NCBI GenBank assembly: GCA_043765375.1
Contig: JAYUJH010000028.1
Coordinates: 12,332 to 76,331, forward strand
DNA: 64,000 nucleotides
Direction of reading: 5' to 3'
Source: Alphaproteobacteria bacterium
GTDB lineage: Bacteria > Pseudomonadota > Alphaproteobacteria > Rickettsiales > UBA998
Shown: piece by piece, positions 1-64,000 of the stretch
Position numbering within the stretch: the stretch's first letter is position 1
How the letters are laid out: every line of letters starts with the position of its first letter
Notes under the pieces: generated by a model
Told to the model about the DNA's origin: nothing
Seen by the model: the letters and a program-made list of their open reading frames with translations, nothing else
Database searches by the model: none
Program-made: the position numbers and the translations under genes

Positions 1-354
1 ACGGTAACCCATAGCATCACGATTGGTGAGAGTGACTTCAATCTCCCATGTTTCATTCGCCAATGTTAGCGGTGTTTTAATGACATAGCGTTTTTCACAA
101 TCTCCGTTGGAACTGCGCACTTCACGGCGATCAATCACAATGGCTTGGCAGCTTTGCACTACTTTTCGGTTATTTTGCATTGGGTGAATATCAAATGTGA
201 CAATCTGCTCCCCATCATTTTCATGAGTGCGAATATTGAAAGCATGGAGTGCAGAAGTTTTTGCACCAGAATCAACGCGGGCTTTAATCGCTTGCAATCC
301 TAGCTCGGGCAGGCAGCACCATTCTTGTTTGCCGATGATGATTTTGTTATTCAT
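1..354 (-). CDS. Retropepsin-like aspartic endopeptidase / so-called ATP-dependent zinc protease family (RimK-associated type). Only the N-terminal part is present because the gene runs off the left edge
   Basis: Hand translation of the minus strand from ATG at 354 gives MNNKIIIGKQEWCCLPELGLQAIKARVDSGAKTSALHAFNI..., with a DSGA active-site-like motif. It is absent from the ORF track because the frame is open at the window edge. Confidence 0.55.
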   Translation of the reverse strand, partial: MNNKIIIGKQEWCCLPELGLQAIKARVDSGAKTSALHAFNIRTHENDGEQIVTFDIHPMQNNRKVVQSCQAIVIDRREVRSSNGDCEKRYVIKTPLTLANETWEIEVTLTNRDAMGYR

Positions 355-554
355 ATTATGTTACCTATATATACAGTGATGGTATCGTGATGGTCGTAAT
401 TTATTGTGATGCAAAAAATCTCATCACTGATAACAATATTTTACACGCTCATGCAACAAATAAAAAAATCAGGCAAGAGATGAAAATATTTCGCTTTTGT
501 CTTGAGTATTCTATAAAAGTTGCAATCCGAAGTTCATTATGATATATTATTTAT

Positions 555-1001
555 ATGACTGCTTCAACATTTGATACATTTCCCGCTGATAAATCACCGT
601 TTGATAACTCAAAACTTGATGTGGCGCAATTTGATACACTAAAGCATGTTAAGCGGTTGGAGAGTGCAGGCTTCACCCGTGAACAAGCGGAGTTGCAAAC
701 CGAAATTGCGGCAGAAGGCTTGCGTGCAACAATGCAACATTATGCAACAACTGCCGAGGTTACTCAGTTCAAATCAGAAATGAAAGGCGATTTTCAGGCG
801 TTGCGTGTAGATTTTCAGGAATTAAAACATCAAATGGAGTTGATGGAGAAAAATGTTGATAATAAAATAAGTAGTCTTGAAAATAGAATGCAAAAAGAAC
901 TTGCTCCTATTCGCACACAAATGGCGGTTATAATGTGGACGCAGGTCTTGATTGTGTTGACGGTGGTTGTTCCAGCCGTTAAGCAATTTTTGGGATTATA
1001 G
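555..1001 (+). CDS. DUF1640 (CCDC90/MCUR1-like) coiled-coil protein with C-terminal TM helix
   Basis: 148 aa. Has the FDT..VKRLESAGFTREQAE N-terminal motif, heptad-rich middle and hydrophobic C-terminus (VIMWTQVLIVLTVVVPAV). Paralog of ORF 45245..45565. Confidence 0.7.
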   Translation: MTASTFDTFPADKSPFDNSKLDVAQFDTLKHVKRLESAGFTREQAELQTEIAAEGLRATMQHYATTAEVTQFKSEMKGDFQALRVDFQELKHQMELMEKNVDNKISSLENRMQKELAPIRTQMAVIMWTQVLIVLTVVVPAVKQFLGL

Positions 1002-1044
1002 GTTTGTGATTGCAGAGTTGCGATTAACATAAAATAATCGCCTT

Positions 1045-1070
1045 GTCATACCAGTGCAGGCTGATATCCA
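1045..1070. repeat. Dispersed palindromic repeat, copy 1 (gtcataccagtgcaggctgatatcca)
   Basis: Member of the family GTCATACCAGYGCAGNCTGGTATCCA. Intergenic, 44 nt after the DUF1640 stop. Confidence 0.6.
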
Positions 1071-1344
1071 ATTTAGGGTAGCATTTTAGTGGTAATTACT
1101 TTTTAATTGTATAGTGCTTTTACCCTAATTTGCAAAAGCCAATCAAATTGGCAATTCAAATTAGGAAGCACTATAACGTAAAATAAAACTTATATACTCA
1201 TTACGTTTTAATATAAAAATACTTTGCAAAAATATTGAAAATATGGTTTGTGTTTGGTTCATAAAAATTAATATAATCGTTTTTGCTAAAATTACTCACC
1301 TAAACCACCCACCTAAACCATTAACTCAAAATAAATAGCTATCC

Positions 1345-1378
1345 AAATCAAACTTCCACTTAAATCAAACTTCCACTT
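1345..1378. repeat. Perfect 17-nt tandem duplication (aaatcaaacttccactt x2) in the ftsZ upstream region
   Basis: Read directly. Preceded by cacctaaacca x2 at 1297..1320. Confidence 0.8.
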
Positions 1379-1600
1379 GAATTAAATATCCATTAAAATT
1401 ACATAATATTTATTATAATTATGTAATGTGCATTGCAACATGAGAAAATAATGGTTATGATTGTGAAAATATATGATTATGAAAATAACTAGTTACTTAA
1501 CAAAATAAATTACTCAACAAAATAAAAATAATAGTTGCGGCGCAAATCCACAGCGCAAATTATGAAACTAAAATATAAACCACAAGGAGCAACCAGCATC

Positions 1601-3388
1601 ATGACTCTCAACCTTCACTTGCCAACTCAAGACAGAACTTTGCGTCCAAACATCACCGTTGTTGGAGTTGGTGGAGCGGGTGGAAATGCCGTTAATAATA
1701 TGATTTCAGCTGCACTTGAAGGAGTGCAATTTGTGGTAGCAAATACTGATGCGCAGGCGTTGGAAGGTGCATTGACTGAGCGAGTTATTCAGCTTGGGCG
1801 CAATCTTACTCAAGGGCTGGGTGCTGGTGCAACCCCAGAGATTGGGCAAATGGCAGCCGAGGAGGCGGCGGAAGAGATTATGAATTGCATCGCAGGCAGC
1901 CATATGGTGTTCATCACCGCTGGAATGGGCGGTGGCACTGGCACTGGAGCAGCACCCGTGGTGGCACGCATGGCACGAGAGCAAGGAATGTTGACGGTTG
2001 GGGTGGTGACAAAGCCATTTCAGTTTGAGGGCGGAAAGCGTATGAAAACGGCGGAAGCTGGATTATTGGAGTTGCAAAAATATGTTGATACGTTAATCGT
2101 TATTCCTAACCAAAATCTTTTCAGGATTGCTAATGAAAAAACTACATTCGCTGATGCTTTCAGGCTAGCTGATGAAGTTTTGCATTCGGGCGTTCGTGGC
2201 GTTACTGATTTGATGGTTAAGCCAGGGTTGGTGAACTTGGATTTTGCTGATATTCGCACGGTGATGCAAGAAATGGGCAAGGCGATGATGGGAACTGGTG
2301 AGGCATCTGGCGAAAAACGGGCGATTGAAGCGGCAGAAGCGGCAATCTCCAACCCGCTACTTGATGATGTTTCATTGAAGGGCGCGCGCGCTGCTTTAAT
2401 CAACATCACTGGCGGAATGGATATGACGTTATATGAAGTTGATGAGGCTGCAAATCGCATTCGTGAAGAAATTGATGGTGATGCAAATATCATTTTTGGT
2501 TCAACTTTTAGCGAGTCAATGCAAGGCACAATCAGGGTTTCTGTAGTGGCAACGGGTATTGACGCTGCGGATATGGGTGATAATAATATGGCACGGCAAG
2601 AGCCTGCCTCTCGCCCTTTGAGCAAGCCTTCACCTGCGCAACAATCCAATTTCCGCCCAACCTCAGCTTATTATGTGGGGCGCAAACCTAGTGCTTCTGC
2701 TTCTAATGGTTCGGGCAATAATAACTTAGGTGTAGGTAATTTTGCGGGTGATAATAATGCCCAAGCAAATGCTGGCTCTGGTGCGTCTAATTTTCCAACT
2801 TCTGCTGCTCCTGGTCTGAGCAATTCCGCTGCATCGCCTTCCAACGCTGCCGCTTCTAGTGCGTCAAGTTCTAGTGCTAGTTCTAGCGCATTTCGTTCAG
2901 AGCCAAGGATTTCCGCTAACCTCGCCAAGCCGTCATTCGCTAATCCATCAGATGTTAATCGCAATTTAGCGGCTCAACAAAAAAGCAGTGTGGGTTATGC
3001 TGCGCCCTCGCACGATGAAGTTCGTAACAGTTCACCTCGCAAAGAGGCTAGCAATAATTTCCCCGCCAGCAATTTTCTTGCAAATCGTGATAAAGTTAGC
3101 TCGGAGCAATCACCCAACCAATCATATGGTGAAGTTGGCGTGGATAATGAAAATGCTGGTGCATCAGAAAATGGTGGCGCATTTAGAATATTAAGCAAAA
3201 TTGCTGATGTTGGTAGGTCGTTAAATAATGCGGCGCATGCACGCAATGAAAGCATGGCAGTGGGGCGAAATATTGAATCTTCGCAACAAAATTATGAACC
3301 AGTGCCAGAAGTTTTTGATGATTATCGTGAGCATGAAGAGGGCAATCAATATGATATACCCGCTTTTTTACGGCGCAAAAACTCATAA
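1601..3388 (+). CDS. ftsZ: Cell division protein FtsZ with very long low-complexity C-terminal linker
   Basis: Contains [12 protein letters not shown], the tubulin signature [12 protein letters not shown], and the conserved terminal peptide DIPAFLRRK. Start moved from TTG 1535 to ATG 1601, which sits 9 nt after AGGAG. Confidence 0.95.
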
Positions 3389-3402
3389 AATATGTATATT
3401 TA

Positions 3403-3438
3403 AGCCATTTTCTTTGATTGGGAAATGGCTTTTTATTT
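3403..3438 (+). terminator. Rho-independent terminator after ftsZ
   Basis: Stem agccattt / aaatggct with a 12-nt loop, followed by ttttattt. Confidence 0.65.
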
Positions 3439-3662
3439 GGCTTTTTTGATGTGCGTTTTTGCCTGTTGATTGAGTTGTTGAGGTGATGAAAATGCAAAAC
3501 TGTTGTTTGAGAGCAACAGTTTTATGTTTTGAGTGAAAAAGAATGGCAAAAAACAGTGTTATTGTTTGTAACTTATCAGTTGATAGCTTATAAATATTTT
3601 TAAGGAAGCGCATTTGATTGCGTGACTCATATGTTTAACAATTAAGGTAATGTAGAAATAGG

Positions 3663-4799
3663 ATGAAAATCATGAAAAAACTATTACTCGGAACAACTGG
3701 GCTAGTGGCTGCTGCTGCTATGTTCGCAAGTGCAGCTAATGCACAAACTCCGAAAGTAACTATTGGTGGATTTGCTAACTTTGAAGCTGGCGGAACTAGT
3801 GACGATTTAGATAAAGGTCAACGTACACAAGGGTTCCGTAATGATACGGAGTTGTCATTCCGTGTTGACGGTAAAATGGATAACAGAGATCTAGGATATG
3901 GTGCTGTTGTTGATATGGAAGCTGATGTTAGCGGTGACGTTAATAATCAAGGTCTAAATGCAGCTCGCACTTACGTTTATTTGGACGGAATGTGGGGACG
4001 CTTTGAACTAGGTTCAAATCAAGGTGCATCATCAACTATGCGTGTTGATGCCTCAACTTTGGCTGCTGCAAGCGGTGGTATTGATGGCTCATGGGTGTTC
4101 TTTGCTAACCCAACAGGACAATCTTTTATCACAACTCCAGGTTTGCCAACTGAGCACGGTTCTTTGACTTCATTGAATGATGAAAGCCAATCAAACGCAA
4201 ACAAAATCACTTATTATTCTCCACGTTACCAAGGATTCCAAGTTGGCGTTGGCTATCAGCCAGATCAAACAGATCGTGGACAAATCGTAAGTCGCAACAA
4301 AAATAATGCTGGACAATCTGGTAACATTTTTGATGCTGGTTTGAACTATGAAAACCAATTTGGTGATTTCTCAGTAGCAGCTGCTGCAACTGGTCAAATG
4401 GGTTCAGGCGAAACTAACGCAACCCAAGATTTAGCAGCATATAATGTTGGTGGATTGGTTGGTTATATGGGCTTCAAACTAGCAGCATCATATGCTGATT
4501 GGTCTGATAGCAACAGCTTGAACAATAACGCCGATGGCAGCTATTGGACAGTTGGTGCAGGATATGATTACGGTGCGTTTGGTTCATCTGTAACATATTT
4601 GAAGAGCGAATATAAAGGAACGGCTAGAGCTGCTAATAATAAGTTTGATAACATTGTTGCAAGTGTTGACTATAAACTTGCTCCAGGTTTAACTCCTTAT
4701 GCAGAATATAGCGTTTATAACTTTGATGCTGCTGGTCACGTTCGTGGACAAAACAATAATGGACAAGTATTCTTGATTGGAACACAATTAGCGTTTTAA
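3663..4799 (+). CDS. Outer-membrane porin (alphaproteobacterial general porin type)
   Basis: 378 aa. Signal peptide ends ASAANA-Q, alternating beta-strand pattern rich in G/Y/D/N, C-terminal ...GTQLAF. Confidence 0.8.
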   Translation: MKIMKKLLLGTTGLVAAAAMFASAANAQTPKVTIGGFANFEAGGTSDDLDKGQRTQGFRNDTELSFRVDGKMDNRDLGYGAVVDMEADVSGDVNNQGLNAARTYVYLDGMWGRFELGSNQGASSTMRVDASTLAAASGGIDGSWVFFANPTGQSFITTPGLPTEHGSLTSLNDESQSNANKITYYSPRYQGFQVGVGYQPDQTDRGQIVSRNKNNAGQSGNIFDAGLNYENQFGDFSVAAAATGQMGSGETNATQDLAAYNVGGLVGYMGFKLAASYADWSDSNSLNNNADGSYWTVGAGYDYGAFGSSVTYLKSEYKGTARAANNKFDNIVASVDYKLAPGLTPYAEYSVYNFDAAGHVRGQNNNGQVFLIGTQLAF

Positions 4800-4824
4800 T
4801 TTTAGGAACTATTTGTTAGAGAAA

Positions 4825-4850
4825 AGGGGGCTTTTGAGCCTCCTTTTTTT
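4825..4850 (+). terminator. Rho-independent terminator after porin gene
   Basis: agggggc / gcctcct stem (one G-U pair), 6-nt loop, followed by T7. Confidence 0.7.
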
Positions 4851-4878
4851 GTGAAAGCGGTTTTTATGAGGAGGCGAT

Positions 4879-5916
4879 ATGAAAAAACATGCAGTGGCAA
4901 TTTTAGGGGCGAGCGGTTATACTGGTGCAGAACTGATACGTTCATTATTATGTCACCCAAATATTGAGATAAAATCACTCGCCGCATATAGCCAAGCAGG
5001 GCTTGCGATGGAGCAAATATTCCCGCATTTAGCATACGCTATTTTGCCTCAAGTTACCCATATTGATGCGGTTAATTATGATGAGATTGAGTTAGTATTT
5101 TGTTGTTTGCCTCATGCGGCTTCACAAAAAATCATAGCTAATTTGCCAAAACATTTGCGTATCATTGATTTATCGGCGGATTTCCGCTTGCGTGACATTG
5201 CCGAATATGAGAAATATTATGGCGCAACTCACCAAGCAACCGAATTGCAAGATATCGCTGTTTATGGTTTAAGCGAGCATTATCGTACAGAAATTGCTGA
5301 TGCGAAATTGGTAGCCAACCCCGGTTGTTACCCCACTTGCACGCTTTTGCCTCTAATTCCATTATTGCAGGCGGGCGTGATTGCCCCGCAAAACATTATT
5401 ATTGATGCGAAATCAGGAGTTAGTGGCGCAGGGCGTAGTGTTTCACAGCATTTGCTTTTCAATGAAGTAGCAGAGGGTATGAGCGCATATGCGGTTAATA
5501 ATCATCGTCATATTGGTGAATTGCAGCAAGAAATTAATCATTTTAATGCAACCCAAATCCCGATAACATTTGTGCCGCATTTAATTCCGATGCGCAGGGG
5601 CATGATGGTGACTAGTTATGCGCAGCTAAAGCCTGAATATAGCATAGCCGAGGCAAGAAATATCTTACAAAATGCTTACCAAAACGAGCAATTTGTGCAT
5701 ATTTTGCCTGAAAATATCATGCCATCAACGCATCATGTGCGTGGTTCAAACCATTGTTGCATCAATATTATGCAGGGGGGCGATAATCAAATTATTTTAA
5801 TTTCGGTGATTGATAATTTGCAAAAAGGGTCATCAGGGCAGGCGGTGCAGAATATGAATATCATGTTGAAATTGCCTGAAAATAATGGGTTGCAACAAAC
5901 TGCGTTGTTTCCATAG
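4879..5916 (+). CDS. argC: N-acetyl-gamma-glutamyl-phosphate reductase
   Basis: 345 aa. Has ILGASGYTGAEL Rossmann N-terminus, active-site region NPGCYPT, and DNLxKGSSGQAVQNMN near the C-terminus. Confidence 0.9.
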   Translation: MKKHAVAILGASGYTGAELIRSLLCHPNIEIKSLAAYSQAGLAMEQIFPHLAYAILPQVTHIDAVNYDEIELVFCCLPHAASQKIIANLPKHLRIIDLSADFRLRDIAEYEKYYGATHQATELQDIAVYGLSEHYRTEIADAKLVANPGCYPTCTLLPLIPLLQAGVIAPQNIIIDAKSGVSGAGRSVSQHLLFNEVAEGMSAYAVNNHRHIGELQQEINHFNATQIPITFVPHLIPMRRGMMVTSYAQLKPEYSIAEARNILQNAYQNEQFVHILPENIMPSTHHVRGSNHCCINIMQGGDNQIILISVIDNLQKGSSGQAVQNMNIMLKLPENNGLQQTALFP

Positions 5917-5987
5917 GGTTATCACGAAGGCATTATTTGCTTGAAAAACAGTGATGGAATATGCTAAAAATATATAGGAGAAAAATA

Positions 5988-6293
5988 ATGTTTCAAGTTA
6001 AAATATATCAACCAACAAAAACTGCGATGCAATCAGGACGAGCGAAAACAAAATCGTGGAAATTGGAATATGAGCCACAAAATGCGTCATTTGTTGAGCC
6101 ATTAATGGGGTGGATTGGTCAGATTGATACGCTCCAGCAAATTGATTTGTGGTTTGAAACCAAAGAGCAAGCGGTGAATTATGCGCATGAAAATCAGCTT
6201 ACATATTATATCAAGCTACCAAAACAAAAAATTATGCAGAAAAAATCATATAGTGATAATTTTCGTTTTGATGCCGTTCGCAAAACAAGCTAA
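5988..6293 (+). CDS. ETC complex I subunit conserved-region protein (NDUFS4-like)
   Basis: The motif KIYQPTKTAMQSGRAKTKSWKLEYEP...PLMGW is typical of bacterial NDUFS4 homologs. Start set at ATG 5988 behind AGGAG. Confidence 0.75.
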   Translation: MFQVKIYQPTKTAMQSGRAKTKSWKLEYEPQNASFVEPLMGWIGQIDTLQQIDLWFETKEQAVNYAHENQLTYYIKLPKQKIMQKKSYSDNFRFDAVRKTS

Positions 6294-6304
6294 TATACTA
6301 TATA

Positions 6305-7291
6305 TTATTTGCGGCGAGTAACCACGAAATCCGCCAATGCGTGCAAATGGCGAGCTTTTTTCTGTTCAAACACTTCCAAATGCGCCGATGCTTGTTTTGC
6401 CAAAATATTCGCCTGTTGACGAGCCCGTTCAATCCCCAAGGCTTGCACTAACGTGGCTTTGCCTCGTGTTTCGTCTTTGCGCACTTCTTTACCCGCCTCT
6501 TCACGAGTTCCCTCAGCATCAAGCAAATCATCGGTTATTTGGAATGCTAGCCCTAAATCATGAGCGTAACGACGCAATGCGTTGCGCAACATTGGTGGTG
6601 CTTTGCCTAAAATCGCCCCAACTTCACATGAAACTGCGAACATCTCCCCTGTTTTTAAGCGTTGCAGGCGAATAATTTCCTCAATACTTAATTGTTTTTT
6701 CTCGGCTAACAAATCCAACATTTGCCCACCAACTAGGCCGTTTGCTCCAGCTGCTTTGGCGACAGTTCGCACTAAATCACAACATACTGCGGGGTCTGAG
6801 TGCAATTCATCGCTCGCTAAAATGCCAAAAGCTAGAGCTTGCAACGCATCACCTGCTAAAATTGCGACCGCTTCACCATATTTGACGTGGCAACTTGGTT
6901 TGCCGCGGCGCAAATCGTCATCGTCCATGGCGGGCAAATCATCATGAACGAGTGAATATGTATGAATAAACTCAATCGCTGAGGCTGCCATTAAAGCGGA
7001 ATTATTGGAAACGCCAAATAATCCTGCGCATGTGACTGTTAAGAATGGGCGCAATCTTTTGCCTCCACCAAGGGCGGAATAGCGCATTGCCTCCATTACT
7101 ACTGATTCGCCACCAACGGAAGAGCCACCAATAGAGGATTTTTCAGAAGCCAAATTGCGCCCTGCTAACGTCACCACATTGCTGGAAAATCCCTCAGGGT
7201 GTGGTAAAATCTCGTCCATAATTTGCTCAAGCTCAAAGCTCACTTCTCCCAAGGCTTGGTGCATCTCTTGAATTGCGATATTTTCTGTCAT
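6305..7291 (-). CDS. ispA: Farnesyl-diphosphate synthase (polyprenyl synthetase)
   Basis: First and second Asp-rich motifs LVHDDLPAMDDDDLRRG and FQITDDLLD. Lies downstream of xseB, as in the classical xseB-ispA arrangement. Confidence 0.9.
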   Translation of the reverse strand: MTENIAIQEMHQALGEVSFELEQIMDEILPHPEGFSSNVVTLAGRNLASEKSSIGGSSVGGESVVMEAMRYSALGGGKRLRPFLTVTCAGLFGVSNNSALMAASAIEFIHTYSLVHDDLPAMDDDDLRRGKPSCHVKYGEAVAILAGDALQALAFGILASDELHSDPAVCCDLVRTVAKAAGANGLVGGQMLDLLAEKKQLSIEEIIRLQRLKTGEMFAVSCEVGAILGKAPPMLRNALRRYAHDLGLAFQITDDLLDAEGTREEAGKEVRKDETRGKATLVQALGIERARQQANILAKQASAHLEVFEQKKARHLHALADFVVTRRK

Positions 7292-7329
7292 ATAATCTAT
7301 GCCTTCATGTTGATTTAAGCTATGTTAAT

Positions 7330-7566
7330 TTAAGCGTCAAATGGTTCAGTTGTGACCGCTCCATTCTCGCTGCGTATAATTTTTTCCACTTGTAATTTTG
7401 CATTATTCAGAGTTTTTTGGCAATGAGTTTTCAGCTCATTTCCCCGCATATAATTTTTGATGGAGTCGTCTAAGCTAATTTCACCAACTTCCAGCTTGCG
7501 CACGATTGCTTCAAGCTCTTTCATTGCCTGCTCAAAACTCATATCATTAATTTGTTGTAATTCCAT
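7330..7566 (-). CDS. xseB: Exodeoxyribonuclease VII small subunit
   Basis: 78 aa. Has SFEQAMKELEAIVRKLEVGEISLDDSIKNYMRG. Confidence 0.9.
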   Translation of the reverse strand: MELQQINDMSFEQAMKELEAIVRKLEVGEISLDDSIKNYMRGNELKTHCQKTLNNAKLQVEKIIRSENGAVTTEPFDA

Positions 7567-7602
7567 TTATAAATACATATCAATTTTGGTGCAACATTGC
7601 AA

Positions 7603-8031
7603 CTAATTATTCAATTTAACCAAATCATCAATTTTAATATCCCGTTTTTTTGCAATTCCAGCGTTTAATTCCAACACATATTTCGCAGGGGAGGGAGAAT
7701 TAATGCGGGATAAATCTTGCGCAATTGCCGTATGAATGCCAATTATTTTGTTGTTTTCATCAATAAATAGCATATCTAAATCAATTAATGTATCTTTCAT
7801 CCACATACTCAACATATGCGCTCGTGAATGAACAAATAACATACCGCTATTTTGCGCTAACTCCTTGCGAAACATTAAGCCTTGTTGCAGTTGTTGTTGC
7901 GTTTGGGCTATTTCAACATTAAAAATATGCGCATTGATGGTGATTATTTGTGCCGTTGCAACACCAGCAATTACGCATAAAAAAAGCGCAGTTAATCCAA
8001 ATAATAATTTGAAATAACCACGCTTCAGCAT
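7603..8031 (-). CDS. DUF192 domain protein, secreted
   Basis: 142 aa. Signal-like N-terminus, with GLMFRKEL...GMLFV...MWMKDTLIDLDMLFID...YVLELNAG. Confidence 0.75.
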   Translation of the reverse strand: MLKRGYFKLLFGLTALFLCVIAGVATAQIITINAHIFNVEIAQTQQQLQQGLMFRKELAQNSGMLFVHSRAHMLSMWMKDTLIDLDMLFIDENNKIIGIHTAIAQDLSRINSPSPAKYVLELNAGIAKKRDIKIDDLVKLNN

Positions 8032-8035
8032 TAAA

Positions 8036-8842
8036 TTATGCAGCTACTTTTTTGCTTTTTTCGGTGATTTCTGCTTCACCACTAATACGTATTTCACCAG
8101 TCATTTGTCCGCCACGTTCAATCTCAATTTCACCGTAGGATATTTTACCACGAACTTTTCCAGTTGAATAAATCGTCAAGCGATTGCGCACGATTAAGTC
8201 ACCTTCAAATAATCCGCTAATTTCAGCATCTTGAATCTCGGCAGTGCCTTTGAATGAACCACTTTCTGATATTTCTACCGTATGAACATCTTTCAAAATT
8301 GCATCAACCATGCCCTCAATCACCAAACGATCACAAGTTGCAATTTCACCTTTGAGCAAAATATCATTACCAACTGTTAATACACGCTTGTTGTTTTTTG
8401 CGGCACCAGCAGGTGATTGACGCACATCATCACTGCTTGCAGCGTTGCGGATTGCTGCGTCTGCCGCTGAGAAATTACCACCATTCATTGCGGGGCGTGG
8501 TGCAGTTGTCGCAGGGCGCATTTGTGAGCTTCCTTGCGCTGAACTAGCAGGGCGGTATCCACCAGTGGCAGGGTTGCCCATAGCTGGGGCTGCTGGAGCT
8601 CTACCAAGCGTTGCAGGATTTGCTAAAGTGGCTGTTTCACCACGATTTTGTTGATCATTATTATTTTCTGAAACCATAATTTTTAACTCCCCTAAATCTT
8701 TATCTTTTAAGCTATCATCTTTTAAGTCTTTATCTTGCGCACTTGTATCGTTCAACTGCTCTTTCTCCGAGGTTTCAGAGTTTTCACCCTTCAAATCATC
8801 ATCTTTTTTGCGAAACATGTCAAAAGCCGTATTAAAAACCAT
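8036..8842 (-). CDS. Bactofilin family cytoskeletal protein with long disordered N-terminal region
   Basis: The C-terminal ~110 aa are a beta-helical repeat (ILLKGEI..DRLVIEGMVDA...FKGTAEIQDAEISGLFEGDLIVRNRLTIYSTGKVRGKISYGEIEIERGG). The N-terminus is D/K/P/A-rich. Confidence 0.8.
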   Translation of the reverse strand: MVFNTAFDMFRKKDDDLKGENSETSEKEQLNDTSAQDKDLKDDSLKDKDLGELKIMVSENNNDQQNRGETATLANPATLGRAPAAPAMGNPATGGYRPASSAQGSSQMRPATTAPRPAMNGGNFSAADAAIRNAASSDDVRQSPAGAAKNNKRVLTVGNDILLKGEIATCDRLVIEGMVDAILKDVHTVEISESGSFKGTAEIQDAEISGLFEGDLIVRNRLTIYSTGKVRGKISYGEIEIERGGQMTGEIRISGEAEITEKSKKVAA

Positions 8843-8955
8843 ATTGAAATATTTTGTTACATTTAATTAAATTATCTTTATTTTTTCTAAACATTTTTTT
8901 GCAATAAGTCCATCAAATAATGCGCAAATTACATAATTATTTGCAGATGCACAAA

Positions 8956-9708
8956 TTACAACATAATCGCTGAAATCTGCCTGCCATAATCCGCTTCACC
9001 CGCATGTGTGGCGCGGCGAAAACTGAAATAATACTCTTGCATTGCATAAGTATCATGTGGAAATATTTCAACATTTTTAATGCCAATATGCGCTAATTTT
9101 TCCGCTATAAATGCCTTATTATCAAATAATAATTTAGTTGATTTGGGCGAAGATATAAAAAACTTTTGCCATGATTGGTTTTTGCGAATATAATAATCGG
9201 CGAAATCCTGCTCCACCTCATAGCTACATTGCGCAATTGATGCACCAACAGCGCAATGAATGTTGGCTATGTTCGCTCCCAATGATTGCATTGCTTCAAT
9301 TGTGGCTTCAATAATTCCACCAAGCGCACCCTTCCAACCAGCATGAGCTGCGGCAATCACGCCCGCCTTTGCATCATGCAACAATATTGGTGCGCAATCA
9401 GCGGTGAGAACCCCAAGCACTAGCCTTCTCTTATTGGTTGCTAGCGCATCACCCGCAATATTAGTCATGTCAGAGGCATCATTCACCACATGACAAATAT
9501 TGCTGTGAGTTTGTTTGAGGGTGAGCAAATGCGATGCTTGCACCCCAAAATGAGTTGCAATAATATGGCGATTTTGCGTAATATTTCCCACATCATCATT
9601 TGAGCCATAGCTAGCATTAAGTGACCCATAAATCCCGTCACTCACCCCACCGCCTCGCCCAAAAAACCCATGGTTTGTTGATATATTAGGCGAGGTGAGG
9701 AACTTCAT
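8956..9708 (-). CDS. pgeF: Peptidoglycan editing factor PgeF (YfiH/laccase-domain, DUF152)
   Basis: 250 aa. Has LKQTHS, TADCAPILL and AAHAGWKG motifs. Confidence 0.85.
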   Translation of the reverse strand: MKFLTSPNISTNHGFFGRGGGVSDGIYGSLNASYGSNDDVGNITQNRHIIATHFGVQASHLLTLKQTHSNICHVVNDASDMTNIAGDALATNKRRLVLGVLTADCAPILLHDAKAGVIAAAHAGWKGALGGIIEATIEAMQSLGANIANIHCAVGASIAQCSYEVEQDFADYYIRKNQSWQKFFISSPKSTKLLFDNKAFIAEKLAHIGIKNVEIFPHDTYAMQEYYFSFRRATHAGEADYGRQISAIML

Positions 9709-9741
9709 TTTAATCTAATCCCTTAGTTTATTCGTTATTAA

Positions 9742-10842
9742 TCAATTTTGGTGCGGAAAGCCCGCCATATGGATATTTGCAACGCTACAAACACCAAGCA
9801 CCTTGAATAATTCACCCATTTGTGCTTTGTCAATCAGCCGTTCATAGCCTGCAATTAATGTTTTGGCTTGTTGCTCGCTTGCATGTTCCAGCAAATCATT
9901 CAATCGCATTCCGCCCCCAATTGCGGGCAGAAAACCGCCTTGCGCCGTGATTTGTGTTTGTATTTTGTTTTCCTTAAACGAGGCTGCGAGTTCATCAAAC
10001 GCCACATGAGCAGTTAAATCTGCCTCGCCTATAGCCTTGAGGGGTTGCCAAAAACCATGTTGCTTGACTGCCTGCAAACTATTTCCACGGCTTTCACCCG
10101 TATAGCCATAATCAATCACTAGCCCTGCGCCACCGAAATGCGCCATATGCGCCCCGATAGTTCCTGCAATTTGCCTTCCTGCGGGGCATGATTCAATAAT
10201 CACTTTGTCATCAGCATCAGAAGCAATATGTTTGCCACCTTTAACGAGTTTAACTCCCATAGGCTGCATGGTGAAAGCAAGTTCATCATTTGCATCAATT
10301 GTTACCATTCGCTCCTGCAACCCTGATGGTGTTTTCACATATTGACGAATTGGCAGTGCATCAAAGAACTCATTTGCCACCATTAACATTGGTAAATCGG
10401 GAAGTTCCTCCAAATTACTTTGCCATGAAATGCGAGGGTGATGCGCACTTAATGTTGCCCGTTGATAGCGTCGCAATAAGGAGCTTGATTCCATTAGCAC
10501 AATCACGAGGGAGTCATGGAAGCCCGCCACATGACGAGTTGCCCGCAACGCATCAGCTAATAGCGTCCCCCGCCCAGGCCCTAACTCCAGCAATACCATT
10601 TCTTTTGCGCCAAGAGTTTGCCACATTGCCGCTAACCATACTCCGACTATTTCACCAAATATTTGTGATATTTCAGGCGCAGTGGTGAAATCACCATGTT
10701 CACCAAAGGGGTCACGAGTCATATAATAGCCATATTTCTCATGTGAGAGTGCGTATTCCATAAACTCCGCCACCGTGATTGTGCCACGTTCCGCAATGCG
10801 AGAGCGGATAATTTGTTCAAGTGGAGATACATCTATGTTCAT
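9742..10842 (-). CDS. Class I SAM-dependent methyltransferase, NDUFAF7/MidA (DUF185) family
   Basis: 366 aa. Has GDFTTAPEISQIFGE, LLELGPGRGTL and ANEFFDALP motifs. Confidence 0.8.
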   Translation of the reverse strand: MNIDVSPLEQIIRSRIAERGTITVAEFMEYALSHEKYGYYMTRDPFGEHGDFTTAPEISQIFGEIVGVWLAAMWQTLGAKEMVLLELGPGRGTLLADALRATRHVAGFHDSLVIVLMESSSLLRRYQRATLSAHHPRISWQSNLEELPDLPMLMVANEFFDALPIRQYVKTPSGLQERMVTIDANDELAFTMQPMGVKLVKGGKHIASDADDKVIIESCPAGRQIAGTIGAHMAHFGGAGLVIDYGYTGESRGNSLQAVKQHGFWQPLKAIGEADLTAHVAFDELAASFKENKIQTQITAQGGFLPAIGGGMRLNDLLEHASEQQAKTLIAGYERLIDKAQMGELFKVLGVCSVANIHMAGFPHQN

Positions 10843-10985
10843 AGTAACATTATTTAATGGATTATTTGATATAGGTCAAAGCAAAAAATCATGAAGTTAA
10901 AATTGCAGAGCGATTTTGAGCTGAAAATGCTTAACAAATATGTAATGGAACTATGTATGCTGTAATATGTCAATAACCAGAATAT

Positions 10986-11062
<77 letters not shown>

Positions 11063-11248
11063 ACAATTAACTTGATTAAAACCAAATCAACTATTAACTG
11101 ATTTTTAAGTTGCGAATAATAATCATTTGCAAATAAAATCATGTTGACTTAACTTTTAATATTTATATCTTATATCTGATGATTATCATTATATCAAGTT
11201 ATAATATATCAATTTGCATAAATAAATTATTGAGTAGGGTGACAATTA

Positions 11249-12277
11249 TTAATTGTCAATGTCAAACTCTTCTATGGCAACAGCAAAATTTATAGCCTGA
11301 GAATTTTTATAATACATTGTCGTAATCCCTATAAGATTTCCGCTTAAATCAAAAAGCCCCCCACCAGATGATCCACTTGAAATAGGAGCTGTAGTTTGTA
11401 TATAGGTGGTGCTTTCTTCATGTCTTATACCAGAAACTATACCTGTAGAAATAGTATTTTCAAGTCCACGAGGAGAGCCTATTGCAATTACAGATTCACC
11501 GATTTTAATTTGTTGAGATGGTCTGATATTTACTTTTTCAATAAAATAAGGTAGTTTTTCATTCATCAACTTTATGGTGCAAGCGTCACTAAGAAAACGT
11601 CCTGTGTTAATTTTTGCTGGATAAGCTTTTCCATTTTTTATTACGATATATGCAGTGTTTCCTTCAAGAACATGACAATTTGTGACAATCAAGTTTTGAG
11701 CTATTGCAACTCCAGAGCCTTGAGTAAGACTTTTACTTTGCAAAAAATTTTCAAAATTATTTGATGCAAGAACAACAACGACTTTATTAGTTAGATTTTC
11801 ATATAAATCAGAATAATTCATAATGGATAAGCTTGTTGAATCAATAATATCCCTTTGTTGCCTATCATCTAAATGCTGCGGTTTTTCCTCATTTTTGCTT
11901 TGATATTTCAGTTGTGAAGTTTGCACATAGGCAGATAAATATCCTATTCTTTTTGTATATAATGACTTTAGACATTGTGAATATTTAGGTTGATTTTCCG
12001 TGCATTCATACATTCTTTGTTTAAGCCACGTTCTTTGATTGCTTAAAATAACATCTTTAATTAGGGGTGAAATATCTAATTCTCTAATCTTAAAATATAA
12101 TTCTGACATTTGCTCATCTAAAACAGACAAATCATCGTTCCCGCATATTGTTTTTTCCAGTAGATTAGAGGCTTTTTTACAATCATAGCTAGCTGCAAAT
12201 ACATTTTTGGGTGTGCTATGAAGGATTATTAGTGCGGCAGCACTTAATAAGAAAAATTGTTTTGTTATCTTAATCAT
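11249..12277 (-). CDS. Secreted fusion protein: N-terminal LprI/DUF1311-like domain plus C-terminal trypsin-like (S1/Trypsin_2) serine protease
   Basis: 342 aa with a signal peptide. Has CKKASNLLEKTICGNDDLSVLDEQMSELY...QRTWLKQRMYEC (DUF1311 pattern), then TNCHVL (His), SDAC (Asp region) and SSGSSGGGLFDLSGNLIGI (Ser). Visibly more AT-rich than neighbours. Confidence 0.7.
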   Translation of the reverse strand: MIKITKQFFLLSAAALIILHSTPKNVFAASYDCKKASNLLEKTICGNDDLSVLDEQMSELYFKIRELDISPLIKDVILSNQRTWLKQRMYECTENQPKYSQCLKSLYTKRIGYLSAYVQTSQLKYQSKNEEKPQHLDDRQQRDIIDSTSLSIMNYSDLYENLTNKVVVVLASNNFENFLQSKSLTQGSGVAIAQNLIVTNCHVLEGNTAYIVIKNGKAYPAKINTGRFLSDACTIKLMNEKLPYFIEKVNIRPSQQIKIGESVIAIGSPRGLENTISTGIVSGIRHEESTTYIQTTAPISSGSSGGGLFDLSGNLIGITTMYYKNSQAINFAVAIEEFDIDN

Positions 12278-12516
12278 ATTATCATGTTGTATTGGCGTTA
12301 TTTTCTATAAATAGTTGTGCAATTGCTGCAATATTATCATTGCCTAGCCAACTGCGACTATCATGTAATTAAAATAGAGAGAACAGGAGAAAAATACAAG
12401 CGAAAAATATCCGTAACAATCCACACAAATCCGTCCCTAACCAATAATTATTTTGTGGGTTGATAAAAACTATTAGAGAGAAAATTGTTACAAATCAATA
12501 AGTTGCAATGAATAAA

Positions 12517-12592
12517 TGGTGGAGGATAGGAGATTCGAACTCCTGACCTCCTGCGTGCAAAGCAGGCGCTCTACCAGCTGAGCTAATCCCCC
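12517..12592 (-). tRNA. tRNA-Ala (anticodon UGC)
   Basis: The reverse complement reads GGGGGATTAGCTCAGCTGGTAGAGCGCCTGCTTTGCACGCAGGAGGTCAGGAGTTCGAATCTCCTATCCTCCACCA. It has the G3:U70 identity pair and encodes CCA. Confidence 0.93.
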
Positions 12593-12819
12593 ACATTTTC
12601 TAATGAAACATGTTTTGTGCTAATTTGAACAATATGTCAAGCGAAAAAAGTGCTATAATTGTGAAACAAAGCATTTTTAACATTATTAACTTGGGTAATG
12701 CGATTATTATATGTATCACAAAATACATAATAACTTAAAATAATAGTGATTTTTGCAAAAATCGTGGTAATTGCGATATTTGTGATGTATCATAAATCAA
12801 ATAATAAAGGTGGAAGTTT

Positions 12820-13197
12820 ATGGCGGATATTAATTTTAACAAAGCAAGTTCAGCATATCAAAATAGCAATAGCTTGCAGAGTTTTGGGCAAAGTTCTGGG
12901 CAAGCCGTGAGTGGCTCGCAAAAAAGCAATGCGATTGAAGAAATATCAGGGGTTAATTCATCAGATAAAATTGGTTTTAAGCCTTCATTTGAGGAATTGT
13001 TAGGTGCATCGCTTGATAAAGCACGTGATGCAGGCTATAAAGGTGAGGCAATTAGTGCGCAATCTGTGGCAGGAAAAGCGGAATATCACGAGTTAATTAC
13101 GGCGGTTAATAATTCAGATTTAACTTTGCGAACTGTGGTTGCCGTGAGGGATCGCATTATAAATGCGTATCAAGATATTCTCAAAATGCCTATATAA
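12820..13197 (+). CDS. fliE: Flagellar hook-basal body complex protein FliE (orphan copy)
   Basis: 125 aa. The C-terminal ...LTLRTVVAVRDRIINAYQDILKMPI matches the conserved FliE C-terminus (VRNKLVxAYQEIMxMxV pattern). AGGTGG SD lies 7 nt upstream. Confidence 0.7.
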   Translation: MADINFNKASSAYQNSNSLQSFGQSSGQAVSGSQKSNAIEEISGVNSSDKIGFKPSFEELLGASLDKARDAGYKGEAISAQSVAGKAEYHELITAVNNSDLTLRTVVAVRDRIINAYQDILKMPI

Positions 13198-13210
13198 TAT
13201 AACATAATAA

Positions 13211-14110
13211 ATGAAATATATTTGTATATGTTTGATGATTTTGTTGGTTGCTCCAGTTAGTGCGCAATCACTTGAAACACGAGCAGTTGAAACACGGGCG
13301 GGCGAAACTCTTACGAACAATAAACAGGTAAATAACTCGCCTGAGCGTAGCATCACCATCATGGCTGACCCAAGCCTCACCGTGGTGATTAGCTTGATTG
13401 CACGAGAATATGCGTTGAAGCATGATGTTGCAATAACTACTATTTATTCGTCCACCCCTCAACAAATCAAACAGATTGAAGCAGGAGATGAAAGTGATGT
13501 GATTATCTCCGCTCGCCCCGAATGGATTGATGATATGCAGCAAAAAGGCTTGATTGATGTGTTTTCTCGCCGCAACATTGCCCGCAATAATCTGGTGCTG
13601 GTTGGTTCTAAGTTCAATTTTCAACAGCCAAATATGAAACAATTTAGTAATAAACCTTTGGGGACAATAAAGGTAGAAGGGGCTAAAGAAGGCACGAATA
13701 TATCACCTCCAACCATATCGTCATTTACAAAGCAACCTGATGAGTTCATGCTGGTGATTGGTGATTATTTAGCAAACGCTGAGGGGAGTTATGCTGTGCA
13801 AGCATTGAAAAATTATCAGTTAAATCAATTGCTTGAGCCGTATTATACAGTTGTTGAATCAGCTTATGAGATGGTGAATATGGTTGAGCAATATGATGTG
13901 ATGGGGGTATTGTTTCGCACTGATGCACAATTATTTCCGCAAATAAGGGAGATTGAGGCATTTTCCGCTGATGCGCATACGCCACTAATTTATCAAGCCG
14001 CAGCAGTGGTTGGTGAAAATATGGAGTTGGCACGGGAGTTTATTGCTTATTTGAATGGTAAGCAAGCGAGAAATATATTTCGTGAATATGGCTTTTCCAC
14101 GTTTTTTTAA
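13211..14110 (+). CDS. Periplasmic substrate-binding protein, ModA-like (molybdate/tungstate SBP fold), orphan
   Basis: 299 aa with a signal peptide ending VSAQS. Has VISLIAREYALKHDVAITTIYSSTPQQIKQIEAG..DVIISARPEWIDDMQQKGLI...NNLVLVG. No permease or ATPase genes are adjacent. Confidence 0.55.
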   Translation: MKYICICLMILLVAPVSAQSLETRAVETRAGETLTNNKQVNNSPERSITIMADPSLTVVISLIAREYALKHDVAITTIYSSTPQQIKQIEAGDESDVIISARPEWIDDMQQKGLIDVFSRRNIARNNLVLVGSKFNFQQPNMKQFSNKPLGTIKVEGAKEGTNISPPTISSFTKQPDEFMLVIGDYLANAEGSYAVQALKNYQLNQLLEPYYTVVESAYEMVNMVEQYDVMGVLFRTDAQLFPQIREIEAFSADAHTPLIYQAAAVVGENMELAREFIAYLNGKQARNIFREYGFSTFF

Positions 14111-14159
14111 TGTCGTGGTGGTGTTGTTATTAATATATTTTATCCAGTAGCACCATATT

Positions 14160-14180
14160 ATAGTTAAAGGCTGGTATCCA
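14160..14180. repeat. Half-copy of the dispersed repeat (atagttaaaggctggtatcca); left direct repeat flanking the small TM gene
   Basis: 19/21 identical to 14745..14765 in the same orientation. Shares the aggctggtatccata core with 36047..36074. Confidence 0.6.
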
Positions 14181-14202
14181 TAACTACGTAGCGATAACAA
14201 CA

Positions 14203-14246
14203 AAAAAAATACGCCCCTAAATCAACCTTGTGGTTGAATCTAGGGA
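14203..14246 (-). terminator. Rho-independent terminator for the small membrane-protein gene
   Basis: The minus strand reads ccctagattcaacc-acaa-ggttgatttaggg, then gcgta and T8. Confidence 0.7.
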
Positions 14247-14284
14247 CGGATTTTTAGTTCAGACTAAAGAAAATAATCTATTTT

Positions 14285-14542
14285 CTAGATGTTATTCTTT
14301 TTGATGGGTGGTGCTGTAACTGATGCTTTCGCAACGGCTTGTTCAGACAGGAGCAAGCCAACTACCGTAGCAATCCAGCTTCCAGCATATGCACCGACTG
14401 CTGCTGCGCCTGCTTGCTTTTTGAAAATCTCAAAGCGGATAGCGCGAACCGTAAGAAAAACAGATAGCACTGAACCGACAAAGAAAAACAAAAATGTGAG
14501 CGTAGCAATGGCGGTTAATCCGACGATTTGTAAAGTGGTCAT
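14285..14542 (-). CDS. Small two-TM membrane protein (85 aa), unknown function, under the poly-G spacer promoter
   Basis: GGAGG SD lies 5 nt before the ATG. Two hydrophobic helices (IVGLTAIATLTFLFFFVGSVLSVFL and a Gly/Ala-zipper-like AAAVGAYAGSWIATVVGLLL). Has its own promoter and terminator, and is GC-richer than its surroundings. Confidence 0.65.
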   Translation of the reverse strand: MTTLQIVGLTAIATLTFLFFFVGSVLSVFLTVRAIRFEIFKKQAGAAAVGAYAGSWIATVVGLLLSEQAVAKASVTAPPIKKNNI

Positions 14543-14658
14543 GGTGGCCTCCGTAGGGGGCTTAAAGAATATTTCCCCATCAACATTTTTTAATATGTTG
14601 ACGAGTAGACAATGATGGAGTGTTTGAAAAAAACACTTTACTCAATTGTTATAATCCT

Positions 14659-14686
14659 ATTTTACCCCCCCCCCCCCAGATGTCAA
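14659..14686 (-). promoter_or_regulatory. Sigma70-type promoter TTGACA-N16-TAAAAT whose spacer contains a G13 homopolymer (C13 on the plus strand, 14665..14677)
   Basis: The minus strand reads cTTGACAtct-GGGGGGGGGGGGG-TAAAATa, about 115 nt upstream of ATG 14542. Same module as at 36896..36923. Confidence 0.7.
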
Positions 14687-14744
14687 GTTAATTTACATTA
14701 AGATTATGTTGCGGTTGTGTGTGTAATTTAAGTGTTCTTATTTC

Positions 14745-14765
14745 ATAGTCAAAGGCTAGTATCCA
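14745..14765. repeat. Half-copy of the dispersed repeat (atagtcaaaggctagtatcca); right direct repeat flanking the small TM gene
   Basis: 19/21 identical to 14160..14180. Confidence 0.6.
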
Positions 14766-14867
14766 CCAGTTGATTTCACGAAACACAAAACATTATTTTG
14801 CTTGATTTAACCCCCGTTATTTCAATTAATACTTTACTTGCGCAATATTATGTTATTAATATAGCGC

Positions 14868-15572
14868 ATGATGAAAATTGAAATATTACCATTATTATTG
14901 ACGATTGCGCCAAAAATCGCCCAAAATATTACCGCTTTAGCAATGTTTTTATTCTTGGCGACTGCATTAAGTGGTTGCGCTCCGTTATTTGTGGGTGGGC
15001 TTGCCAATTTGGGCGTTGCCTCCACCGAGGAACGCTCCATTGGGGATAGTGTTGATGATAGCGCAATTAGTGCCGAGATTCAGCAATATTTGTTGCAAAG
15101 CAACGTGAAGCATATGTTTAGCGAAGTCACAATCAGGGTTCATGAGGGTAGGGTTTTGTTGCTCGGACGGACGGATAACCAAAAAGTGGCGGAGGAAGCA
15201 ACGAGGGTTTCGTGGCAAGCTCACGGCGTGCGTGAAGTGATGAATGAAATTAAAACAGGGCAGGAAAGCAGCGGATTTTTGGATTATGCTAATGATAATT
15301 TGATTGAAACTCAAATTGAAACTCGTTTGCTTGCTGATAAAAATATTAAATCCGCCAATTATACAGTTGAGGTGCAAGATGGCGTGGCATATTTGCTGGG
15401 GGTGGCGCAAGATGAGAAAGAACGCAACATCGCTGTTTATATTGCAAGCATTTCAAAGGGTGTGAAAAACGTGGTGAATTATGTGCGTTTGAAAAATGAT
15501 CAGTTGCGGCTGCAAACCGTTGGTAAGCCAAGGGAGCAGGGGGTTAATCGTCGGCGGGGATTGTTTGATTGA
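14868..15572 (+). CDS. BON domain-containing lipoprotein (OsmY-like)
   Basis: 234 aa. Lipobox LSGC. Two BON-like segments (VTIRVHEGRVLLLGRTDNQ...; YTVEVQDGVAYLLGVAQDEKER). Confidence 0.75.
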   Translation: MMKIEILPLLLTIAPKIAQNITALAMFLFLATALSGCAPLFVGGLANLGVASTEERSIGDSVDDSAISAEIQQYLLQSNVKHMFSEVTIRVHEGRVLLLGRTDNQKVAEEATRVSWQAHGVREVMNEIKTGQESSGFLDYANDNLIETQIETRLLADKNIKSANYTVEVQDGVAYLLGVAQDEKERNIAVYIASISKGVKNVVNYVRLKNDQLRLQTVGKPREQGVNRRRGLFD

Positions 15573-15680
15573 GATTAAAAAATAATAAGTGATGATATGG
15601 TTAAATGATGTTTTTTAACCTATTGCTAAATATTTTGCTATAACACGTTATTATATATGTGATTTTTGGAGTTTAAGTTG

Positions 15681-16394
15681 ATGGATAAAAGTTGCAATAA
15701 TATGGAAGAAGCCTTGATGGGGCTTGGTGATGGCAAAATCCTCCATGATGGTATGGTGATAATGTCAGGCGGGTTTGGGTTGTGCGGTATTCCTGAAAAC
15801 GCGATTGAGTTCATCGCCAATTCTGGGGTGCGGGGCTTGACGGTGATATCCAATAATTGTGGAGTGGATAATTTTGGGCTAGGCAAATGGCTGCATAATC
15901 GCCAAATCCGCAAGATGATAACTTCATATGTGGGAGAAAATAAGGAGTTTGAACGGCAATTTTTGAACGGAGAAGTGCAAATTGAGTTCAACCCACAAGG
16001 CACATTAGCTGAACGTATTAGAGCAGCAGGGGCAGGGATTCCAGCATTTTTCACTAAAACTGGCGTAGGGACGATGGTTGCGGAGGGTAAGGAAGTTCGC
16101 AAGTTTGCAGGCGTTGATTATCTAATGGAAACGGCGTTATATGCTGACCTAGCTATTATCAAAGCATGGAAGGGAGATCGTTACGGCAATTTGATTTACC
16201 GCAAAACATCGCGCAATTTTAATGCGCCAATGGCAACGGCTGGGCGTTTTGTAGTGGCGGAAGTGGAGCATTTGGTTGAACCAGAGGAGCTGGAGGCAGA
16301 TTCAATTCATACTGCGGGCATATATGTTGACAAAATATTTGCGGGTGAGTTTGAAAAGCGCATAGAGTTTCGCACAATTAGGGGACAAAAATAA
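15681..16394 (+). CDS. scoA: 3-oxoacid (succinyl-CoA:acetoacetate) CoA-transferase subunit A
   Basis: Has [10 protein letters not shown]..., SNNCGVD and the [22 protein letters not shown]-like region ([23 protein letters not shown]). Start moved to ATG 15681. Confidence 0.9.
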   Translation: [237 protein letters not shown]

Positions 16395-17050
16395 TGACAT
16401 GGAGCAGAGACCAACTAGCTATCAGGGCAGCGGAAGAATTGCGTGATGGATATTATGTAAATCTTGGAATTGGTATTCCAACATTGGTGGCAAATCACGT
16501 TCCGCACGGTATGCACATCACGTTGCAAAGCGAAAATGGTATGCTTGGTATGGGTGAATATCCGCTGGACAGCCAAGTTGATGCAGATTTGATCAATGCG
16601 GGCAAGCAAACCATTTCTGAATTGCCGTATAGTGTTTATTTTGATAGCGCAGCTTCATTTGCGATGATTCGTGGCGGACATATTGATTTGGCAATATTGG
16701 GGGCGTTGCAGGTGAGTGAAATGGCGGATCTTGCCAATTGGATGGTTCCAGGGAAGATGGTGAAAGGTATGGGCGGGGCGATGGATTTGGTCGCTGGTGT
16801 CAAAAAAATTGTGGTGGTAATGGAGCATAACGCCAAAGACGGTGCAGCGAAATTGGTGCGTGAATGCGATTTGCCACTCACAGGGGCGGGCGTGGTTGAT
16901 ATGATAATCACCGAACTTGGGGTGTTTGAGTTTCGTGATGACGGCAAATTATATATGATAGAAATTGCACCTGAAGTTTTGAAGCAAGAAGTGAAAGACC
17001 GCACATCAGCTCATTTTATATTTGATTTGGTGCATGAGAGAGTTGGTTAG
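16394..17050 (+). CDS. scoB: 3-oxoacid CoA-transferase subunit B
   Basis: 218 aa. Has YVNLGIGIPTLVAN, the SENG active-site Glu motif (QSENGMLGMG), and GAMDLV. Start overlaps the scoA stop (ATAATG). Confidence 0.9.
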   Translation: MTWSRDQLAIRAAEELRDGYYVNLGIGIPTLVANHVPHGMHITLQSENGMLGMGEYPLDSQVDADLINAGKQTISELPYSVYFDSAASFAMIRGGHIDLAILGALQVSEMADLANWMVPGKMVKGMGGAMDLVAGVKKIVVVMEHNAKDGAAKLVRECDLPLTGAGVVDMIITELGVFEFRDDGKLYMIEIAPEVLKQEVKDRTSAHFIFDLVHERVG

Positions 17051-17133
17051 GAACTAGGGTTTAGATGCTAGGATTTTAAGCCTTGCGACATATAGAGTTT
17101 AGAGTTTAGATAAAAATAATAACAGGAAAAACA

Positions 17134-18711
17134 ATGACATATAAGATTTTAGTCTCAGATAAATTAAGCCCACTTGCAGCAGAAATATTCACAAATCGTG
17201 GCTTACAGGTGGATACCAAAATAGGGTTGACTCCGCAAGAGTTAGCTGAAATTATCGGTGATTATCATGGGCTAGCAATTCGTTCAAACACGGTTGTCAC
17301 CAAGGAAATATTGGCACGGGCGACTAATTTGAAGGTGGTTGGACGGGCTGGAATTGGCGTTGATAATGTGGATATTGCAGCAGCATCAGCGCATGGCGTG
17401 GTGGTGATGAATACCCCGTTTGGTAATTCCGTGACAACGGCGGAGCATACCATCGCCATGATGATGTCATTGGCACGCAAAATCCCACAGGCGAGCAGTT
17501 CAACGCACGCTGGCAAATGGGAGAAAAATAAGTTCATGGGGGTGGAGCTTGCAGGCAAAACTCTAGGCTTGATTGGTTGTGGAAATATCGGGGCGATTGT
17601 GGCGGACAGAGCGCAGGGATTGAAAATGAAAGTGGTTGCCTACGATCCATTTTTATCGCACGAGCGGGCAGCAGATTTGAATGTACAAAAATTGGAGCTT
17701 GACGAATTATTGCAAGTGGCTGATGTCATCACGTTGCATACGCCACTAAATGCAGCAACGAAAAATATTTTGAATGAAAAAACCATAGCAAAAACCAAAA
17801 AAGGCGTGATGATTATCAATTGCGCACGGGGCGGGTTGGTTGATGAGGCGGCACTGAAAGCAGCTTTGGAGAATGGTCATGTTGGCGGGGCAGCACTTGA
17901 TGTGTTTGAGGTTGAGCCTGCGGTTGATAATGCGTTGTTTGGTATGGAGCGAGTGATTTGCACCCCACATTTGGGTGCGTCAACGGAGGAAGCACAGGTA
18001 AATGTAGCGTTGCAAGTGGCGGAACAAATGGCGGATTATTTGCTGGAAGGTTCTGTTGCAAATGCGGTGAATATGCCTTCAATTAGTGGCAGTGATGCGC
18101 TGAAATTATCACCATATTTGCGCTTATGCGAGCAGCTGGGCAGTTTCGCTGGGCAGTTGACAGAAACAGGATTGAAGGAAATACATATAGAATATCTCGG
18201 CAAGGTTGCAAAGCTGAACATTAAACCACTCACCGCAGTTGCGCTAAAAGGGTTGTTGGAGGCAATGTTCCAAGGGGTGAATATGGTCAATGCTCCCGTG
18301 ATTGCGAGTGAGCGCAACATTAAAGTGGTGGAAAGTTCTTCAGCTGATATTGCGGATTATCAAACTTTGGTGCGCATCACCGTTGTCAGTGAACGGCGCA
18401 CTCGCACCGTTGCGGGAACATTATTTGCCCGCAATCCTCGCATTGTTGAGATTAACTCAATTAATTTGGAGGCGAGTATTTCACCATTAATGTTGTTTGT
18501 TAATAATGAGGATAAAGCGGGATTAATTGGTGCGCTTGGCGGATTACTTGGTGATTCTGGCGTGAATATCGCTAACTTCCACCTCGGGCGCAACGCAGAA
18601 CGTAGCGATGCAGTGGCTTTGGTTGAAGTTGATAGCGAAGTATCAGATATTTTGCAGGCGAAAATTGCCGCATTGCCAAGTGTTAAACAAGTGCGGTTAT
18701 TGCGTTTCTAG
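17134..18711 (+). CDS. serA: D-3-phosphoglycerate dehydrogenase (long form with ASB and ACT domains)
   Basis: 525 aa. Has GLIGCGNIGAIVA NAD site, the RGGLVDEAAL..HVGGAALDVF catalytic region, and a C-terminal ACT-like segment. Confidence 0.92.
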   Translation: MTYKILVSDKLSPLAAEIFTNRGLQVDTKIGLTPQELAEIIGDYHGLAIRSNTVVTKEILARATNLKVVGRAGIGVDNVDIAAASAHGVVVMNTPFGNSVTTAEHTIAMMMSLARKIPQASSSTHAGKWEKNKFMGVELAGKTLGLIGCGNIGAIVADRAQGLKMKVVAYDPFLSHERAADLNVQKLELDELLQVADVITLHTPLNAATKNILNEKTIAKTKKGVMIINCARGGLVDEAALKAALENGHVGGAALDVFEVEPAVDNALFGMERVICTPHLGASTEEAQVNVALQVAEQMADYLLEGSVANAVNMPSISGSDALKLSPYLRLCEQLGSFAGQLTETGLKEIHIEYLGKVAKLNIKPLTAVALKGLLEAMFQGVNMVNAPVIASERNIKVVESSSADIADYQTLVRITVVSERRTRTVAGTLFARNPRIVEINSINLEASISPLMLFVNNEDKAGLIGALGGLLGDSGVNIANFHLGRNAERSDAVALVEVDSEVSDILQAKIAALPSVKQVRLLRF

Positions 18712-18861
18712 TAGAGGTTTTAATGATATTGCCGTGTGGGATTTTATAATGGTTCAACTTTTTAATTAATCCCATAAGTTAGGATTCGTAAAAAGAGAAA
18801 CCGTTATAATGGCAATCATATTTGTTTTTAGTTGGATTTTGGGTGGATAAATATTTAAGAA

Positions 18862-19977
18862 TTAACCATCTTCCAAATGCAGCAAAATCACCGTGCTGAG
18901 CAATAATGCAATTAAATATGGCGCAATAACTGATGATTGAATGGAGAGATTGCCCGCATAACCAAATGCGTGAAATAGCCCGCCCATGAAATGCAGGGTA
19001 AATCCAGCGATTACGGCAGCGCAAACCATCACCGTCATTTTGCCACGGCGGGGTGGACGCAGCGAAAATATGGCAGCGAGCAACACCATCGCCACATATG
19101 TGAATGGCGTTATGAGGATACTATACCAATATAATTTGTGACGAATTGCCGAAAATCCAGCTTTTTTTAAGGTTTCAATAAACTCCCTCAATTCCCAAAA
19201 TGATAGGGTGCGAGGCTCCGCAAAGCTATTTTGAATCTGCTTAATGCTAAGCTCAGTTGGCAAAATAAATTGCTGTTTGGGCGTTGTTTGCTTGCCGGGA
19301 ATAGATAAAATCGCAGCATTTAACCACCATTCACCTTGCTTTAATTGGGCATTTTCCGCATCAATTCTGCCGATAAACCGATTATTCTCATCAGATAGAA
19401 AAATAATTACTTGGCTCAGATTCATATCCTCTTGGCTGATATATTTCGCTTGCATAATATAATTTTTGATATTAATTGCGCCAATTTGCACCCCTTTTGT
19501 TTCCACATGACGCAACCACAACCCCGAATTGGAGATTGATAATGGTTGCTGTTCCTCCTTAATATATTTCGCCTCCAGCCGTTCATAATGTGCAATCATG
19601 GAGGCGGAAAGCGGATTTAATATGATAATACTCAAAACGCCGATGATGAAAGAAATCAACATTGCGGGCATCAAAAATCGCCAAACTGAAATGCCCGATG
19701 CTCGCACCACCACCAATTCACTGGTGCGCATCAGCCGCATCAACGACATCATAGTTGCAATCATAATGCTATAAGGGAGTAATTTCTCCGCTAAATTGGC
19801 AATTCGCAACATTGCCATTTGCAGGGTTACCCAAAATGAAATATCCTTATCCGCCACCCGACGAAACATTTCAACCACGTCAATTAGCCCCGCAATGCAA
19901 ACGATTACTCCGTAGGCAACGGCAAGGCTAAGCAGGAAGTTACGAGCGATATAGCGATATAAAATGAACGAAGTCAC
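18862..19977 (-). CDS. LPS export ABC transporter permease, LptF/LptG family (LptG-like)
   Basis: 371 aa. Has the ILYRYIARNFL N-terminus typical of YjgP/YjgQ permeases, 6 predicted TM segments and a periplasmic beta-jellyroll insert. Confidence 0.8.
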   Translation of the reverse strand: MTSFILYRYIARNFLLSLAVAYGVIVCIAGLIDVVEMFRRVADKDISFWVTLQMAMLRIANLAEKLLPYSIMIATMMSLMRLMRTSELVVVRASGISVWRFLMPAMLISFIIGVLSIIILNPLSASMIAHYERLEAKYIKEEQQPLSISNSGLWLRHVETKGVQIGAINIKNYIMQAKYISQEDMNLSQVIIFLSDENNRFIGRIDAENAQLKQGEWWLNAAILSIPGKQTTPKQQFILPTELSIKQIQNSFAEPRTLSFWELREFIETLKKAGFSAIRHKLYWYSILITPFTYVAMVLLAAIFSLRPPRRGKMTVMVCAAVIAGFTLHFMGGLFHAFGYAGNLSIQSSVIAPYLIALLLSTVILLHLEDG

Positions 19978-19995
19978 AAAATATGCGAGTGCGAA

Positions 19996-20646
19996 TTATA
20001 TTTTTTGACCAGTTGCCAACCAATCTTTGTTGAAAATGTCAAGCCCTTTCTCGGTTAGCGGATGTTCAACTAATGCACGCAACACTTTATACGGAATAGT
20101 CGCAACATCAGCACCAATTTTTGCTGCATCAACAACATGTTGCGGGCTGCGAACTGAGGCTACTAAAATCTCAGTTTCAAAGAAATAATTCTCATATATT
20201 TTAGCAATATCGGCGATTAACCCCATGCCATTTGCCCCAATATCATCAAGCCTACCAACAAATGGTGAGATGAATGCTGCACCAGCTTTTGCTGCTAGCA
20301 ATGCTTGTTGCGCTGAAAAGCAAAGCGTCACATTCACCATCAACCCTTCATCAGCGAAATGACGACACGCTTTCAGGCCGTCCCAAGTTAATGGCACTTT
20401 AATGGCGATTTTCTCTGATATTTTAGCGAGTTTCAAGCCCTCTTTCATCATGCCTTCAAAATCGTTCGCCACTACTTCTGCGCTAACGGGTCCATCAACA
20501 ATTTCGCAAATCTCGGTTATCACCTCAATCATATTGCGCCCTGATTGCTTGATTAAGCTCGGGTTGGTTGTTACACCATCAATCAATCCCAAATCATTTA
20601 GATCTTTAATTTCTTCAATATTTGCCGTATCAATAAAAAACTTCAT
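19996..20646 (-). CDS. fsa: Fructose-6-phosphate aldolase / short transaldolase (TalC/MipB family)
   Basis: 216 aa. Has [21 protein letters not shown], and the KVP Schiff-base Lys region IAIKVPLT. Confidence 0.88.
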
Positions 20647-20662
20647 AACGTAATCCCAATTT

Positions 20663-21064
20663 TTAATATACTAATAATATTGCGTTTTCGGCTTCCACCA
20701 AGCGCATTTGCAACAGCTCAATTTGCGTTTCATCTTGCATATTACTAATTTTTTGTTGCAATTCGGTGATTTGATTTTGCAATAATTCTTTGCTTAATGC
20801 TGACTTCTCAACTAATGTTTGCGCCAAAATGGTGCAGTTATTATTCATCATGCTGAGATAACCATTATTAGCGTAATATTTTGTAACCTCACCATCTGCT
20901 TGATGCACTTCAATAATTCCAGCCCGCAATATGGTGATGATGGTGGTGTGATGTGGCAAAATACCAATATCACCCTCGGCGGCGGGTGCAACCACCATCT
21001 TCACGTCGTCGGTGAATACGCTCTGCTCGGGGGTTGCTAGATTTAGACGCAACAAATTAGCCAT
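20663..21064 (-). CDS. atpC: F0F1 ATP synthase subunit epsilon
   Basis: 133 aa. Last gene of the atpHAGDC string. Beta-sandwich N-terminus ([11 protein letters not shown]...) plus a helical C-terminus. Confidence 0.9.
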
Positions 21065-21067
21065 AAT

Positions 21068-22558
<1,491 letters not shown>

Positions 22559-23455
22559 TTAGCTCAAAGCCTCTGCGCCTGAGATAATTTCAATTAATTC
22601 CTTAGTGATTGATGCTTGCCGAGAACGATTATATTGCAAAGTCAACCTCTTAATCATGTCGCCTGCATTGCGTGATGCATTATCCATCGCTGTCATTCTC
22701 GCACCTTGCTCACTTGCTGCATTCTCAATCATCGCCCGATAAATCTGCACAGTTAGGTTGCGAGGCACAAGATCCCGCAATATGGTTTTTTGCTTAGGCT
22801 CAAAAATGCACGATGAATTATTATTACCCAAAACATCGCCTAGCGGATCTTCACTCACAGGCATTGGCATTAATTGTTGAGTTGTCACTTGTTGGGCGAT
22901 TGCGCTGATGAAACGATTATATATGATCACGCATTTGTCAATATTATGTTCAGAAATCAGCTGTTGTATCTTGGTTGCAACTAGTTCCGCATGAGAATAT
23001 TCTGGGCGAGCTTTGTATAATTCTTGCACCCGAGCGATAATATTACTACGATATTTATGCTCTAATTGTTCATATGATTTTTTGCCAACACAATATATTT
23101 TAACGATTTTCCCTTGCGCTTCAAGTTTTGCAATTTGCGCCTTAGCTTCCCGCACGATTGAGGAATTAAATCCTCCACATAACCCTTTATCAGCGGTTGC
23201 AACCACCAACAAATGCGTTTTGTCATTACCAGTTCCCACTAGCAATTCGGGCAAACCTTGCTTACTCTCCAAATTGGCAACCACTGATTGCAACATTTGC
23301 TCCATCGCTTCAGAATATGGACGAGATGCTTCAGCTTGTTCTTTGGCACGGCGCAACTTTGCTGCCGCAACCATTTTCATCGCTTTGGTGATTTTTTGCG
23401 TGTTTTTAACGCTCCCAATCCTAACTTTTAAGTCCTTTAATGATGGCATATTCAA
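22559..23455 (-). CDS. atpG: F0F1 ATP synthase subunit gamma
   Basis: 298 aa. Has MPSLKDLKVRIGSVKNTQKITKAMKMVAAAKLRRA and ...ITKELIEIISGAEAL. Confidence 0.97.
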   Translation of the reverse strand: MNMPSLKDLKVRIGSVKNTQKITKAMKMVAAAKLRRAKEQAEASRPYSEAMEQMLQSVVANLESKQGLPELLVGTGNDKTHLLVVATADKGLCGGFNSSIVREAKAQIAKLEAQGKIVKIYCVGKKSYEQLEHKYRSNIIARVQELYKARPEYSHAELVATKIQQLISEHNIDKCVIIYNRFISAIAQQVTTQQLMPMPVSEDPLGDVLGNNNSSCIFEPKQKTILRDLVPRNLTVQIYRAMIENAASEQGARMTAMDNASRNAGDMIKRLTLQYNRSRQASITKELIEIISGAEALS

Positions 23456-24991
23456 TTATCCAAGCAATTTCAACACAGCTTCAATCACCAATTTTAATTT
23501 GGCTTCTGTCGCATCAGTTAATTTCTGCTCCGCACGAATATCCGCTAAAATCGCTTGATTAGTGGTGCGTAAATCTTGCAATAACGCCTTTTCAAAATCA
23601 CCGACTTTGTTCGCTGGAGTTGCATCAAGGTGACCTTTCACCCCCGCATAAATCACACAAACCTGCTCTTCCACCAACAAAGGGGAATATTGCGGTTGCT
23701 TGAGCAATTCGGTTAAACGTTGGCCACGAGCAAGCAATTTCTGCGTTGCAGGATCAAGATCCGAACCAAATTGAGAGAATGCCGCCATTTCACGATATTG
23801 CGCCAATTCCAACTTAATTGAACCCGCAACTTGTTTCATTGCCTTGATTTGCGCTGCTGAACCTACACGACTAACCGACAAACCAACATTCACTGCGGGG
23901 CGAATCCCTTTATAAAACAACTCAGTTTCCAAGAAAATCTGCCCATCGGTAATGGAAATTACGTTAGTTGGAATATAAGCTGATACATCGCCCGCTTGCG
24001 TCTCAATTATTGGCAGTGCAGTAAGCGATCCCGCCCCCATCGCATCAGACATTTTTGCTGCCCGCTCTAGCAAACGAGAATGAATATAAAACACATCACC
24101 TGGATATGCTTCACGCCCCGGTGGACGACGCAATAACAATGACATTTGACGATAAGCCACTGCTTGCTTGGACAAATCATCATAAATTATGGTTGCGTGC
24201 ATACCATTATTGCGGAAATATTCACCCATCGCACAACCAGTATAAGGCGCAAGAAATTGCAATGGTGCTGGGTCAGATGCAGTTGCTGCCACCACTATAG
24301 TATAAGCCATTGCACCATTTTCTTCCAGTTTTTTCACCACCTGCGCCACGGTTGAACGCTTTTGCCCAATCGCCACATAAATACAAAACATTTTAGCCGA
24401 ATCATTTGTTCCCGCTGCTTGATTTGTTGGGCGTTGATTGAGAATAGTATCAATCGCAATCGCCGTTTTGCCCGTTTGCCTATCCCCAATTATCAATTCA
24501 CGTTGCCCCCGCCCAATCGGAATTAACGCATCAATTGATTTAATTCCCGTTTGCACTGGCTCATGCACTGATTTTCGTGCAATAATCCCTGGAGCTTTCA
24601 CTTCAACAAGGCTGCGCTCATTGGAATCAATTTCTCCTTTGCCATCAATTGGGTTGCCTAGCGCATCAACAACTCGTCCTAGCAATCCCTTACCAACTGG
24701 AACATCAACAATCGCCTTGGTGCGCCGAACAGTTTCGCCTTCACGCACCATTCTGTCATCACCAAAAATAACCACCCCAACACTATCAGTGTTAAGGTTT
24801 AACGCCATTCCTTTGATTCCGCTAGTGAACTCAACCATTTCACCTGCTTGCACATTATCCAAGCCATAAATAATCGCCACTCCGTCACGCACTGAAAGCA
24901 CTTGACCAACTTCCGCCATATCAATTTTTGCACCAAGCCCTTGAAGTTGTGACTTTAGAATCTGTGATATTTCTGCCGCTTGCATCGCCAT
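23456..24991 (-). CDS. atpA: F0F1 ATP synthase subunit alpha
   Basis: 511 aa. Has Walker A GDRQTGKT and the conserved ...[32 protein letters not shown]. Confidence 0.98.
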
Positions 24992-25021
24992 TATAGTTTT
25001 GTCCTTGATAATTAATAATAT

Positions 25022-25603
25022 TTAATGTTGTAGTCTTTCAGAATGGTTAATCGCCACAGCTAATTGCTCACCTGCTGCCCGCAAACGACCACTCGCTGAA
25101 GCGTCCAGCTCATGCGAGCCATATTTAATTTTTAAGCCCGCAATCAGCGTTTCATCTTCACGTAACTCTAATATAACGGGCGCATTAAATGCTGTGGATA
25201 TGTTGGATTGAATTAAATTGCGTTGCTCAAGTGAAAGGGCGTGCGCTGAAGTTAATTCAATGACAATCTCACCTTTATCTTTGCGCTCCAAATCAATGAA
25301 ATATTTTTCAACCGAGCCGATCAACTGCAACCTATTATTCTGCGCCATAGCCTGCAATAGATTTGTTACCAGCGGACAAAACCCTGCTTGCGATGCAACT
25401 TGCGCTATAACCTCAACAGCTTGGGTGCGACTAGTTGTTGGATTATTGCAAAAATCCGCAAAATCATCATCGTTTTCATATAATTCACCCATCACCTGCA
25501 ACTCAGAATGAACCTGCGTCACATCGCCTGATTGCTTAGCCAAATCATATAATATATTGGCGTAATGCTTGGCTATATGTTTATCTTGAATATATGAACT
25601 CAT
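25022..25603 (-). CDS. atpH: F0F1 ATP synthase subunit delta (OSCP)
   Basis: 193 aa. First gene of the atpHAGDC string, with the IAKHYANILYDLA N-terminus. Confidence 0.85.
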   Translation of the reverse strand: MSSYIQDKHIAKHYANILYDLAKQSGDVTQVHSELQVMGELYENDDDFADFCNNPTTSRTQAVEVIAQVASQAGFCPLVTNLLQAMAQNNRLQLIGSVEKYFIDLERKDKGEIVIELTSAHALSLEQRNLIQSNISTAFNAPVILELREDETLIAGLKIKYGSHELDASASGRLRAAGEQLAVAINHSERLQH

Positions 25604-25810
25604 GCTTAATTTACTATTTTGAAAATATTATAACTTAAATATAAAAATCGTGCTTTAATGCGGATATTTACATTTAACAAAATGCTGAAACTTAAAATCA
25701 TCAATTATGCAACAATCAATAATTTTGTGTAATCTAGTTAAATCAGCACTAATTTGCAAGCAATAATTAAGATAATATTGACAAAAAAGCATTTTTTATG
25801 GTTAATATTT

Positions 25811-26740
25811 TTATAATGAGTTTGACAACATTTCCCCAGCTGATGTTGAAGCCATGAAATGTGGTGCATAAATCTTATGCGCATCATCAACAAAATGCCA
25901 TGATTTTGGGTTGGCAAATAATGCTTTCATCAATTTATTGTTAATTCCATGTCCAGGTTTTGAAGTCCGTGCTTTACCAATTATATTATGCCCCGCCAAA
26001 TAATAATCACCCAAACAATCAAGGGCTTTGTGGCGTGCATATTCATCATGAAAGCGCAAGCCATCTTCATTCATCACGCCTTCATCATTAATCACAATCG
26101 CATTATTCAGCGAACCGCCCCGAGCAAGCCCAGCTTTGCGCATTGCTTCCACATCACGCAAAAAACCGAATGTTCTCGCCCGTGAAATTGATTGCTTGAA
26201 TGACATTTCTTCCGCATCAAAATGATATTTTTGCGTGCCGATTGCCTTATGTTCAAACTCAATATCCACCTCAATAGAAAATCCCTCACTTGAAGGTTGC
26301 AACATGGCGATTGAATCTCCGTCTTGAACGATTATTGGCGCATCTATCACAATGATTTTGCGAGGCTCTTGTTGTGATTTCAAGCCAGCACACTCAATCA
26401 TGAAAGTGAATGCGTCTGAGCTTCCGTCCATGATTGGGATTTCCGCTCCCTCAATCTCAATCAGCGCATTATCCACTCCGCAACCCCACAAGGCCGCCAT
26501 TAAATGCTCAATCGTTGCCACTCGCACGCCATGCGCATTTTCCAAAACGGTGCAAAGGCGAGTATCCACCACATTTGCATAATTCGCTTTCACAAGGTTC
26601 GCTTGCGCGTCATTAATATCAGTGCGCTTAAATACAATACCGTGATTTGCGGGAGCTGGTTGCAATGAAATCGTCACATGTTCACCTTGATGCAAGCTGA
26701 TGCCGTCACATGAAATTGGTTGAGCGAGTGTATGTTGCAT
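25811..26740 (-). CDS. lpxC: UDP-3-O-acyl-N-acetylglucosamine deacetylase
   Basis: 309 aa. Has QHTL, TIEHLMAAL, EIPIMDGSS, and HKALDCLGDYYLAG..GHGINNKL. Confidence 0.95.
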   Translation of the reverse strand: MQHTLAQPISCDGISLHQGEHVTISLQPAPANHGIVFKRTDINDAQANLVKANYANVVDTRLCTVLENAHGVRVATIEHLMAALWGCGVDNALIEIEGAEIPIMDGSSDAFTFMIECAGLKSQQEPRKIIVIDAPIIVQDGDSIAMLQPSSEGFSIEVDIEFEHKAIGTQKYHFDAEEMSFKQSISRARTFGFLRDVEAMRKAGLARGGSLNNAIVINDEGVMNEDGLRFHDEYARHKALDCLGDYYLAGHNIIGKARTSKPGHGINNKLMKALFANPKSWHFVDDAHKIYAPHFMASTSAGEMLSNSL

Positions 26741-26809
26741 ATTATTCTCCTATTATCACAACATATATTACGCTGCAAAATGCTGCAATGCACTCTTTGT
26801 AACAAAATG

Positions 26810-27601
26810 TTACAGTAATATAGCAAGCATAAAAGCCCCTAATATTATACGATAATAGGCGAAAATATTGAAATCATGGCGAGTTAAATGATTGAGCAAA
26901 AACTTAACTGCTAGTATCGCCGAAATGAATGCACTAACGAACCCAATGCTTATAATTTGCACATCATCAATGCTTAAATGGTGATAATTTTTGTAAATAT
27001 CATATAAAGTTGCGGCTAACATAGTTGGAATTGCTAGCAAAAAACTAAACTCCGCTGAGCATTTGCGGTTAATTCCAAGCATTAACGATCCCATCATTGT
27101 TGCGCCAGACCTTGACGTTCCGGGGATCATCGCAATTGCTTGACATAACCCGATAATTAATGATTGTTTTAACGTAATATCCTCAATTTGTGTGATTTTT
27201 GTCACAGGCTTAATGCGCTCAATAACTAAAATAATCAATCCACCAATCACCAACATCACACAAACAATAATCGGTGAAAATAAATGTTGTTTAATAAAAC
27301 TATGCAACATCGCCCCCGCAATCGCTGCTGGCAAAAATGCGATAATGATTTTTAGTGCAATCAATCTCTCAATATTGCTATGATGCAGATTAAACAAAAT
27401 CTTGGTAATGCGATGCCTGAATAAAATGCAAATCGCCAATATCGCCCCTAATTGCACGATAATCTCAAAAATCTTACCCTTGGGAGCGTCAAACCCCAAA
27501 ATATCAATCAATAAAATCAAATGCCCCGTTGAGGAGATTGGTAAAAACTCTGTCACTCCCTCAACAATTCCAAGCAAAACAGCAATTAATATTTGCTCCA
27601 T
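26810..27601 (-). CDS. uppP: Undecaprenyl-diphosphate phosphatase
   Basis: 263 aa. Has GIVEGVTEFLPISSTGHL and PGTSRSGATM motifs. Confidence 0.95.
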   Translation of the reverse strand: MEQILIAVLLGIVEGVTEFLPISSTGHLILLIDILGFDAPKGKIFEIIVQLGAILAICILFRHRITKILFNLHHSNIERLIALKIIIAFLPAAIAGAMLHSFIKQHLFSPIIVCVMLVIGGLIILVIERIKPVTKITQIEDITLKQSLIIGLCQAIAMIPGTSRSGATMMGSLMLGINRKCSAEFSFLLAIPTMLAATLYDIYKNYHHLSIDDVQIISIGFVSAFISAILAVKFLLNHLTRHDFNIFAYYRIILGAFMLAILL

Positions 27602-27733
27602 AATAGTTTAATTTAATATGATATTAGTCATTATTTTAATGCCATCTTTGAGCTTGATATGTTCAACTTGATATAGTTTTTAATTTGATAGCAATTTTTA
27701 TTATGAGTTGCGATTTTTAGTGCAAATCTTTAT

Positions 27734-28492
27734 TTAGTGTAAGTCTTTCCATATTTTGCGTTTGCTCAAATAAAACAGAAATGTCATCACCGTTAAAAAC
27801 GCCATCACTTTCATACCCATGGTTTTGCGTTGCTCCATTTCTGGCTCGGAAGCCCATTGCAGAAAATTAGCCACATCATATGACATTTGCTTAATGCTCG
27901 CCTCTGTTCCATCTTGATATGTCACTTGACCATCAACCAGTGGGGCGGGCATGGCAATTTTGCCACCTGCCATATATGGGTTATAATATTGACCTTGCAA
28001 TAATTCAACTCCTTTTGGTGCTGGCTCATATCCTGAAAGCAATGAATACACATAATTTGCACCATCGGGGCGAGCCTTCACCATCAAGCTCAAATCTGGT
28101 GGATATGCACCATTATTCAACGAACGCCCTTGTTTCTCATTTTCATATGGCGATAGCAATTTATCTGACGCCCTACCAGCCCGCTCAAACATATCACCTT
28201 CATCATTTGGACCATCTTTAATTTGATACGAAGCTGCTAATGCTTTGACTTCTTCCTCGCTAAACCCAATTGCTTGCATATTACGAAATGCCAAGCGTTT
28301 GACCCCGTGGCAAGCTGAACATACTTCCTTATATACTTGAAAACCACGCTGCGCCGATGCTTTATCAACACTTCCGTTGAAGCCATCAAACTTCCATTGT
28401 TTTTGAATTGGGTGTTTTGCATCAGTTGAGGCATTCGCTGCCCCTGCTATAGATAACAATATCAACAAACCGCTGAAAATATTTTTCATCAC
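27734..28492 (-). CDS. petC: Cytochrome c1 (bc1 complex)
   Basis: 252 aa. Signal peptide, CSACH haem-binding motif, PPDLS, and a C-terminal TM anchor. Confidence 0.93.
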   Translation of the reverse strand: MMKNIFSGLLILLSIAGAANASTDAKHPIQKQWKFDGFNGSVDKASAQRGFQVYKEVCSACHGVKRLAFRNMQAIGFSEEEVKALAASYQIKDGPNDEGDMFERAGRASDKLLSPYENEKQGRSLNNGAYPPDLSLMVKARPDGANYVYSLLSGYEPAPKGVELLQGQYYNPYMAGGKIAMPAPLVDGQVTYQDGTEASIKQMSYDVANFLQWASEPEMEQRKTMGMKVMAFLTVMTFLFYLSKRKIWKDLH

Positions 28493-28499
28493 AATAATC

Positions 28500-29741
28500 C
28501 TAATGTTTAGCAGATTTATTCAATACTGCCTCTCCAATACTGCGAGGCAATGGCAATGGCTTTTCAATTTTACCAATCACTGGCAAAATTATTAAAAAAT
28601 AAGCGAAATAATAAGCGGTGCAAATGCGTGAACTTATCACATATATTCCATCAGCAGGCTTGCCGCCAAGGTAACCAAGCGCAATGCAGCATATTAAAAA
28701 TAACCAGAAAAATGGACGAAACAACGGACGGAAATTACCACTTCGCACTTTTGAGGTATCCAACCATGGCAACACAAACAATACTAGTATCGCACCAAAC
28801 ATGGCAAGCACCCCCCCTAACTTATCAGGAATTGCCCGCAAGATTGCATAAAACGGCAAGAAATACCACTCAGGCACAATATGCGCAGGCGTTACCATCG
28901 GATTTGCTGGAATATAATTATCAGGGTGACCAAGCGCATTTGGTGCAAAAAACACAAAATAGCTAAATATTAGGAAAAATACACCAAATCCAAAGAAATC
29001 CTTCGCCGTGTAATATGGGTGAAACGGGATTTTATCCTGCTCACCTTTCGCATCAATCCCAAGTGGATTATTTGAACCATGCTGATGCAATGCAAGCAAG
29101 TGAAAAAACACCACACCAACCATGACCAATGGCAATAAATAATGCAAAGCAAAAAAGCGGTTTAATGTTGCATTATCAACCGAAAATCCACCCCATAACC
29201 ATTTGACTATGCTCTCACCAACCAGCGGAAAAGCGGAGAATAAATTGGTGATTACCGTTGCTCCCCAAAAACTCATTTGTCCCCATGGAAGAACGTAACC
29301 CATGAAAGCTGACGCCATCATTAACAACAAAATGATGATTCCGAGCCACCATAATATTTCACGAGGGGATTTATATGAACCATAATAAAGCCCCCTGAAA
29401 ATATGTATAAACACCACCAGAAAAAACATGGACGCACCATTTGCGTGCATATATCGCACCAACCAACCATAATTCACGTCACGCATTATATGCTCAACGG
29501 AATCAAATGCCAAATCAACCTGTGGCGTATAGTGCATGGCGAGGAATATGCCCGTCAAAATCTGTGAAACTAGCAGCAATCCTGCAATTGAGCCAAAGTT
29601 CCAGAAATAATTCAAGTTGCGTGGAGTTGGATAATCCACCAATGAGTGACGAAGCGTTGAGAAAATCGGCAGACGATAATCTATCCAACCGACCACTCCC
29701 CCTTGTTGACCAGAGTTTTGTTGTTCTTGTGTTGACGCCAT
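28500..29741 (-). CDS. petB: Cytochrome b (bc1 complex)
   Basis: 413 aa. Has [15 protein letters not shown], the haem-ligand His pairs, and [13 protein letters not shown]. Confidence 0.97.
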
Positions 29742-29746
29742 GACTA

Positions 29747-30328
29747 TTACCCTATTTTAATGTGGTTATCATCTGTGAAACTATATTGTGGAATCTCAAG
29801 GTTGCGAGGTGCAGGACCTTTGCGCACCCGCCCCGAACTATCATAATGGGAGCCGTGGCAAGGGCAGAACCAACCATCATAATCACCCGAATTGCCACCC
29901 ATCGGAACACAACCCAAATGTGTGCAAACTCCAACCATAATCAACCATTCGTCCTTGCCCTGCTTAACTCTGTCTTCATCTTTTTGTGGATCTGGCAAGG
30001 TTTTGATATCAATATTGCGAGCTTCTTCAATTTCTTTTTTAGTGCGATGACGAACAAATACTGGCTTGCCTCGCCACATTACCCTAATTTCCTGCCCCTC
30101 TTTTATATTGCTTAAATCCACCTCAGTTGATGCCATTGCTAGCACGTCCGCCGATGGATTCATGCTATCCACAAATGGCCAAATTAGTGCAACCGCCCCA
30201 AGGCCACCCATAGCTTGAGATGCTAGCACTAAAAAATCCCTACGACTTTGGTTATCAGATTGCTCAGAATGTTGCGACGCAAGCGTGAAATCTTGGCTAT
30301 TATTATGTGTTATTTTATTATCGGACAT
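29747..30328 (-). CDS. petA: Ubiquinol-cytochrome c reductase Rieske iron-sulfur subunit
   Basis: Has the Tat-like RRDFL signal, CTHLGC and CPCHGS cluster ligands. Start trimmed to ATG 30328 (MSDNKI...), because the upstream ORF extension is AT-rich junk. Confidence 0.93.
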
Positions 30329-30495
30329 ATAAATTATTTTGCTTGAATATAAATGTTTGATGCGAATATATAATATTTTTCTTATATTTTTATATAATAA
30401 AATATATAGCAAATAAAATGGCGAATTGCAAGCGATTATATAATGTTGTTTGGGTGCATTTGCTGCAAATTAAGCAAGATAATCATAGCCATCAT

Positions 30496-31236
30496 TCAAT
30501 ATATGTTTTTTGCAAAATCATCACCGAGCATTTTTTGTAATTGCGCTTTAGCGTCCCTCACTTCAACGCACTCCCCTAGTTGCAAATCCCCAAGCGAGAT
30601 ATTACCAAAATGCGTGCGGCGCAAACGATTAACAGGGCAACCAATATGTTCAAAAATACGCCTAACCTCACGATTTTTGCCTTCATATAATGTTATTTTC
30701 ATCCAATAATTGCGAGTATCTCGTTGTGATTTGCCGTCAAATTGTAGTTTTGATGGTTGATATTGCAGCCCATCAATCTCCAACCCCGATTCAATATCCG
30801 CTATTTGCGATTTAGTCGGCTTGCCAAAAACTCTAATTTCATAGGTTCGTGGTAGATTATTTATAGGCAATTCCAATGCTCGCCCAATATCTCCCGAATT
30901 AGTCAGCAAAATCAAGCCTTCGCTATCTAAATCCAAACGCCCAACTGATATAACCCGCCCTATTTCAGGTGGTAATAATTCAAATAATGTTTCTCTACCT
31001 TCAGGATCATAATTGGTGCAAATAATTCCCCGAGGCTTGTTGAACTTCCATAACCTGACATTTTCTGGCTGACTTAACACCTCGCCATCAAAATGCACGA
31101 CATCATCAGGCAATGTGTTATATCCAAGATTGCGATTTATTTCACCATTAACTTTAATACGCCCGCTTAAAATTAAATCCTCCGCACCTCGCCTTGATGC
31201 AACACCCGCCTGCGCAATGAACTTATTAATACGCAA
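30496..31236 (-). CDS. Pseudouridine synthase, RsuA/RluB family (S4 domain N-terminus)
   Basis: 246 aa. Has MRINKFIAQAGVASRRGAEDLI (S4) and the GRLDLDSEGL catalytic Asp motif. Confidence 0.88.
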   Translation of the reverse strand: MRINKFIAQAGVASRRGAEDLILSGRIKVNGEINRNLGYNTLPDDVVHFDGEVLSQPENVRLWKFNKPRGIICTNYDPEGRETLFELLPPEIGRVISVGRLDLDSEGLILLTNSGDIGRALELPINNLPRTYEIRVFGKPTKSQIADIESGLEIDGLQYQPSKLQFDGKSQRDTRNYWMKITLYEGKNREVRRIFEHIGCPVNRLRRTHFGNISLGDLQLGECVEVRDAKAQLQKMLGDDFAKNIY

Positions 31237-31239
31237 TGA

Positions 31240-31857
31240 TTACGCCGCTTTTTTAGCTTGTGCCGCTTCCAAATTGCGATTAGCAAAATCCCAATTCACC
31301 AACGAACTTAAAAACACGTTCATATAATCAGGTCTACGATTTTGGTAATCAATATAATAAGCATGTTCCCACACGTCCATGGTGAGCAATGGCGTTTTGC
31401 CTTGCGTTATTGGCGTTTCTGCATTCGGTGTTTTGACAATTTCCAATTTTTCGTTGCTTAGCACCAACCATGCCCAACCACTACCAAATTGCGCTGCACC
31501 TGCTGCGGTGAATTGCTTGTTGAACTCCTCAACACTACCAAAATCTGCTTTGATTTTTTCAGATACTACACCGCTTGGCGCGCCGCCTCCTGCTTGTTTC
31601 ATTGAATGCCAATAGAATGTATGATTCCATATTTGCGCTGCATTATTGAATATCGCTGCTTTTTCAGGCTTGCCACTACTTGCAATAATAATCTCCTCAA
31701 GCGATTGCTTTTCATGCTCTGTGCCTGCAATCAACTCGTTCAATTTCACTACATAAGCATTATGATGCTTACCATAATGAAATGAAATTGTTTCCGCTGA
31801 AATATGCGGAGCAAGTGCGTCGTTAGCGTAAGGCAGGGCGGGCAGAGTGAATGACAT
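31240..31857 (-). CDS. sodB: Fe/Mn superoxide dismutase (Fe-type pattern)
   Basis: 205 aa. Has LPALPYANDALAPHIS..FHYGKHH and DVWEHAYYIDYQNRRPDY. Confidence 0.93.
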   Translation of the reverse strand: MSFTLPALPYANDALAPHISAETISFHYGKHHNAYVVKLNELIAGTEHEKQSLEEIIIASSGKPEKAAIFNNAAQIWNHTFYWHSMKQAGGGAPSGVVSEKIKADFGSVEEFNKQFTAAGAAQFGSGWAWLVLSNEKLEIVKTPNAETPITQGKTPLLTMDVWEHAYYIDYQNRRPDYMNVFLSSLVNWDFANRNLEAAQAKKAA

Positions 31858-32044
31858 AATTTATTCCTTATATATATAAATATTTTTTACCTCAAATATC
31901 TTTAATTTTCAAGTAAAATATGCAAAAAATTGTTGATTTTCAATATAAATCTACATCAGCCAATAAAACTTTTGCAATTTTCAATAGAAAGTTTGAAATA
32001 AAACGCTTGCGCAACCGCATTAATTATTGCATTAAAGTGTGGGT

Positions 32045-33637
32045 ATGAAAATTGAAGCATGGAAAAAATATTTCGCTTATATGATTTGCGTTGCAGCGAT
32101 GTGGTTTGTTGCACCTAATATATTGAGTGATGCACAAATTGCCAAGGTAAAGGATTTTTTGCCAAATAATCAGCTTAATTTGGGATTAGATTTGCAAGGC
32201 GGGTCACATTTATTGTTGGAAGTTGATGTTGATTCATATTTGCAAGCGCAAATTGAGAAGCTCCGCCAAAATGTGCGGGCGGAATTGCGTACCAAAAAAA
32301 TAGGTTACACTGATTTAACCGTGCGCCAAAATAAAATATTAATCACTATTCGCCCCGAAACAATTAGCCCTGAAACACTCGGTGATAATGCGGATATTTC
32401 GGGTTTGATGCGTCGCTTAAATGGTGATATTGAGGCAACAGAAAATGCAGCAAATATGTGGGAATTGCGGTTGAGTGATGCGGCGATTGCGGCAAAGAAA
32501 AAGCAATTAATCGCACAGACAATAGAGATTATAGGGCGTAGGATTGATGAACTTGGAACAAGAGAGCCAAATATTCAACCGCAAGGAGAGTCCAGAATAT
32601 TGTTACAAGTGGCGGGATTAAGCGACCCTGCGCAACTAAAAACTATCCTTGGGACAACGGCAAAAATGGGTTTTCACCTCGTTAATAGCAATGTGGGAGA
32701 AACTGATTTAATGGCGGGAAATGTCGGGTTGGATACGATTATTTTGCCAAGTGAAGAAGCAAATATTGGAGGCAATCCAATACTTTATGCCGTTTATGCA
32801 CAAGAAGCATTAAGCGGTGATGCGCTGGTTGATGCACATGTGGCCGTGGAAGATATGCAGCCAGTGGTTGCATTTCGTTTTGATACGGCGGGAGCGAGGG
32901 CGTTTGGCGAGATTACCAAGGATAATATTGGCAAGCAATTTGCGGTGGTGCTTGATGGCAAAATCGTTACTGCGCCTGTAATTCGTTCGGCTATATTGGG
33001 TGGAAGCGGAATTATTGAGGGCAATTTTGATGCAAAATCAGCGGAAAACTTGGCATTATTGTTGCGAGCTGGAGCATTGCCTGCCGATGTTGCCATATTA
33101 GAGGAGCGTGTTGTTGGCGCAAGCCTTGGTGCGGATTCCATCAAAGCGGGCAAAGTTGCTTGTATTGTTGCGGTGATATTGGTGATGAGTTTTATGTTGC
33201 TAAATTACGGGATATTCGGATTATTTGCTAATATCGCATTGCTTGCTAACTTGCTATTTTTAATGGCAGCATTAACCTTTTTGCAAGCAACATTAACACT
33301 TCCCGGAATTGCAGGAATTGTGTTGACTTTGGGTATGGCGGTTGATGCAAATGTGTTGATATTTGAGCGCATGAGAGAGGAACAGGCGAGCAAAGCAAGT
33401 TTAGCAACTTCAATTGAGCGGGGGTTTGAGGGGGCGTTTGTGACGATTTTTGATTCTAACATCACCACGCTTATCTCAGCGTTGGTTTTGTTTATATTTG
33501 GCTCTGGCACAATCAAAGGTTTTGCCGTGACATTATCCATTGGAATATTAGCATCAATGTTTTCCGCCATATTTCTCACTCGCATCATGGTGACATGGTG
33601 GTTTAACCGCAAAAAGCGTGAGTGTCTGCCAATATGA
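32045..33637 (+). CDS. secD: Protein translocase subunit SecD (no adjacent secF)
   Basis: About 530 aa. Has LGLDLQGGSHLLLEVD, a large periplasmic domain, and the C-terminal 6-TM region with LPGIAGIVLTLGMAVDANVLIFERMREE. ATG 32045 preferred over GTG 32039. Confidence 0.92.
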   Translation: MKIEAWKKYFAYMICVAAMWFVAPNILSDAQIAKVKDFLPNNQLNLGLDLQGGSHLLLEVDVDSYLQAQIEKLRQNVRAELRTKKIGYTDLTVRQNKILITIRPETISPETLGDNADISGLMRRLNGDIEATENAANMWELRLSDAAIAAKKKQLIAQTIEIIGRRIDELGTREPNIQPQGESRILLQVAGLSDPAQLKTILGTTAKMGFHLVNSNVGETDLMAGNVGLDTIILPSEEANIGGNPILYAVYAQEALSGDALVDAHVAVEDMQPVVAFRFDTAGARAFGEITKDNIGKQFAVVLDGKIVTAPVIRSAILGGSGIIEGNFDAKSAENLALLLRAGALPADVAILEERVVGASLGADSIKAGKVACIVAVILVMSFMLLNYGIFGLFANIALLANLLFLMAALTFLQATLTLPGIAGIVLTLGMAVDANVLIFERMREEQASKASLATSIERGFEGAFVTIFDSNITTLISALVLFIFGSGTIKGFAVTLSIGILASMFSAIFLTRIMVTWWFNRKKRECLPI

Positions 33638-34061
33638 ACAAAATAAAATAATAAATCATATTAACGAAACTTTAATGTTGCGTTAGTGCGAAAATAGTGT
33701 ATATATATTTATATTATTGAGTTTATTGCTCTTAAACTGCATACGCCACAGCGCAGAACGTGCTAAGTTATTAATGAAATAACTTATTTTTCTGCACGAA
33801 AAAATTATATAATTCATGAAATAGTTTTTTGCTTATGAAATTAAAGAGTAGCAATCACAGCCCAAAATCTTAAGGCTAGATAGTCTTGGATAACTCCTAG
33901 CAAAGCATTCACGGTTATTAAACCTTGATTGTTATATTGTTACTAAAAATCTCAATTGATTTGAGGGAGTGGTCTGCTAAACGCTTATTGAACTCTTTAT
34001 AACGTTAGTTCCATTGTGGGACTGCGAATAATTTTATGCAAACTATTTTTAAGGATTAATA

Positions 34062-35906
34062 ATGAATAATTTTACACAATTTAACTTGCCAGAATCATTG
34101 CAGCAATCATTGCAGCGCATCGGTTTTGATGAGCCAACCCCAATTCAATTGCAATCAATTCCACTTGCACTTGAAGGGCGTGATATTCTCGGTTCAGCGC
34201 AAACTGGAACAGGTAAAACTGGTGCATTTGGGATTCCATTAATTGCCAAATTGCTTGAAAATCCTCGTGGAGTGGCACTAGTGCTAACGCCAACTCGTGA
34301 GCTTGCAACCCAAGTTTTGAAAGCGTTGGAATCTATGATTAGCAAAGCGGATAAAATTAACACAGCGTTGTTGATTGGTGGTGACCCGATGCCAAAACAA
34401 TTGCAACAATTGCGTATGCGTCCACGTTTGATTGTTGGAACTCCGGGGCGGATTAATGATCATCTTGAGCGTGGTAGCTTAATGTTGCATGATGCAGGGT
34501 TTTTGGTGCTTGATGAAACTGATAGAATGCTTGATATGGGCTTTAGTATTCAAATTGATAACATCTTAAAGTTTTTGCCGAAAAAACGCCAAACATTGCT
34601 ATTTTCCGCAACTTTGCCGCATAATATTGTGAGCATGGCGAGCCGTTATATGACCAACCCTGAGCGTGTTTCTGCGGGTAGCCAATCTGCACCAGCAGCG
34701 AACATTAAGCATGAGATTTTGCATGTGTCAGAAGGTGAAAAATATGATACATTATTGGAGCAGTTAAAAGAGCGCACAGGTTCAGTGATTGTGTTTGTGA
34801 AAACCAAATGGAATGCAGAGAAAATGGCAGAGCGTTTGCGTCGTGATTTTCATGAAGCTGATGCAATTCATGGTGATTTGCGCCAAAATAAGCGTGACAA
34901 AGTGATTGCTAACTTCAGAGCGAAGAAATATCGTATTTTAGTAGCAACTGATATCGCTGCTCGTGGTTTGGATATTCCGCATATTGAGCATGTGATTAAC
35001 TTTGATTTGCCACAATGCGCTGAGGATTATATCCACAGAATTGGGCGCACAGCCCGTGCAGGAGCAGAAGGTTCAGCGATATGCTTTATTAGCCGTGAAG
35101 ATAAAGGTAAATGGTCAGCGATTAACCGCTTGTTAGATCCGAATGCACCAGTAGAAAAACGTGAAGCTGGTAATGGTGGCGGCAGAGCTGGCGCAGGACG
35201 CAATGGCAGTGGTGCTAGAGCTGGTGGTGGCGGTTATGGCGGCGGAGGAGCAAGACGCCCCAATTCTGGAGGTGGTGCTGATTGGAAAAGCGATTTCAAA
35301 AAACGTGAAGATGGCTTTAATAATCGTGATGGTGGCAGCCGTGACAGCGCACCAAGGCGTGAAGGTGGTTTCAGAAGTGAAGGTGCTAGAAATGAAGGTT
35401 CAGGTTTCAGGAGCGAACGTCCAGCGGGCGAACGCACTCAGAGAGATCGCAGTGATCGCCCAACGGGTGAACGCAGTTATGGCGAGCGTCCAGCTTTTGA
35501 AGCACGAGCATTTGATGCTAGAACGGATACAAGAGGTGCTGATACACGCAGTTCTGAAGCAAGAGGAGCACGCCGACCAGCTGAAAACTCATCAGAAAGA
35601 AGTGGTTCAGAGAGAACTGCCCCGAGAACAGATGGTTTCAAAGCTGGTGGGTTCAAAGCAAAAGCTCCGTTTAAGTCATCACAAGAAGGTGGTTTCAAGC
35701 GTGATGGTGTAGCTAGAGATGGCGCATCATCAAGGGACGGCGCAGCTAGAGATAGTGTAGCCAGAGATAGTGTAGTTAGAGATGGCGCACCAAGACCTGT
35801 TCGCAATAAATCAAGTGACGGCGCAGCTAGTGGAAGCAGAGATAATGTAGCCAGAGATGGCGCAGCTCCAGCATCACGCAAGCCATATCAACGTCGTACT
35901 GCATAA
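34062..35906 (+). CDS. DEAD-box ATP-dependent RNA helicase (RhlE-like) with ~230-aa Arg/Gly/Asp/Ser-rich repetitive C-terminal tail
   Basis: Has Q-motif F..PTPIQ, AQTGTGKT, PTRELA, DETD (DEAD-box variant LVLDETDRMLDMGF), SAT and HRIGRTARAG. Tail from ~aa 365. Confidence 0.93.
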   Translation: MNNFTQFNLPESLQQSLQRIGFDEPTPIQLQSIPLALEGRDILGSAQTGTGKTGAFGIPLIAKLLENPRGVALVLTPTRELATQVLKALESMISKADKINTALLIGGDPMPKQLQQLRMRPRLIVGTPGRINDHLERGSLMLHDAGFLVLDETDRMLDMGFSIQIDNILKFLPKKRQTLLFSATLPHNIVSMASRYMTNPERVSAGSQSAPAANIKHEILHVSEGEKYDTLLEQLKERTGSVIVFVKTKWNAEKMAERLRRDFHEADAIHGDLRQNKRDKVIANFRAKKYRILVATDIAARGLDIPHIEHVINFDLPQCAEDYIHRIGRTARAGAEGSAICFISREDKGKWSAINRLLDPNAPVEKREAGNGGGRAGAGRNGSGARAGGGGYGGGGARRPNSGGGADWKSDFKKREDGFNNRDGGSRDSAPRREGGFRSEGARNEGSGFRSERPAGERTQRDRSDRPTGERSYGERPAFEARAFDARTDTRGADTRSSEARGARRPAENSSERSGSERTAPRTDGFKAGGFKAKAPFKSSQEGGFKRDGVARDGASSRDGAARDSVARDSVVRDGAPRPVRNKSSDGAASGSRDNVARDGAAPASRKPYQRRTA

Positions 35907-35943
35907 TATAATATTTAACTATATATTGACTTTTTTTAACGCG

Positions 35944-35979
35944 CACCTCCTTGCTTCACGGCAGGGGGGTGTTTTTTTT
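35944..35979 (+). terminator. Rho-independent terminator after the helicase gene
   Basis: cacctccttgc / gcaggggggtg stem (two G-U pairs), 6-nt loop, T8. Confidence 0.75.
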
Positions 35980-36046
35980 GAACTGAATATTTTTGATTGT
36001 TTGATAATGTTATCAATCTTATCATTATAATGTTTTAAGTTTTGTC

Positions 36047-36074
36047 GTCATACAAGCGGAGGCTGGTATCCATA
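36047..36074. repeat. Dispersed palindromic repeat, degenerate copy (gtcatacaagcggaggctggtatccata)
   Basis: Same ends as the 57898 copy, with a partly eroded left arm. Intergenic. Confidence 0.55.
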
Positions 36075-36144
36075 TAAAAATCCTCATCATGAAAAATACC
36101 ACTATAATCATAAATAATTAACCCTGTATGTGCTATAATGAAAC

Positions 36145-36849
36145 ATGGAAAAAGATGGTAGTTTGCTGCATATATACGGCTTATGCGAACGAGTGGCGGA
36201 GGGCGCACTTGCTGAACCACTCAACGTCATCACCAATTTTGCATTTTTCGCAACTGCTGCGTTATTATGGCGAGAATGCCGAGCTAACTCGGATTTGCGT
36301 GGCTTAAAAATATATGATATCAAATTGTTAATTGCTTTAATATTCTCAATTGGGCTGTGTAGTTCAATTTTTCACCTGCACCCAACACCATTAACTGAAT
36401 TATTGGATACGCTAGTCATCGCCATATTCATTATATTTTTCTTTCTTAGCGTGATGGTGCGAATTGTTAAATGCAAAATAATGGAGACATTTGTTTGCTT
36501 CATGGCTTATGCGGGTTTTACTCATATTTTGGTAACGCAATTTCCCAACGCCATGAATGGCTCAATCGCTTATCTTTCCACCATGACAACATTGATATTT
36601 ATTGCATTATATCTCAATCTCAAGCGGCGGGCGACTGCTCGGGCTTTTTTGTTAGCAGCAATAATTGGCATGATTTCGCTATTTTTCCGCTCAATTGATA
36701 ACGCCGTATGTGACAAAATACCGATTGGAACGCATTTCATGTGGCACATGTTGAATGGATTATTAATTTATATCGTGATGATGCAATTAATTCGCAATGT
36801 CAATCGCCGTGCCAGAATGTTGCGGGAGGCGAGCCTCCATTTCGCTTGA
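36145..36849 (+). CDS. Seven-TM membrane protein, ceramidase-like (alkaline ceramidase/PAQR-like fold) family
   Basis: 234 aa. Has N-terminal CE..A.GALAEPLNVITNFAFF (family-typical cCE...EP.N..SN..F pattern), multiple TM helices, and conserved H in FHLHP and HFMWH. Confidence 0.5.
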   Translation: MEKDGSLLHIYGLCERVAEGALAEPLNVITNFAFFATAALLWRECRANSDLRGLKIYDIKLLIALIFSIGLCSSIFHLHPTPLTELLDTLVIAIFIIFFFLSVMVRIVKCKIMETFVCFMAYAGFTHILVTQFPNAMNGSIAYLSTMTTLIFIALYLNLKRRATARAFLLAAIIGMISLFFRSIDNAVCDKIPIGTHFMWHMLNGLLIYIVMMQLIRNVNRRARMLREASLHFA

Positions 36850-36895
36850 GGAAATGAAAGGTTTATTAATTTATATTAATAGTTGCATTTCTTGC

Positions 36896-36923
36896 TTGAC
36901 ATTCTCGGGGGGGGGGGTAAAAT
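36896..36923 (+). promoter_or_regulatory. Sigma70-type promoter TTGACA-N16-TAAAAT whose spacer contains a G11 homopolymer (36907..36917)
   Basis: The plus strand reads cTTGACAttctc-GGGGGGGGGGG-TAAAATa, 78 nt upstream of ATG 37001. Same module as at 14659..14686. Confidence 0.7.
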
Positions 36924-37000
36924 AATTAATGAATATAGTCTTGTCATGCGCATTTGATACGTGTGAAACTATTAAGTTGTCGTTTATGTAATGTAAAAAA

Positions 37001-37498
37001 ATGACCATTATAACACTTGAGCAAACTCTACCCGTATTGGCTTCATTAAGCCAATCGGAGCTAAGAAATTTGTCTCAATTAAAAGCCTTGGAGTTGTTAT
37101 TTGGGTTTTCTAGTGAGATTGATCAATTTGGTATCGCTAAAAAAGCCGAAAACCTTGTAGCAATGCGAGAAATATGGTTAGGAAAGTCGGATAACTTTTT
37201 TGGCTATGAAGTTAGTGTCAAAGGCGAAAACCTACAATTAATTGTAGGTTTTATGGCACAAGAGTTCAGAAAAGGAAAGACTGCTGATTTCTATCGTGTT
37301 GATAGAAAAATATGTGCAATGTGTTATAAGGACATTTTCGCGGAATTGCCAAGGGTTTGGCAAAAAGCGGCTAATCGCCTTATGCCAATGTCAGCCACAA
37401 TGGCAAAATCACATATTCAAAGGCAAGCTGAGGCAGAAATGCTTGAAGAACTTGTCAATAAAATTGGATTTGGCGAAGTTACCATCATAGTGCTTTAA
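37001..37498 (+). CDS. Hypothetical cytoplasmic protein (165 aa), no recognisable family, under the poly-G spacer promoter
   Basis: Clean ORF with its own promoter (36896..36923) and terminator (37528..37565). No TM segment or signal peptide seen. Confidence 0.55.
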   Translation: MTIITLEQTLPVLASLSQSELRNLSQLKALELLFGFSSEIDQFGIAKKAENLVAMREIWLGKSDNFFGYEVSVKGENLQLIVGFMAQEFRKGKTADFYRVDRKICAMCYKDIFAELPRVWQKAANRLMPMSATMAKSHIQRQAEAEMLEELVNKIGFGEVTIIVL

Positions 37499-37527
37499 TC
37501 CTCAGTTTGCTCTCACCTTGATGAGCC

Positions 37528-37565
37528 TCCTCCTCTGCATTGCAATGCTTTGGAGGATTTTTTTA
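37528..37565 (+). terminator. Rho-independent terminator after ORF 37001..37498
   Basis: tcctcc...ggagga outer stem enclosing the perfect palindrome gcattgcaatgc, followed by a T-run. Confidence 0.6.
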
Positions 37566-37681
37566 TGGAGTTATGGGAATGACGGTTTGCATTTATAGTT
37601 GGTTTTTTGCAAATATACCAAAGTTACTGTTATGTATCAAATTATGCGTATAGCATATTATATGTTGATATATTATGCAAT

Positions 37682-38938
37682 TCACATTCCAATTTCGGCG
37701 AAAATCATTTGCAGTGCTTCCACCAATTCGTCCATCATTAGTTCGGTGTGCATTGGGGTTGGGGTCAGGCGCAAACGCTCAGCCCCTCGTGGGACTGTAG
37801 GATAATTAATCGGTTGCACATAAATCTGATGTTCGTCTCGCAGTTTGTCAGAAACTAGCTTGCATTTTATCGCATCATTAATCATCACGGGGATAATGTG
37901 CGTTGGTGTTGAGATGTGGTTAATGTTAGCTTTGGCAAGTTTTTGCTTTAATGTCTTCGCTGCTAGCTGATGAGATTCTCGCAATTCATTATGTTGCATT
38001 AAATAGCGCACGCTAGCATTTGCACCCGCTGCTTGCGCTGGTGGCATAGCAGTGGTAAAAATAAATGCGGGAGCATAAGATCGTATCGCATCAATAATTG
38101 CATTATTTGCGGCAATATATCCCCCCATAACGCCATATGCTTTTCCAAGTGTCCCTTGAATAATATCCACATTATTCATTAGCCCTAATTTTTCAGCAAC
38201 TCCAGCCCCCCTCATACCATAAAGCCCAACTGCGTGAACTTCATCAAGGTAAGTTATCGCACCAAACTCTTGGGCGAGGGCGCAAATCCCAGCTATATCA
38301 CCAATATCGCCGTCCATAGAATAAACTGATTCAAATGCGATGATTTTTGGTGAATTAGGGGCGCAGGCGGCAAGCAATTCCCGCAAATGTTCAATATCAT
38401 TATGGCGAAATACGTGTTTTTGCAACCCGCTCGCCCGCACCCCTGCAATCATGGAGGCGTGGTTTTTAGCATCAGAAAATATCACTGCATTTGGGAGCAA
38501 TTTACCAAGCGTTGCAAGCGTTGTTTCATTGGCCACATAGCCAGAGGTGAAGGCGAGTGCCGCTTGTTTATGATGTAACTCGGCGAGAGTTTGTTCCAGC
38601 GTGATGATTGCTTGATGCGTTCCAGAGATGTTACGAGTTCCGCCAGCACCAGCACCCATTGCATCAATCGCTTCGTGCATGGAATCCAGCACTACCTCAT
38701 GATGCCCCATTCCGAGATAATCATTGCTGCACCAGATGGTTATGTCTTTGCCAGTAGTATGGCTTTTGGCAACGGGAAAGCTACCAACTACTCGCTCAAT
38801 ATGATGGAACTCACGATATCTACCTTCGCATTTCAAAATATTAACTGAATTGATGAATAATTGGTTATAATCAACTATGTTTGATTTTGCTATTTCGTGC
38901 AATTGTGGTTCACGAGTTTGTGATACATTGTTGTTCAT
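37682..38938 (-). CDS. hemA: 5-aminolevulinate synthase (start ambiguous; ORF is open up to 39064)
   Basis: Has [17 protein letters not shown], and PLP-lysine region GTLGKAYG. The conserved core starts at ...DYNQLF. ATG 38938 gives a normal length, while 39064 adds an Asn/Ile/Asp-rich extension. Confidence 0.92.
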
Positions 38939-39273
38939 CTGGATATTATGTTGATAAGCATCATTTATATGAATACTATTCTGATTGATTTTATTTACAT
39001 CAATATCATCTATATCAATATTATTTTTATTAACTAATAATTGTACTTTCATATAATAATACATAGCACAAATTGGTAATTAGTTCACATTAAAAATACC
39101 TAATAATACAGATAATGCAGAAAAATATTTCATAGTTATTGTTTGTAAAACTGATATTAACCTTACAAATAAATAATATCCCGCTTTTCGCATAATAATG
39201 CTTGCAAATTAACCAACTATTTTGCAATGTGTGAGTAGGTTATGGTTTGTTAAAATAAATTGAGAGAGTGAAT

Positions 39274-40722
39274 ATGAGTGATAGAGAAATTACGGTAGCA
39301 TTTGGTGATGGAATTGGCCCCGAAATCATGGACGCAACTTTGTTTGTGTTGAAAGAGGCGAAGGCACGCATCAGCATTGAAACGATAGAAATTGGGGCGG
39401 CATATTATTTGCGTGGCGTTTCAACAGGAATCCCGCCACATGTTTGGGATAGTTTGCGCCGAACTAAAATATTGCTAAAATCTCCAATCACCACGCCAAT
39501 GGGAGGAGGGTATAAATCCATCAATGTGACTTTGCGCAAAACTTTGGGGCTATATGCAAATGTGCGTCCTTGCCGTTCATTCCACCCATTTGTGCAGAGC
39601 ATTCACCCTATGATGGATTTGGTGATTATCCGTGAGAATGAGGAAGATTTATATGCTGGAATTGAATATCGCCATAATACTGATACTTACCACGCCCACA
39701 AGGTTATCACAGAATCTGGGTCAGAAAAAATCATTCGTTATGCGTTTGATTATGCCATTCAAAATGGTCGTCGCAAAGTGACGTGTATGTGCAAAGATAA
39801 CATAATGAAAATGTCTGATGGAGCGTTTCGTCGCATATTTGAGCGGGTCGCCAAGGAATACCCAACCATTGAAATTGAACATTATATTATTGACATTGGT
39901 TCGGCTCGCATCGCTTCTCGCCCCGCCATATTTGATGTGATTGTAACTGAGAACTTATACGGCGATATTATCTCAGATATTGCAGCGGAAGTTTCGGGTT
40001 CAGTTGGGTTGGCGGGCTCGGCTAATATTGGTGATGATTTCGCTATGTTTGAGGCAATTCACGGCTCTGCCCCTGATATTGCGGGCAAAGGAATTGCCAA
40101 TCCATCAGGGTTGCTTGCAGGTGCGGTGATGATGTTGGTGCATATTGGGCAAAATGAATTGGCAAGCACCATTCAAAATGCGTGGTTAAAAACGCTGGAA
40201 GACGGTATGCACACAGGCGATATTTATAACCGTGGAACAAGTGCTGCTAAAGTGGATACGATGGAGTTTGCACGGGCGGTTGTCAAAAATCTTGGCAAAG
40301 ATCCGTATAAGTTCAAGAAGGTAAAGTTTGATCCACTACCAGAAGGTTCAAAAAAACCAAGCGAAATGATTGAGCATATTAGGTGCGAAAAAACTATCAT
40401 CGGTGTTGATGTTTATGTTGGTCATGAGGGGCATTTGGACGAAATAGTTGATGAAATCGCATCGCTTGCAGGTGATGAGGCGCATTTGTTGCTAGTATCC
40501 GCCAAGGGTTTGAAGGTTTGGCCAGACGCAGAGGCGCAAGTTTCGTATAGCGATTGCTATCGTTGCCGCTTTATGGTAAAGCAAGAGGGTGGCACTTTGG
40601 AGGGGGCTTATGGCGCAAAACTTCATGCTCGTTTGGTTGAGGCGGGGATTGATGTGTTGCAAACCACCAATTTATATGATTTTTGCGGTGATTTGGGCTT
40701 CACCAAAAGCCAAGGTGAGTGA
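39274..40722 (+). CDS. icd: Isocitrate dehydrogenase (about 480-aa Rickettsia-type enzyme with C-terminal extension)
   Basis: Has ITVAFGDGIGPEIM, SINVTLRKTLGLYANVRP, ENLYGDIISD and HGSAPDIAGKGIANP. Confidence 0.92.
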   Translation: MSDREITVAFGDGIGPEIMDATLFVLKEAKARISIETIEIGAAYYLRGVSTGIPPHVWDSLRRTKILLKSPITTPMGGGYKSINVTLRKTLGLYANVRPCRSFHPFVQSIHPMMDLVIIRENEEDLYAGIEYRHNTDTYHAHKVITESGSEKIIRYAFDYAIQNGRRKVTCMCKDNIMKMSDGAFRRIFERVAKEYPTIEIEHYIIDIGSARIASRPAIFDVIVTENLYGDIISDIAAEVSGSVGLAGSANIGDDFAMFEAIHGSAPDIAGKGIANPSGLLAGAVMMLVHIGQNELASTIQNAWLKTLEDGMHTGDIYNRGTSAAKVDTMEFARAVVKNLGKDPYKFKKVKFDPLPEGSKKPSEMIEHIRCEKTIIGVDVYVGHEGHLDEIVDEIASLAGDEAHLLLVSAKGLKVWPDAEAQVSYSDCYRCRFMVKQEGGTLEGAYGAKLHARLVEAGIDVLQTTNLYDFCGDLGFTKSQGE

Positions 40723-40746
40723 TGGCTGTGGAGCGAGTTGCAAAAC

Positions 40747-40896
40747 TTAGAGCCCGTATTCACAGTTTTTGAAAACCGCCGAAACGTTTGTGTTTTTGAG
40801 AACCGCAGCGCAGTGTATATAGAAATACATGAGCAGCGGAAGCACAGAAAATCAAATGTTGCAGGCATTTTGAAAAGATGTGAATACGGGTTCTAA
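40747..40896. mobile_element. MITE-like 150-bp element with 18-nt terminal inverted repeats
   Basis: Left end is ttagagcccgtattcaca (40747..40764). The reverse complement of the right end (40879..40896) is ttagaacccgtattcaca, a 17/18 match, and the similarity continues imperfectly inward (gtttttgaaaa vs tcttttcaaaa). The element is non-coding and lies between icd and rpmE. Confidence 0.55.
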
Positions 40897-40987
40897 TAAT
40901 TTTGCTTGATATGTGCAGATATTTGAGATATTGATATTGTTTAATGCAAATAATAATGATGAAGATAATAATGATGGAGAAGAGTCA

Positions 40988-41224
40988 ATGAGAAAAAATA
41001 TTCACCCAAAATATCACGAAATCACGGTGGTGATGACTGATGGAACGAGCTTTAACACTCGCTCATCTTATGGCAAACCAAATGACAAAATCCAATTGGA
41101 CGTTGATATTGCCACTCACCCTGCTTGGAATGCTGGAAAATCCGTGTTGAAAAAAACTGGTGCAATGGACAAGTTCGCAGCGAAATTCGGTTCATTTGAC
41201 ATTTCTTCAAAGAAAAAAGCATAA
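40988..41224 (+). CDS. rpmE: 50S ribosomal protein L31
   Basis: Reads MRKNIHPKYHEITVVMTDG...HPAWNAG. Start trimmed to ATG 40988 behind GGAGAAG. Confidence 0.93.
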   Translation: MRKNIHPKYHEITVVMTDGTSFNTRSSYGKPNDKIQLDVDIATHPAWNAGKSVLKKTGAMDKFAAKFGSFDISSKKKA

Positions 41225-41411
41225 TATTTTTCAATTGATGTTGATTTTTAAGTTTTTGTTAAAGAAAATATAACTTATTTGCTGCATTGTGACTATAATA
41301 GCTTTTGAAATGTTGTTGCCCCTAGGGTAATAGAATTGAGAATAGCTATTAAAATCAAGGTTGCTCTTAGAAAATAGGTAATCCTTAACAAATGAGGCGG
41401 ATAAGCGATTT

Positions 41412-42113
41412 ATGGAAACATCAGTATTAATTGTAGAAGATGAAGCGGCAATAGTAACAATGTTGCGCTATAATCTTGAGCGTGAAGGCTTTAGGGTATA
41501 TTCCACAGGTGACGGCGAAGAGGCGGTGACCATGGTTAAGGAGTATCACCCTGACATTGTGGTGTTGGATTGGATGCTCCCTTCTATGACTGGAATTGAG
41601 GTTTGTAAGCAAATACGCTGGAATCAAGAAACGAAAAATACACCAATAATCATGCTCTCCGCCCGTGGTGAAGAAAGTGACCGCATACGTGGGTTAGATG
41701 TTGGTGCTGATGATTATATGGTTAAACCGTTTAGCCCGAGTGAGTTGGTTGCACGAATTAAGGCGGTGTTTCGTCGCATTCGTCCATCGCTTACTGAGCA
41801 TAAAATGGAATATGCGGGCATAAAGATGGATTTAGCAACCCATAAAATTAGTCGTAATGACCATGAAGTGCATTTAAGTCCAACTGAGTTTGGCTTGTTA
41901 CGATATTTGGTTGAACACCCTGCGCGAGTTTTTTCACGTGAACAATTGCTGGATTCCGTTTGGGGGCATGATATATACGTTGAGTTGCGCACAGTTGATG
42001 TGCATATTCGTCGCTTACGAAAAGCCTTGAATTATGATGGCAATCAAGTTGATATTATTCGCACAGTTCGTTCAGCTGGTTATGCAATTGAGGCACCAAG
42101 CGAACAACATTAA
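41412..42113 (+). CDS. phoB: OmpR-family response regulator, PhoB-like
   Basis: 233 aa. Receiver domain with the DWMLP motif typical of PhoB, and a winged-helix C-terminus (VDVHIRRLRKAL...IRTVRSAGY). No pst/phoU/phoR genes are adjacent. Confidence 0.7.
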   Translation: METSVLIVEDEAAIVTMLRYNLEREGFRVYSTGDGEEAVTMVKEYHPDIVVLDWMLPSMTGIEVCKQIRWNQETKNTPIIMLSARGEESDRIRGLDVGADDYMVKPFSPSELVARIKAVFRRIRPSLTEHKMEYAGIKMDLATHKISRNDHEVHLSPTEFGLLRYLVEHPARVFSREQLLDSVWGHDIYVELRTVDVHIRRLRKALNYDGNQVDIIRTVRSAGYAIEAPSEQH

Positions 42114-42178
42114 TTGAGTATTTTTATAGATTATTCACACACAATGATTTGAATAACAATAATGTGGATAAGGAAAAA

Positions 42179-43213
42179 TTATCTAGCTAGTTCTGTTGTT
42201 TGCGCTGTTTGAACCGCTTGAGTTAATCTCTGATGTTGAGCATCAATCGGACTGATTTGCGAACTAGTTTGAGCTGACGTAATCAATTTTCGTATATTAT
42301 CGGGACTTTCAAGTGAAGGGCTTGCAATCGCTGTTTGAATTGGCGGCGAACTCATTCCTGAAGTTGGCATTTCACTTTTTGGCATTACCGCCTGTGGCAC
42401 ATCACCTAATATTGCACCATCTTTTGTTGCAAGGCTTGGGAATTGTGCATTAATTTGTTGCATTGCTTGAGCTTCTAACTGTTTCCCATTCTCACCAAGC
42501 AATCCTTCTTCCGCCATTGCGTTGAGCTGTTGTTGCAACGTAGTCAAATCAACTTTTTTTTCATCAAACTGAATGTTTAACGTTGGTTGTTTTTGGCTAT
42601 CTTGTGATATAGTTATCACTGCATTCCCATCAACAAACTGCTCTATTCCACTCACGGCATTTTGCGCTGTTGCAATTTCAGTTGGCATCGCTTCCGAAAC
42701 TGGTTGCAACATATTCAATTCTTGACTCAATTCTGGCGTTGGCTCCCTGTTTAACATCGCCACATCTAATGGCAGCATGGCAGGCGGAGTTTCACCTTGC
42801 ATTGTGTTTGGCAGTTGCGTAGTTGTTGGGGCAGTTTCTCCCATTTGTGCAACTAAATCTGCGATGTTTGTTGGAGTCCCCTCAATTCCCGCACCTACTT
42901 CTGTTTTTTCCTTGTGTTCTAAGTGAATGTCAATAGTGTCTTTAGTCTTATAAGCTGCCTCAGCTTCAATCTCTATTTTGGCATCATTTTTGCCATCGCC
43001 ATTTAATGCTCGCTCAAGCATTTGCGCATCAGGATTTTCGCTAGTAACAGGTGAATTATTATAAGCCTGCTCTAATTTTTCAGCATCTGGTGGCTGCGCA
43101 AAATTAACCGTCATTTTTCCAGCTTCTATTGATACTGATGTCACTTGTTCAGGTGCCGCCTTAATCACTCTTTCAATTGCTTCAACAACTTCTAGTTCAA
43201 CCATATAATCCAC
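42179..43213 (-). CDS. Hypothetical acidic Gln/Pro/Thr/Ala-rich protein (344 aa), largely low-complexity
   Basis: Long clean ORF with no TM segment or signal peptide. Structured-looking ~45-aa N-terminus, then disordered composition. Confidence 0.5.
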   Translation of the reverse strand: MDYMVELEVVEAIERVIKAAPEQVTSVSIEAGKMTVNFAQPPDAEKLEQAYNNSPVTSENPDAQMLERALNGDGKNDAKIEIEAEAAYKTKDTIDIHLEHKEKTEVGAGIEGTPTNIADLVAQMGETAPTTTQLPNTMQGETPPAMLPLDVAMLNREPTPELSQELNMLQPVSEAMPTEIATAQNAVSGIEQFVDGNAVITISQDSQKQPTLNIQFDEKKVDLTTLQQQLNAMAEEGLLGENGKQLEAQAMQQINAQFPSLATKDGAILGDVPQAVMPKSEMPTSGMSSPPIQTAIASPSLESPDNIRKLITSAQTSSQISPIDAQHQRLTQAVQTAQTTELAR

Positions 43214-43225
43214 CCTTATCCTTAT

Positions 43226-43492
43226 TTAAGCTGTTTTTAATTTAATAATATTATCGTCTGAATTATCGGCTTCCAAGTTCATTTGCGTTGCTAGCAAAAT
43301 AACTTCGGCGAATTTGGGAGAGAATAATTTTGCCAAAACCATACGTTGAATTGCTTCACGAAACGATAATTTGCTCTCTATGCTAGCATTAAGATTCACC
43401 GTTATTGCGCTCATTCCACCATCTATCAATGGGTTGGTGCATAGCACAAGCCCGTCGCCTAATTGCTCTATATATTTATTTGGGTCAAACAT
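43226..43492 (-). CDS. Hypothetical small protein (88 aa)
   Basis: ORF lies 12 nt upstream of ORF 42179..43213 on the same strand. No motif recognised. Confidence 0.45.
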   Translation of the reverse strand: MFDPNKYIEQLGDGLVLCTNPLIDGGMSAITVNLNASIESKLSFREAIQRMVLAKLFSPKFAEVILLATQMNLEADNSDDNIIKLKTA

Positions 43493-43570
43493 TTCTTCCT
43501 CTATTCATGAATAAATAGCACATCAACATGACAATTTTATGAACGCAACCCTAAAAAAATCTCCAAAATC

Positions 43571-43600
43571 AAAAAACCCTAAACAAAAAAACCCTAAACA
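43571..43600. repeat. 15-nt tandem duplication (aaaaaaccctaaaca x2) overlapping the der stop codon
   Basis: Read directly. Confidence 0.75.
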
Positions 43601-45045
43601 TATGGATTTTTTGTGGTGCGCAGTAGCAACCGAATCGGCACACCCTCCAAGCCAAATGCGAGGCGAAGATTATTCACAAGGTAGCGCAAATATGAATCTG
43701 GCACTTCCTTCTCACTTTTATTGGCGAACAACACAAATGTCGGCGGGCGAGATTTGATTTGCGTGATATAGCGAAACTTCAACCGCCTGCCATTAACAAG
43801 CGGAGGAGAATGCTTCTCAATATTCGCCGCTAACCACTGATTAAGTTGATTAGTTGAGATGCGCTTATTCCAAATCACATATTGTCGCATGATTGCTTTC
43901 ATCAAATCGTCAATCCCCTCAGATTCGGTTGCTATCATCGGAATAACGGGGATTCCCTTCATTTGCGGCACAAGATGCGAAAGATGATAATCAAATGCTT
44001 TCATATATTCCGCATCTACATTAATCATATCCGCTTTATTCAGCACAATCACGCAGGCACGCCCTTCTTTCTCCACCAGCCCTGCTAGAGTATTATCCTG
44101 TTTTTCCAGCGGAATTGTCGCATCAAGCACCAGCACCACCACTTCCGCATATTTCAGTGCGCCAAGCGAGCTTTGCACTGACATTTGCTCAAGATCGTGA
44201 ATAATATTAGATTTGCGCCGCATTCCCGCAGTATCAATCAGTTTTAATGCTTGTCCATTCCAATTAAATGCAACCGCAACAGAATCACGGGTGATGCCCG
44301 CCTCTGCTCCAACTAGCACCCTATCTTCTTGCAATATCGCATTAATGATAGTTGATTTTCCTGCATTTGGCCTGCCCATAATCGCAATGCTGATTGGCTT
44401 TTCGCCTTGTTCAATGGTAAGATTTTCTTGTTCAGGGGGCAGATATGGCAATAACGCATCATAAAGCAAGCTAAGCCCTTCACCATGTTCAGCAGAAAAC
44501 GGCACAGCCTCGCCCAAACCAAGGCGCAACGCATCAAGCAAATTATCCTCAACTTTGCTCATCGCCTCCGCTTTATTACCAAGCAAGATTATTGGCTTGC
44601 CGACTTTGCGCACCACTCGCACAAAGCGTTCGTCTTCAGGCGTGACTCCGCTGCGCGCATCAAGCACAAATAACAAAATATCAGCCTCGCCTAGAGATTG
44701 CATTGCTTGCGCACTCATTCTCCCAGCCAAGCTGTCTTTGCCTAAATCATCAAGCCCGGGGGTATCAATAATAGTGAACTCCAGCGAGCCAATATTTCCT
44801 GTGCCATATTTTCTGTCACGAGTGACTCCCGCTTCATTATGGACGATTGCATCACGCTTGCCGCATAAACGATTATAAATAGTAGATTTACCAACATTTG
44901 GTCTGCCAATTATCGCAATTTTCAATTGTGGCGTGGCTGGGGGCAATATTTCTGAACCAATTTCTGTGAATGATGTTTCTTCATGGAACATTTCTGAACT
45001 TAGGGTTTCTAAACTTGGATTTTCTGATTGTTTGGGGGGGAGCAT
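43594..45045 (-). CDS. der: Ribosome biogenesis GTPase Der (EngA), two GTPase domains plus KH-like domain
   Basis: Has GRPNVGKST twice (IAIIGRPNVGKST, IAIMGRPNAGKST), DTPG/DTAG, NKAE/NKAD. The N-terminal ~40 aa extension makes the start uncertain. Confidence 0.93.
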   Translation of the reverse strand: MLPPKQSENPSLETLSSEMFHEETSFTEIGSEILPPATPQLKIAIIGRPNVGKSTIYNRLCGKRDAIVHNEAGVTRDRKYGTGNIGSLEFTIIDTPGLDDLGKDSLAGRMSAQAMQSLGEADILLFVLDARSGVTPEDERFVRVVRKVGKPIILLGNKAEAMSKVEDNLLDALRLGLGEAVPFSAEHGEGLSLLYDALLPYLPPEQENLTIEQGEKPISIAIMGRPNAGKSTIINAILQEDRVLVGAEAGITRDSVAVAFNWNGQALKLIDTAGMRRKSNIIHDLEQMSVQSSLGALKYAEVVVLVLDATIPLEKQDNTLAGLVEKEGRACVIVLNKADMINVDAEYMKAFDYHLSHLVPQMKGIPVIPMIATESEGIDDLMKAIMRQYVIWNKRISTNQLNQWLAANIEKHSPPLVNGRRLKFRYITQIKSRPPTFVLFANKSEKEVPDSYLRYLVNNLRLAFGLEGVPIRLLLRTTKNPYV

Positions 45046-45244
45046 GATTATTTCTCAATTTATTTTTTTGAAAATATTTATAAGGCCGTCTATTGCACTA
45101 AAAAAGGAAATTGCAATTGCGCACAGTCATTGCAATTGCGAGTAATATAGAGAGCAATATTATAAAAGCATTGGATATAATGTTGCCATTTACTGCCCTC
45201 TGCTTTTGCTTAACACTTTGTCTAACATATTCATCAAGCGGATA

Positions 45245-45565
45245 TCAAGCAAAAAATATTTTCAACAATATGCTGATGCTAAGGGTAATGTTTAGCCCCA
45301 TAGTCCATTTAATGAGATTAAGTTCGCCTTTTATACGTTCATCAAGCAATCCAATCTCACTTTTGAAGCTCTTTTCAAGCAATTTCATATCACTAGAGAG
45401 TTCGGACTTAAATCGCTCAACTTCTGGCTTGCTAACTAAATTGCTAAGGCTCTCTGCACGGCTTTCTTTGATTGCCTCAACTACAACTTCGGCTTGCTCT
45501 TCAGACATTCCTTTGGATTGAAGTTTCTTAACATAAAAATGCGTGTCAAATGTAGTTGTATTCAT
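45245..45565 (-). CDS. DUF1640 (CCDC90/MCUR1-like) coiled-coil protein with C-terminal TM helix
   Basis: 106 aa. Has FDTHFYVKKLQSKGMSEEQAEVVVEAIKE and a C-terminal hydrophobic segment. Paralog of 555..1001. Confidence 0.7.
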   Translation of the reverse strand: MNTTTFDTHFYVKKLQSKGMSEEQAEVVVEAIKESRAESLSNLVSKPEVERFKSELSSDMKLLEKSFKSEIGLLDERIKGELNLIKWTMGLNITLSISILLKIFFA

Positions 45566-45645
45566 AATATCAAAATATCACAAAAATTGTTAATAAGTCA
45601 ACGGGTTTATATGTTTATGTAATTCATATCGTCATTTCACTGATA

Positions 45646-47028
45646 TTATTTAACAATTAATAATTGCGCATCATTAGTGACAAGCAAAGCATTTTTGCCA
45701 CTAAAAGCTGGTGAAGCTGCGATGTTATAATCTAGTTCACGCACCCATAATTTTTTGCCACTAACTGGTGAAAATGCAAAAACCTCGCCTAATTGCGAGA
45801 GGGCAAGCAATTGACCATTCAACAAAAATGCACCGTAATATCTAACATTATTATTTTGCGCAAATTTGGAACTCCACGCCACCACTCCACGATATTTATG
45901 AATTGCCAACATTTCACCATGGTTGGTTATGGCGAATGCACCATCACCCGCTACCCACGGGTTGTGCGCAATTCCTGTTGCTAACTCCCAGATGCGTGCG
46001 CCACTTGTTGCATCATGTGCAATGGTTAAATCCTCCAAGTTGCCAGAAATCAGCAAATTATCATCTAAGATTGGGTTTGCATCAACTCCACTAAACAGCC
46101 TATTTGTTTTACCACTAGCATCAGTTTTTTGTAGAGAATCACTCCATAATAATTCGCCATTATCAGGATTTAAGCTGGATAAATCCCCCGATGGAAATGA
46201 TAAAATCAGCGCATTATCATTAATTGCAGGCAGAGATGTGCCAAACATTCCGCTATTTTGTGCCACTGAGCGATGTTGCCATAATGCTGCGCCGCTGCTT
46301 TTATCAAAACATAATAATTGGCTATCCGCCGTGACAACCAACAAATTATTGCCTCTCAATTTTAACGATGCTCTGATTGGTTCATTCAAGTTTTGTTGCC
46401 ATAATTTTTTACCATTTTTCACATTAATCGCAACTAAATCACCGTGTGAAGTGATAGCGAATATCACTCCCTCGCTAATTGCCAAGCCCCCTGTGATGAT
46501 ATCATCATCTGAGGCGATTGCATCATTTTGCCATAATATTTCAGTGAGAATTGAGCCTGTTATTTTGTGAGCAGAGATATATCCCCTGCCGTCCATCGCC
46601 ACCGCAATATCTCCCGCAATTATTGCACTTGGGGCAATGGCATGTTCGCCCCAGTCATATCCTTCACCGATTACGGCAGCGCTGGTGACATTGCTGAGGG
46701 TGCTGCCCTTGATATTTCCACTAAATTGTGCCATTTCGTGTGGCCATTCTGAAGTGATTACGGCATCAGGAATGATGTTGCTATCAAGTGCGCCACTTTC
46801 AATTTGCAATGTGGTGACATGTTGTTTTTCACCAATTATTTCAGTTTTTTGCGCTTTCAAATCTATGTCATCTGGGCTTTCATCGTCCAAATCTTTATCA
46901 TCACCAAGCCAATCAATTGGTGACCAGTTGATGCTAGGCAAACTGAGATTTGAGATACTATCGCACCCAAACATTTGCAAACACAACATCATTATCAATA
47001 ATATATTTTTAGCCTTTTTAACCCACAT
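45646..47028 (-). CDS. bamB: Outer membrane protein assembly factor BamB (PQQ-like beta-propeller lipoprotein)
   Basis: 460 aa. Lipobox LQMFGC, and repeated G.LVA....GK.LW propeller blades. In the typical bamB-der neighbourhood. Confidence 0.82.
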   Translation of the reverse strand: MWVKKAKNILLIMMLCLQMFGCDSISNLSLPSINWSPIDWLGDDKDLDDESPDDIDLKAQKTEIIGEKQHVTTLQIESGALDSNIIPDAVITSEWPHEMAQFSGNIKGSTLSNVTSAAVIGEGYDWGEHAIAPSAIIAGDIAVAMDGRGYISAHKITGSILTEILWQNDAIASDDDIITGGLAISEGVIFAITSHGDLVAINVKNGKKLWQQNLNEPIRASLKLRGNNLLVVTADSQLLCFDKSSGAALWQHRSVAQNSGMFGTSLPAINDNALILSFPSGDLSSLNPDNGELLWSDSLQKTDASGKTNRLFSGVDANPILDDNLLISGNLEDLTIAHDATSGARIWELATGIAHNPWVAGDGAFAITNHGEMLAIHKYRGVVAWSSKFAQNNNVRYYGAFLLNGQLLALSQLGEVFAFSPVSGKKLWVRELDYNIAASPAFSGKNALLVTNDAQLLIVK

Positions 47029-47172
47029 ACCAACATGATTAAACCTTTATTACGGTTTTTTCAAGCAATATCATTAATTAAAATTGACATATCATAACAC
47101 ATTATTATGGTAATTTGAAAATCATAAGCATTGCCACTTGATACATATATATATTAAAGCCAATCATTACTC

Positions 47173-48888
47173 TTAAAAACTATATCTTGCACCAAAGCGA
47201 TATAATTGTGAACTCCAGCTGACCTCATTAAGTTTTTGTGATGATGTGCTACCATTGCTGAAAATCACGGTGTCAATCCCATCTTCCAAGCTAAATGAGC
47301 GATATTTTATACCACCAAACAAGCCCCAGCCTGAATCCGTGAATAGATAATTATAATTTCCACCCAGTTCAAACCCCATGCCATTGCCTGAATTAATGAA
47401 GCTAACTGGTTGGTTGAAGCTGGTGCGTAAGTTCCATTCTCCCGTGCCTTCAAAATTAGCATAATGCAATTCACCACGGAAATCCAACAAATGTGAGCCA
47501 GATTTGAACCCACCTTTTAGCCCCGCAAAAGGCCCGCTCCATTGCATTTCATAATTGCTATCAAGCCCCTGAAATGCCCCTGTTTGTGGCACAACTTGCA
47601 CCCCATTTTTCATATTATAATTGGTTGTTTGGCTAGAATATCCAACAATTGGCGTGAGATATGATTTTGTTTGATTATCCGAGCTATCCATACGGATTTC
47701 ATAGCCCCCACCGATTTTATAGCCCATTGCATCGCTATCATCATTGCTGGAAGTTGAGCGTGAAATCTCAGTTAATCCACCAGCCGTTGCAGGAGTTGTT
47801 GCGGGCGCACCATTAGTAGTGGTTGGTGGTGCATTTTGATAATCCGAATCACGAGTTTCACCCGACAAACCTTTCGCATAATAAACCGAGCCTTCAACAT
47901 GCACTCCTTTGACTGAACCATCACGATGCGTATATTCACCTTCGCCCCCAATTTCCGCCATCGTCACCCCTTCAAATGCTAACTCCGAGAGTTTGGTAGG
48001 GTTTTGTCCTGCGATGTCCCCCGCAACATTCCAATTGGCATTATCAACACGATAGCCCGTATAAATACGCCCTGCGAATGCTGGCTGTGGTGCAATATTG
48101 CGCTTTTCGGGCGGTATATATTGCTGCCAACCATATTCAGATGCTGATTTTTGTGGAGCGTTTAAGTCCTGTGGAATATTTTGCGCTTGTGGCATGATTT
48201 GAGGTTGAGCTAATTGAGCTTGTGTTGTTTGACCTTGAGATATTTGCGCTTCTTGTGCATAATTATCACTCGGCATATATTCAGCTTTGCTTTTATCTAA
48301 GTTTTTATATGGTGTCGCAATATTCAATGGTAATGAATTATTTGCGGGATTTGCAGGATTTGCGAACGGCGTCACCACGTTTGAGATTGCTTTATTGCTA
48401 TAAGCTGATGATGAAGTCGTTTTGTTTTTAGAAAATATAGCTGGTGGTTCAACTGCCTCAATAATCACCACTTCACCATTCATTGCTTGTGTTAGTGGAG
48501 GCTTGGGAAATATTGGATTAATTTTTACTGGTGCAATATTTATTGGTGCAATATTTATTGGTGTGACATTTGCACCCGTAATATTTGCTTGTGTAACTTT
48601 TTGATTTGTTGCCGTTGCAAATGGTATTTTAATTGGCGTCACCACCGCTGGAGCAACATATTGCTGCGTTGGCTGGGGAGAAATGCTTGCATTGGGACGA
48701 AGATTTGGACGAGGGCGAACTGCCTGCGGGCGACCATTAATTTGTGTTCGTCCCGCTGATCCGCCACCATTTGCATAATCTCTATTAGCATAATACGGTT
48801 CGGCATTGCTTCCCACAGATTGCATTACGGAGCATGATGCAACGAGTAATACGATTGAGAGCAATTTGGCATTTGTGAAAAATCTCAT
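47173..48888 (-). CDS. Outer-membrane beta-barrel lipoprotein with Pro/Gln/Asn-rich repetitive linker
   Basis: 571 aa. Lipobox LVASC. Repeats PINIAPINIAPVKINP, ANPANPANN and QAQLAQPQIMPQAQNIPQ. The C-terminal ~270 aa have an alternating beta pattern ending ...FGARYSF. Confidence 0.6.
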   Translation of the reverse strand: MRFFTNAKLLSIVLLVASCSVMQSVGSNAEPYYANRDYANGGGSAGRTQINGRPQAVRPRPNLRPNASISPQPTQQYVAPAVVTPIKIPFATATNQKVTQANITGANVTPINIAPINIAPVKINPIFPKPPLTQAMNGEVVIIEAVEPPAIFSKNKTTSSSAYSNKAISNVVTPFANPANPANNSLPLNIATPYKNLDKSKAEYMPSDNYAQEAQISQGQTTQAQLAQPQIMPQAQNIPQDLNAPQKSASEYGWQQYIPPEKRNIAPQPAFAGRIYTGYRVDNANWNVAGDIAGQNPTKLSELAFEGVTMAEIGGEGEYTHRDGSVKGVHVEGSVYYAKGLSGETRDSDYQNAPPTTTNGAPATTPATAGGLTEISRSTSSNDDSDAMGYKIGGGYEIRMDSSDNQTKSYLTPIVGYSSQTTNYNMKNGVQVVPQTGAFQGLDSNYEMQWSGPFAGLKGGFKSGSHLLDFRGELHYANFEGTGEWNLRTSFNQPVSFINSGNGMGFELGGNYNYLFTDSGWGLFGGIKYRSFSLEDGIDTVIFSNGSTSSQKLNEVSWSSQLYRFGARYSF

Positions 48889-48938
48889 AATCTAAACAAC
48901 TAATATTAAATAGTTAAAATAATCATAAATATTAGCAT

Positions 48939-49559
48939 TTAATTGAATGGACAATGTTGTTTAATCGCTAAATCTAACTGTTCCATGGTGATTTTTACGC
49001 CGAGTTGGTGCATTGATGTCACGCCATAATCACGCAATCCGCATGGCACAATTCCCGCATAATGTGAGAGGTCAGGATTGAGATTAATCGCCGCCCCGTG
49101 ATAACTAACGCCTTTGCTAATGCGAATCCCAAGCGCAGCGATTTTCGCTTCATTGCCTTGATGCGCAACCCATATCCCGATGCGCCCTTGTCGCCTCTCG
49201 CCTGTGATGTCAAAGCTAGCTAGAACATCAATAATCCATTGCTCCATGGTGAACACAAAATGGCGCACATCTGGCACTTTGGGAGCATATCGGCGTTTGA
49301 GATTTAGCATCGCATAAATAATGCGTTGGTTTGGGCCGTGATAGGTATATTGCCCACCCCGCCCTGATTGATAAACTGGCAAATCGCTTTGCAATAAATC
49401 ATGGATTTTAGCCGATGTTCCCGCCGTGTATAATGACGGGTGTTCCAGCAACCATATTTCTTCCTCCGCATCGCCTGAAGCAATTTCCGCAACTTTTATC
49501 TCCATCAATGCAATTGTTGGTTCATATGGTGCGGGGTTGTTGAATGTTTGCCATTGCAT
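48939..49559 (-). CDS. lipB: Octanoyltransferase (lipoyl(octanoyl) transferase)
   Basis: 206 aa. Has EHPSLYTAGTSA, RGGQYTYHGPNQ, and KIAALGIRISKGVSYHG. Confidence 0.92.
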   Translation of the reverse strand: MQWQTFNNPAPYEPTIALMEIKVAEIASGDAEEEIWLLEHPSLYTAGTSAKIHDLLQSDLPVYQSGRGGQYTYHGPNQRIIYAMLNLKRRYAPKVPDVRHFVFTMEQWIIDVLASFDITGERRQGRIGIWVAHQGNEAKIAALGIRISKGVSYHGAAINLNPDLSHYAGIVPCGLRDYGVTSMHQLGVKITMEQLDLAIKQHCPFN

Positions 49560-49561
49560 GT

Positions 49562-50110
49562 TTATTTTAATATTTTTAGTTCATTTAATCTTGTTTCCAT
49601 CGCTGGTTCAGAAACTTGAAACATTTCAGCGAGTTTTGTGATTGCTTCTTTAGTATTAATTTTTCCGTCCGATTTTCTGGCAATCATTTCCCTGATTTCC
49701 TTGATAATGCTTGATTGTGGCATTAATAATCTAGCAGCAAAATCATTAGCTTCCTTTTCTTTAGAGCTTTTATTTCCATCTTTTCTTGGTTCTCTAATAA
49801 CTATATCTTTTTTACCTTTTATAATTTCAGGTATAAAATGTTTTATATAATGTCCAATTTCATGGGCAGCGGTAAAATTACGCCTTAATTTATATTCAAA
49901 CGGATTAATCCATATTGTCGTTTTACCATCTGCATAAGTTATTTCTCCAGAGAGCGGCATTAACTCTGTCTCGTATCGCTCATTAAAAAATATTCCTAAT
50001 TTATCTATAATTGCATATGGATTAAAAGGAGGGAAGGTTAAGCCCAAAATTTGCAAAAGCTCCTCTGGTTCAATATTGTTTAATTCTTTGATTGTATATC
50101 CGGTTGACAT
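49562..50110 (-). CDS. ImmA/IrrE family (Peptidase_M78, COG2856-like) zinc metallopeptidase, standalone (cassette 1)
   Basis: 182 aa. Has RRNFTAAHEIGHYIKH (HExxH) and EKEANDFAARLLMP (third-ligand Glu region), C-terminal ...LAEMFQVSEPAMETRL. No HTH domain. Confidence 0.8.
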   Translation of the reverse strand: MSTGYTIKELNNIEPEELLQILGLTFPPFNPYAIIDKLGIFFNERYETELMPLSGEITYADGKTTIWINPFEYKLRRNFTAAHEIGHYIKHFIPEIIKGKKDIVIREPRKDGNKSSKEKEANDFAARLLMPQSSIIKEIREMIARKSDGKINTKEAITKLAEMFQVSEPAMETRLNELKILK

Positions 50111-50114
50111 CGGT

Positions 50115-50642
50115 CTAATCCCCTAAGCTACTTTCATAAATACAGGTTTGTTCTGAATATTCAATGGTTTTTTTCTTGTTTTCTTCGTTTGTCTTTGAAT
50201 CTATTAAGATTTTAACGGCTTCATTAAATTGATGTGAATCTATTATTGCTTGAATGATTTTAGTTTTCACTTCTCCTTCTGGAAGTAATCCAATTGCTAT
50301 GCTGTCGTTAATTTTATCTATCTCTATTTTAACATCCTGTTTTATTTCGTTCTTTAATGATTCTCTGCTTTGCTGAATGCGATATTGAAGCCAAATGAGT
50401 GCAAAACCTAAAAAAGTTACTAATATTGCACTAAATGCAAGTTGATTGCTTGCAGTTGACAAAACATTTTCAATATGCTGATTAACTATATCATATTTTC
50501 TGTCTAAAATCATCTCATAATGTATTTGTAGCTCAATATCTTTATCAAGGGCAGATAGATTGCCCATGTCCAACTGTAATTCATATGATTTTTGTAAATC
50601 TAACGAATTATATTTAATTGTTGAGGTTGCATTATTGTTCAT
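50115..50642 (-). CDS. Hypothetical single-pass membrane protein (cassette 1 partner); ORF is open to 50690, overlapping the aspS 3' end
   Basis: 175 aa from ATG 50642 (191 aa from 50690). Central helix LAFSAILVTFLGFALIWLQY flanked by charged, coiled-coil-like segments. AT-rich. Stop lies 4 nt before the peptidase ATG. Confidence 0.6.
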   Translation of the reverse strand: MNNNATSTIKYNSLDLQKSYELQLDMGNLSALDKDIELQIHYEMILDRKYDIVNQHIENVLSTASNQLAFSAILVTFLGFALIWLQYRIQQSRESLKNEIKQDVKIEIDKINDSIAIGLLPEGEVKTKIIQAIIDSHQFNEAVKILIDSKTNEENKKKTIEYSEQTCIYESSLGD

Positions 50643-50646
50643 AAAG

Positions 50647-52497
50647 TTAAGCGGCTTCTTCACCATTCCCAACAGTTCGTTCGCTGTCAATCACACCCTT
50701 CGCCTTAGCGGAGAGTTGCAAGTTTAGTTCCCGCAATTGCTTATCATCAACAATGGCGGGGGCGTTCATCAGCAAATCTTGCGCCCTTTGATTCATTGGA
50801 AATGCTATCACTTCGCGGATATTCGGCTCATCAGCAATCAGCATTACCATGCGGTCAATTCCTGGGGCGATACCACCATGCGGCGGTGCGCCATAATGAA
50901 ATGCTTTCCATAATGCGCCAAACTTGCGCTCAATCGCTGATTCATCATAGCCCGCAATTTCAAATGCTGCTCGCATAATATCGGGGCGGTGGTTACGGAT
51001 TGCACCAGACGAAAGTTCCACCCCGTTACAGACAATATCATATTGATATGCAAGGATTTTTAACAATTCTTCACGGTTACCTTTGGCAGCAAGCAACGCC
51101 TCCAACCCGCCTTGGGGCATTGAAAATGGATTATGTGAAAAAATGATTTTTTTCTCCTCAGCGTCCCATTCATAATAAGGAAAATCAACAACCCAACAAA
51201 ACTTGAAGATATTTTTATCAATTAATTCTAACTGAGTTCCAACTTCAGTTCGCACTTTACCCGCAATATTCGCTGCTTCATCAGGCGTGCCGCTGGCAAA
51301 AAATACGCTATCACCATTTTTTATTCCCACTTTTGCGCATAAAACAGCCAATTTATCTTGTGGTAAAAACTTCGCAATTGCTCCTTTTGCCACGCCGTCA
51401 TTATCCAATGTGATGTAAGCCAAGCCTTTTGCCCCATTTTCTTGCGCAAATGCTATCATTTTATCAAAGAAACTTCTCGGTTTGTCCGCCGTATTTGGTG
51501 CTGGAATTGCCCGCACCGCAAGCCCTTTGCTCGCCATATCAGCGAATATTTTGAACTCTGTGCCAGCCCAAATATCCGCCACTTCGCAAATCTCAATTGG
51601 ATTGCGCAAATCAGGTTTATCGCAACCATATTTAAGCATCGCCTGCGTGTAAGGAATGCGTGGAAATGCTTCTGTGCCAACATTTTTGCTAGAAAACTCT
51701 GTGAATAATTCACGCACCACTGGCTCAATCACGCCGAACACATCTTCTTGCGTGGCAAAACTCATTTCCATATCTAACTGATAAAACTCCCCCGGTGAAC
51801 GGTCAGCCCTTGCATCTTCATCACGAAAACATGGTGCAATTTGAAAATAGCGGTCAAAGCCAGAAGTCATCAGTAATTGCTTGAATATTTGCGGAGCTTG
51901 TGGCAGTGCATAAAACTTGCCCGCATGAACACGGCTTGGCACGAGATAATCCCTCGCTCCTTCAGGTGATGAACTGGTGAGAATTGGTGTTTGAATCTCC
52001 AAGAAATTAAGAGCAGTCATTTTTTGGCGCAAACTTGAAATCACCTTAGAGCGCAACACAATATTATTATGCAGTTTTTCACGGCGCAAATCTAAAAAGC
52101 GATATGTAAGCCTTGTTTCTTCAGGGAAATCACGCTCGCTATTCACCTGTAACGGCAATGGTTCAGCGAGGGATTCCACATGACAATCGGTGATTTTCAC
52201 CTCAATTGCTCCAGTGGCAAGTGTTGCATTAACCGCCTCTTGAGTGCGAGAAACAACCGCACCTTGCAATGTTATCACAGATTCATTTTTTAAGCCTGCC
52301 ACCACTTCAAACAGCGCATTTTCAATAATATTTTTATCTACCACGCATTGAGTGATACCATAATGATCGCGCAAATCTACAAATATCAACTGCCCATGAT
52401 CCCGCACACGATGCACCCAACCTGAGAGTTTGACTTGCTCACCTGCATGACTTTCGGTTAATTCGTTGCAATTATGGCTGCGATAAATATGGTTCAT
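50647..52497 (-). CDS. aspS: Aspartate--tRNA ligase (probably non-discriminating type)
   Basis: Has class II motifs FRDEDLRADR-like ([22 protein letters not shown]) and [13 protein letters not shown]. Start trimmed to ATG 52497 ([13 protein letters not shown]). Confidence 0.95.
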
Positions 52498-52628
52498 TAT
52501 TTCAATCCTCAAAAGATTTGGCATTATTCAAATTGATTTATAAAATAATTAGCGCAAATGTCAATAAATCTTATGAGTGGGCGCAAATGTTGTGAATATT
52601 AAACAAATATCAAACTAAAATATCAAGT

Positions 52629-53774
52629 TCATGATAATTTATTTTTGAAATCTTCATAGCCAAATGATTTTATCAGACGATACTCACCATTTTCTTCCAA
52701 CACCCCAATATCTGGCAAAGGAACGCCATTGAAACTTGTATTTTTCACCATACTATATTGCATCATATCAGTAAATATAACATTATCACCCGCCTGCAAT
52801 GGTTTGGCGAAATTGTAAGTCCCGATAATATCACCTGTTAAGCAAGTATTGCCCGCTAAAATATATTGATGCGAATGAGAAGCATTCTCATTATTTGCGT
52901 CATCAATAATCGCCACATCACCAATCACATTTGGACGATATGGAACTTCCAACACATCGGGCATATGGCAAGTGGCTGAGGCGTTCAAAATAGCGATATT
53001 TGCACCGCCACAATGCACCACATCAATCACTGTTGCAACCAGATATCCCGCATCATAAACATGTGCTGCGCCAGATTCCATGATAATGCGCAAATTAAAT
53101 GTTGTTTGCATGTGGTTAATGGCGGCAATCAACGCCTCTACATCATAATTTGTATGGGTGAAATAATGCCCTCCCCCAATATTCAAATAATCAATATGAT
53201 GCAAAATATGCGGGGCAATATCGCATAAATGCGCAAGCAAAGCGGTGGAATCTGCTGCCATATTTTCGCATAAATTATGAACATGTAATAGGTTGATGTG
53301 GCTTAAAACTTCGGGCGTTATGTCTGATATAGTCACGCCAAAGCGAGATGTTGAGTTTGACGGGTCGTATATCGGGTTGTTCTGCACTAGCGATAAACGA
53401 GGATTAATGCGCAATCCCCGCACTTTGAACTGCTCACCATAAGCGGTTAATTGCTTGATTGAGTTGAAGGATATATGCTGACAAATCGGAGCAAGTTGGG
53501 CGATATCATCGGCTGAAAAAGCGGGGCAGTAAGCATGGACTTCACCACAAAAATGCTCATGTCCAAGCCTTGCTTCATATAGCCCACTTGCCGTTGTGCC
53601 ATCAAGCACTGTTGCAAACTCATTAAATATGGCAAACATGGAAAATGCTTTGGTCGCCAGCAACATGGTGCAATTTGTTGATTGTTTGATATGCGCTGCA
53701 ATACGCAAATTAGCCCGTATTTTAGCCATATCCGCCACATAAGCGGGGGTATTAATGTGGTTGAGGATTTTCAT
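52629..53774 (-). CDS. nspC: Carboxynorspermidine/carboxyspermidine decarboxylase
   Basis: Reads TPAYVADMAKIRANL..., with an alanine-racemase-like barrel pattern, GGGHYFT, and the C-terminal beta domain. Start trimmed to ATG 53774 (MKILNHINTPAYV), 1 nt after the upstream gene's stop. Confidence 0.82.
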   Translation of the reverse strand: MKILNHINTPAYVADMAKIRANLRIAAHIKQSTNCTMLLATKAFSMFAIFNEFATVLDGTTASGLYEARLGHEHFCGEVHAYCPAFSADDIAQLAPICQHISFNSIKQLTAYGEQFKVRGLRINPRLSLVQNNPIYDPSNSTSRFGVTISDITPEVLSHINLLHVHNLCENMAADSTALLAHLCDIAPHILHHIDYLNIGGGHYFTHTNYDVEALIAAINHMQTTFNLRIIMESGAAHVYDAGYLVATVIDVVHCGGANIAILNASATCHMPDVLEVPYRPNVIGDVAIIDDANNENASHSHQYILAGNTCLTGDIIGTYNFAKPLQAGDNVIFTDMMQYSMVKNTSFNGVPLPDIGVLEENGEYRLIKSFGYEDFKNKLS

Positions 53775-53775
53775 G

Positions 53776-54096
53776 TTATTTGTTGTCTGAAGTAGAATCT
53801 TTAAGTAATTTAACGAAAAATCCTGCCACTCCCCCAACTGCAAAAATTGTTACTCGTTCAATTGTTTGAATTGATTGAGGTTCAACGGAATTATTATCTA
53901 ATAAATATATTCCATATAAATATGCTGAAAACGCTATTGCGGTGGATAATGTTAAACAAATTATGAAAATTATGACGGCTAAACAAAAGACAATCCAATT
54001 ATATAATTTTTGTTTGCGACGTTCGGAAATATCCTCCTTGACCTCTGCGTTTAGGCTTTCTTCAAAGGTAGTATTATATTCTTTATCATTATTCAT
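53776..54096 (-). CDS. Hypothetical small two-TM membrane protein (cassette 2 partner)
   Basis: 106 aa. Helices WIVFCLAVIIFIICLTLSTAIAFSAYLYGIYLL and VTIFAVGGVAGFFVKLL. ATGA overlap with the upstream peptidase stop. AT-rich. Confidence 0.6.
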   Translation of the reverse strand: MNNDKEYNTTFEESLNAEVKEDISERRKQKLYNWIVFCLAVIIFIICLTLSTAIAFSAYLYGIYLLDNNSVEPQSIQTIERVTIFAVGGVAGFFVKLLKDSTSDNK

Positions 54097-54602
54097 GATG
54101 CAGATACAAGCCCCAGACTTAATGCTCTATAGTATGTTGCATCTTTGGAAACGCCAAAAAAATCTGCAATATCTTGAATCTTTGGCTCTGCTCCCAGTGC
54201 TTGCCACGCTTTGATGAAGTGATTAGTTGGCATAAGCAAGTTAGCAGCAAATTGATTGGCTTCTAATTCTCTTCCACGATATTCAAAGTCAATTATGTCA
54301 CCGTCTCTGTCTATAACTCTATGTTCCTCTAAATAATCACGATGAATCACAAAATGTGCAATTTCATGGGCTATAGTAAATCTTCTTCTCACCGCAGCTT
54401 TTCTTTCATTGATAATTATGCTAACTTCACCCTTTTCATTAATTTGGATATGACCATCTTTACCCTTAGCATAATTTTTAGACTGTTCAATTCTAATCCC
54501 TAGATTGTCGCAAATCTGTCCAATTTGAACCATTGGCTTAATTGAAGGTAATCCTTGAAGTAATTCCTGAGCTTTGCTTTCTATCTCTTCTCTCATTATC
54601 AT
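54093..54602 (-). CDS. ImmA/IrrE family (Peptidase_M78, COG2856-like) zinc metallopeptidase, standalone (cassette 2)
   Basis: Has RRRFTIAHEIAHFVIH (HExxH), ELEANQFAANLLMP, and ...IADFFGVSKDATYYRALSLGL. Start set at ATG 54602 (alternative 54596). The track's TTG 54638 coincides with a -35 hexamer. Confidence 0.8.
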   Translation of the reverse strand: MIMREEIESKAQELLQGLPSIKPMVQIGQICDNLGIRIEQSKNYAKGKDGHIQINEKGEVSIIINERKAAVRRRFTIAHEIAHFVIHRDYLEEHRVIDRDGDIIDFEYRGRELEANQFAANLLMPTNHFIKAWQALGAEPKIQDIADFFGVSKDATYYRALSLGLVSAS

Positions 54603-54609
54603 AAATGAT

Positions 54610-54638
54610 ATTATATATAACGTAAATCGCTTTTGCAA
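54610..54638 (-). promoter_or_regulatory. Near-consensus sigma70 promoter TTGCAA-N17-TATAAT immediately upstream of the cassette 2 peptidase (possible leaderless mRNA)
   Basis: The minus strand reads cTTGCAAaagcgatttacgttataTATAATatcatttATG. Only 7 nt separate the -10 from the ATG, and there is no SD. Confidence 0.5.
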
Positions 54639-54651
54639 GTAATTATGATAT

Positions 54652-55179
54652 TTACAATTTCAACAATTTTTTGCGAATGTCGGGTTCGGAGGTGGATTCA
54701 CCAAGCCAGATTCCCATGAATGCTTGTTCCATTTCAGCGTTACGTAACACGCCCGTTGATTTGCCATTATGGCAGAAAAATAATCCCATATTCGGGCGAT
54801 AAACCGCAGATATATTATCACCTTCCACGACATTTGGCAAAAGTGGGGGCAAAATCCGTTTGAAATCTTCCAACATCACTGCATCAACATTTTTATTATG
54901 CTGCAATTCCTCCAGACTCCGTTCCACAAAATCTTCGCCGTCAATATCCACAAAATATGTGAGATGCAGGGCGTGGGGGGAGTTCATGTTCCATTTTGGG
55001 GAATCACTCCAAAACTCTACATCATAAACATGGAACAACAACTTGTTGAGGGTAGCAGTGCCTTGAGGTTTGCTGCTTTTAACAACTGAGGCAATGCAAG
55101 GCGGCGCAGAATTAGCAATATTTGCGGTGTAAAAAATCAAAAAACAACATAACATCAAAATATATTTTTTCATAAACAT
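54652..55179 (-). CDS. Chalcone isomerase-like family periplasmic protein
   Basis: 175 aa with a signal peptide. Has ...LLFHVYDVEFWSD..., HALHLTYFVDIDGEDFV and FMGIWLGESTSEPDIRKKLL, typical of bacterial CHI-like proteins. Confidence 0.55.
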   Translation of the reverse strand: MFMKKYILMLCCFLIFYTANIANSAPPCIASVVKSSKPQGTATLNKLLFHVYDVEFWSDSPKWNMNSPHALHLTYFVDIDGEDFVERSLEELQHNKNVDAVMLEDFKRILPPLLPNVVEGDNISAVYRPNMGLFFCHNGKSTGVLRNAEMEQAFMGIWLGESTSEPDIRKKLLKL

Positions 55180-55430
55180 GGTATATCGTTTTTTTATGAA
55201 AATAGCAAAATTAAAATATATGGGAAAAAATCATATAAAATAATGGGAAAAAATCATAGTGGAAATTAGAAATAATGATTGCATTGTTTATATTGTTGAA
55301 CGTAGATGATGTTGGCAATGCTTTATTAAAGTCACGTAACATATAATTAGAATTATCTTGCAAATATTAAAGCATTTTTAATAAAAATAGCTGGTGATGT
55401 TGGCATTTTTGCGCTATTATGTAAAATAAA

Positions 55431-55465
55431 TTATAGTCTTAGCTCTATTTATAGTCTTAGCTCTA
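55431..55465. repeat. Tandem duplication ttatagtcttagctcta (x2, 1 nt apart) in the iscS upstream region
   Basis: Read directly. Further short duplications follow (atacaca, catcagataa, ggataaatcata), and atgggaaaaaatcata x2 lies at 55220..55258. Confidence 0.75.
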
Positions 55466-55536
55466 AAATAATAATACACATAGATACACATCAGATAATT
55501 AACAATCCATCAGATAAATCATACGGATAAATCATA

Positions 55537-56805
55537 ATGCAATTAGCAGCCAATAATGAAGCAAATCATACCCCTGATAATAAGGCGCAGTTGGTGCAAT
55601 TTCCAATTTATTTGGATAATCAATCAAGCACCCAAACTGACCCTCGGGTGATGGAAGCGATGATACCATATTTCATGCAAAAGTTTGGCAATCCACACTC
55701 ACGTTCGCATTCATTCGGGTGGGAGGCGGAGGCAGCGATAGAGCAGGCTCGGTTGCAAGTTGCGCATTTGATTGGTGCATCGGAGAAAGAAATAATATTC
55801 ACATCTGGCGCAACTGAATCAAATAACATGGCAATCAAAGCGGTGGGGCGGTTTTATAAAGATAAGAAGAACCATATTATCACATTGGTAACCGAACATA
55901 AATGCGTGTTGGATTCCTGCCGTCACATGGAGCGTGAAGGGTTTGAGGTGACATATTTGCCAGTGCAAAGCGATGGATTGGTGGATTTGGAGCAGTTGAA
56001 ATCCGCAATCAAACCAACAACTTTACTTGTTTCCATCATGGCGATTAATAACGAAATCGGCGTAATTCAACCGCTAAAAGAGATTGGAGCGATTTGTCGG
56101 GCGAATGATGTGTTGTTTCACACTGATGCAGCGCAAGCATTTGGCAAAATCCCGCTTAATGTTGATGAAATGAATATTGATTTGATGAGTATATCGGGGC
56201 ATAAGATATATGCGCCCAAGGGGATTGGTGCATTATATGTTCGTCGTCGCCCCCGCGTGCGCATGGAAGCATTGATTAATGGGGGAGGGCAGGAGCGTGG
56301 TATGCGTTCAGGAACATTGCCAACCCCGCTAGTTGTGGGGCTTGGGGTTGCAGCAAAAATCGCTGGAGCGGAGATGGAGCAGGAGAAAATCCGTATTGAT
56401 AATTTAGCAAATCGTTTCACTAGTGCGATATTAGATGATATTGATGACGTGTATCTCAACGGTAACCGCACGCAACGCTGGCTTGGCAATATCAATCTTA
56501 GTTTCGCATATATTGAAGGCGAGTCCATGATTATGGCAATCAAAGATTTGGCAGTATCGTCAGGGTCGGCTTGCACATCAGCCTCGCTTGAACCGTCTTA
56601 TGTGTTGCGTTCGCTTGGTGTGAGTGAGGAATTAGCGCATACTTCAATTCGGTTTGGCATCGGGCGGTTCACCACGGAAGCGGAAATTGATGCGGCGATT
56701 CAAATTGTTAAACGTAGTATTGATAAGTTGCGAGCATTAAGCCCATTATGGGAGATGGCGCAAGAAGGAATTGATATTAGCGCAATAAAGTGGGCTCAAC
56801 ATTAG
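55537..56805 (+). CDS. iscS: Cysteine desulfurase IscS
   Basis: 422 aa. Has [34 protein letters not shown] (PLP Lys), SSGSACTS active-site Cys, and a C-terminal ...WEM..GIDI..IKW. Confidence 0.95.
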
Positions 56806-56898
56806 TGGGGACTGCTCAGCATTAATTGGGCGGAATATGAATATGGTGCAACATTAAAATAAAAACAATATTAAAAATAATTTAAGGAGTAAAATAAA

Positions 56899-57333
56899 AT
56901 GGCATATAGCGAACAATTATTGGATCATTACAACAACCCACGCAATGTTGGGGCGATGGATAAAGCGGATCAAAATGTTGGCACAGGTTTGGTTGGTGCG
57001 CCCGCTTGTGGTGATGTAATGAAGTTACAAATCAAAGTGAATGATGATGGCGTGATAACTGATGCAAAGTTCAAAACATTTGGTTGTGGCTCAGCGATTG
57101 CATCAAGTTCATACGTCACTGAAGTAGTGCGGGGCAAAACGGTTGATGAAGCGATGCAAATGAAAAATACCGAGATTGCTAAACATTTGTCCCTCCCGCC
57201 CGTGAAGATTCATTGCTCAGTTTTGGCGGAAGATGCAATCAAAGCTGCGGTTCGTGATTATAAAATGAAGCATAATATGCTAACAGATGCAGAAAAAGCC
57301 GAGCATTTGCGTAGCATTCCAAATGTGGCTTAA
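56899..57333 (+). CDS. iscU: Fe-S cluster assembly scaffold IscU
   Basis: Reads YSEQLLDHYNNPRNVG...GAPACGDVMKLQI...FKTFGCGSAIASSS...LPPVKIHCSVLAEDAIKAA. Confidence 0.96.
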   Translation: MAYSEQLLDHYNNPRNVGAMDKADQNVGTGLVGAPACGDVMKLQIKVNDDGVITDAKFKTFGCGSAIASSSYVTEVVRGKTVDEAMQMKNTEIAKHLSLPPVKIHCSVLAEDAIKAAVRDYKMKHNMLTDAEKAEHLRSIPNVA

Positions 57334-57338
57334 TTGAT

Positions 57339-57674
57339 ATGGCAACACCAATTATTTCCATTTCAGATGGTGCAGCGGATAAAATCAAGGCGTTAGTCGC
57401 AGCAAGGGCTAAACCGACCGAGGGCGTGCGGGTGAATATCAAAACCCGTGGTTGCTCTGGCTTATCATATAACATTGAATATGCTGAAACAATCGGCAAA
57501 TATGACGAGCTGGTGGAGGAAAAAGGTGTGCGGGTGCTGATTGACCCTAAGGCAATCATGTTTTTGATTGGTTCCGTCATGGAATATGAGGAGGATAAGT
57601 TCAAAAGTGGGTTCACCTTCCGCAACCCTAATGAAAAAGGCAAATGCGGTTGCGGTGAATCATTCCATATTTGA
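57339..57674 (+). CDS. iscA: Iron-sulfur cluster insertion protein (IscA/HesB/ErpA family)
   Basis: 111 aa. Has GCSGLSY and the C-terminal CGCGESF motif. Confidence 0.85.
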   Translation: MATPIISISDGAADKIKALVAARAKPTEGVRVNIKTRGCSGLSYNIEYAETIGKYDELVEEKGVRVLIDPKAIMFLIGSVMEYEEDKFKSGFTFRNPNEKGKCGCGESFHI

Positions 57675-57897
57675 GGGGCGTGCTAGTTTCAACGTTTTTG
57701 CGTAATGAATATTTTGTGTAATCTAATTGCAGGTTGCCTTCAATGAAATTAGCAATTTTAAGGGTAAATTATTATGGATAAAGGAAAAAGCAAAATTAAA
57801 TGCGCAAATTGAGTTGAAATAATAATTATAGATATCATCATTCGCTGTTATGACAAGTTTTTCACTATTATGATGTTATTTAACACTCTAGCAACCA

Positions 57898-57925
57898 GTC
57901 ATACCAGCGCAGTCTGGTATCCATA
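57898..57925. repeat. Dispersed palindromic repeat, best copy (gtcataccagcgcagtctggtatccata)
   Basis: Perfect 7-bp arms ataccag / ctggtat around a 6-nt loop. Intergenic, between iscA and xseA. Confidence 0.65.
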
Positions 57926-58024
57926 AGTCTTCAGTAATATTAGTTGTTTGGATAATTTTTCATACTCCCAACATATTATTTTTTTTAATAAAATATTAAT
58001 AACATTTCACCAAAACAACCAACA

Positions 58025-59464
58025 TCAAAACAAATCCAATTGATTACTTGGTGATGGCTTTTTTGTGGATTTATTCTTATATAATAACATCTCGCCATCT
58101 TGCAAATGCACTTTCACTTCATTGACTTTGTTCAATTGTCCAATATTGCTCAGCACTTCGCCCGTGATTGGGTTGCTTAAATAAGCATAGCCACGCAGCA
58201 ACATTGCGTTATGATTTAAGGATTTCAGCATTCGCACAAAGCCACTTAATCGCAAATCATGTTGGCGCAAATGCGATTGCATCGCCTGCTCCATTCGCTG
58301 ATTTATATTTTGAACATTAACCATTTGCCCTTCAATTTGCTGCATATAATTGCGCAGATTCAGCCTTTGAACAGCCCGCTCCATGGCTTGATTTGTCTGT
58401 TGCAATAATTGGTTAATCGCAACATTTAGCCGTTCTTGCCATTCATCAAGCCGTTGCATTTTCATTTCAAGCGCACGTTGTGGGTTGATTAACCCCCGAG
58501 CCATTGCGTTTAATCGCTCTTGTTGATTATCCAATTTGCGCAAAATCTGTTGCTGCATATGGTGCGCATGTTGCTGCAATGTGAAGCGCAAATCCTGCAA
58601 CACGGGAACTGCCATTTCCGCCGCTGCCGTTGGAGTTGGCGCACGCTTATCTGCCACAAAATCCAATAAAGTGAAATCCGTTTCATGCCCAATCGCTGAA
58701 ATTATTGGAATGACAGAGTTAGCCGCCGCCCGCACTACTAACTCATCGTTAAAGCACCATAAATCCTCCATTGAACCGCCACCCCTTGCCACGATTATCA
58801 AATCTGGCGTAAGTAAATCTGGCGTAGGTAATGAAGTGGGTAAATTTAAATTATGATGCGTTAATTCATTAAAGCCGTTAATCGCTGCTGCAATTTGCAA
58901 CTCCGCTCCTTTGCCCTGCACCGCTACTCCCCATACTAGCACCCGCACGGGAAATCGCTCCTCCAAACGATGCAAAATATCACGAATTACCGCTCCTGTT
59001 GGCGAAGTCACCACCCCAATGGTTAAAGGTAAATAAGGCAAAGTTCGTTTTCGCTCAATCGCAAATAACCCCTCAGCGGCGAATTGTTGTTTGCGTCGCT
59101 CTAACATCGCAGCGAGTGCGCCCGCTCCTGAAAGTTCTATACGCTCAATGATTAGCTGATAATTTGAACGTCCCGCATAAGTGCTGATGCGCCCCGTGCA
59201 GATAACCTCCATACCATTTTCAGGAGCGGCAGGCAATTTTGCGCCAACTCCCTTCCAACATACGGCGTTAATTAATGATTTATCATCTTTCAGATCAAAA
59301 TATATATGCCCCGATGATGCGATTTTGCAACCTGAAATCTCACCTCGCACCCGCACATGTTCAAATGCTCCCTCCAAGGTGCGTTTGAGTGCGTTTGATA
59401 GCTCGGAAACACTTAGTTCTGGCGAGTTATGGGCGGAATTATCGTTAATCGTTGTTTCTTCCAT
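58025..59464 (-). CDS. xseA: Exodeoxyribonuclease VII large subunit
   Basis: 479 aa. Has [15 protein letters not shown]..., an OB fold, [16 protein letters not shown], and a coiled-coil C-terminus. Confidence 0.93.
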
Positions 59465-59552
59465 ATTATTATATTATATCGTATGTGTATTTATTTTTTG
59501 CCGTCTATTTCATATATTTTGCTTTCACTTGTAAATATGGGCATATATTCTT

Positions 59553-60461
59553 TCAACCTAGGCGCAGTCTGTGCTTTCGGTATTTTTGTGTAATATTAAC
59601 TATCAACGCAATTATTGAGCCAAGTGCCGCTCCAGAAATTGCGCATATAACAACTTTGCATAACCATTGCAATGCTTGATTAGGCAACGTAATTTTTTCC
59701 AATAAATGATGCAATATTGGTATGCCATGCGCTATGATTTCCGCACCAACCCACAGCATTGCTGCCGTTCCTATGTAACTTAGCACATTCAAAAAATATG
59801 GCATGAACTGCACTATTGCTCGCCCAAATTGTTGCAAAAATCGGTGTTTTGTTCGGGTGAGCCACAGCCCAAAATCATCAGCTTTGACGATAATTCCAAC
59901 AAAGCCATAAACCGCAATCGTAATTCCACTCGCCACTATTATCATCACGATAATTTGGGTAATCAGCGGTTGCGTTGCTACATTATGATAAGTTATAGCG
60001 ATTATCTCGGACGATAAAATCAAGTCAGTTCGCACCGCAGATTTGATGCGTATCTGCTCCAATTCATCGGCGGTTATAATTTCAGCGGGGAGGGCATCTT
60101 CATGTTGCGGTGCAAAAATATGGTGCAATTTTTCATAGCCCTCAAAACATAAATAACACCCGCCAAGCATTAATATTGGTTGAATTAACCATGGCAGAAA
60201 AAACCCTAGCAACAAGGCGGCGGGAGTAAGAAATAGCAACTTGTTAATCACAGATTGTTTGGCAATCGCAAATATAATTGCAAGTTCTCTTTTGGGGGAA
60301 AGTCCTATCACATATTTAGGGGTTACTGCTGCATCATCAATCACAATTCCCGAGACTTTGCTGCCAGTTTTTGTTACCTGAGCTGCCACATCATCAAGGC
60401 TTGCTGCATTTATTTTCACTAATGCGGCGATATCATCTAGCAGTGCGAGCAACCCCGACAT
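59553..60461 (-). CDS. DUF808 family inner-membrane protein (YedI-like)
   Basis: 302 aa. Has N-terminal LLALLDDIAALVK...DDAAVTP typical of DUF808, plus multiple TM helices. Confidence 0.75.
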   Translation of the reverse strand: MSGLLALLDDIAALVKINAASLDDVAAQVTKTGSKVSGIVIDDAAVTPKYVIGLSPKRELAIIFAIAKQSVINKLLFLTPAALLLGFFLPWLIQPILMLGGCYLCFEGYEKLHHIFAPQHEDALPAEIITADELEQIRIKSAVRTDLILSSEIIAITYHNVATQPLITQIIVMIIVASGITIAVYGFVGIIVKADDFGLWLTRTKHRFLQQFGRAIVQFMPYFLNVLSYIGTAAMLWVGAEIIAHGIPILHHLLEKITLPNQALQWLCKVVICAISGAALGSIIALIVNITQKYRKHRLRLG

Positions 60462-60467
60462 GATATT

Positions 60468-61877
60468 TTATAATGTTCGGGCGTCAGTTAATTTGCCTGT
60501 TAGTGCTGCTGCAACCGCCATGACTGGGCTAACCAAGTGAGTTCTGCCTCCTCTACCCTGCCTGCCTTCAAAATTACGATTTGAAGTTGAGGCGCATCTT
60601 TCTCCATCTTCTAAGCGGTCAGAGTTCATCGCCAAACACATGGAGCAACCAGCTTCACGCCATTCAAAACCCGCATTAAGGAATAATTCGTGCAATCCTT
60701 CCGCTTCCGCTTGTTGTTTCACTAATCCAGAACCGGGGACAACCATCGCCAACTTGATATTGCTTGCAACTTTTCGCCCTTTAATCAGGCTTGCTGCTGC
60801 ACGAAAATCTTCAATTCTGCCATTGGTGCATGAGCCAATAAATACCTTATCAATCACGATTTCTGCCAAAGGAGTTCCCGCTTTTAATCCCATATATTCC
60901 AGTGAGCGAGCAACTGCTACTTGCCTATTTTCGTCATCAAAATCAGTTGGTGACGGCACATTTGCGCCAATTGGCAACACATCTTGCGGGCTTGTTCCCC
61001 ATGTTACTTGTGGGGCAATATCGCTTGCATTCAAAGTTATTTCTGCATCAAACTTGGCGTTTTCATCGCTTGCAAATCCAGACCAATATTTAATTGCTGC
61101 GTCAAAATCCGCTGGTGCAAAGTTACGCCCCTGCAAATATGCGAATGTTTTGGCATCGGGAGCGATTAACCCAGCTCTCGCGCCCGCTTCAATTGACATG
61201 TTGCAAACCGTCATGCGCCCTTCCATGCTAAGCGATGTTATCGCCTCGCCCGCATATTCAATCACATAACCAGTTGCACCAGCTGTGCCGATTTTGCCGA
61301 TTATTGCTAACACAATATCTTTCGCACCAACGCCCCCATCAACACCATGTGGCAATGAACCATTCACAGTTACTCGCATATTCTTAGATTTTTTCATACG
61401 CAGTGTTTGCGTGGCTAGCACATGTTCAACATCAGAAGTGCCTATCCCAAACGCTAATGCGCCAAAAGCTCCGTGGGTTGAAGTATGAGAATCACCACAT
61501 ACAATAGTCATAGCGGGCTGTGTAAAACCTTGCTCGGGCCCAACGACGTGAACAATTCCTTGACGAATATCGTCCATTTTGAAATAAGTCACGCCAAACT
61601 CAGCGCAATTATCTTCCAAAGTTTGCACTTGCAATCTTGCCGTTGCATCTTTAATTCCCTGCGCACGGTCAGGAGTGGTTGGAACATTATGGTCAGCAAC
61701 CGCCAATGTTGCATCGGGGCGACGCATTTTCCGCCCTGCTGCTCTCAATCCTTCAAATGCTTGCGGGCTAGTAACTTCATGCACCAAGTGCCTGTCAATA
61801 TAAATTACACATTCTTCACCAGCGCCACCAGCTACTAAATGCGAATCCCATATTTTATCATATAAAGTTTTTGCCAC
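60468..61877 (-). CDS. leuC: 3-isopropylmalate dehydratase large subunit (no adjacent leuD)
   Basis: 469 aa. Has [34 protein letters not shown] and NFEGRQG. Confidence 0.96.
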
Positions 61878-61954
61878 GCCAGTTCACCTATTATTATGGT
61901 TCACCTATATTCTAGTTCACCTATTATTATTGGAATGTTTAAGCTAAATAAATG

Positions 61955-62344
61955 TTAAGCCTTAGCAACTCTATTATAATCTTGCTTCTCACGGATACGA
62001 GCCGCTTTACCAGTCCGTCCACGCAAATAATATAATTTAGCACGGCGCACATCACCGCGTCGCAATGTTTCAATGCTTTCAATGCGTGGGGAATATAATG
62101 GAAACACGCGCTCTAAACCCTCGCCATGGCTGATTTTGCGTAAAGTGAAGGCTGATTGCAATCCACGGTTTTTGCGAGCGATACAAACACCCTCAAACGC
62201 CTGAATACGCTCATTTTGCCCTTCAATAATACGCACATTAACTTTGACAGTGTCACCCGGTGCGAACTTATCCATGCGCTTGCCATCGGCTAAAAAATCA
62301 ACATATTCTTTTTCAAGTTGTTGCAATAGATTCATTTCGTTCAA
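61955..62344 (-). CDS. rplS: 50S ribosomal protein L19
   Basis: 129 aa. Has [54 protein letters not shown]. Confidence 0.96.
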
Positions 62345-62383
62345 ACTCCAATATTTATATGTATCAATATTTATATGTATATT

Positions 62384-63118
62384 TTATTCTTCGGCTTCAC
62401 TATATCCATGGGTTTTACTATATTCATGCCACAAATCAGTTCTGCGCTCTTTAGTAACAAGCAAGGCTTGCTTGATGCGCCAGTTTTTGATTGCGACGTG
62501 GTTACCAGAAGTTAGCACCTCTGGCACAGCAATGCCATTCCAATAAGGGGGCTTAGTATAGTGCGGATATTCAAGAAGTCCAGCGTTTTTTTTACCAATC
62601 GTGAAACTTTCTTCATTTAATGTGTCATGATTGCCTAGCATATTGGGAAGGTAGCGCAACATTGCCTCCATCAAAACTAGTGCGGGCAACTCCCCGCCGC
62701 ATAATATATAATCACCAATGCTTAGCTCAAGCGGTTGATAATGCTGGATAATTCGCTCATCAATTCCTTCAAATCTTCCGCAAATAATGATATATTCCTG
62801 CGGTGAATGCGCCGTCAATTCCTGCACCATAGCTTGCTTGAGAGGCTCGCCTTTGGGAGTTAAAAAAATCAATTTTGCTTGCGGGAGTTGCTTTATTGCA
62901 GCATCAATGCTTGCTGCCATCACATCAGCTTTCAGCACCATTCCAGCCCCGCCACCATAGGGAGTATCATCAACGGTGCGGTGTTTATCGGTTGCAAAAT
63001 CACGAATATTGCTGGTGGTGAGTTGCCAATTGCCCGCCCGCATCGCCGCCCCCGTGATGGAATGGGCAAGCGTTGCTGGAAACATTTCAGGATATAATGT
63101 GAGAATGTGGAAGTGCAT
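62384..63118 (-). CDS. trmD: tRNA (guanine37-N1)-methyltransferase
   Basis: 244 aa. Has FHILTLYPEMF, DDTPYGGGAGMVLK, CGRFEGIDERI, and SIGDYILCGGELPA. Confidence 0.95.
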   Translation of the reverse strand: MHFHILTLYPEMFPATLAHSITGAAMRAGNWQLTTSNIRDFATDKHRTVDDTPYGGGAGMVLKADVMAASIDAAIKQLPQAKLIFLTPKGEPLKQAMVQELTAHSPQEYIIICGRFEGIDERIIQHYQPLELSIGDYILCGGELPALVLMEAMLRYLPNMLGNHDTLNEESFTIGKKNAGLLEYPHYTKPPYWNGIAVPEVLTSGNHVAIKNWRIKQALLVTKERRTDLWHEYSKTHGYSEAEE

Positions 63119-63140
63119 ATTATTTTAGGGTTTTATTTTA

Positions 63141-63200
63141 GGGTTTAGGGGTGAGGGTATAGGGGCTAGGGGCTAGATTTTTTCACTATACCCTAAACCC
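63141..63200. repeat. G-rich imperfect inverted repeat (gggtttagggg-tga-gggtatag ... ctataccctaaaccc) in the trmD upstream region
   Basis: Arms pair with a 4-nt bulge. The loop contains a taggggc tandem. The TTTAGGG/CCCTAAA motif also occurs at 17062 and 43577..43600. Confidence 0.6.
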
Positions 63201-63304
63201 TAATCCTTGTCCCCTAAAAAAAGATTGCTTTTTTTACGTTTTTATTGGATAATTTAAGGGTAAAAGTTTTTTATGCCGTATTTTTTAATACGGCAACATA
63301 TATT

Positions 63305-63604
63305 ATGTCTCTTCTCAGGAAAGAAGATGAATCTGATGCAGATTATAGAAATCGCTGTAATCTAGATGATATGTCCCAAAGGAGAAATCACACCGCTTCA
63401 CCTAGCTCAATCAGTCATAGAAAAACCCATTTTAGGGCGTGGATTTGCGTTGGTGGTTCTTTCTTATTAATCGGCTTTTTCGTTGGAACTTGCATTGAGG
63501 AATGCGGTTTGAATAATCCCCGCCCCGTTTGCGTTGCGAGGGTAGCCGTTAAGACTGCTTTGACTTTCAATGATTTTGTTCAAAAATTTGTTGGTGGCAA
63601 ATAA
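63305..63604 (+). CDS. Hypothetical small membrane protein
   Basis: 99 aa from ATG 63305 (the track's TTG 63245 extension is unlikely). One TM helix, AWICVGGSFLLIGFFVGTCI. Followed by a strong terminator. Confidence 0.45.
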   Translation: MSLLRKEDESDADYRNRCNLDDMSQRRNHTASPSSISHRKTHFRAWICVGGSFLLIGFFVGTCIEECGLNNPRPVCVARVAVKTALTFNDFVQKFVGGK

Positions 63605-63614
63605 TAACCCTCCC

Positions 63615-63644
63615 CCCGCTATATCCAATAGCGGGACTTTTTTT
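63615..63644 (+). terminator. Rho-independent terminator after ORF 63305..63604
   Basis: Perfect 8-bp stem cccgctat / atagcggg, 5-nt loop, then ac + T7. Confidence 0.8.
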
Positions 63645-63723
63645 GTGATGTTTATTATAATTTATAATTAAAATATCAATATCTGCTTGCCAATTCCACC
63701 TTAATTGCGCTAACCATGATTAC

Positions 63724-64000
63724 GTGAAATTAAAATATCTAATCATATATATATTGCTGTTTGGTGCAGCTATTCCTGCCCTTGCTAACTCTGAAGCTGC
63801 CTCCAAAGCTAAGCCTAAAAACGAGGCAGAGCAGGTATTCATGCAGGCGGATAATCTCAGTTATGACAATAAAAATGCGATTGTGATAGCCAATGGTAAT
63901 GTGGAAGTGGTGCGGGGTGAGCGCATCGTGATTGCTGACCATATTTATTATTATCAAACGCAAGATGTGGTGAAGGCCAAGGGCAATGTTAGTTTGTTGC
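63724..64000 (+). CDS. lptD: LPS-assembly protein LptD, N-terminal part (OstA/LptA-like domain); continues beyond the right edge
   Basis: Hand translation from GTG 63724 gives VKLKYLIIYILLFGAAIPALANSEA...VFMQADNLSYDNKNAIVIANGNVEVVRGERIVIADHIYYYQTQDVVKAKGNVSLL, which is a signal peptide plus the typical OstA_N pattern. Confidence 0.7.
   Translation, partial: MKLKYLIIYILLFGAAIPALANSEAASKAKPKNEAEQVFMQADNLSYDNKNAIVIANGNVEVVRGERIVIADHIYYYQTQDVVKAKGNVSLL

Follow-up and report, generated by a model that had tools for sequence, protein, structure and literature searches.

Prokaryotes make general use of homopolymeric tracts for regulation (PMC2831843), and in the described systems closest to the one considered here the tract lies in the promoter region. 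In porA of Neisseria meningitidis, a poly-G tract between the -35 and -10 hexamers sets their spacing and hence transcription; the poly-G tract of tp0126 of Treponema pallidum likewise lies between the two hexamers, and both promoters are most active at a spacing of 17 nt (PMC7864442). Poly-G tracts of Treponema vary in length within isolates, for example between 7 and 11 G at tprL (PMC7864442). In a second arrangement, that of fim2 and fim3 in Bordetella pertussis and of the poly-C tract of Neisseria opc, a promoter-region homopolymer also confers graded or on-off expression by slippage; in these promoters the homopolymer takes in or displaces the -35 region and works by positioning an activator (established knowledge and PMC7864442).

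Here we describe two putative housekeeping-sigma (sigma-70 type) promoters, A and B, in each of which an uninterrupted G-run makes up nearly the whole of the -35/-10 spacer and stands flush to the -10 box. Both lie within a 64-kb stretch of DNA, hereafter the window, from an uncultured alphaproteobacterium. As in porA and tp0126, the two hexamers of a sigma-70-type promoter are separated by a G homopolymer, and the porA G-run abuts the -10 box too. Compared with porA, the hexamers are nearer to consensus, the tracts extend to 11-13 G and so exceed that of porA, and the assembled spacer measures 16 nt where that of porA has 17; the host is uncultured, the cargo consists of small proteins rather than a porin, and switching is putative. 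The tracts of tprE, tprG, tprJ and tprL sit just upstream of the start site, whereas those of the window fill the spacer; in Treponema the regulated genes encode outer-membrane proteins and length variation has been measured, whereas the promoters described here are known from assemblies. The initial annotation of promoter A had likened it to Bordetella fim and to Neisseria opc and porA. The porA analogy holds, and those to fim and opc apply only loosely because the canonical TTGACA -35 stands outside the tract here; at neither A nor B does the tract overlap or replace the -35 hexamer.

Organization of promoters A and B

The minus strand from 14686 to 14659 reads TTGACA-TCT-GGGGGGGGGGGGG-TAAAAT, that is, TTGACA-tct-G13-TAAAAT, exactly as first annotated, and the spacer is indeed 16 nt long with 13 of its positions supplied by the G13 run. 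Promoter B, on the plus strand at 36896..36923, reads TTGACA-TTCTC-GGGGGGGGGGG-TAAAAT, or TTGACA-ttctc-G11-TAAAAT. This second site had been called an almost identical module, a description that is accurate for the core hexamers and the G-run and fails for the remainder, since B lies on the plus strand, carries G11 and has unrelated flanks. Each promoter matches 11 of 12 consensus positions, in line with the near-consensus hexamers claimed at the outset. A and B each have their own orthologs, and they are independent, not copies of one repeat. The features of the two loci are as follows.

14687..14717, minus strand: conserved island CAACCGCAACATAATCTTAATGTAAATTAAC 5' of the promoter A -35, near-identical in the relatives L126, L127 and L128
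14681..14686, minus strand: promoter A -35 hexamer TTGACA, read from the sequence
14665..14680, minus strand: promoter A spacer of 16 nt, TCT (14678..14680) plus G13 (14665..14677), abutting the -10 box
14659..14664, minus strand: promoter A -10 hexamer TAAAAT, read from the sequence
14543..14658, minus strand: predicted 5' leader of the 85-aa gene, 116 nt, from a putative start site
14619..14637 and 14580..14601, minus strand: leader hairpins of the 85-aa gene (RNA folding, -28.7 kcal/mol for the leader)
14548..14552, minus strand: GGAGG Shine-Dalgarno sequence (SD) of the 85-aa gene, followed 5 nt later by the ATG
14285..14542, minus strand: open reading frame (ORF) of the 85-aa small membrane protein, the best frame by codon usage, with no known relatives
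14202..14245, minus strand: terminator-like element of the 85-aa gene, a strong hairpin followed by T8, found by folding
36896..36901, plus strand: promoter B -35 hexamer TTGACA, identical in the relatives L140 and L136
36902..36917, plus strand: promoter B spacer of 16 nt, TTCTC plus G11 (36907..36917), abutting the -10 box
36918..36923, plus strand: promoter B -10 hexamer TAAAAT (TAGAAT in L140)
36944..36966, plus strand: inverted repeat or hairpin TCATGCG-N9-CGTGTGA in the predicted leader, conserved in leaders of the 165-aa family
37001..37498, plus strand: ORF of the 165-aa all-helical protein, lacking an SD, from a tiny and fast-evolving family
37528..37564, plus strand: terminator-like hairpin with a T7 tail, 3' of the 165-aa gene (folding)

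The two tracts stand out sharply from the rest of the window, whose GC content is 40.9%. No further G/C run there is as long as 8, the next longest being 7, and all 10 of the G8 windows observed fall inside the two tracts, compared with 0.43 expected. Promoters A and B are also the only matches in the window to TTGACA-N15-19-TANAAT; they belong to a set of nine sites in which 11 of the 12 consensus positions are matched, where block shuffles yield 2.7 such sites on average. A chance origin of the two sites is excluded.

Repeats of other kinds occur in the window as well. The ~240-aa C-terminal tail of a DEAD-box helicase (34062..35906, plus strand), rich in Arg, Gly and Ser, is encoded in part by 15-nt tandem repeats at 35703..35785, and an intergenic TTTAGGG array of four tandem units (76% matches) lies near the window end at 63137..63164. 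Apart from the two G tracts, the window showed no simple sequence repeat (SSR) locus of note. The 5-aminolevulinate synthase gene at 37682..39064 (minus strand) encodes an Asn-rich N-terminal extension of ~70 aa.

Genes downstream of the two promoters

Of all six reading frames, the 85-aa frame downstream of promoter A ranks first by codon usage, with a score of 0.27, where confident genes in the window have a mean of 0.33 (SD 0.06); the antisense 108-aa ORF, which one gene caller preferred over it, scores 0.09-0.16. Both the GGAGG SD and the gene's own terminator, in the form of a terminator-like hairpin, were present as annotated, the latter having been missed by a simple terminator scan. 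The view of the product as a two-transmembrane protein is secure for the first hydrophobic segment, which is clear (Kyte-Doolittle score 2.18), and less so for the second, which is marginal (1.61). The GC content of the gene had been considered higher than that of its surroundings, a contrast without meaning: the ORF is 45.7% GC and the flanking intergenic DNA 33-35%, yet the mean of coding DNA in the window is 43.5%, so that the difference is merely one of coding versus non-coding DNA. The elevated GC was likewise rejected as a sign of foreign origin, 45.7% being ordinary for coding DNA here. No homolog of the 85-aa protein emerged from 5.8 billion clusters in a word-seeded search, and neither it nor the 165-aa protein matched Pfam, NCBIfam or PADLOC. 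One of the contigs recovered for this locus, the Logan contig L124, starts at 14623, at the T7/A7 run of the first leader hairpin.

The 165-aa protein downstream of promoter B retrieved itself alone in a word-seeded search, and HMMER over 1.84 billion representatives brought its family to eight representatives in total. The seven relatives are distant, at 28-43% identity, and their alignment shows a conserved N-terminus. An AlphaFold (AF2) model built from the eight-sequence alignment is all-helical and confident (pLDDT 89, pTM 0.86); Foldseek against PDB and BFVD gave it no significant fold neighbour (none below E = 0.6), and a profile search of the cargo proteins against PDB sequences gave no match below E = 0.4. 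The confident fold and the conserved N-terminus together argue that this is a real gene. It also evolves very fast, since it is only 35-36% identical to its syntenic ortholog in L140 when the adjoining ceramidase-like proteins are 89% identical.

Members of the family lie at 37001..37498 (plus strand) in the window, at 1971..2510 in L140 and at 5001..5504 in L136. In the four homologous leaders compared, the inverted repeat follows the consensus TCATGCG-N9-11-CGYRTGA with all seven pairs kept (7/7), and the only changes across them are one-sided and of the G-U wobble type; the repeat at 36944..36966 may act as an RNA hairpin or as an operator, and its conservation lends indirect support to a putative transcription start a few bases past the -10 box of promoter B. 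Immediately beyond the 165-aa homolog, L136 and L138 carry a full-length MutS gene (L136, 5551..8436, minus strand; L138, 2236..5121, minus strand). L138 and the window organism were assembled from one sequencing run, and the homolog in L138 is a paralog within the window organism's genome or else belongs to a co-resident relative.

Conservation among relatives

Contigs of relatives were reached through homologs of two proteins, the BON protein adjacent to promoter A and the 165-aa protein, and the orthologs of promoter A are divergent from the BON gene. The block comprising BON, CoA-transferase A and B, and SerA is syntenic in relatives; a distant BON homolog, 57% identical, carries the NCBI label of an Alphaproteobacteria metagenome-assembled genome (MAG) and, together with the 5-aminolevulinate synthase gene, supports placing the window among the alphaproteobacteria. 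The promoters compare as follows, with the identity of the neighbouring BON protein given for promoter A.

Promoter A, window: TTGACA-tct-G13-TAAAAT, spacer 16 nt
Promoter A, L126/L127/L128 (BON 79%): TTGACT-tttGC-G9-TAAGCT, spacer 14 nt
Promoter A, L139 (BON 71%): TTGACA-ttaatta-GGGTGGGGGG-TATATT, a GGGT-G6 tract, spacer 17 nt
Promoter A, L130 (BON 68%): TTGATG-ttaatttGtttGttGtG-TATTCT, spacer 17 nt, the run decayed to G/T
Promoter A slot, L125 (GCA_043737595.1; BON 90%): a different promoter, no tract, and a HicA/HicB-like pair instead
Promoter B, window (after a ceramidase-like gene): TTGACA-ttctc-G11-TAAAAT, spacer 16 nt
Promoter B, L140 (GCA_043737595.1; syntenic ortholog after a ceramidase-like gene): TTGACA-ttctcGt-G9-TAGAAT, spacer 16 nt
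Promoter B, L136-L138 (homolog next to MutS): TTGACA-ttaac-G7aGG-TAAAAT, spacer 15 nt
Promoter B, L142 (more distant): no tract
Promoter B, L141: contig begins 16 nt past the expected tract, whose position falls outside the contig

Promoter A had been annotated as putative. At A, and likewise at B, the -35 hexamer, the G-rich spacer and the -10 hexamer have been retained at orthologous positions where the flanks have diverged. Since hexamers, spacing and G-rich spacer are kept while both flanks and cargo change, A and B are, as judged across these relatives, real promoters of the sigma-70 type. Tract lengths differ between species (13, 9 and 6 G at promoter A; 11, 9 and 7 at promoter B), and the longest uninterrupted tracts at both promoters are those of the window organism.

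Upstream of promoter A, alignment of the window with L126-L128 shows that ~30 nt 5' of the -35 are near-identical and that the remaining intergenic DNA is unalignable. The AT-rich CAACCGCAACATAATCTTAATGTAAATTAAC island in this position is a candidate that could represent an UP element or a regulator site. A CtrA box within the island was considered and rejected, the spacing of TTAA-N6-TTAA being wrong. A search of metagenomes with the conserved-island pattern returned four unrelated chance matches (L132-L135), all without a G-run, and a metagenome scan with a locus-specific pattern of variable gap returned no match.

The gene driven by promoter A differs between species: it encodes the 85-aa protein in the window, an unrelated 111-aa protein in L126, and homologous membrane proteins of 136 and 151 aa in L130 and L139, respectively. 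The promoters are older than the genes they drive. More broadly, the small gene occupying the slot divergent from BON (14111..14867 in the window) changes from relative to relative, and in L125 the slot contains a HicA/HicB-like toxin-antitoxin pair.

Within species, the comparison covers two sets of assemblies. G13 is found in all four assemblies of the window organism (L001, L002, L123 and L124), which are mutually 100% identical over 2.5-12.7 kb, so that this constancy is uninformative about strain variation. In one relative, both strains (L126/L127 versus L128, 99.7% identical) carry G9 at promoter A. The spacer of promoter B measures 16 nt in the window and in L140 alike, and the two spacers differ by a G-to-T substitution, with no indel, a constancy that looks like purifying selection for one fixed length. 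Contig breaks were also considered as signs of length heterogeneity and set aside as too weak: L141 breaks 16 nt past the tract and L124 42 nt from tract A, neither of them at a tract.

Occurrence in other bacteria

A generic scan with the pattern TTGACA-N0-8-G9-N0-8-TAAAAT, covering one genome per GTDB species, identified at least 120 stretches of the form TTGACA-N-G9+-TAAAAT in many phyla. Of 80 loci read among the matches listed, the G-run is flush to TAAAAT in 41, when ~11% would be expected for a uniform gap, and is followed by TA in 56. The matches listed also include modules present in several copies, as in Microcystis (G9, G11, G9), Ca. Caccopulliclostridium (G9, three times) and Bacilli MAGs from rabbit gut (G10, three times). 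These promoters of other uncultured bacteria occupy unrelated loci in other phyla, and, in comparison with the multi-copy modules, the window sites are not repeat copies. Literature searches found no experimental study of the listed poly-G-spacer promoters from other phyla, nor any description of the architecture for alphaproteobacteria. The novelty first claimed for the architecture was nonetheless overstated: porA and tp0126 already show this design (PMC7864442), and recurrence of the generic pattern in so many phyla means that it is not peculiar to the window organism.

A proposed mechanism and its alternatives

On balance, and with a slight preference over the alternatives taken together, we interpret A and B as contingency promoters of the porA and tp0126 type. 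Replication slippage within the runs of 11-13 G would generate a mixed population of cells with spacers of about 15, 16 or 17 nt, and the altered -35/-10 spacing would in turn give graded or on-off transcription of a small, lineage-specific gene, namely that for the 85-aa membrane protein at A and that for the 165-aa helical protein at B. The assembled state, with 16 nt at both promoters, is most likely an expressed one. Spacer-type SSR contingency promoters are recognized by a homopolymer of about 8 or more, and the tracts here are G13 and G11; at both sites the repeat lies between recognizable -35 and -10 hexamers whose spacing is set by its length. The cargo, too, is typical of contingency loci, being small, lineage-restricted and, in the case of promoter A, membrane-bound. 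Against contingency, none of the compared same-species assemblies or strains, which are clonal or 99.7% identical, differs in tract length; the unchanged 16 nt of promoter B in L140 and the decay of the run in L130 also count against it. If L138 shares the genome of the window organism, mismatch repair (MutS) is present and would damp slippage.

The strongest alternative, which we regard as possible though distinctly less probable, is that each promoter has one fixed setting, with the G-rich spacer a conserved cis-element and slippage an unselected by-product that selection continually returns to one length. Such an element could be a regulator site, or an A-form-like spacer whose stiffness determines promoter strength or which provides the G at position -14. 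Consistent with this, the G-rich spacer stands flush to the -10 box in at least three species per promoter, a layout enriched in unrelated phyla as well; two species share the 16-nt spacing of promoter B despite a substitution, and without an indel; and consensus length is invariant within species, across the four clonal assemblies and the two 99.7%-identical strains. Several observations weigh in the other direction. Spacers vary among relatives, at 14, 16 or 17 nt for A and 15 or 16 nt for B, which indicates that indels do occur within the tract or beside it. The promoter of L130 persists without its G-run, the 17-nt spacing having been kept as the tract decayed, so that the run is dispensable for the promoter; and besides the run itself no regulator or motif was found. 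To our knowledge, uninterrupted runs of 11-13 have proved mutable in every bacterium studied for it. A range of 7-11 G within Treponema isolates likewise speaks for mutability (PMC7864442).

A broader proposal goes beyond the contingency reading and is more doubtful: selection may have preserved the poly-G-spacer promoter over long periods as an "expression slot", and G-runs flush to the -10 box may form a widespread and so far uncatalogued class of tunable promoters in uncultured bacteria of several phyla. On this proposal, the lineage would retain one hypermutable promoter bordering the BON block and another behind the ceramidase-like gene, and the small gene driven by each would be replaced or would diverge extremely fast.

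We consider it unlikely that these are ordinary promoters whose G-runs grew non-adaptively by mutational drift, through slippage bias, under the weak selection expected of dispensable orphan cargo. The cargo genes are orphan or fast-evolving, as drift would have it, and the tract is decayed or absent in L130, L142 and L125. Yet each of the sole two long G-runs in 64 kb coincides precisely with a promoter spacer and abuts the -10 box, and the 165-aa family, with its confident fold and conserved N-terminus, represents a real gene. Tracts are common to species whose neighbouring proteins are 71-90% identical, which marks them as old, and by this comparison the G-run is not only old but maintained, because neutral drift and decay in a 41% GC genome would have disrupted it.

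The weakest alternative, a sequencing or assembly artefact such as the poly-G of two-colour Illumina chemistry, which does exist in such data and with which the end of related contig L141 16 nt from its expected tract would accord, is effectively refuted by the identical G13 in the interiors of 120-kb and 237-kb scaffolds (ENA assemblies from two BioSamples) and of a separate Logan contig of SRR14689464, by the perfect hexamers that frame both tracts at 16 nt, and by the orthologous tracts present in unrelated studies.

Biological significance

The practical value of these observations is modest: they supply a clear and cheaply testable case of a poly-G-spacer promoter, together with a search pattern that finds many analogous ones. 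If the tracts do slip, then promoter-spacer contingency loci would no longer be confined to a few host-adapted pathogens but would reach an alphaproteobacterial lineage that is uncultured and represented here by metagenome assemblies only, and the two small proteins would be flagged as products that are beneficial when expressed by part of the population.

Follow-up and report, generated by a model that had tools for sequence, protein, structure and literature searches.

A putative poly-G spacer promoter and its conserved leader ahead of a hypervariable gene in an uncultured alphaproteobacterium

Textbook examples of promoters tuned by homopolymers come from host-adapted pathogens, among them Neisseria, Haemophilus and Treponema. 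In the 64,000-nt stretch of DNA analyzed here (hereafter the window), which derives from an uncultured alphaproteobacterium, a promoter-like sequence has a run of eleven G residues in the spacer that separates its −35 and −10 hexamers. The locus raises the question whether the length of this run sets the transcription of the gene behind it, or whether the run is a fixed part of an ordinary promoter. The features discussed below are the following:

36895-36902, plus strand: extended −35 element CTTGACAT, an exact pattern match
36896-36901, plus strand: −35 hexamer TTGACA; TTGACAT is invariant at the homologous loci L123, L126, L129, L130 and L131
36902-36917, plus strand: spacer of 16 nt composed of ttctc and G11, the latter (36907-36917) touching the −10 hexamer
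36918-36923, plus strand: −10 hexamer TAAAAT; TAAAATA extends to 36924
36944-36966, plus strand: inverted repeat UCAUGCG-N9-CGUGUGA, then TGAAAC, kept in five loci
36963-37004, plus strand: candidate upstream ORF (uORF) of 13 codons beginning GTG AAA, its TGA stop sharing an ATGA with the main start codon
37001-37498, plus strand: gene of a 165-aa protein from a small, fast-evolving family, predicted to be all-alpha
37528-37564, plus strand: terminator-like hairpin UCCUCC...GGAGGA (37528-37557) followed by T7 (37558-37564)
14659-14686, minus strand: sister promoter TTGACA-tct-G13-TAAAAT with a 16-nt spacer, ahead of an 85-aa membrane-like ORF (14542-14285)

The plus strand from 36895 to 36924 reads cTTGACA-ttctc-GGGGGGGGGGG-TAAAATa. 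In a scan for consensus promoters, 36896-36923 scored 11 out of 12 and was the top site within 36000-38000, and the intergenic region ahead of ORF 37001-37498 held no superior promoter. Judging from the sequence, 77 nt separate the −10 hexamer from the ATG of this ORF. Coordinates and scan score thus bear out the anatomy proposed in an earlier, sequence-only reading of this DNA, namely TTGACA and TAAAAT separated by ttctc and G11 in a 16-nt spacer. That reading had also claimed a design common to this site and the copy at 14659-14686, and indeed both loci fit CTTGACAT-N15-TAAAATA with zero mismatches. On the plus strand, the tract of the sister locus appears as a C run at 14665-14677. A comparison of both loci limits their likeness to the 30-nt core, and we therefore rejected the idea that the two promoters are copies of one larger mobile or duplicated cassette. 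The sister-locus leader of ~110 nt (14543-14658, minus strand) contains the inverted repeats AGTGTTT-ttttc-AAACACT and TCAACAT-attaaaaa-ATGTTGA as well as a strong GGAGG ribosome-binding site, and bears no relation to that at 36930-37000. A word-index protein search with the 85-aa product of the sister locus recovered only the query itself and no homolog.

At a G+C content of 40.9%, the window contains four G/C runs of at least 7 nt, the two longest of which are those of the two promoters. A G7 lies at 45034 and a C7 at 28811. A first-order Markov model predicts 0.003 runs of at least 11 nt and 0.00015 runs of at least 13 nt per window, and a chance origin of the G11 and G13 runs is excluded. 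Promoter-like sites across the window revealed no preferred spacer length, as they were too noisy in this A+T-rich DNA.

ORF 37001-37498 carries the marks of a native gene. Its codon-usage score is 0.23 in frame 0 (mean of the window genes, 0.32 +/- 0.09) and negative in the other frames, and its GC1/2/3 profile is typical for the window. It has no Shine-Dalgarno sequence, which is also true of most genes in the window. The hairpin behind it qualifies as an intrinsic (Rho-independent) terminator, with a minimum free energy of -20.4 kcal/mol and z = -2.1; a simple terminator scan had overlooked it due to an inner stem within its loop. The ORF is therewith enclosed by a promoter and a terminator of its own and is convergent with the 5-aminolevulinate synthase (ALAS) gene at 37682-39064 on the minus strand. 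This arrangement supports, as far as sequence can, the earlier claim that the promoter drives an ORF with its own terminator.

A word-index search of 5.8 billion protein clusters matched the 165-aa protein (P0001) only to itself. Exhaustive HMMER searching of 1.84 billion representatives, however, recovered seven further clusters (P0002-P0008; 140-179 aa; E-values of 8e-31 to 8.5e-4), which are 28-41% identical to P0001 in the alignment. The family alignment conserves LKALEL, KENL, FFGY, FMAxEFRKG, KICxxC (its CxxC being C105/C108) and one invariant arginine. Metagenome scans employing the 165-aa protein or a four-sequence alignment yielded no relatives. Pfam returned only DUF2292 (E = 0.017, under its cut-off), NCBIfam, PADLOC and PHROGs gave no significant match, and a profile search of the PDB gave E-values of at least 0.46. 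AlphaFold, supplied with the eight-sequence alignment, produced a six-helix model with a pLDDT of 89.4 and a pTM of 0.86 (a single-sequence model reached a pLDDT of only 45). Foldseek comparison of the pLDDT 89 model with the PDB and BFVD gave best E-values of 0.6-1.5 and TM-scores of at most 0.30. On reading the sequence, we noted no obvious signal peptide or other surface mark. The sequence-only reading had called the protein an orphan of no recognizable family. The second half of this statement holds with respect to curated families, and the confident all-helical model, from a structure prediction which that reading had itself proposed, has no counterpart in the PDB or BFVD; the orphan status does not survive the seven homologous clusters. 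The same reading had named a lack of conservation as grounds for doubt, and the gene turned out to be kept as a family, though a hypervariable one. Given native codon usage and homologs without a curated match, ORF 37001-37498 is a real gene of a small, undescribed family.

We then compared the DNA around each homolog. Seven lineages had a readable promoter region, and six of them share the architecture below (−35 hexamer, sequence preceding the tract, tract, −10 hexamer, spacer length):

Window (P0001): TTGACA, ttctc, G11, TAAAAT, 16 nt
L126 (P0003): TTGACA, ttctcgt, G9, TAGAAT, 16 nt
L123-125 (P0002): TTGACA, ttaac, G7AGG, TAAAAT, 15 nt
L129 (P0006): TTGACA, ttaatt, G8, TAAACT, 14 nt
L131 (P0008): TTGACA, ttaagc, G14, TAAAAT, 20 nt
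L130 (P0007): TTGACA, ttaacaagaggagtga, no tract, TAAAAT, 16 nt

At the tract position, L130 holds AAGAGGAGTGA, a decayed tract. L128 (P0005) has a different promoter together with a Shine-Dalgarno sequence, and the sequence of L127 (P0004) ends 71 nt upstream of the gene, which makes its promoter unreadable. A G run touches the −10 hexamer in five of the seven lineages. Both hexamers are conserved at five homologous loci, with TAAAAT, TAGAAT or TAAACT as the −10, while the surrounding intergenic sequence varies. Hexamers kept across lineages in this manner are under selection, which argues that 36896-36923 is a genuine promoter; the earlier promoter claim is thereby strengthened from the homologous loci of other organisms. 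In the A+T-rich loci that we fetched, the promoter tract is the sole G/C run of at least 8 nt except for one coding G9 in L131, and the run thus appears to be maintained rather than decaying. This G9 (3536-3544, on the coding strand) falls within the histidyl-tRNA synthetase gene of the same organism whose promoter tract is G14; in A+T-rich genomes, such a run in an essential gene is unusual.

Between lineages, the tract varies from 7 to 14 nt and the spacer from 14 to 20 nt with the hexamers at consensus, bearing in mind that metagenome assemblies can misstate homopolymers such as G14 and G8 by 1-2 bases. Consensus hexamers at spacers of 14 and 20 nt would fit promoters that are only temporarily off. 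The sequence-only reading had suggested selection on total spacer length from the two window loci. At close range this holds, the two window loci and L126 all having 16 nt; farther away it does not, with 15 nt in a probable paralog and 14 and 20 nt in distant homologs.

The syntenic locus L126, which belongs to a close relative, allowed us to compare the gene with its surroundings. The upstream ceramidase-like protein is 89% identical between the window and L126, and the 3′ end of the downstream ALAS gene (window 37694-37888) is 84% identical in nucleotide sequence. Promoter and leader together reach 85% nucleotide identity, and the larger segment 36110-36987, comprising the ceramidase-like gene, promoter and leader, 77.5%. 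By comparison, the protein of ORF 37001-37498 shares 35% identity with P0003 from the syntenic site, with no detectable nucleotide likeness (P0003 is 50% identical to P0002). The blastn alignment of the window with L126 halts shortly ahead of the ATG and restarts in the ALAS gene, and the terminator of ORF 37001-37498 shows no nucleotide similarity to L126 either. Flanks at 84-89% and a promoter-leader segment at 85%, set against 35% for the ORF, indicate that the promoter is conserved and that the gene behind it is hypervariable or has been replaced. Judging from these alignments, the coding sequences behind the conserved head diverge very fast or are exchanged between paralogs or strains. 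In Neisseria, Haemophilus and Treponema, contingency loci typically pair a fast-evolving gene with a repeat-controlled promoter (PMC5084427, PMC7864442). One further locus, L142, was considered as a member of this set on account of a ceramidase-like gene with 85% identity in a genome of 1.9 Mb, and was rejected as no family member lies downstream.

P0002 (L123, L124 and L125) is a protein of 167 aa with 41% identity to P0001 in the alignment; its gene (L123, 4001-4504; promoter at 3900-3926) adjoins mutS in convergent orientation. The contigs stem from the same samples as the window and correlate with it in tetranucleotide composition at r = 0.978 (0.966-0.99 for 8-kb pieces of the window itself), and no housekeeping gene is common to both. 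Taken together, these observations suggest that P0002 is probably a paralog in the same genome and hence a third locus of the poly-G spacer design. The sequence-only reading had proposed a few stochastically switched genes, a group that would gain P0002 as a probable third member. Being interrupted, its G7AGG tract is presumably stabilized.

Conservation of the head extends beyond the promoter. Over its whole length of ~120 nt, the head is 85% identical to L126 and 74% identical to L123 (over 121 nt for promoter and leader of P0002). Within the leader, five loci share the repeat consensus TCATGCG-N8-11-CGyrTGA followed by TGAAAC, with a loop of 8-11 nt. The seven pairs of this repeat are conserved in the five sequences, and all changes are confined to the 3′ arm and give G-U pairs. 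We found no compensatory double changes among the five sequences, the leader folded no better than its shuffles (z = 0.22), and Rfam gave no match for it at gathering or relaxed thresholds. The one-sided G-U changes and the variable loop make an RNA hairpin somewhat likelier than a fixed DNA operator. Within the 3′ arm of the repeat, six of eight loci have an NTG-AAA-C start, from which candidate uORFs of 5-22 codons would run. In two loci, the window and L131, stop codon and main ATG overlap in an ATGA; the uORFs of L123 and L127 extend past the main start by 17-35 nt, and those of L130 and L126 end 4 nt and 21 nt ahead of the main ORF, respectively. The peptide sequence of the uORF is not conserved among the loci. 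The ATGA overlap suggests, speculatively, that the uORF might be translationally coupled to the main ATG of a gene without a Shine-Dalgarno sequence.

How far the promoter design itself is spread was assessed by a scan of species genomes with the pattern TTGACA-N1-7-G9-N0-5-TAWAAT. At least 120 species have a consensus promoter with a G run of at least 9 nt in its spacer, and the matches listed are mostly metagenome-assembled genomes of Clostridia and Bacilli. The host organism is absent among the at least 120 matches listed. Spacers among the matches listed (L002-L121) measure 13-21 nt, and none of 10-12 nt occurs among them, although the pattern permitted such lengths. The run touches the −10 hexamer in 58 of the 120 matches listed (48%), and an ORF begins within 300 nt downstream in 98 of them (82%). 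By a rough hand estimate for random sequence of equal base composition, a few tens of chance matches would be expected in the whole collection. The poly-G spacer design is widespread and occurs in many phyla. This renders the design itself less novel, yet suggests a general phenomenon that is under-studied. The scan with its at least 120 species suggests that poly-G spacer promoters are far commoner than the few studied cases, and our literature search found no paper that joins Rickettsiales, phase variation and homopolymeric promoter tracts.

What, then, does the tract do? Among the features that define the slippage-tuned sigma-70 promoters of the porA and tp0126 kind are an uninterrupted homopolymer long enough for slippage (about 8 nt or more), as G11 and G13 both are, and the placement of this homopolymer inside the spacer of the promoter that serves the downstream gene, as the arrangement at this locus indicates. 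With these two features present at the sequence level, we incline to the reading that 36896-36923 is such a promoter, though with modest assurance. On this reading, the site would be a sigma-70-type promoter of the 165-aa gene with G11 as most of its spacer. Slipped-strand mispairing at replication would be expected to insert or delete G residues, a changed G count would change the distance between −35 and −10, and transcription of the 165-aa gene would thereby be set by tract length. For tp0126 of T. pallidum, an ompW homolog with poly-G between −35 and −10, the optimum spacing is 17 nt (PMC7864442). A promoter with 16 nt would be active and one step short of such an optimum, so that either gain or loss of one G would alter the output, akin to a "volume control" instead of a pure on/off switch. 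Promoter, leader hairpin and perhaps the short uORF would form a conserved regulatory head, behind which the coding sequence diverges fast or gets replaced. Promoter activity, the transcription start, slippage within the population and tract-length-dependent expression are inferences here, while the sequence anatomy, the hexamers kept at homologous loci, the tract and spacer lengths that differ between lineages and the hypervariability of the gene are observed. The lack of surface marks in the 165-aa protein counts against the slippage reading, as most classical phase-variable genes differ in this respect.

The main rival is a static, constitutive promoter held at 16 nt. Here, the G run would be a conserved spacer element whose length is kept by selection without any regulatory slippage, for example a rigid G·C block beside the −10 hexamer that tunes strength or the response to supercoiling. 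We regard this as possible but doubtful. One argument for it comes from the assemblies of the host strain. G11 is found in six of six assemblies with the gene, with 0 mismatches across the other 767 nt, and G13 in four of four contigs carrying the sister locus. These assemblies represent one strain from two biosamples, SAMN19433748/9 (runs SRR14689464/5), as consensus sequences that are blind to minority lengths; no other strain of the host occurs in the searched databases. No length polymorphism was seen among the six G11 and four G13 consensus assemblies of the two biosamples, and the uniform lengths therefore lend no support to switching. Also, the mutS gene found in what is probably the same genome means that slippage rates need not be high. 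The two window loci and L126 all have spacers of exactly 16 nt, which would likewise fit stabilizing selection on a static promoter: the L126 tract, GTG9, occupies the same 11 nt as G11 with one substitution, a G-to-T change that kept the total length. L130 retains a 16-nt spacer without any tract, and G runs touching the −10 hexamer are common across phyla, as judged from the matches listed in our scan. Against this, other lineages have spacers of 14, 15 and 20 nt between intact consensus hexamers. Moreover, runs as long as this are unstable by nature, so that the uninterrupted upkeep of the tract would itself need explaining, and we know of no spacer function that needs 11-13 identical G residues.

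Control might also be physiological rather than mutational, if a regulator recognized the G/C tract by sequence or structure, for instance through a protein that binds poly(dG)·poly(dC) or through a non-B conformation of the DNA, in concert with the inverted repeat of the leader. Since the whole head is conserved including TCATGCG-N9-CGyrTGA and TGAAAC, some added regulation is likely. The tract itself, however, varies in length and composition (G8 to G14, interrupted, or absent) in a way unlike a binding site, and the sister locus at 14659-14686 has the core promoter alone in common and none of the leader elements. To our knowledge, a lone G11 run also cannot form a stable intramolecular quadruplex. 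Even with the precedent of T. pallidum, where a CRP homolog acts jointly with poly-G length (PMC7864442), we consider such a site quite improbable. Finally, an origin of the G run as a sequencing or assembly artefact, e.g. from the poly-G of two-color Illumina chemistry, is effectively refuted: although all data are metagenome assemblies with error-prone homopolymer lengths, the tract lies well inside its contigs, which measure 10-237 kb, is identical in six assemblies from three pipelines and bordered by perfect hexamers on both sides, and organisms from other studies also have a tract at the orthologous position.

The host appears to be a Rickettsiales-like alphaproteobacterium of low G+C content, as several features suggest. 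The window encodes ALAS, an alpha-type isocitrate dehydrogenase (TIGR02924) and FliE. Homologs of the ceramidase-like neighbor are named "[Alphaproteobacteria bacterium]" and "[Rickettsiales bacterium]", and relatives carry a gene resembling the Rickettsia 17-kDa antigen and an Elm1-like gene. Judging by the sample label BUSI22-1, the material probably comes from the biofilms of glacier-fed streams whose metagenomes were described by Busi et al. 2022 (PRJNA733707; PMC9021309); a literature search with the sample and run accessions yielded no paper.

A few further observations concern other parts of the window. The ALAS protein (37682-39064, minus strand) has a low-complexity N-terminal extension of ~60 aa with many Asn and Ile residues, which falls outside the family-model match beginning at residue 65. 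A DEAD-box helicase (34062-35906) ends in a repetitive C-terminal tail of ~230 aa rich in Gly, Arg, Ser, Asp and Ala, and its gene contains a tandem repeat of period 15 at 35703-35785. Two intergenic regions, 43571-43600 and 63120-63222, share the motif CCCTAAAC / TTAGGGTT, with two occurrences each of AAAAAACCCTAAACA and TTATTTTAGGGTT. The four exact copies compare with 0.96 expected, and the motif may be bound by a regulator.

In a low-G+C, uncultured alphaproteobacterium, probably of a glacier-stream biofilm, the poly-G spacer device occurs two to three times. If the switching is real, bet-hedging by contingency loci reaches Rickettsiales-like bacteria of environmental or symbiotic habit, and attention is drawn to a protein family with a likely part in some conflict or interaction; if it is not, the site is an unusual but otherwise ordinary strong promoter. 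The slippage reading can be widened into a joint one, which we offer tentatively and deem rather unlikely as a whole. A conserved "expression head" of tract promoter, hairpin and uORF would be common to paralogous, fast-diversifying genes of a new all-helical fold in uncultured Rickettsiales-like alphaproteobacteria of environmental biofilms. It would provide heritable stochastic switching by slippage of the tract and, at the same time, a homology arm for cassette exchange among paralogs or strains, and would so constitute a contingency-locus system beyond the classical host-restricted pathogens that controls a likely conflict or interaction protein. The main interest of the locus lies in a conserved head ahead of a hypervariable gene with a predicted novel fold, outside the classical pathogens.

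Known systems resemble the window locus to different degrees. Repeats in the core promoters of N. meningitidis opc (poly-C) and H. influenzae hifA/hifB (TA repeats) alter promoter geometry (references cited in PMC5084427; PMC7864442), as proposed here. The opc tract overlaps the −35, whereas the run in the window touches the −10, and hif employs a dinucleotide repeat that serves divergent promoters, in contrast to the mononucleotide run of a single unidirectional promoter. In T. pallidum (tp0126/tpr), several unlinked genes of one genome have a common poly-G design, as do the loci of the window. There, the products are outer-membrane proteins, and at tprE/G/J/L the tract is found directly ahead of the transcription start and not strictly in the spacer. 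The layout of the window locus matches tp0126 and also porA of N. meningitidis, in which poly-G lies between −10 and −35 and the expression level tracks spacer length (PMC7864442). For T. pallidum, within-isolate heterogeneity of 7-11 G has been measured (PMC7864442). Switching of porA has likewise been measured, while the window locus is known from consensus sequences. PorA is a porin on the surface of a host-restricted pathogen; the window product is a helical protein without secretory appearance from an uncultured environmental alphaproteobacterium, with promoter hexamers at or near consensus. Common to porA and the window locus are a G homopolymer in the spacer of a sigma-70 promoter and a fast-evolving gene downstream of it.

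Follow-up and report, generated by a model that had tools for sequence, protein, structure and literature searches.

A gene for a single-pass membrane protein and an adjacent gene for a stand-alone M78 peptidase, found between aspS and lipB in a 64,000-nt stretch of alphaproteobacterial DNA (the window), belong to a conserved and mobile two-gene unit, in which the pairing is obligate across many unrelated contexts; both prophages and defence islands carry the unit. We believe it probable, if far from certain, that this pair (cassette 1) and a second pair nearby (cassette 2) are both mobile RosmerTA-like modules, in which a membrane protein acts as the toxic effector and the co-translated stand-alone M78 peptidase as its antitoxin. 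What appears to be new, judging from the sequences, is the previously unannotated family of the first membrane protein, TM1, whose members combine a predicted coiled coil with a single TM helix and a conserved, putatively cytoplasmic domain.

Results

Layout and composition of cassette 1

The gene order on the minus strand, as read from the sequence, is aspS, TM1, pep1, lipB. Cassette 1 thus comprises two genes and about 1.1 kb, with these features:

50115..50642, minus strand: TM1, putative toxin/effector, a single-pass membrane protein of 175 aa (open reading frame and hydropathy)
49562..50110, minus strand: pep1, putative antitoxin/controller, a stand-alone M78 (ImmA/IrrE-type) zinc metallopeptidase of 182 aa (PF06114)
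50119..50124, minus strand: SD-like AGGGGA within the final TM1 codons, 8 nt 5' of the pep1 ATG (read from sequence)

The initial annotation described the pair as tightly packed and richer in AT than its neighbours, and both points hold. The intergenic gaps (aspS/TM1/pep1/lipB), read directly from the sequence, are 4, 4 and 2 nt, and GC3 is 0.22-0.24 (TM1 0.239, pep1 0.224) as against 0.39-0.44 (aspS 0.387, lipB 0.440); the mean for the long ORFs of the window is 0.37 (sd 0.054), and all four genes of the two cassettes fall within 0.22-0.25. The position of the SD-like site inside the end of TM1 is consistent with translational coupling of TM1 and pep1; many proteins of the TM1 family end in Gly-Asp or Gly-Glu, right before the peptidase start. 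A scan for promoters and terminators, on the whole uninformative in DNA this rich in AT, turned up nothing terminator-like on the minus strand from aspS to lipB. Cassette 1 is presumably co-transcribed with both genes.

The peptidase

The full M78/COG2856 signature previously assigned to the ORF 49562..50110 is borne out by the match to Pfam Peptidase_M78 (PF06114, E 5.8e-12, residues 62-176) and by the presence of both motifs, RRNFTAAHEIGHYIKHF and SKEKEANDFAARLLMPQ. The catalytic elements, HExxH (H83, E84, H87) and E118...ANDFAARLLMP, are intact, and HExxH and the downstream Glu are invariant in the alignment of the pep1 M78 subfamily. In PADLOC, pep1 matches CapP best (8.7e-23) and, partially, RmrA and PDC-M69B. 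Its AF2 model (pLDDT 91.6) consists of the protease core and its helical sub-domain only; the best Foldseek matches are IrrE (3dti), CapP (7t5t) and PprI (8sln), with a TM-score of 0.55 when normalised to the query and of 0.37-0.44 when normalised to the targets of 240-278 aa. The extra C-terminal sensor domain of IrrE/PprI/CapP is absent from pep1, which stops at residue 182.

The absence of an HTH gene, pointed out earlier, is confirmed: no HTH family matches TM1, pep1, TM2 or pep2 at E <= 0.1, and the genes on the flanks are aspS, lipB and those of a CHI-like protein and a PLP decarboxylase. A cryptic HTH/Xre domain, a possibility raised in the same annotation, was sought with sequence families, Foldseek and profile-versus-PDB comparison, and none was found.

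The membrane partner TM1

Translation of TM1 can begin at the ATG at 50642 (175 aa) or at the TTG at 50690, which gives 191 aa and an overlap of 44 nt with aspS; the 175-aa protein is the likelier product because the orthologues P0002 and P0011 start at the ATG position. Hydropathy gives one hydrophobic segment (residues 67-85), in agreement with the earlier description of an upstream protein of 175-191 aa with one TM helix. Along the chain, a coiled-coil-like N-terminal region is followed by the TM helix, a basic juxtamembrane cluster, a conserved helical C-terminal region and an acidic tail; the conserved positions of the family alignment are K49, D51, E58, L61, I115, I133, F139, A142 and V143. 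Over 17 members of the family, K+R/D+E goes from 3/29 on the N-terminal side of the TM helix to 59/35 on its C-terminal side; the conserved C-terminal domain presumably lies on the protease (cytoplasmic) side of the membrane.

The family has no consistent match in Pfam, PHROGs or PADLOC, and its profile matches only coiled-coil proteins in the PDB. Pfam matches of single members to holin, DivIC and spanin (E 0.002-0.05) were taken as coiled-coil/TM noise. The AF2 model of TM1 is all-helical and of low confidence (pLDDT 62, pTM 0.24), and a Foldseek search with this model gave no match. Comparison of TM1 with the RmrT-D5-like profile showed no similarity (hhalign probability 2.6%), nor did any PADLOC RmrT model match. 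The ORF 555-1001 of the window matched the family only weakly and was rejected as a member; it encodes a CCDC90/DUF1640-like coiled-coil and TM protein.

Cassette 2

The second cassette has the following features:

54093..54638, minus strand: pep2, a second stand-alone M78 peptidase, 181 aa from the TTG at 54638 (PF06114, E 7e-21)
53776..54096, minus strand: TM2, a small membrane protein of 106 aa with two hydrophobic segments, about 31-57 and 79-98 (hydropathy)

Public gene calls start pep2 at 54596 or 54602 (167 or 169 aa); its PADLOC match to CapP has a value of 1.5e-30. The TM2 and pep2 genes share 4 nt, and the end of TM2 falls 1 nt short of the start called for the decarboxylase gene. 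TM2 is weakly similar to the RmrT-D5-like profile, to which it is the best match among all ORFs of the window (hmmsearch E 7.9e-4); hhalign gives a probability of 62% (E 7.5e-5) over the two hydrophobic segments, the composition of which can inflate such scores. A search for TM2 homologues elsewhere, including tblastn against plasmid records, found none.

The second pair reported in the initial annotation is therefore real, and its distance from the first is about 3.1 kb, not 3.4 kb. The claim that the same architecture recurs stands as regards a second combination of M78 and membrane protein; it fails as regards the details, since the gene order is inverted (the peptidase comes first), TM2 has two segments, and TM1 and TM2 share no sequence similarity. 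The peptidases are 32% identical (E 2e-15) and look like paralogues. Flanking repeats and target-site duplications were not found, and the DNA similarity between the cassettes is confined to the two catalytic motifs.

Conservation of the pair

Every TM1 homologue with recoverable context is paired with the same M78 subfamily. From the peptidase side, the pairing was observed at 10/10 metagenome loci and in one Helicobacter prophage, where the order is integrase, TM protein, M78. All seven database homologues of pep1 (34-41% identity) have directly upstream a gene without a Pfam match, which encodes 165-325+ aa and either overlaps the peptidase gene or is separated from it by no more than 17 nt; each of these partners has one TM helix, and they share a C-terminal motif. 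From the TM side, M78 lies immediately downstream at 18/18 loci, namely L003, L008 and 16/16 IMG/VR loci; the latter were recovered with the TM-family alignment, and a narrower TM alignment yielded one metagenome locus and no viral locus. A profile search of a 5.8-billion-protein set with an 11-sequence TM alignment returned only two already known proteins, its candidate list being swamped, and tblastn with one member of the family against phage and plasmid records gave no match. The neighbourhood survey thus supports the earlier proposal that the peptidase and the TM protein form a two-gene unit: whichever of the two genes the search started from, the other was always present.

The association extends to viral M78 genes in general. 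Next to 55 distinct stand-alone viral M78 genes, 32 of the 45 adjacent same-strand ORFs encode a small TM protein, against a background of 64/390 ORFs (16%; odds ratio 12.5, P = 7e-14). A small membrane-protein partner thus accompanies about 58% of the stand-alone IMG/VR M78 genes examined. Among the viral loci that the pep1 subfamily profile retrieved, at least 16 have an RmrT-D5-like protein following M78. The neighbours of the pair include a DNA methylase with HATPase_c_3, ParE with AbiEii, integrases, a resolvase, AAA_21 with RloB, an Eco57I-type methylase, RelA_SpoT and what appears to be a HicA/HicB-like pair. In L102, L106 and L112, which are prophage loci, a gene for a cI-like repressor (HTH_3 and Peptidase_S24) comes right before the pair.

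Discussion

Relation to known systems

The closest studied relative is RosmerTA of Gordonia phage Kita. Its membrane protein gp33 (RmrT-D5, YP_009301394.1) causes depolarisation of E. coli membranes and is neutralised in part by RmrA; together the two confer defence against Bas54 and Bas59 (Ernits et al. 2023, PMC10440598). The neutralisation is incomplete, and no reliable model of the complex was obtained (PMC10440598). Kita gp32 (RmrA-D25, YP_009301393.1) has 178 aa and no HTH; it is 31.7% identical to pep1 over its full length (183 columns, E 9e-17) and 29.6% identical to pep2 (E 2e-11), and its PADLOC match pattern is that of pep1 and pep2. Both here and in Kita, an HTH-less stand-alone M78 peptidase of about 180 aa is linked, to all appearance by translational coupling, to a small membrane protein; cassette 2 is like Kita also in its gene order, in the 4-nt overlap and in that the partner has two hydrophobic segments towards its C-terminus. 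TM1, in contrast, is unrelated in sequence to RmrT-D5, has one TM helix between a coiled coil and a conserved, putatively cytoplasmic domain, and is encoded upstream of the protease. The Kita module is phage-borne, as are relatives of cassette 1; both present cassettes are chromosomal and lie in housekeeping arrays of an uncultured alphaproteobacterium.

The combination of an HTH-less M78 peptidase with a membrane protein, first thought unusual, has accordingly been validated already in Kita. ImmA/M78 is described as a hub among antitoxin domains, combined with many different toxins and with either gene first; the order at the D25 ImmA hub is variable (toxin first in 58%), and D25-node proteins often have an N-terminal HTH (PMC10440598). 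The suggestion of a toxin-antitoxin or abortive-infection type stands in so far as Kita RosmerTA is a toxin-antitoxin/phage-defence system with a membrane toxin; the kind itself was already known. The idea of a two-gene unit is supported, and its kind already known, because the pairing is conserved and pep1 is homologous to the experimentally validated Kita RmrA. Searching the literature for differently named combinations of M78 with a membrane protein, we met no system other than RosmerTA.

RosmerTA was first defined as two genes, a toxin of unknown function and a Zn-peptidase antitoxin (Millman et al. 2022). The cassettes share this two-gene Zn-peptidase configuration; they differ in that the PADLOC RmrA models have 357-400 aa, of which pep1 and pep2 match the central M78 part only (about 135-300). 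ImmA-ImmR (ICEBs1), IrrE/PprI-DdrO (Deinococcus) and CapP-CapH have the protease fold and catalytic motifs (HExxH, downstream Glu, LLMP) in common with pep1. In these systems, however, the protease cleaves an adjacent Xre-type HTH repressor, none of which is found beside the cassettes, and the absence of such a partner rules out membership in CapP/CapH or ImmA/ImmR. In addition, IrrE/PprI and CapP are proteins of 240-290 aa with an extra C-terminal domain, and the 182-aa pep1 aligns to their N-terminal part only.

Proposed mechanism

In the RosmerTA-like reading, TM1 is presumably the toxin and pep1 the antitoxin. TM1 would be anchored in the cytoplasmic membrane by its one helix; its conserved helical C-domain would face the cytoplasm, where the signal-less protease would sit, and its variable N-terminal coiled coil may serve in oligomerisation or sensing. 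In the uninfected cell pep1 would neutralise TM1 by binding or by cleaving the cytoplasmic domain, and we presume that proteolysis is the means of control. Were the balance upset, as may happen when a phage infects, the module is lost or synthesis is blocked, TM1 would depolarise the membrane and growth would stop.

It is tempting to go further and to propose, as a distinctly unlikely but specific variant, that TM1 and its dedicated M78 subfamily form a transmembrane-sensing abortive-infection switch: the external N-terminal coiled coil would sense envelope perturbation or phage adsorption or injection, and the protease would continuously trim the cytoplasmic C-domain, being a true proteolytic antitoxin. 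We know of no toxin-antitoxin system for which proteolytic neutralisation of a protein toxin has been demonstrated. As a corollary of this switch, a tight position within essential operons (aspS-lipB; the array upstream of the decarboxylase and aspS) may be what lets both modules persist in a compact alphaproteobacterial genome.

Alternative explanations

A reading that we regard as improbable gives the protease the role of an activator: inert TM1 would be cleaved by a signal-activated M78 enzyme into a pore-forming or depolarising form, in a gasdermin-like manner. That proteolysis matters is argued from the strict conservation of the catalytic residues in the pep1 subfamily; signals activate IrrE/PprI, CapP and ImmA, each of which cuts one particular partner (as described in part in PMC2701414), and the protease probably shares its side of the membrane with the conserved C-terminal domain of the TM proteins. 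However, the protease of the sole tested relative neutralises the toxin and does not activate it, an rmrA deletion was not obtained, possibly owing to toxicity (Millman et al. 2022), and pep1, with 182 aa against the 240-278 aa of the Foldseek targets, has no C-terminal sensor domain.

The genomic neighbourhood bears on another reading, to which we assign a low probability: that the module is regulatory, M78 being an ImmA-like anti-repressor of a repressor encoded elsewhere, and the membrane protein tethering it or sensing for it and keeping the protease inactive until an envelope signal arrives. The direct succession of a cI-like repressor and the pair in L102, L106 and L112 fits this reading, but these repressors carry their own self-cleavage domain, Peptidase_S24. 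The pair follows an integrase in the Helicobacter prophage, and in Pseudoalteromonas phage ACA1 the equivalent gene bears the annotation "antirepressor"; yet there is no HTH gene beside the pair in the window, L004 or L008. Repressor cleavage is the canonical role of M78 (PMC2701414), whereas the pair moves as a two-gene unit among unrelated contexts.

Exclusion genes of the lambda RexAB type, which have a membrane component and are expressed in the lysogen, are classically found downstream of the cI repressor. The position of the TM-M78 pair in the three prophage loci is like theirs; the likeness is positional only, with no sequence relationship.

The aspS-lipB site itself can be compared with relatives. 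In an AspRS search of 185,579 species genomes the nearest reference genomes have 64-73% AspRS identity, and none of 80 loci (best match 73% identical) has lipB, the decarboxylase or M78 near aspS; the data contain no empty aspS-lipB site, as the nearest references are without lipB near aspS, and the insertion of the pair between these two genes, proposed initially, is therefore no more than a possibility. A closer relative (80% AspRS identity) already has the order aspS-TM-peptidase. Several points count against the RosmerTA-like reading: TM1 is unlike RmrT-D5 and every PADLOC RmrT model, pep1 matches the long RmrA profiles in their centre only, neutralisation in Kita is incomplete, the TM1 model has low confidence, the module has stayed at the same site in two lineages 20% apart in AspRS, and a housekeeping gene array is an unusual place for a defence island. 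That the genes are domesticated or core lineage-specific ones whose housekeeping function goes with aspS and lipB, or that they are functionless remnants in decay, agrees with this shared order, the operon-like 2-4 nt spacing and the lack of a terminator-like site, but is very hard to credit given the family members in many unrelated contexts including prophages, the complete absence of the arrangement from the nearest reference genomes, the intact ORFs and preserved catalytic motifs, and the faster divergence of the cassette proteins from those of the 80% relative (57-61% identity as against 80% for AspRS).

Significance

The locus opens no new category: an ImmA/M78 antitoxin with a membrane-depolarising toxin, phage-borne and defensive, has been validated once. 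The TM1 family adds obligate pairing with one M78 subfamily and recurrence beside a prophage lysogeny repressor and in defence islands. Genes annotated as "ImmA/IrrE family metallo-endopeptidase" without an HTH neighbour are worth inspecting for small membrane-protein partners. The compact TM1-pep1 pair could show whether cleavage is the means by which a protease of the RosmerTA type neutralises its toxin, and how the toxin is set free.

Results

Every gene in this region is encoded on the minus strand; the list below follows transcription order, from the CHI-like gene to the Pom-family gene. The window is identical in sequence to scaffolds of a metagenome-assembled genome in ENA.

Genes around the two cassettes (coordinates, strand, product)
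54652-55179, minus, CHI-like protein
54093-54638, minus, pep2, M78 peptidase (Pfam Peptidase_M78, E 7e-21)
53776-54096, minus, TM2, small membrane protein with two hydrophobic segments
52629-53843, minus, PLP-dependent decarboxylase (longest ORF, TTG at 53843; start in the public gene call about 53774)
50647-52524, minus, aspS
50115-50642, minus, TM1, membrane protein (alternative TTG start at 50690)
49562-50110, minus, pep1, M78 peptidase (Pfam Peptidase_M78, E 5.8e-12)
48939-49559, minus, lipB
47173-48888, minus, Pom-family outer-membrane protein, 571 aa (Pfam Pom, E 3e-28)

Cassette 1 consists of TM1 and pep1, cassette 2 of pep2 and TM2. The peptidase motifs quoted in the initial annotation are found in pep1, in agreement with its Pfam match, and the tight packing claimed there can be read from the sequence (gaps of 4, 4 and 2 nt along aspS, TM1, pep1 and lipB). 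The proposed 44-nt overlap of TM1 into aspS is probably not real: the start of the TM1 orthologues aligns with ATG 50642, and the 175-aa product is therefore preferred. A Shine-Dalgarno-like motif, AGGGGA, lies within the last codons of TM1, 8 nt ahead of the pep1 ATG. The longest decarboxylase ORF would run 68 nt into TM2; as called publicly, the gene begins 1 nt past the TM2 stop, so that cassette 2 is packed as tightly as cassette 1. The AT-richness of the cassettes is borne out by GC3, which is 0.22-0.25 in the four cassette genes versus 0.39-0.44 in their neighbours (long ORFs of the window: average 0.37, sd 0.054). A search for flanking repeats around the cassettes found none.

The recurrence of one architecture holds in part: there are two pairs of an M78 peptidase and a membrane protein, and the peptidases are 32% identical; however, TM1 and TM2 are unrelated in sequence and the gene order is reversed, TM1 standing ahead of pep1 and TM2 after pep2.

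The confident AF2 model of pep1 (pLDDT 91.6) is closest to IrrE (3dti/3dte), CapP (7t5t) and PprI (8sln/8slm), and spans only the protease core and helical sub-domain of these larger proteins; sequence-profile matches in the PDB are the same three and 9vzy. HExxH and the downstream E...ANDFAA-x-LLMP are invariant across the pep1 subfamily. No HTH family was detected in either cassette protein, as had been proposed.

Homologues of TM1 are few: two proteins at 53-54% identity and five more with E 4e-5 to 6e-4 when 1.8 billion representatives were searched exhaustively. Members of the family begin with a variable, coiled-coil-like region, followed by a juxtamembrane motif and a single TM helix; after this helix come a basic cluster, two or three conserved helices and an acidic tail; the motif of the conserved helices is I-A-x-G-I-L-P ... 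K-I-I-x-x-I-I-x-S-x-x-F-x-x-A-V, or a DEDF-R-x-E-F-I variant. No Pfam, PHROGs or PADLOC family matches its members consistently, a PDB profile search returned coiled-coil noise only, and the structure model of TM1 (long helices, low confidence) had no match in Foldseek. The orthologues P0011 and P0002 are near-identical across the N-terminal 60 residues, but in the TM helix and juxtamembrane stretch P0011 is like the window TM1 (FQYRIQQARKSIENEI versus LQYRIQQSRESLKNEI) and not like P0002, which hints at mosaic orthologues and recombination within the gene.

The window encodes two further small proteins that combine a coiled coil with a C-terminal TM helix:
555-1001, plus, as read from the sequence
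about 45245-45565, minus

One of them is CCDC90-like (PF07798) in the public gene calls, ORF 555-1001 being the other. We rejected the latter as a member of the TM1 family, its match to the family HMM being weak and spurious (E 5.5e-4).

The initial annotation made the pairing with M78 peptidases a point to be checked, and the pairing is complete from both search directions. All seven database homologues of pep1 are directly preceded by a TM1-family-like protein; in a Helicobacter prophage this partner lacks the coiled coil and the pair comes just after the integrase. In the search from the TM side, a pep1-like peptidase lies 13 nt downstream of the TM gene in metagenome locus L008, whose chromosomal context is different, and all 16 viral-contig loci found with the TM-family alignment carry an M78 gene immediately downstream, including 4 missed by the peptidase-side search. 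TM1 represents a real protein family, always paired with the pep1 peptidase subfamily among the loci recovered.

An IMG/VR search with the pep1-subfamily profile gave 80 loci and, after deduplication, 55 distinct stand-alone peptidases. Of 45 adjacent ORFs (same strand, within 60 nt), 32 encode small proteins that have one or more TM segments, versus 64 of 390 other ORFs of the same loci (odds ratio 12.5, Fisher P = 7e-14). Small membrane proteins beside M78 genes are a general pattern, and the partners fall in several unrelated families.

Membrane partners of M78 genes
TM1 family, upstream of the peptidase, 14 loci
RmrT-D5-like family, downstream of the peptidase, at least 16 loci
phrog_8096, Pseudoalteromonas phage ACA1 gp2 and Vibrio plasmid pLH214-1
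phrog_35754, Clostridium phage c-st CST123

Loci with M78 followed by a two-TM protein
L097:277-1520, Pseudoalteromonas phage ACA1 gp1-gp2
L096:2450-3623, Vibrio plasmid pLH214-1
L095:2468-3468, Clostridium phage c-st CST124-CST123
L098:2492-3449

The partners in these four loci are unrelated proteins (phrog_8096, phrog_35754 or an orphan). Homologues of RmrT-D5, the membrane toxin of Gordonia phage Kita, were found by jackhmmer from gp33; they immediately follow a stand-alone M78 gene in at least 16 IMG/VR contigs (L140, L152, L151, L153-L155, L158, L159, L167, L169, L170, L124, L127 and L178-L180). This toxin family appears to be widespread in prophages, well beyond Gordonia phages.

Neighbours of the TM-M78 pairs include a DNA methylase with a HATPase_c_3 protein, ParE with AbiEii, integrases and a resolvase, AAA_21 with RloB, an Eco57I-type methylase and a RelA_SpoT protein. 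L102 also has a pair of small ORFs that, going by their sequence alone, are probably HicA/HicB-like. In three IMG/VR prophages a cI-like repressor (HTH_3 + Peptidase_S24) immediately precedes the TM-M78 pair on the same strand:
L102:1818-3537
L106:1354-3489
L112:1758-3513

Judged by AspRS, the closest reference genomes at species level are MAGs of uncultured Alphaproteobacteria and Rickettsiales (64-73% identity). As regards the objection that the order might be core synteny, neither lipB nor the decarboxylase nor an M78 gene occurs within 6 kb of aspS in any of these genomes. In a closer relative, whose AspRS is 79.8% identical, a 1.7-kb contig has aspS, TM and peptidase in this order, with the same spacing and the same low GC of the cassette; its TM protein is 57% identical to TM1 and its peptidase 61% identical to pep1 over 51 aligned N-terminal residues. 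The arrangement is therefore lineage-specific, and it predates the split of these two lineages. An aspS-lipB site free of the cassette was not found in these genomes, and the insertion between the two genes put forward in the initial annotation is therefore only conjectural.

In several Rickettsiales MAGs (L015-L017) an opposite-strand gene lies just upstream of aspS; judging from the ORF sequences, it looks like ribonuclease D. The window lacks this gene there, which means that its lineage has undergone a rearrangement around aspS. The match to Pom (Protochlamydia outer membrane protein) in a genome that is alphaproteobacterial and Rickettsiales-like by AspRS could stem from horizontal transfer or from a life in association with amoebae.

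Discussion

The phage matches of pep1 include Kita gene 32. Its product, RmrA-D25 (YP_009301393.1, Peptidase_M78), was tested with the transmembrane RmrT-D5 (gene 33, YP_009301394.1): in E. coli the toxin quickly depolarises and permeabilises the membrane, its effect is partly neutralised by the antitoxin, and Bas54 and Bas59 are the phages against which the pair gives protection (Ernits et al. 2023, PMC10440598). In that study the ImmA node serves as a hub antitoxin: its toxin partners are many, the gene order varies (58% toxin first), and an N-terminal HTH is frequent in it, not universal (PMC10440598). Kita gp32 and pep1 are 31.7% identical (E 9e-17; gp32 residues 12-171, pep1 residues 7-180); since the alignment takes up 12-171 of the 178 aa, gp32 has no room for an HTH domain. 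An M78 peptidase without an HTH partner, initially regarded as an anomaly, is indeed observed here but has a precedent in gp32.

Kita gp32 and pep2 are about equally similar to pep1, and in PADLOC gp32 behaves as pep1 and pep2 do (CapP best, RmrA matches partial). PADLOC has no model for Kita gp33, and the missing matches of TM1 and TM2 are therefore uninformative. Cassette 2 repeats the layout of the Kita pair: the protease comes first, the genes overlap by 4 nt, and the partner, at about 110 aa, has two hydrophobic segments. Cassette 1 differs in its undescribed partner family and toxin-first order. TM2 is the top window match of an RmrT-D5-like profile (E 7.9e-4, hhalign probability 62%); as the aligned region is hydrophobic, the relationship is suggestive only.

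Comparative genomics and the homology to a validated system speak for a functional unit of protease and membrane protein, of the toxin-antitoxin or abortive-infection type, as first proposed. We presume, with moderate confidence, that cassette 1 is a RosmerTA-like module of this type, in which TM1 would be an effector acting at the membrane and pep1 its protease antitoxin, neutralising it by cleavage or by binding. Summed over 17 members of the TM family, K+R number 3 before the TM helix versus 59 after it; by the positive-inside rule the conserved C-terminal domain would be in the cytoplasm with the protease, and the coiled coil may be periplasmic. A less probable reading of the same two proteins is that the membrane protein is an effector activated by the protease.

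The slot just downstream of a cI-like repressor is the classical place of lysogen-expressed exclusion genes, and the repressor-TM-M78 order in L102, L106 and L112 resembles a three-gene lysogeny operon like cI-rexAB. An ImmA-type anti-repressor module tethered to the membrane is another, less probable possibility; the M78 gene of ACA1 carries an antirepressor annotation, and its membrane partner suggests that it may instead be a RosmerTA-like antitoxin. That the gene pair is domesticated or decaying also seems to us less probable than the toxin-antitoxin reading.

Given the homology of the proposed toxin-antitoxin module to validated RosmerTA, this kind of system is already known. We believe that what is new here is the TM1 family of putative toxins, together with its strict association with a single M78 subfamily and its place beside prophage repressors.

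Follow-up and report, generated by a model that had tools for sequence, protein, structure and literature searches.

A mobile pair of an ImmA-sized M78 peptidase and a small two-helix membrane protein, linked to nspC in an uncultured alphaproteobacterial lineage

Introduction

To our knowledge, nearly all that is understood of M78 (ImmA/IrrE) peptidases concerns the cutting of Xre-type repressors. The locus described here, which lies in a 64-kb stretch of alphaproteobacterial DNA (referred to below as the window, meaning the whole stretch analysed), raises the question of what such a peptidase does when its immediate neighbor is a small membrane protein rather than a repressor, and how the two genes came to sit directly in front of nspC. 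The coordinates of the features concerned are collected in Table 1. The evidence gives good support for a self-contained mobile two-gene module composed of an ImmA-sized M78 peptidase and a coupled two-helix hairpin of about 100 aa. The pair is a well-delimited candidate, short of a discovery.

Table 1. Features of the peptidase-membrane protein cassette and its junction with nspC (window coordinates)
Feature	Position	Strand	Description
M78 peptidase ORF	54093..54602	(-)	169 aa, ImmA-sized, single-domain zinc metallopeptidase
Two-helix membrane protein ORF	53776..54096	(-)	106 aa; from hydropathy, AlphaFold2 and profile search
ATGA stop/start overlap	54093..54096	(-)	TGA of the peptidase gene, ATG of the membrane protein gene
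nspC (carboxynorspermidine/carboxyspermidine decarboxylase)	52629..53774	(-)	TIGR01047, E 8e-119
Promoter-like TTGCAA-17 nt-TATAAT	54610..54638	(-)	In the 49-nt spacer after the CHI-like gene

Results and Discussion

The peptidase

The peptidase contains both RFTIAHEIAHFVIH and ELEANQFAANLLMP and matches the Pfam Peptidase_M78 profile (PF06114) with an E value of 7e-21 and 74.7 bits (cut-off 22) across profile positions 1-122 of 123, thus passing the curated threshold for the family. These results reproduce the assignment of an M78/ImmA-type peptidase made in an earlier note on this DNA. The HEXXH motif is intact (HEIAH, residues 79-83) and is followed 28 residues later by ELEAN, the conserved E-x-E-A-N motif, with both motifs invariant across six clade members (the window peptidase and five relatives). 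The spacing had been described as the same as in the peptidase of another cassette (cassette 1), where 30 residues were counted; the two are similar, not identical. ImmA of ICEBs1 is also 169 aa long, and the window peptidase carries neither an HTH domain nor a C-terminal GAF-like domain. Its PADLOC matches (capP, 1.5e-30; RmrA, down to 4.7e-17) involve the peptidase part only; among PDB structures it matches CapP (7t5t, 3.7e-8) and IrrE (3dte, 1.5e-5), so that CapP ranks first in both collections. A TTG at 54638 would open a 181-aa ORF, but it falls within the promoter-like element and is unlikely to be the start.

The membrane protein and its family

The stop codon of the peptidase gene and the start codon of the membrane protein gene share an ATGA, as had been reported and as can be read directly from the sequence, and this overlap indicates translational coupling. 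Hydropathy places the hydrophobic segments of the membrane protein at about residues 29-61 and 82-98, and AlphaFold2 models the protein as a helical hairpin (H6-66 and H73-103, mean pLDDT 83). The chain begins with a charged tail of about 30 aa, presumed to be cytoplasmic, and a long TM helix; a short acidic loop then connects to a second, short hydrophobic helix, which contains a GG motif, and the C-terminus is basic. The earlier description of two strongly hydrophobic helices thus holds for the number of segments but overstates the second, which spans about 17 residues and is moderately hydrophobic.

The protein is one of a family of proteins of about 100 aa that carries no annotation and has roughly 30 representatives, with 35 proteins passing E<=1e-3. 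The family surfaced only through an exhaustive HMMER profile scan, as word-indexed searches with the 106-aa protein alone or with a three-sequence profile returned only the input sequences. Within the seed profile the window protein scores E 1.5e-38 and is 44% identical to member P0128 and 33% identical to P0141. No match was obtained in Pfam, PHROG, PADLOC (none at E<=1) or NCBIfam, none of the known toxin, holin, Sie and RmrT models matched, and a fold search of the hairpin model against the PDB found nothing. Membership in the family is indicated by the profile match, the length, the architecture and the place after an M78 peptidase.

An M78 peptidase lay immediately 5' of the family member in nine out of nine look-ups, and the junctions in all relatives consist of a 1-4 nt overlap or a gap of at most 9 nt. 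The two closest relatives of the peptidase (47-48% identity) carry the same membrane partner. The best conserved portion of the family is the N-terminal tail, which bears the motif ERK-x-G-x-H-x-R and the invariant Arg27, and the family motifs TIER and GG are kept together with the invariant Arg. Both the profile search and the family alignment demonstrate that the small ORF is conserved, so the reality of the pair is not refuted on this point.

Relationship to cassette 1 and to other short M78 peptidases

Specific paralogy between the two cassettes of the window, as put forward earlier, was contradicted by the scores. The cassette 1 peptidase aligns to the window peptidase of the present pair with 40 bits, while the best 120 database relatives all score at least 55.9 bits, which rules out a duplicated paralogous module and makes the cassettes independent acquisitions. 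The earlier note had itself named such an outcome as a ground for refutation. Neither cassette is flanked by direct or inverted repeats, and a search around them turned up no att-like site or recombinase. The broader idea of a conserved protease module combined with variable membrane partners fared better. In a survey of viral and metagenomic contigs, approximately 51 of approximately 166 stand-alone short M78 loci had a close or overlapping downstream gene for an 80-220-aa protein with TM segments, and these partners were diverse in sequence. The surveyed peptidases are at most 45% identical to the window peptidase (mostly 30-40%), and since the viral and metagenome scans returned no close relatives of its clade, they serve as a partner survey only. 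Comparison of 36 of the diverse TM partners with Pfam and PHROG gave only scattered weak matches, to DUF2207_C, Phage_holin_3_6 (E 0.006) and CyanoTRADDas_TM.

Genomic contexts of the pair

The pair is mobile, occurring in prophage lysogeny modules, in integrase and defence islands and in metabolic operons. In the locus of the closest relative (L002), a cro-like gene is divergent from a CI-like repressor gene, which is followed after 21 nt by the peptidase gene and then by the TM gene. Locus L088 runs from tail fibre, lysozyme and integrase genes through the peptidase and TM genes to an ANT-like gene, and L251 has an HTH_3 repressor nearby as well as DnaB and methylases. Serine recombinases, PIN_12, HigB with an HTH-M78 fusion, and AAA_15 accompany the pair in L252/L253, and in L257 it lies beside a reverse transcriptase and a P4-type integrase. 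One family member precedes an ADC-family gene unrelated to nspC. In L259, a peptidase without HEXXH stands next to an intact TM partner, so proteolysis is not always needed for the partner to be tolerated. No HTH protein is encoded beside the pair in the window or in L086, L088, L089, L252, L257 and L259, and a rough Xre/CI HMM applied to all six frames identified no Xre-type HTH ORF in the 64-kb window, in agreement with the earlier report that an HTH partner is missing.

The nspC junction and the promoter-like element

The membrane protein gene ends with TAA at 53778-53776, and a single base separates it from the nspC ATG at 53774, confirming the reported spacing. The minus strand carries no terminator-like site at this junction, a recognisable SD is also missing, and nspC is probably co-transcribed with the cassette. 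On the other side of the cassette lies a Chalcone_3-like (CHI-like) gene (E 9e-12).

The order peptidase-TM-nspC was found in three related uncultured alphaproteobacterial lineages, including that of the window. The junction is again 1 nt in L086 and is a 4-nt overlap in L089, and nspC of these two other lineages is 68-73% identical to that of the window. One of the two has a completely different upstream neighborhood, as seen for the trio in L089/L090, and of the junction only the nspC side is conserved. Identities of nspC, peptidase and TM protein agree on the topology ((window, L086), L089), and the TM proteins of the three nspC-linked loci group in a single clade. The cassette had been described as inserted between the CHI-like gene and nspC, which, if meant as a recent event, is not borne out. 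A recent insertion was rejected, despite the AT-rich composition, because the trio is shared with L086 and L089 and has diverged congruently. Judged from these comparisons, the linkage to nspC is an old capture followed by vertical inheritance.

Both genes are AT-rich (GC 0.365 for the peptidase and 0.305 for the membrane protein), and their GC3 values (0.25 and 0.22, respectively) are below the 0.39-0.44 of nspC, aspS, the CHI-like gene and iscS, consistent with the composition noted earlier. This low GC3 despite a long residence at nspC is counted against the explanation favored below.

Elsewhere, the position upstream of nspC is commonly occupied by CANSDH: of 80 other loci, 57 have it there, whereas nspC of the window is not preceded by it. 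None of the 80 other alphaproteobacterial nspC loci, taken from GTDB representative genomes, contained the cassette, and as these loci also lack the synteny of the window, no empty site can be demonstrated.

The promoter-like element upstream of the peptidase gene matches 10 of 12 consensus positions. Its -10 hexamer ends 7 nt ahead of the start codon of the peptidase, and a leaderless transcript is therefore probable. A -10-like hexamer ending 6-7 nt before the start was present in five of ten pair contexts compared to 8 of 102 control ORFs (P about 5e-4). From these sequence features, the pair probably has its own promoter and a leaderless transcript that reads on into nspC.

Comparison with known systems

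Several described systems share elements with the pair. According to a summary of McGrath et al. 2002 (PMC7693887), SieF7/2AB of lactococcal prophages is identical to ORF2/ORF3 of TP901-1, and a protein with a Zn-metalloprotease motif and a membrane-associated protein jointly reduce plaquing of other phages. The TP901-1 gene directly after cI, ORF3, encodes an M78 peptidase (PF06114, E 1e-5), and the gene order is cI, peptidase, partner, int. The likeness lies in the tandem of an M78-motif protein and a membrane partner, with an order matching the CI-peptidase-TM order of L002; a lysogeny module surrounds the pair in L002, L088 and L251, whereas in the window it does not. However, the TP901-1 partner is a 181-aa bPH_3 + SHOCT protein unrelated to the two-TM hairpin, the host is Gram-positive, the similarity of the peptidases is remote, and the window copy lies outside a prophage.

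P2-like phages carry a 'Peptidase + TM' cassette, also listed as 'Peptidase_M78 + hypothetical', in their gpA-gpQ defence hotspot (Rousset et al. 2022, PMC9122126, Tables S2, S5). Its peptidase is a stand-alone M78 protein of 161 aa, about 32% identical to the window peptidase, and its partner (159-199 aa) has two TM segments and is encoded downstream on the same strand, with no HTH. In contrast to the overlapping genes of the window pair, the P2 genes are 66-210 nt apart, and the HMM of the window TM family does not detect the larger P2 partner at E<=0.01. [quoted passage not shown]

RosmerTA pairs a Zn-peptidase antitoxin, RmrA, with RmrT, a toxin whose function is unknown (Millman et al. 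2022, bioRxiv 10.1101/2022.05.11.491447). RosmerTA is likewise a two-gene defence/TA system with an M78 protein, and RmrA profiles match the window peptidase with E values down to 4.7e-17. The alignments nevertheless cover only profile positions of about 135-294, and in the NCBIfam spr1629 antitoxin model only positions 170-298 of 377 are covered; RmrA, at 360-400 aa, has an HTH at its N-terminus and a further domain at its C-terminus, whereas the window peptidase has 169 aa. Membership in RosmerTA was rejected because the RmrA architecture is missing and the 106-aa protein has no RmrT match. The M78 catalytic domain is also shared with ImmA/ImmR (ICEBs1), IrrE/DdrO (Deinococcus) and CapP/CapH (CBASS regulation), but the adjacent Xre-type repressor of these systems is absent from the window and from most contexts of the clade, and IrrE and CapP have an extra C-terminal domain that the window peptidase lacks. 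Assignment to CapP/CapH was discarded, given that only positions 3-154 of 242 in the capP profile are matched and that the neighbors are CHI-like, nspC and aspS.

The pair has the architecture of a type II-like TA system, being a mobile two-gene operon with an ATGA overlap and the gene of the putative neutraliser first. T4 Imm, a superinfection exclusion protein, and class II holins are phage-encoded proteins of about 80-110 aa with two TM helices, a charged C-terminus and termini that are probably both cytoplasmic; they are not paired with a peptidase. The 106-aa protein resembles them in size and in having two TM helices, but no similarity of sequence or fold is detectable.

Possible functions

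There are several potential explanations for the pair. Its likeliest function is probably that of a protease-controlled membrane effector in phage exclusion or in a TA-like pair, as the architecture and contexts suggest. The full account, in which a mobile M78 + TM module was captured at nspC and encodes such an exclusion or TA-like effector, could well be correct but is proposed tentatively. An ancestral copy was captured directly upstream of nspC, at the place held by CANSDH in most other loci, and then inherited vertically, with its promoter now probably also driving nspC. The hairpin would be the effector, acting through membrane perturbation (holin-like or toxin-like) or by blocking the entry of phage DNA. 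The peptidase, made first and in a fixed ratio, would control the hairpin through the conserved N-terminal tail on the cytoplasmic side, which it would bind or cut; cleavage there is plausible, since no other part of the family is as well conserved. On this view, the two proteins would work as a toxin-antitoxin-like, abortive-infection or prophage-type exclusion system, and an addictive property would explain why both reading frames survived a long stay in a housekeeping operon. Points against this account are that the cloned P2 cassette did not protect against its phage panel, that the membrane protein has no toxin, holin, Sie, RmrT or PDB fold match, that L259 pairs an intact TM protein with a peptidase lacking HEXXH, and that a CI-like repressor precedes the peptidase in L002.

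A classical anti-repressor of the ImmA type, with an Xre/CI substrate encoded elsewhere or lost, is a doubtful alternative to the protease-controlled effector. The membrane protein would then be an accessory that either excludes superinfecting phages, as T4 Imm and Sie2009 do, or times the activity of the protease as a membrane tether or sensor. The repressor of L002 reproduces the ImmR-ImmA arrangement, so the ancestral substrate could have been a repressor instead of the TM protein, and the cI-peptidase-partner order of TP901-1, the HTH_3 repressor near the L251 pair, the ImmA-like size of the peptidase and the fact that its top-scoring characterised relatives, CapP and IrrE, cut HTH repressors all point the same way. 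However, the seven HTH-less contexts listed above and the lack of an Xre-type HTH in the window under the rough HMM argue against it, as do the constancy of a TM partner instead of an HTH partner in all nine look-ups and the persistence of the isolated pair within housekeeping operons. It is improbable that the pair is a prophage leftover that does nothing itself and is kept only because its promoter and translational coupling express nspC after loss of the CANSDH-nspC context. The promoter-like site directly upstream, the tight, terminator-free TM-nspC junctions (1 nt or a 4-nt overlap), the missing CANSDH, the catalytically dead peptidase of L259 and the fast evolution of the TM gene (dN 0.46) would fit a remnant, but a promoter donor would not need two intact ORFs. 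Moreover, the TM frame is maintained at 46% identity with its family motifs, HEXXH is intact, and the peptidase C-terminus is better conserved than nspC (83% compared to 73% identity; dN 0.16 compared to 0.215), with selection judged by dN values only, as dS was saturated (>1 or undefined) in all comparisons and makes dN/dS unreliable.

The tight translational linkage of peptidase, TM protein and nspC in three lineages could also reflect a membrane-linked regulatory pair for polyamine (norspermidine/spermidine) synthesis, for example a sensor and a protease acting on NspC or its regulator. This is highly improbable, given that most family members occur in phage or mobile contexts without nspC, that one precedes the unrelated ADC-family gene and that the pair is absent from all 80 other nspC loci.

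The present study defines a recurrent repressor-less M78 module whose constant partner is a small membrane hairpin of an unannotated family; on viral and metagenomic contigs, some small TM protein accompanies roughly one in three of the short M78 peptidases that stand alone. Should the protease indeed control a membrane effector, the M78 family would gain a wider range of substrates, and the 'Peptidase + TM' cassettes of phage defence hotspots and the two-component lactococcal Sie systems would be given a mechanism. The copies at nspC offer a clear example of a cassette of phage origin that became fixed in a housekeeping operon, where it is probably supplying a promoter. A more specific version is rather unlikely as a whole: an HTH-less two-component system in which the peptidase gates the membrane effector through its tail, carried by an addictive module for exclusion or abortive infection with a leaderless transcript, which would wedge itself in as the promoter of a host gene. 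The wedging referred to is to within 0-3 nt of the host-gene start, at nspC in the window and at the ADC-family gene in another genome.

Anatomy of cassette 2 and its membrane-protein family

Cassette 2, the M78 (ImmA/IrrE zinc metallopeptidase, PF06114) gene and membrane (TM) protein gene lying upstream of the carboxynorspermidine/carboxyspermidine decarboxylase gene nspC, was confirmed as the earlier note had described it, with an M78 peptidase, an ATGA overlap between the peptidase TGA and the ATG of a partner with hydrophobic helices, and 1 nt before nspC. The peptidase (pep2) carries HEIAH followed 28 residues further on by ELEAN and is one of only two M78 genes in the window. The AT-rich composition also held, as GC3 is 0.22-0.25 in both cassette genes compared to 0.39-0.44 in nspC, aspS, the CHI-like gene and iscS. 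In the partner, a charged N-terminus of ~30 aa leads into a long hydrophobic helix (~29-61), which a short acidic loop separates from a second, ~17-residue helix (82-98). AlphaFold2 (29-sequence alignment) predicts a helical hairpin (H6-66 and H73-103, mean pLDDT 83) that matched no fold in the PDB.

Features of the window and of related loci
Feature	Position	Strand	Description
CHI-like gene	54652..55179	minus	then a 49-nt spacer before the peptidase
M78 peptidase (pep2), 169 aa	54093..54602	minus	Pfam Peptidase_M78, E 7e-21
Membrane protein, 106 aa	53776..54096	minus	one base between its end and nspC
nspC	52629..53774	minus	3' neighbour of the membrane-protein gene
Cassette 1	49562..50690	minus	single-TM protein, 182-aa M78 peptidase, then lipB 2 nt later
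Direct repeat	55220..55258		two copies of 16 nt
L089 peptidase	L089:7482-7991		compared with pep2
HigB-like toxin gene, HTH-M78 fusion	L252:10571-11987	minus	same island as a peptidase-TM pair
L002			cro-like gene divergent from CI-like repressor, then peptidase, TM
L003			RusA and pol III beta-like gene beside pair
L088			tail fibre, lysozyme, integrase, then peptidase, TM, ANT-like gene
L251			opposite-strand HTH_3 repressor, then methylases and DnaB
L252/L253			serine recombinases, PIN_12, HigB plus HTH-M78 fusion, AAA_15
L257/L258			reverse transcriptase, MtlR, P4-type integrase, AlpA
L259 (and L260)	L259:2071-2900		pair between SDR gene and ADC-family gene, 3-nt junction upstream of the latter

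Word-indexed searches with the 106-aa protein returned only itself. The two nearest pep2 relatives (P0002 and P0003, 47-48% identity) are each followed by an overlapping gene whose product, of 97 or 101 aa, shares this architecture; homology between these two partners is clear (E 8e-17), and their pairwise similarity to the window protein is weak (E 2e-4 and 8e-4). When a profile of these three sequences was run exhaustively with HMMER against 1.84 billion representatives, it yielded 35 proteins at E<=1e-3, nearly all of 96-109 aa and including one (P0128) with 44% identity to the window protein; the small ORF, on whose conservation the earlier reading depended, is thus conserved. The alignment shows a conserved N-terminal tail, LTDxxLExERKxGxHxRxExxDD, with one invariant Arg, then a variable long TM helix, the loop NPxSVxxxSIxxIE and a second helix THxxAxxGGYxxHxxKR. 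This previously undescribed family has no match among the Pfam, PHROG, PADLOC and NCBIfam models. In all nine members whose genomic positions were examined (P0121, P0124, P0125, P0127, P0128, P0136, P0137, P0141 and P0151), the gene immediately upstream on that strand encodes an M78 peptidase, with a 1-4 nt overlap or a gap of <=9 nt. In four contigs of viral or metagenomic origin, the family HMM also matches an ORF 3' of a more distant M78 peptidase. The pairing of peptidase and membrane protein is therefore obligate.

An old capture upstream of nspC

The same junction was found in two other organisms. A short contig from a related organism (L086) holds the peptidase C-terminus (80% over 50 aa), ATGA, the TM gene (44%), one base and nspC (73%). 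In a third organism (L089/L090; peptidase 46%, TM 40% over 72 aa, nspC 72%), nspC overlaps the TM stop by 4 nt, and the upstream neighbours differ from those in the window (QueH and two unknown genes). Over shared columns, identities for window-L086, window-L089 and L086-L089 were 72.9%, 68.5% and 67.3% for nspC, 83%, 49% and 51% for the peptidase, and 46.5%, 31% and 32% for the TM protein, so that all three genes give the topology ((window, L086), L089). In the family neighbour-joining tree, the three TM proteins linked to nspC likewise group as a single clade. The shared junction and congruent topology reject a fresh insertion and establish an old capture at nspC. The pair is absent from all 80 other alphaproteobacterial nspC loci examined (L006-L085; 44-64% identity); in 57 of them CANSDH, the gene usually upstream of nspC, occupies the place that the phage-derived cassette has in the window, and CANSDH was found neither in the 64-kb window nor in L089.

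Since synonymous sites are saturated, dN/dS is not usable; dN is lower in the peptidase C-terminus (0.16) than in nspC (0.215) and reaches 0.46 in the TM gene, which keeps its reading frame and motifs. These sequence comparisons are most economically read as one ancestral capture event in front of nspC, after which the cassette would have descended vertically with selection acting on its proteins. Peptidase identity falls steeply from L086 to L089 (83% to 49%) against a small extra divergence of nspC (73% to 68.5%), a mismatch that reflects either faster evolution of the cassette in one lineage or a swap at this site for a related cassette. Cassette 2 GC3 is still low despite its long residence.

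Separate origins of cassettes 1 and 2

The earlier note had treated the peptidases of cassettes 1 and 2 (pep1 and pep2) as possible paralogues. They share 32% identity (E 2e-15), but in a common phmmer ranking pep1 scores 40 bits against pep2, less than any of the 120 best database relatives, which reach 55.9 bits or more, and pep2 ranks 70th of 120 for pep1. The two TM partners, as the note had suspected, proved unrelated on direct comparison. A duplicated paralogous module is therefore rejected, and the two cassettes were acquired independently, as modules of one general kind. The cassette 1 TM protein (175-191 aa) has an ambiguous start, as TTG 50690 overlaps the aspS end and an alternative call begins 5 nt past the aspS stop; it has no Pfam, PADLOC or NCBIfam match, while its peptidase matches PADLOC PDC-M69B (1.2e-13). 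Cassette 1 (GC3 0.22-0.28) is wedged into the aspS-lipB array as tightly as cassette 2 at nspC.

Distribution and relation to known systems

A survey of 160 loci with short stand-alone M78 peptidases 30-40% identical to pep2 (80 from IMG/VR, 80 from metagenomes) supports, as a pattern, the proposal that a conserved protease is combined with varying partners. In ~51 of 166 loci examined, an overlapping or closely spaced downstream gene on the same strand encodes a product of 80-220 aa with one or mostly two hydrophobic segments; the sequences of such partners are diverse, with essentially no annotation. Such modules are of an already known kind, to which cassette 2 belongs. Rousset et al. list "Peptidase_M78 + hypothetical" at the gpA-gpQ hotspot, where P2-like phages carry a 161-aa M78 peptidase and a 159-199-aa 2-TM protein after gene A; of the eight P2 systems that they cloned, only three protected against their eight phages, and the "Peptidase + TM" system (pFR104) was not one of these (PMC9122126).

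A second recurrent partner is Beta_protein (PF14350; ~340-430 aa; L099, L101, L114, L120-L122, L126, L146, L152 and others), found at ~20 surveyed loci (~350 aa; E 7e-45 for L099). Its gene often overlaps the peptidase stop in viral contigs, and P4/P2 hotspot tables also list "Beta_protein + Peptidase_M78" (PMC9122126).

Most contexts of the peptidase-TM pair are mobile, with a distribution that includes prophages. Chromosomal wedged copies are of two kinds, those linked to nspC and those of L259/L260, where the pair has a GC of 0.38 and 0.48 compared to 0.59 for the genome, the peptidase lacks HEXXH (SAIASLIGKYF there) and the TM partner retains all family motifs. The 370-aa HTH-M78 fusion of L252, which follows a HigB-like toxin gene, has a PD-Lambda-2/RmrA-like architecture; this island thus holds two different M78 systems within 5 kb, with serine recombinases on either side. 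An Xre-peptidase fusion, toxic by itself, is part of PD-Lambda-2 (PMC9519451).

Possible function

[quoted passage not shown] It corresponds to their catalytic domain alone, having neither their HTH nor their C-terminal domains, and membership in any of these systems is rejected. In SieF7/2AB of lactococcal prophages, identical to TP901-1 ORF2/3, a protein with a Zn-metalloprotease motif acts together with a membrane-associated protein (PMC7693887); we found TP901-1 ORF3 to be an M78 peptidase directly after cI, whereas its partner ORF2 is a bPH_3/SHOCT protein.

In our working model, the membrane hairpin would be an effector that the peptidase controls via the hairpin's conserved tail, and the pair would either exclude phages or behave as a TA-like unit. 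The chief alternative is that pep2 is a classical ImmA anti-repressor whose repressor is distant or lost, with the membrane protein as an accessory. In no frame of the window did a rough Xre/CI HMM detect an Xre-type HTH, which bears out the absence of an HTH partner that the earlier note had reported.

Expression signals

A promoter-like TTGCAA-17-TATAAT lies upstream of pep2, its -10 hexamer ending 7 nt before ATG 54602; because a longer TTG-initiated ORF (54638) would contain this element, that ORF is unlikely to be real. A -10-like hexamer ending 6-7 nt before the peptidase start codon occurs in five of 10 contexts (window, L089, L088, L252 and L257), compared to 8 of 102 control ORFs from the same sequences, some of the 8 being these same peptidase genes (P ~5e-4). 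The hexamer position, together with the -35 region TTACTTGCA common to the window and L089, suggests that the cassette has a promoter of its own, giving a leaderless transcript. Since the TM gene and nspC are separated by a 1-nt junction, with no terminator-like site found between them on the minus strand, nspC is probably co-transcribed with the cassette. The leaderless promoter would then also serve nspC, which in the window lineage may depend on it.

The very AT-rich stretch (GC ~0.25) between the divergent CHI-like and iscS genes contains two copies of an exact 16-nt direct repeat, ATGGGAAAAAATCATA, whose starts are 23 nt apart; this repeat may be a regulator binding site for the isc operon.
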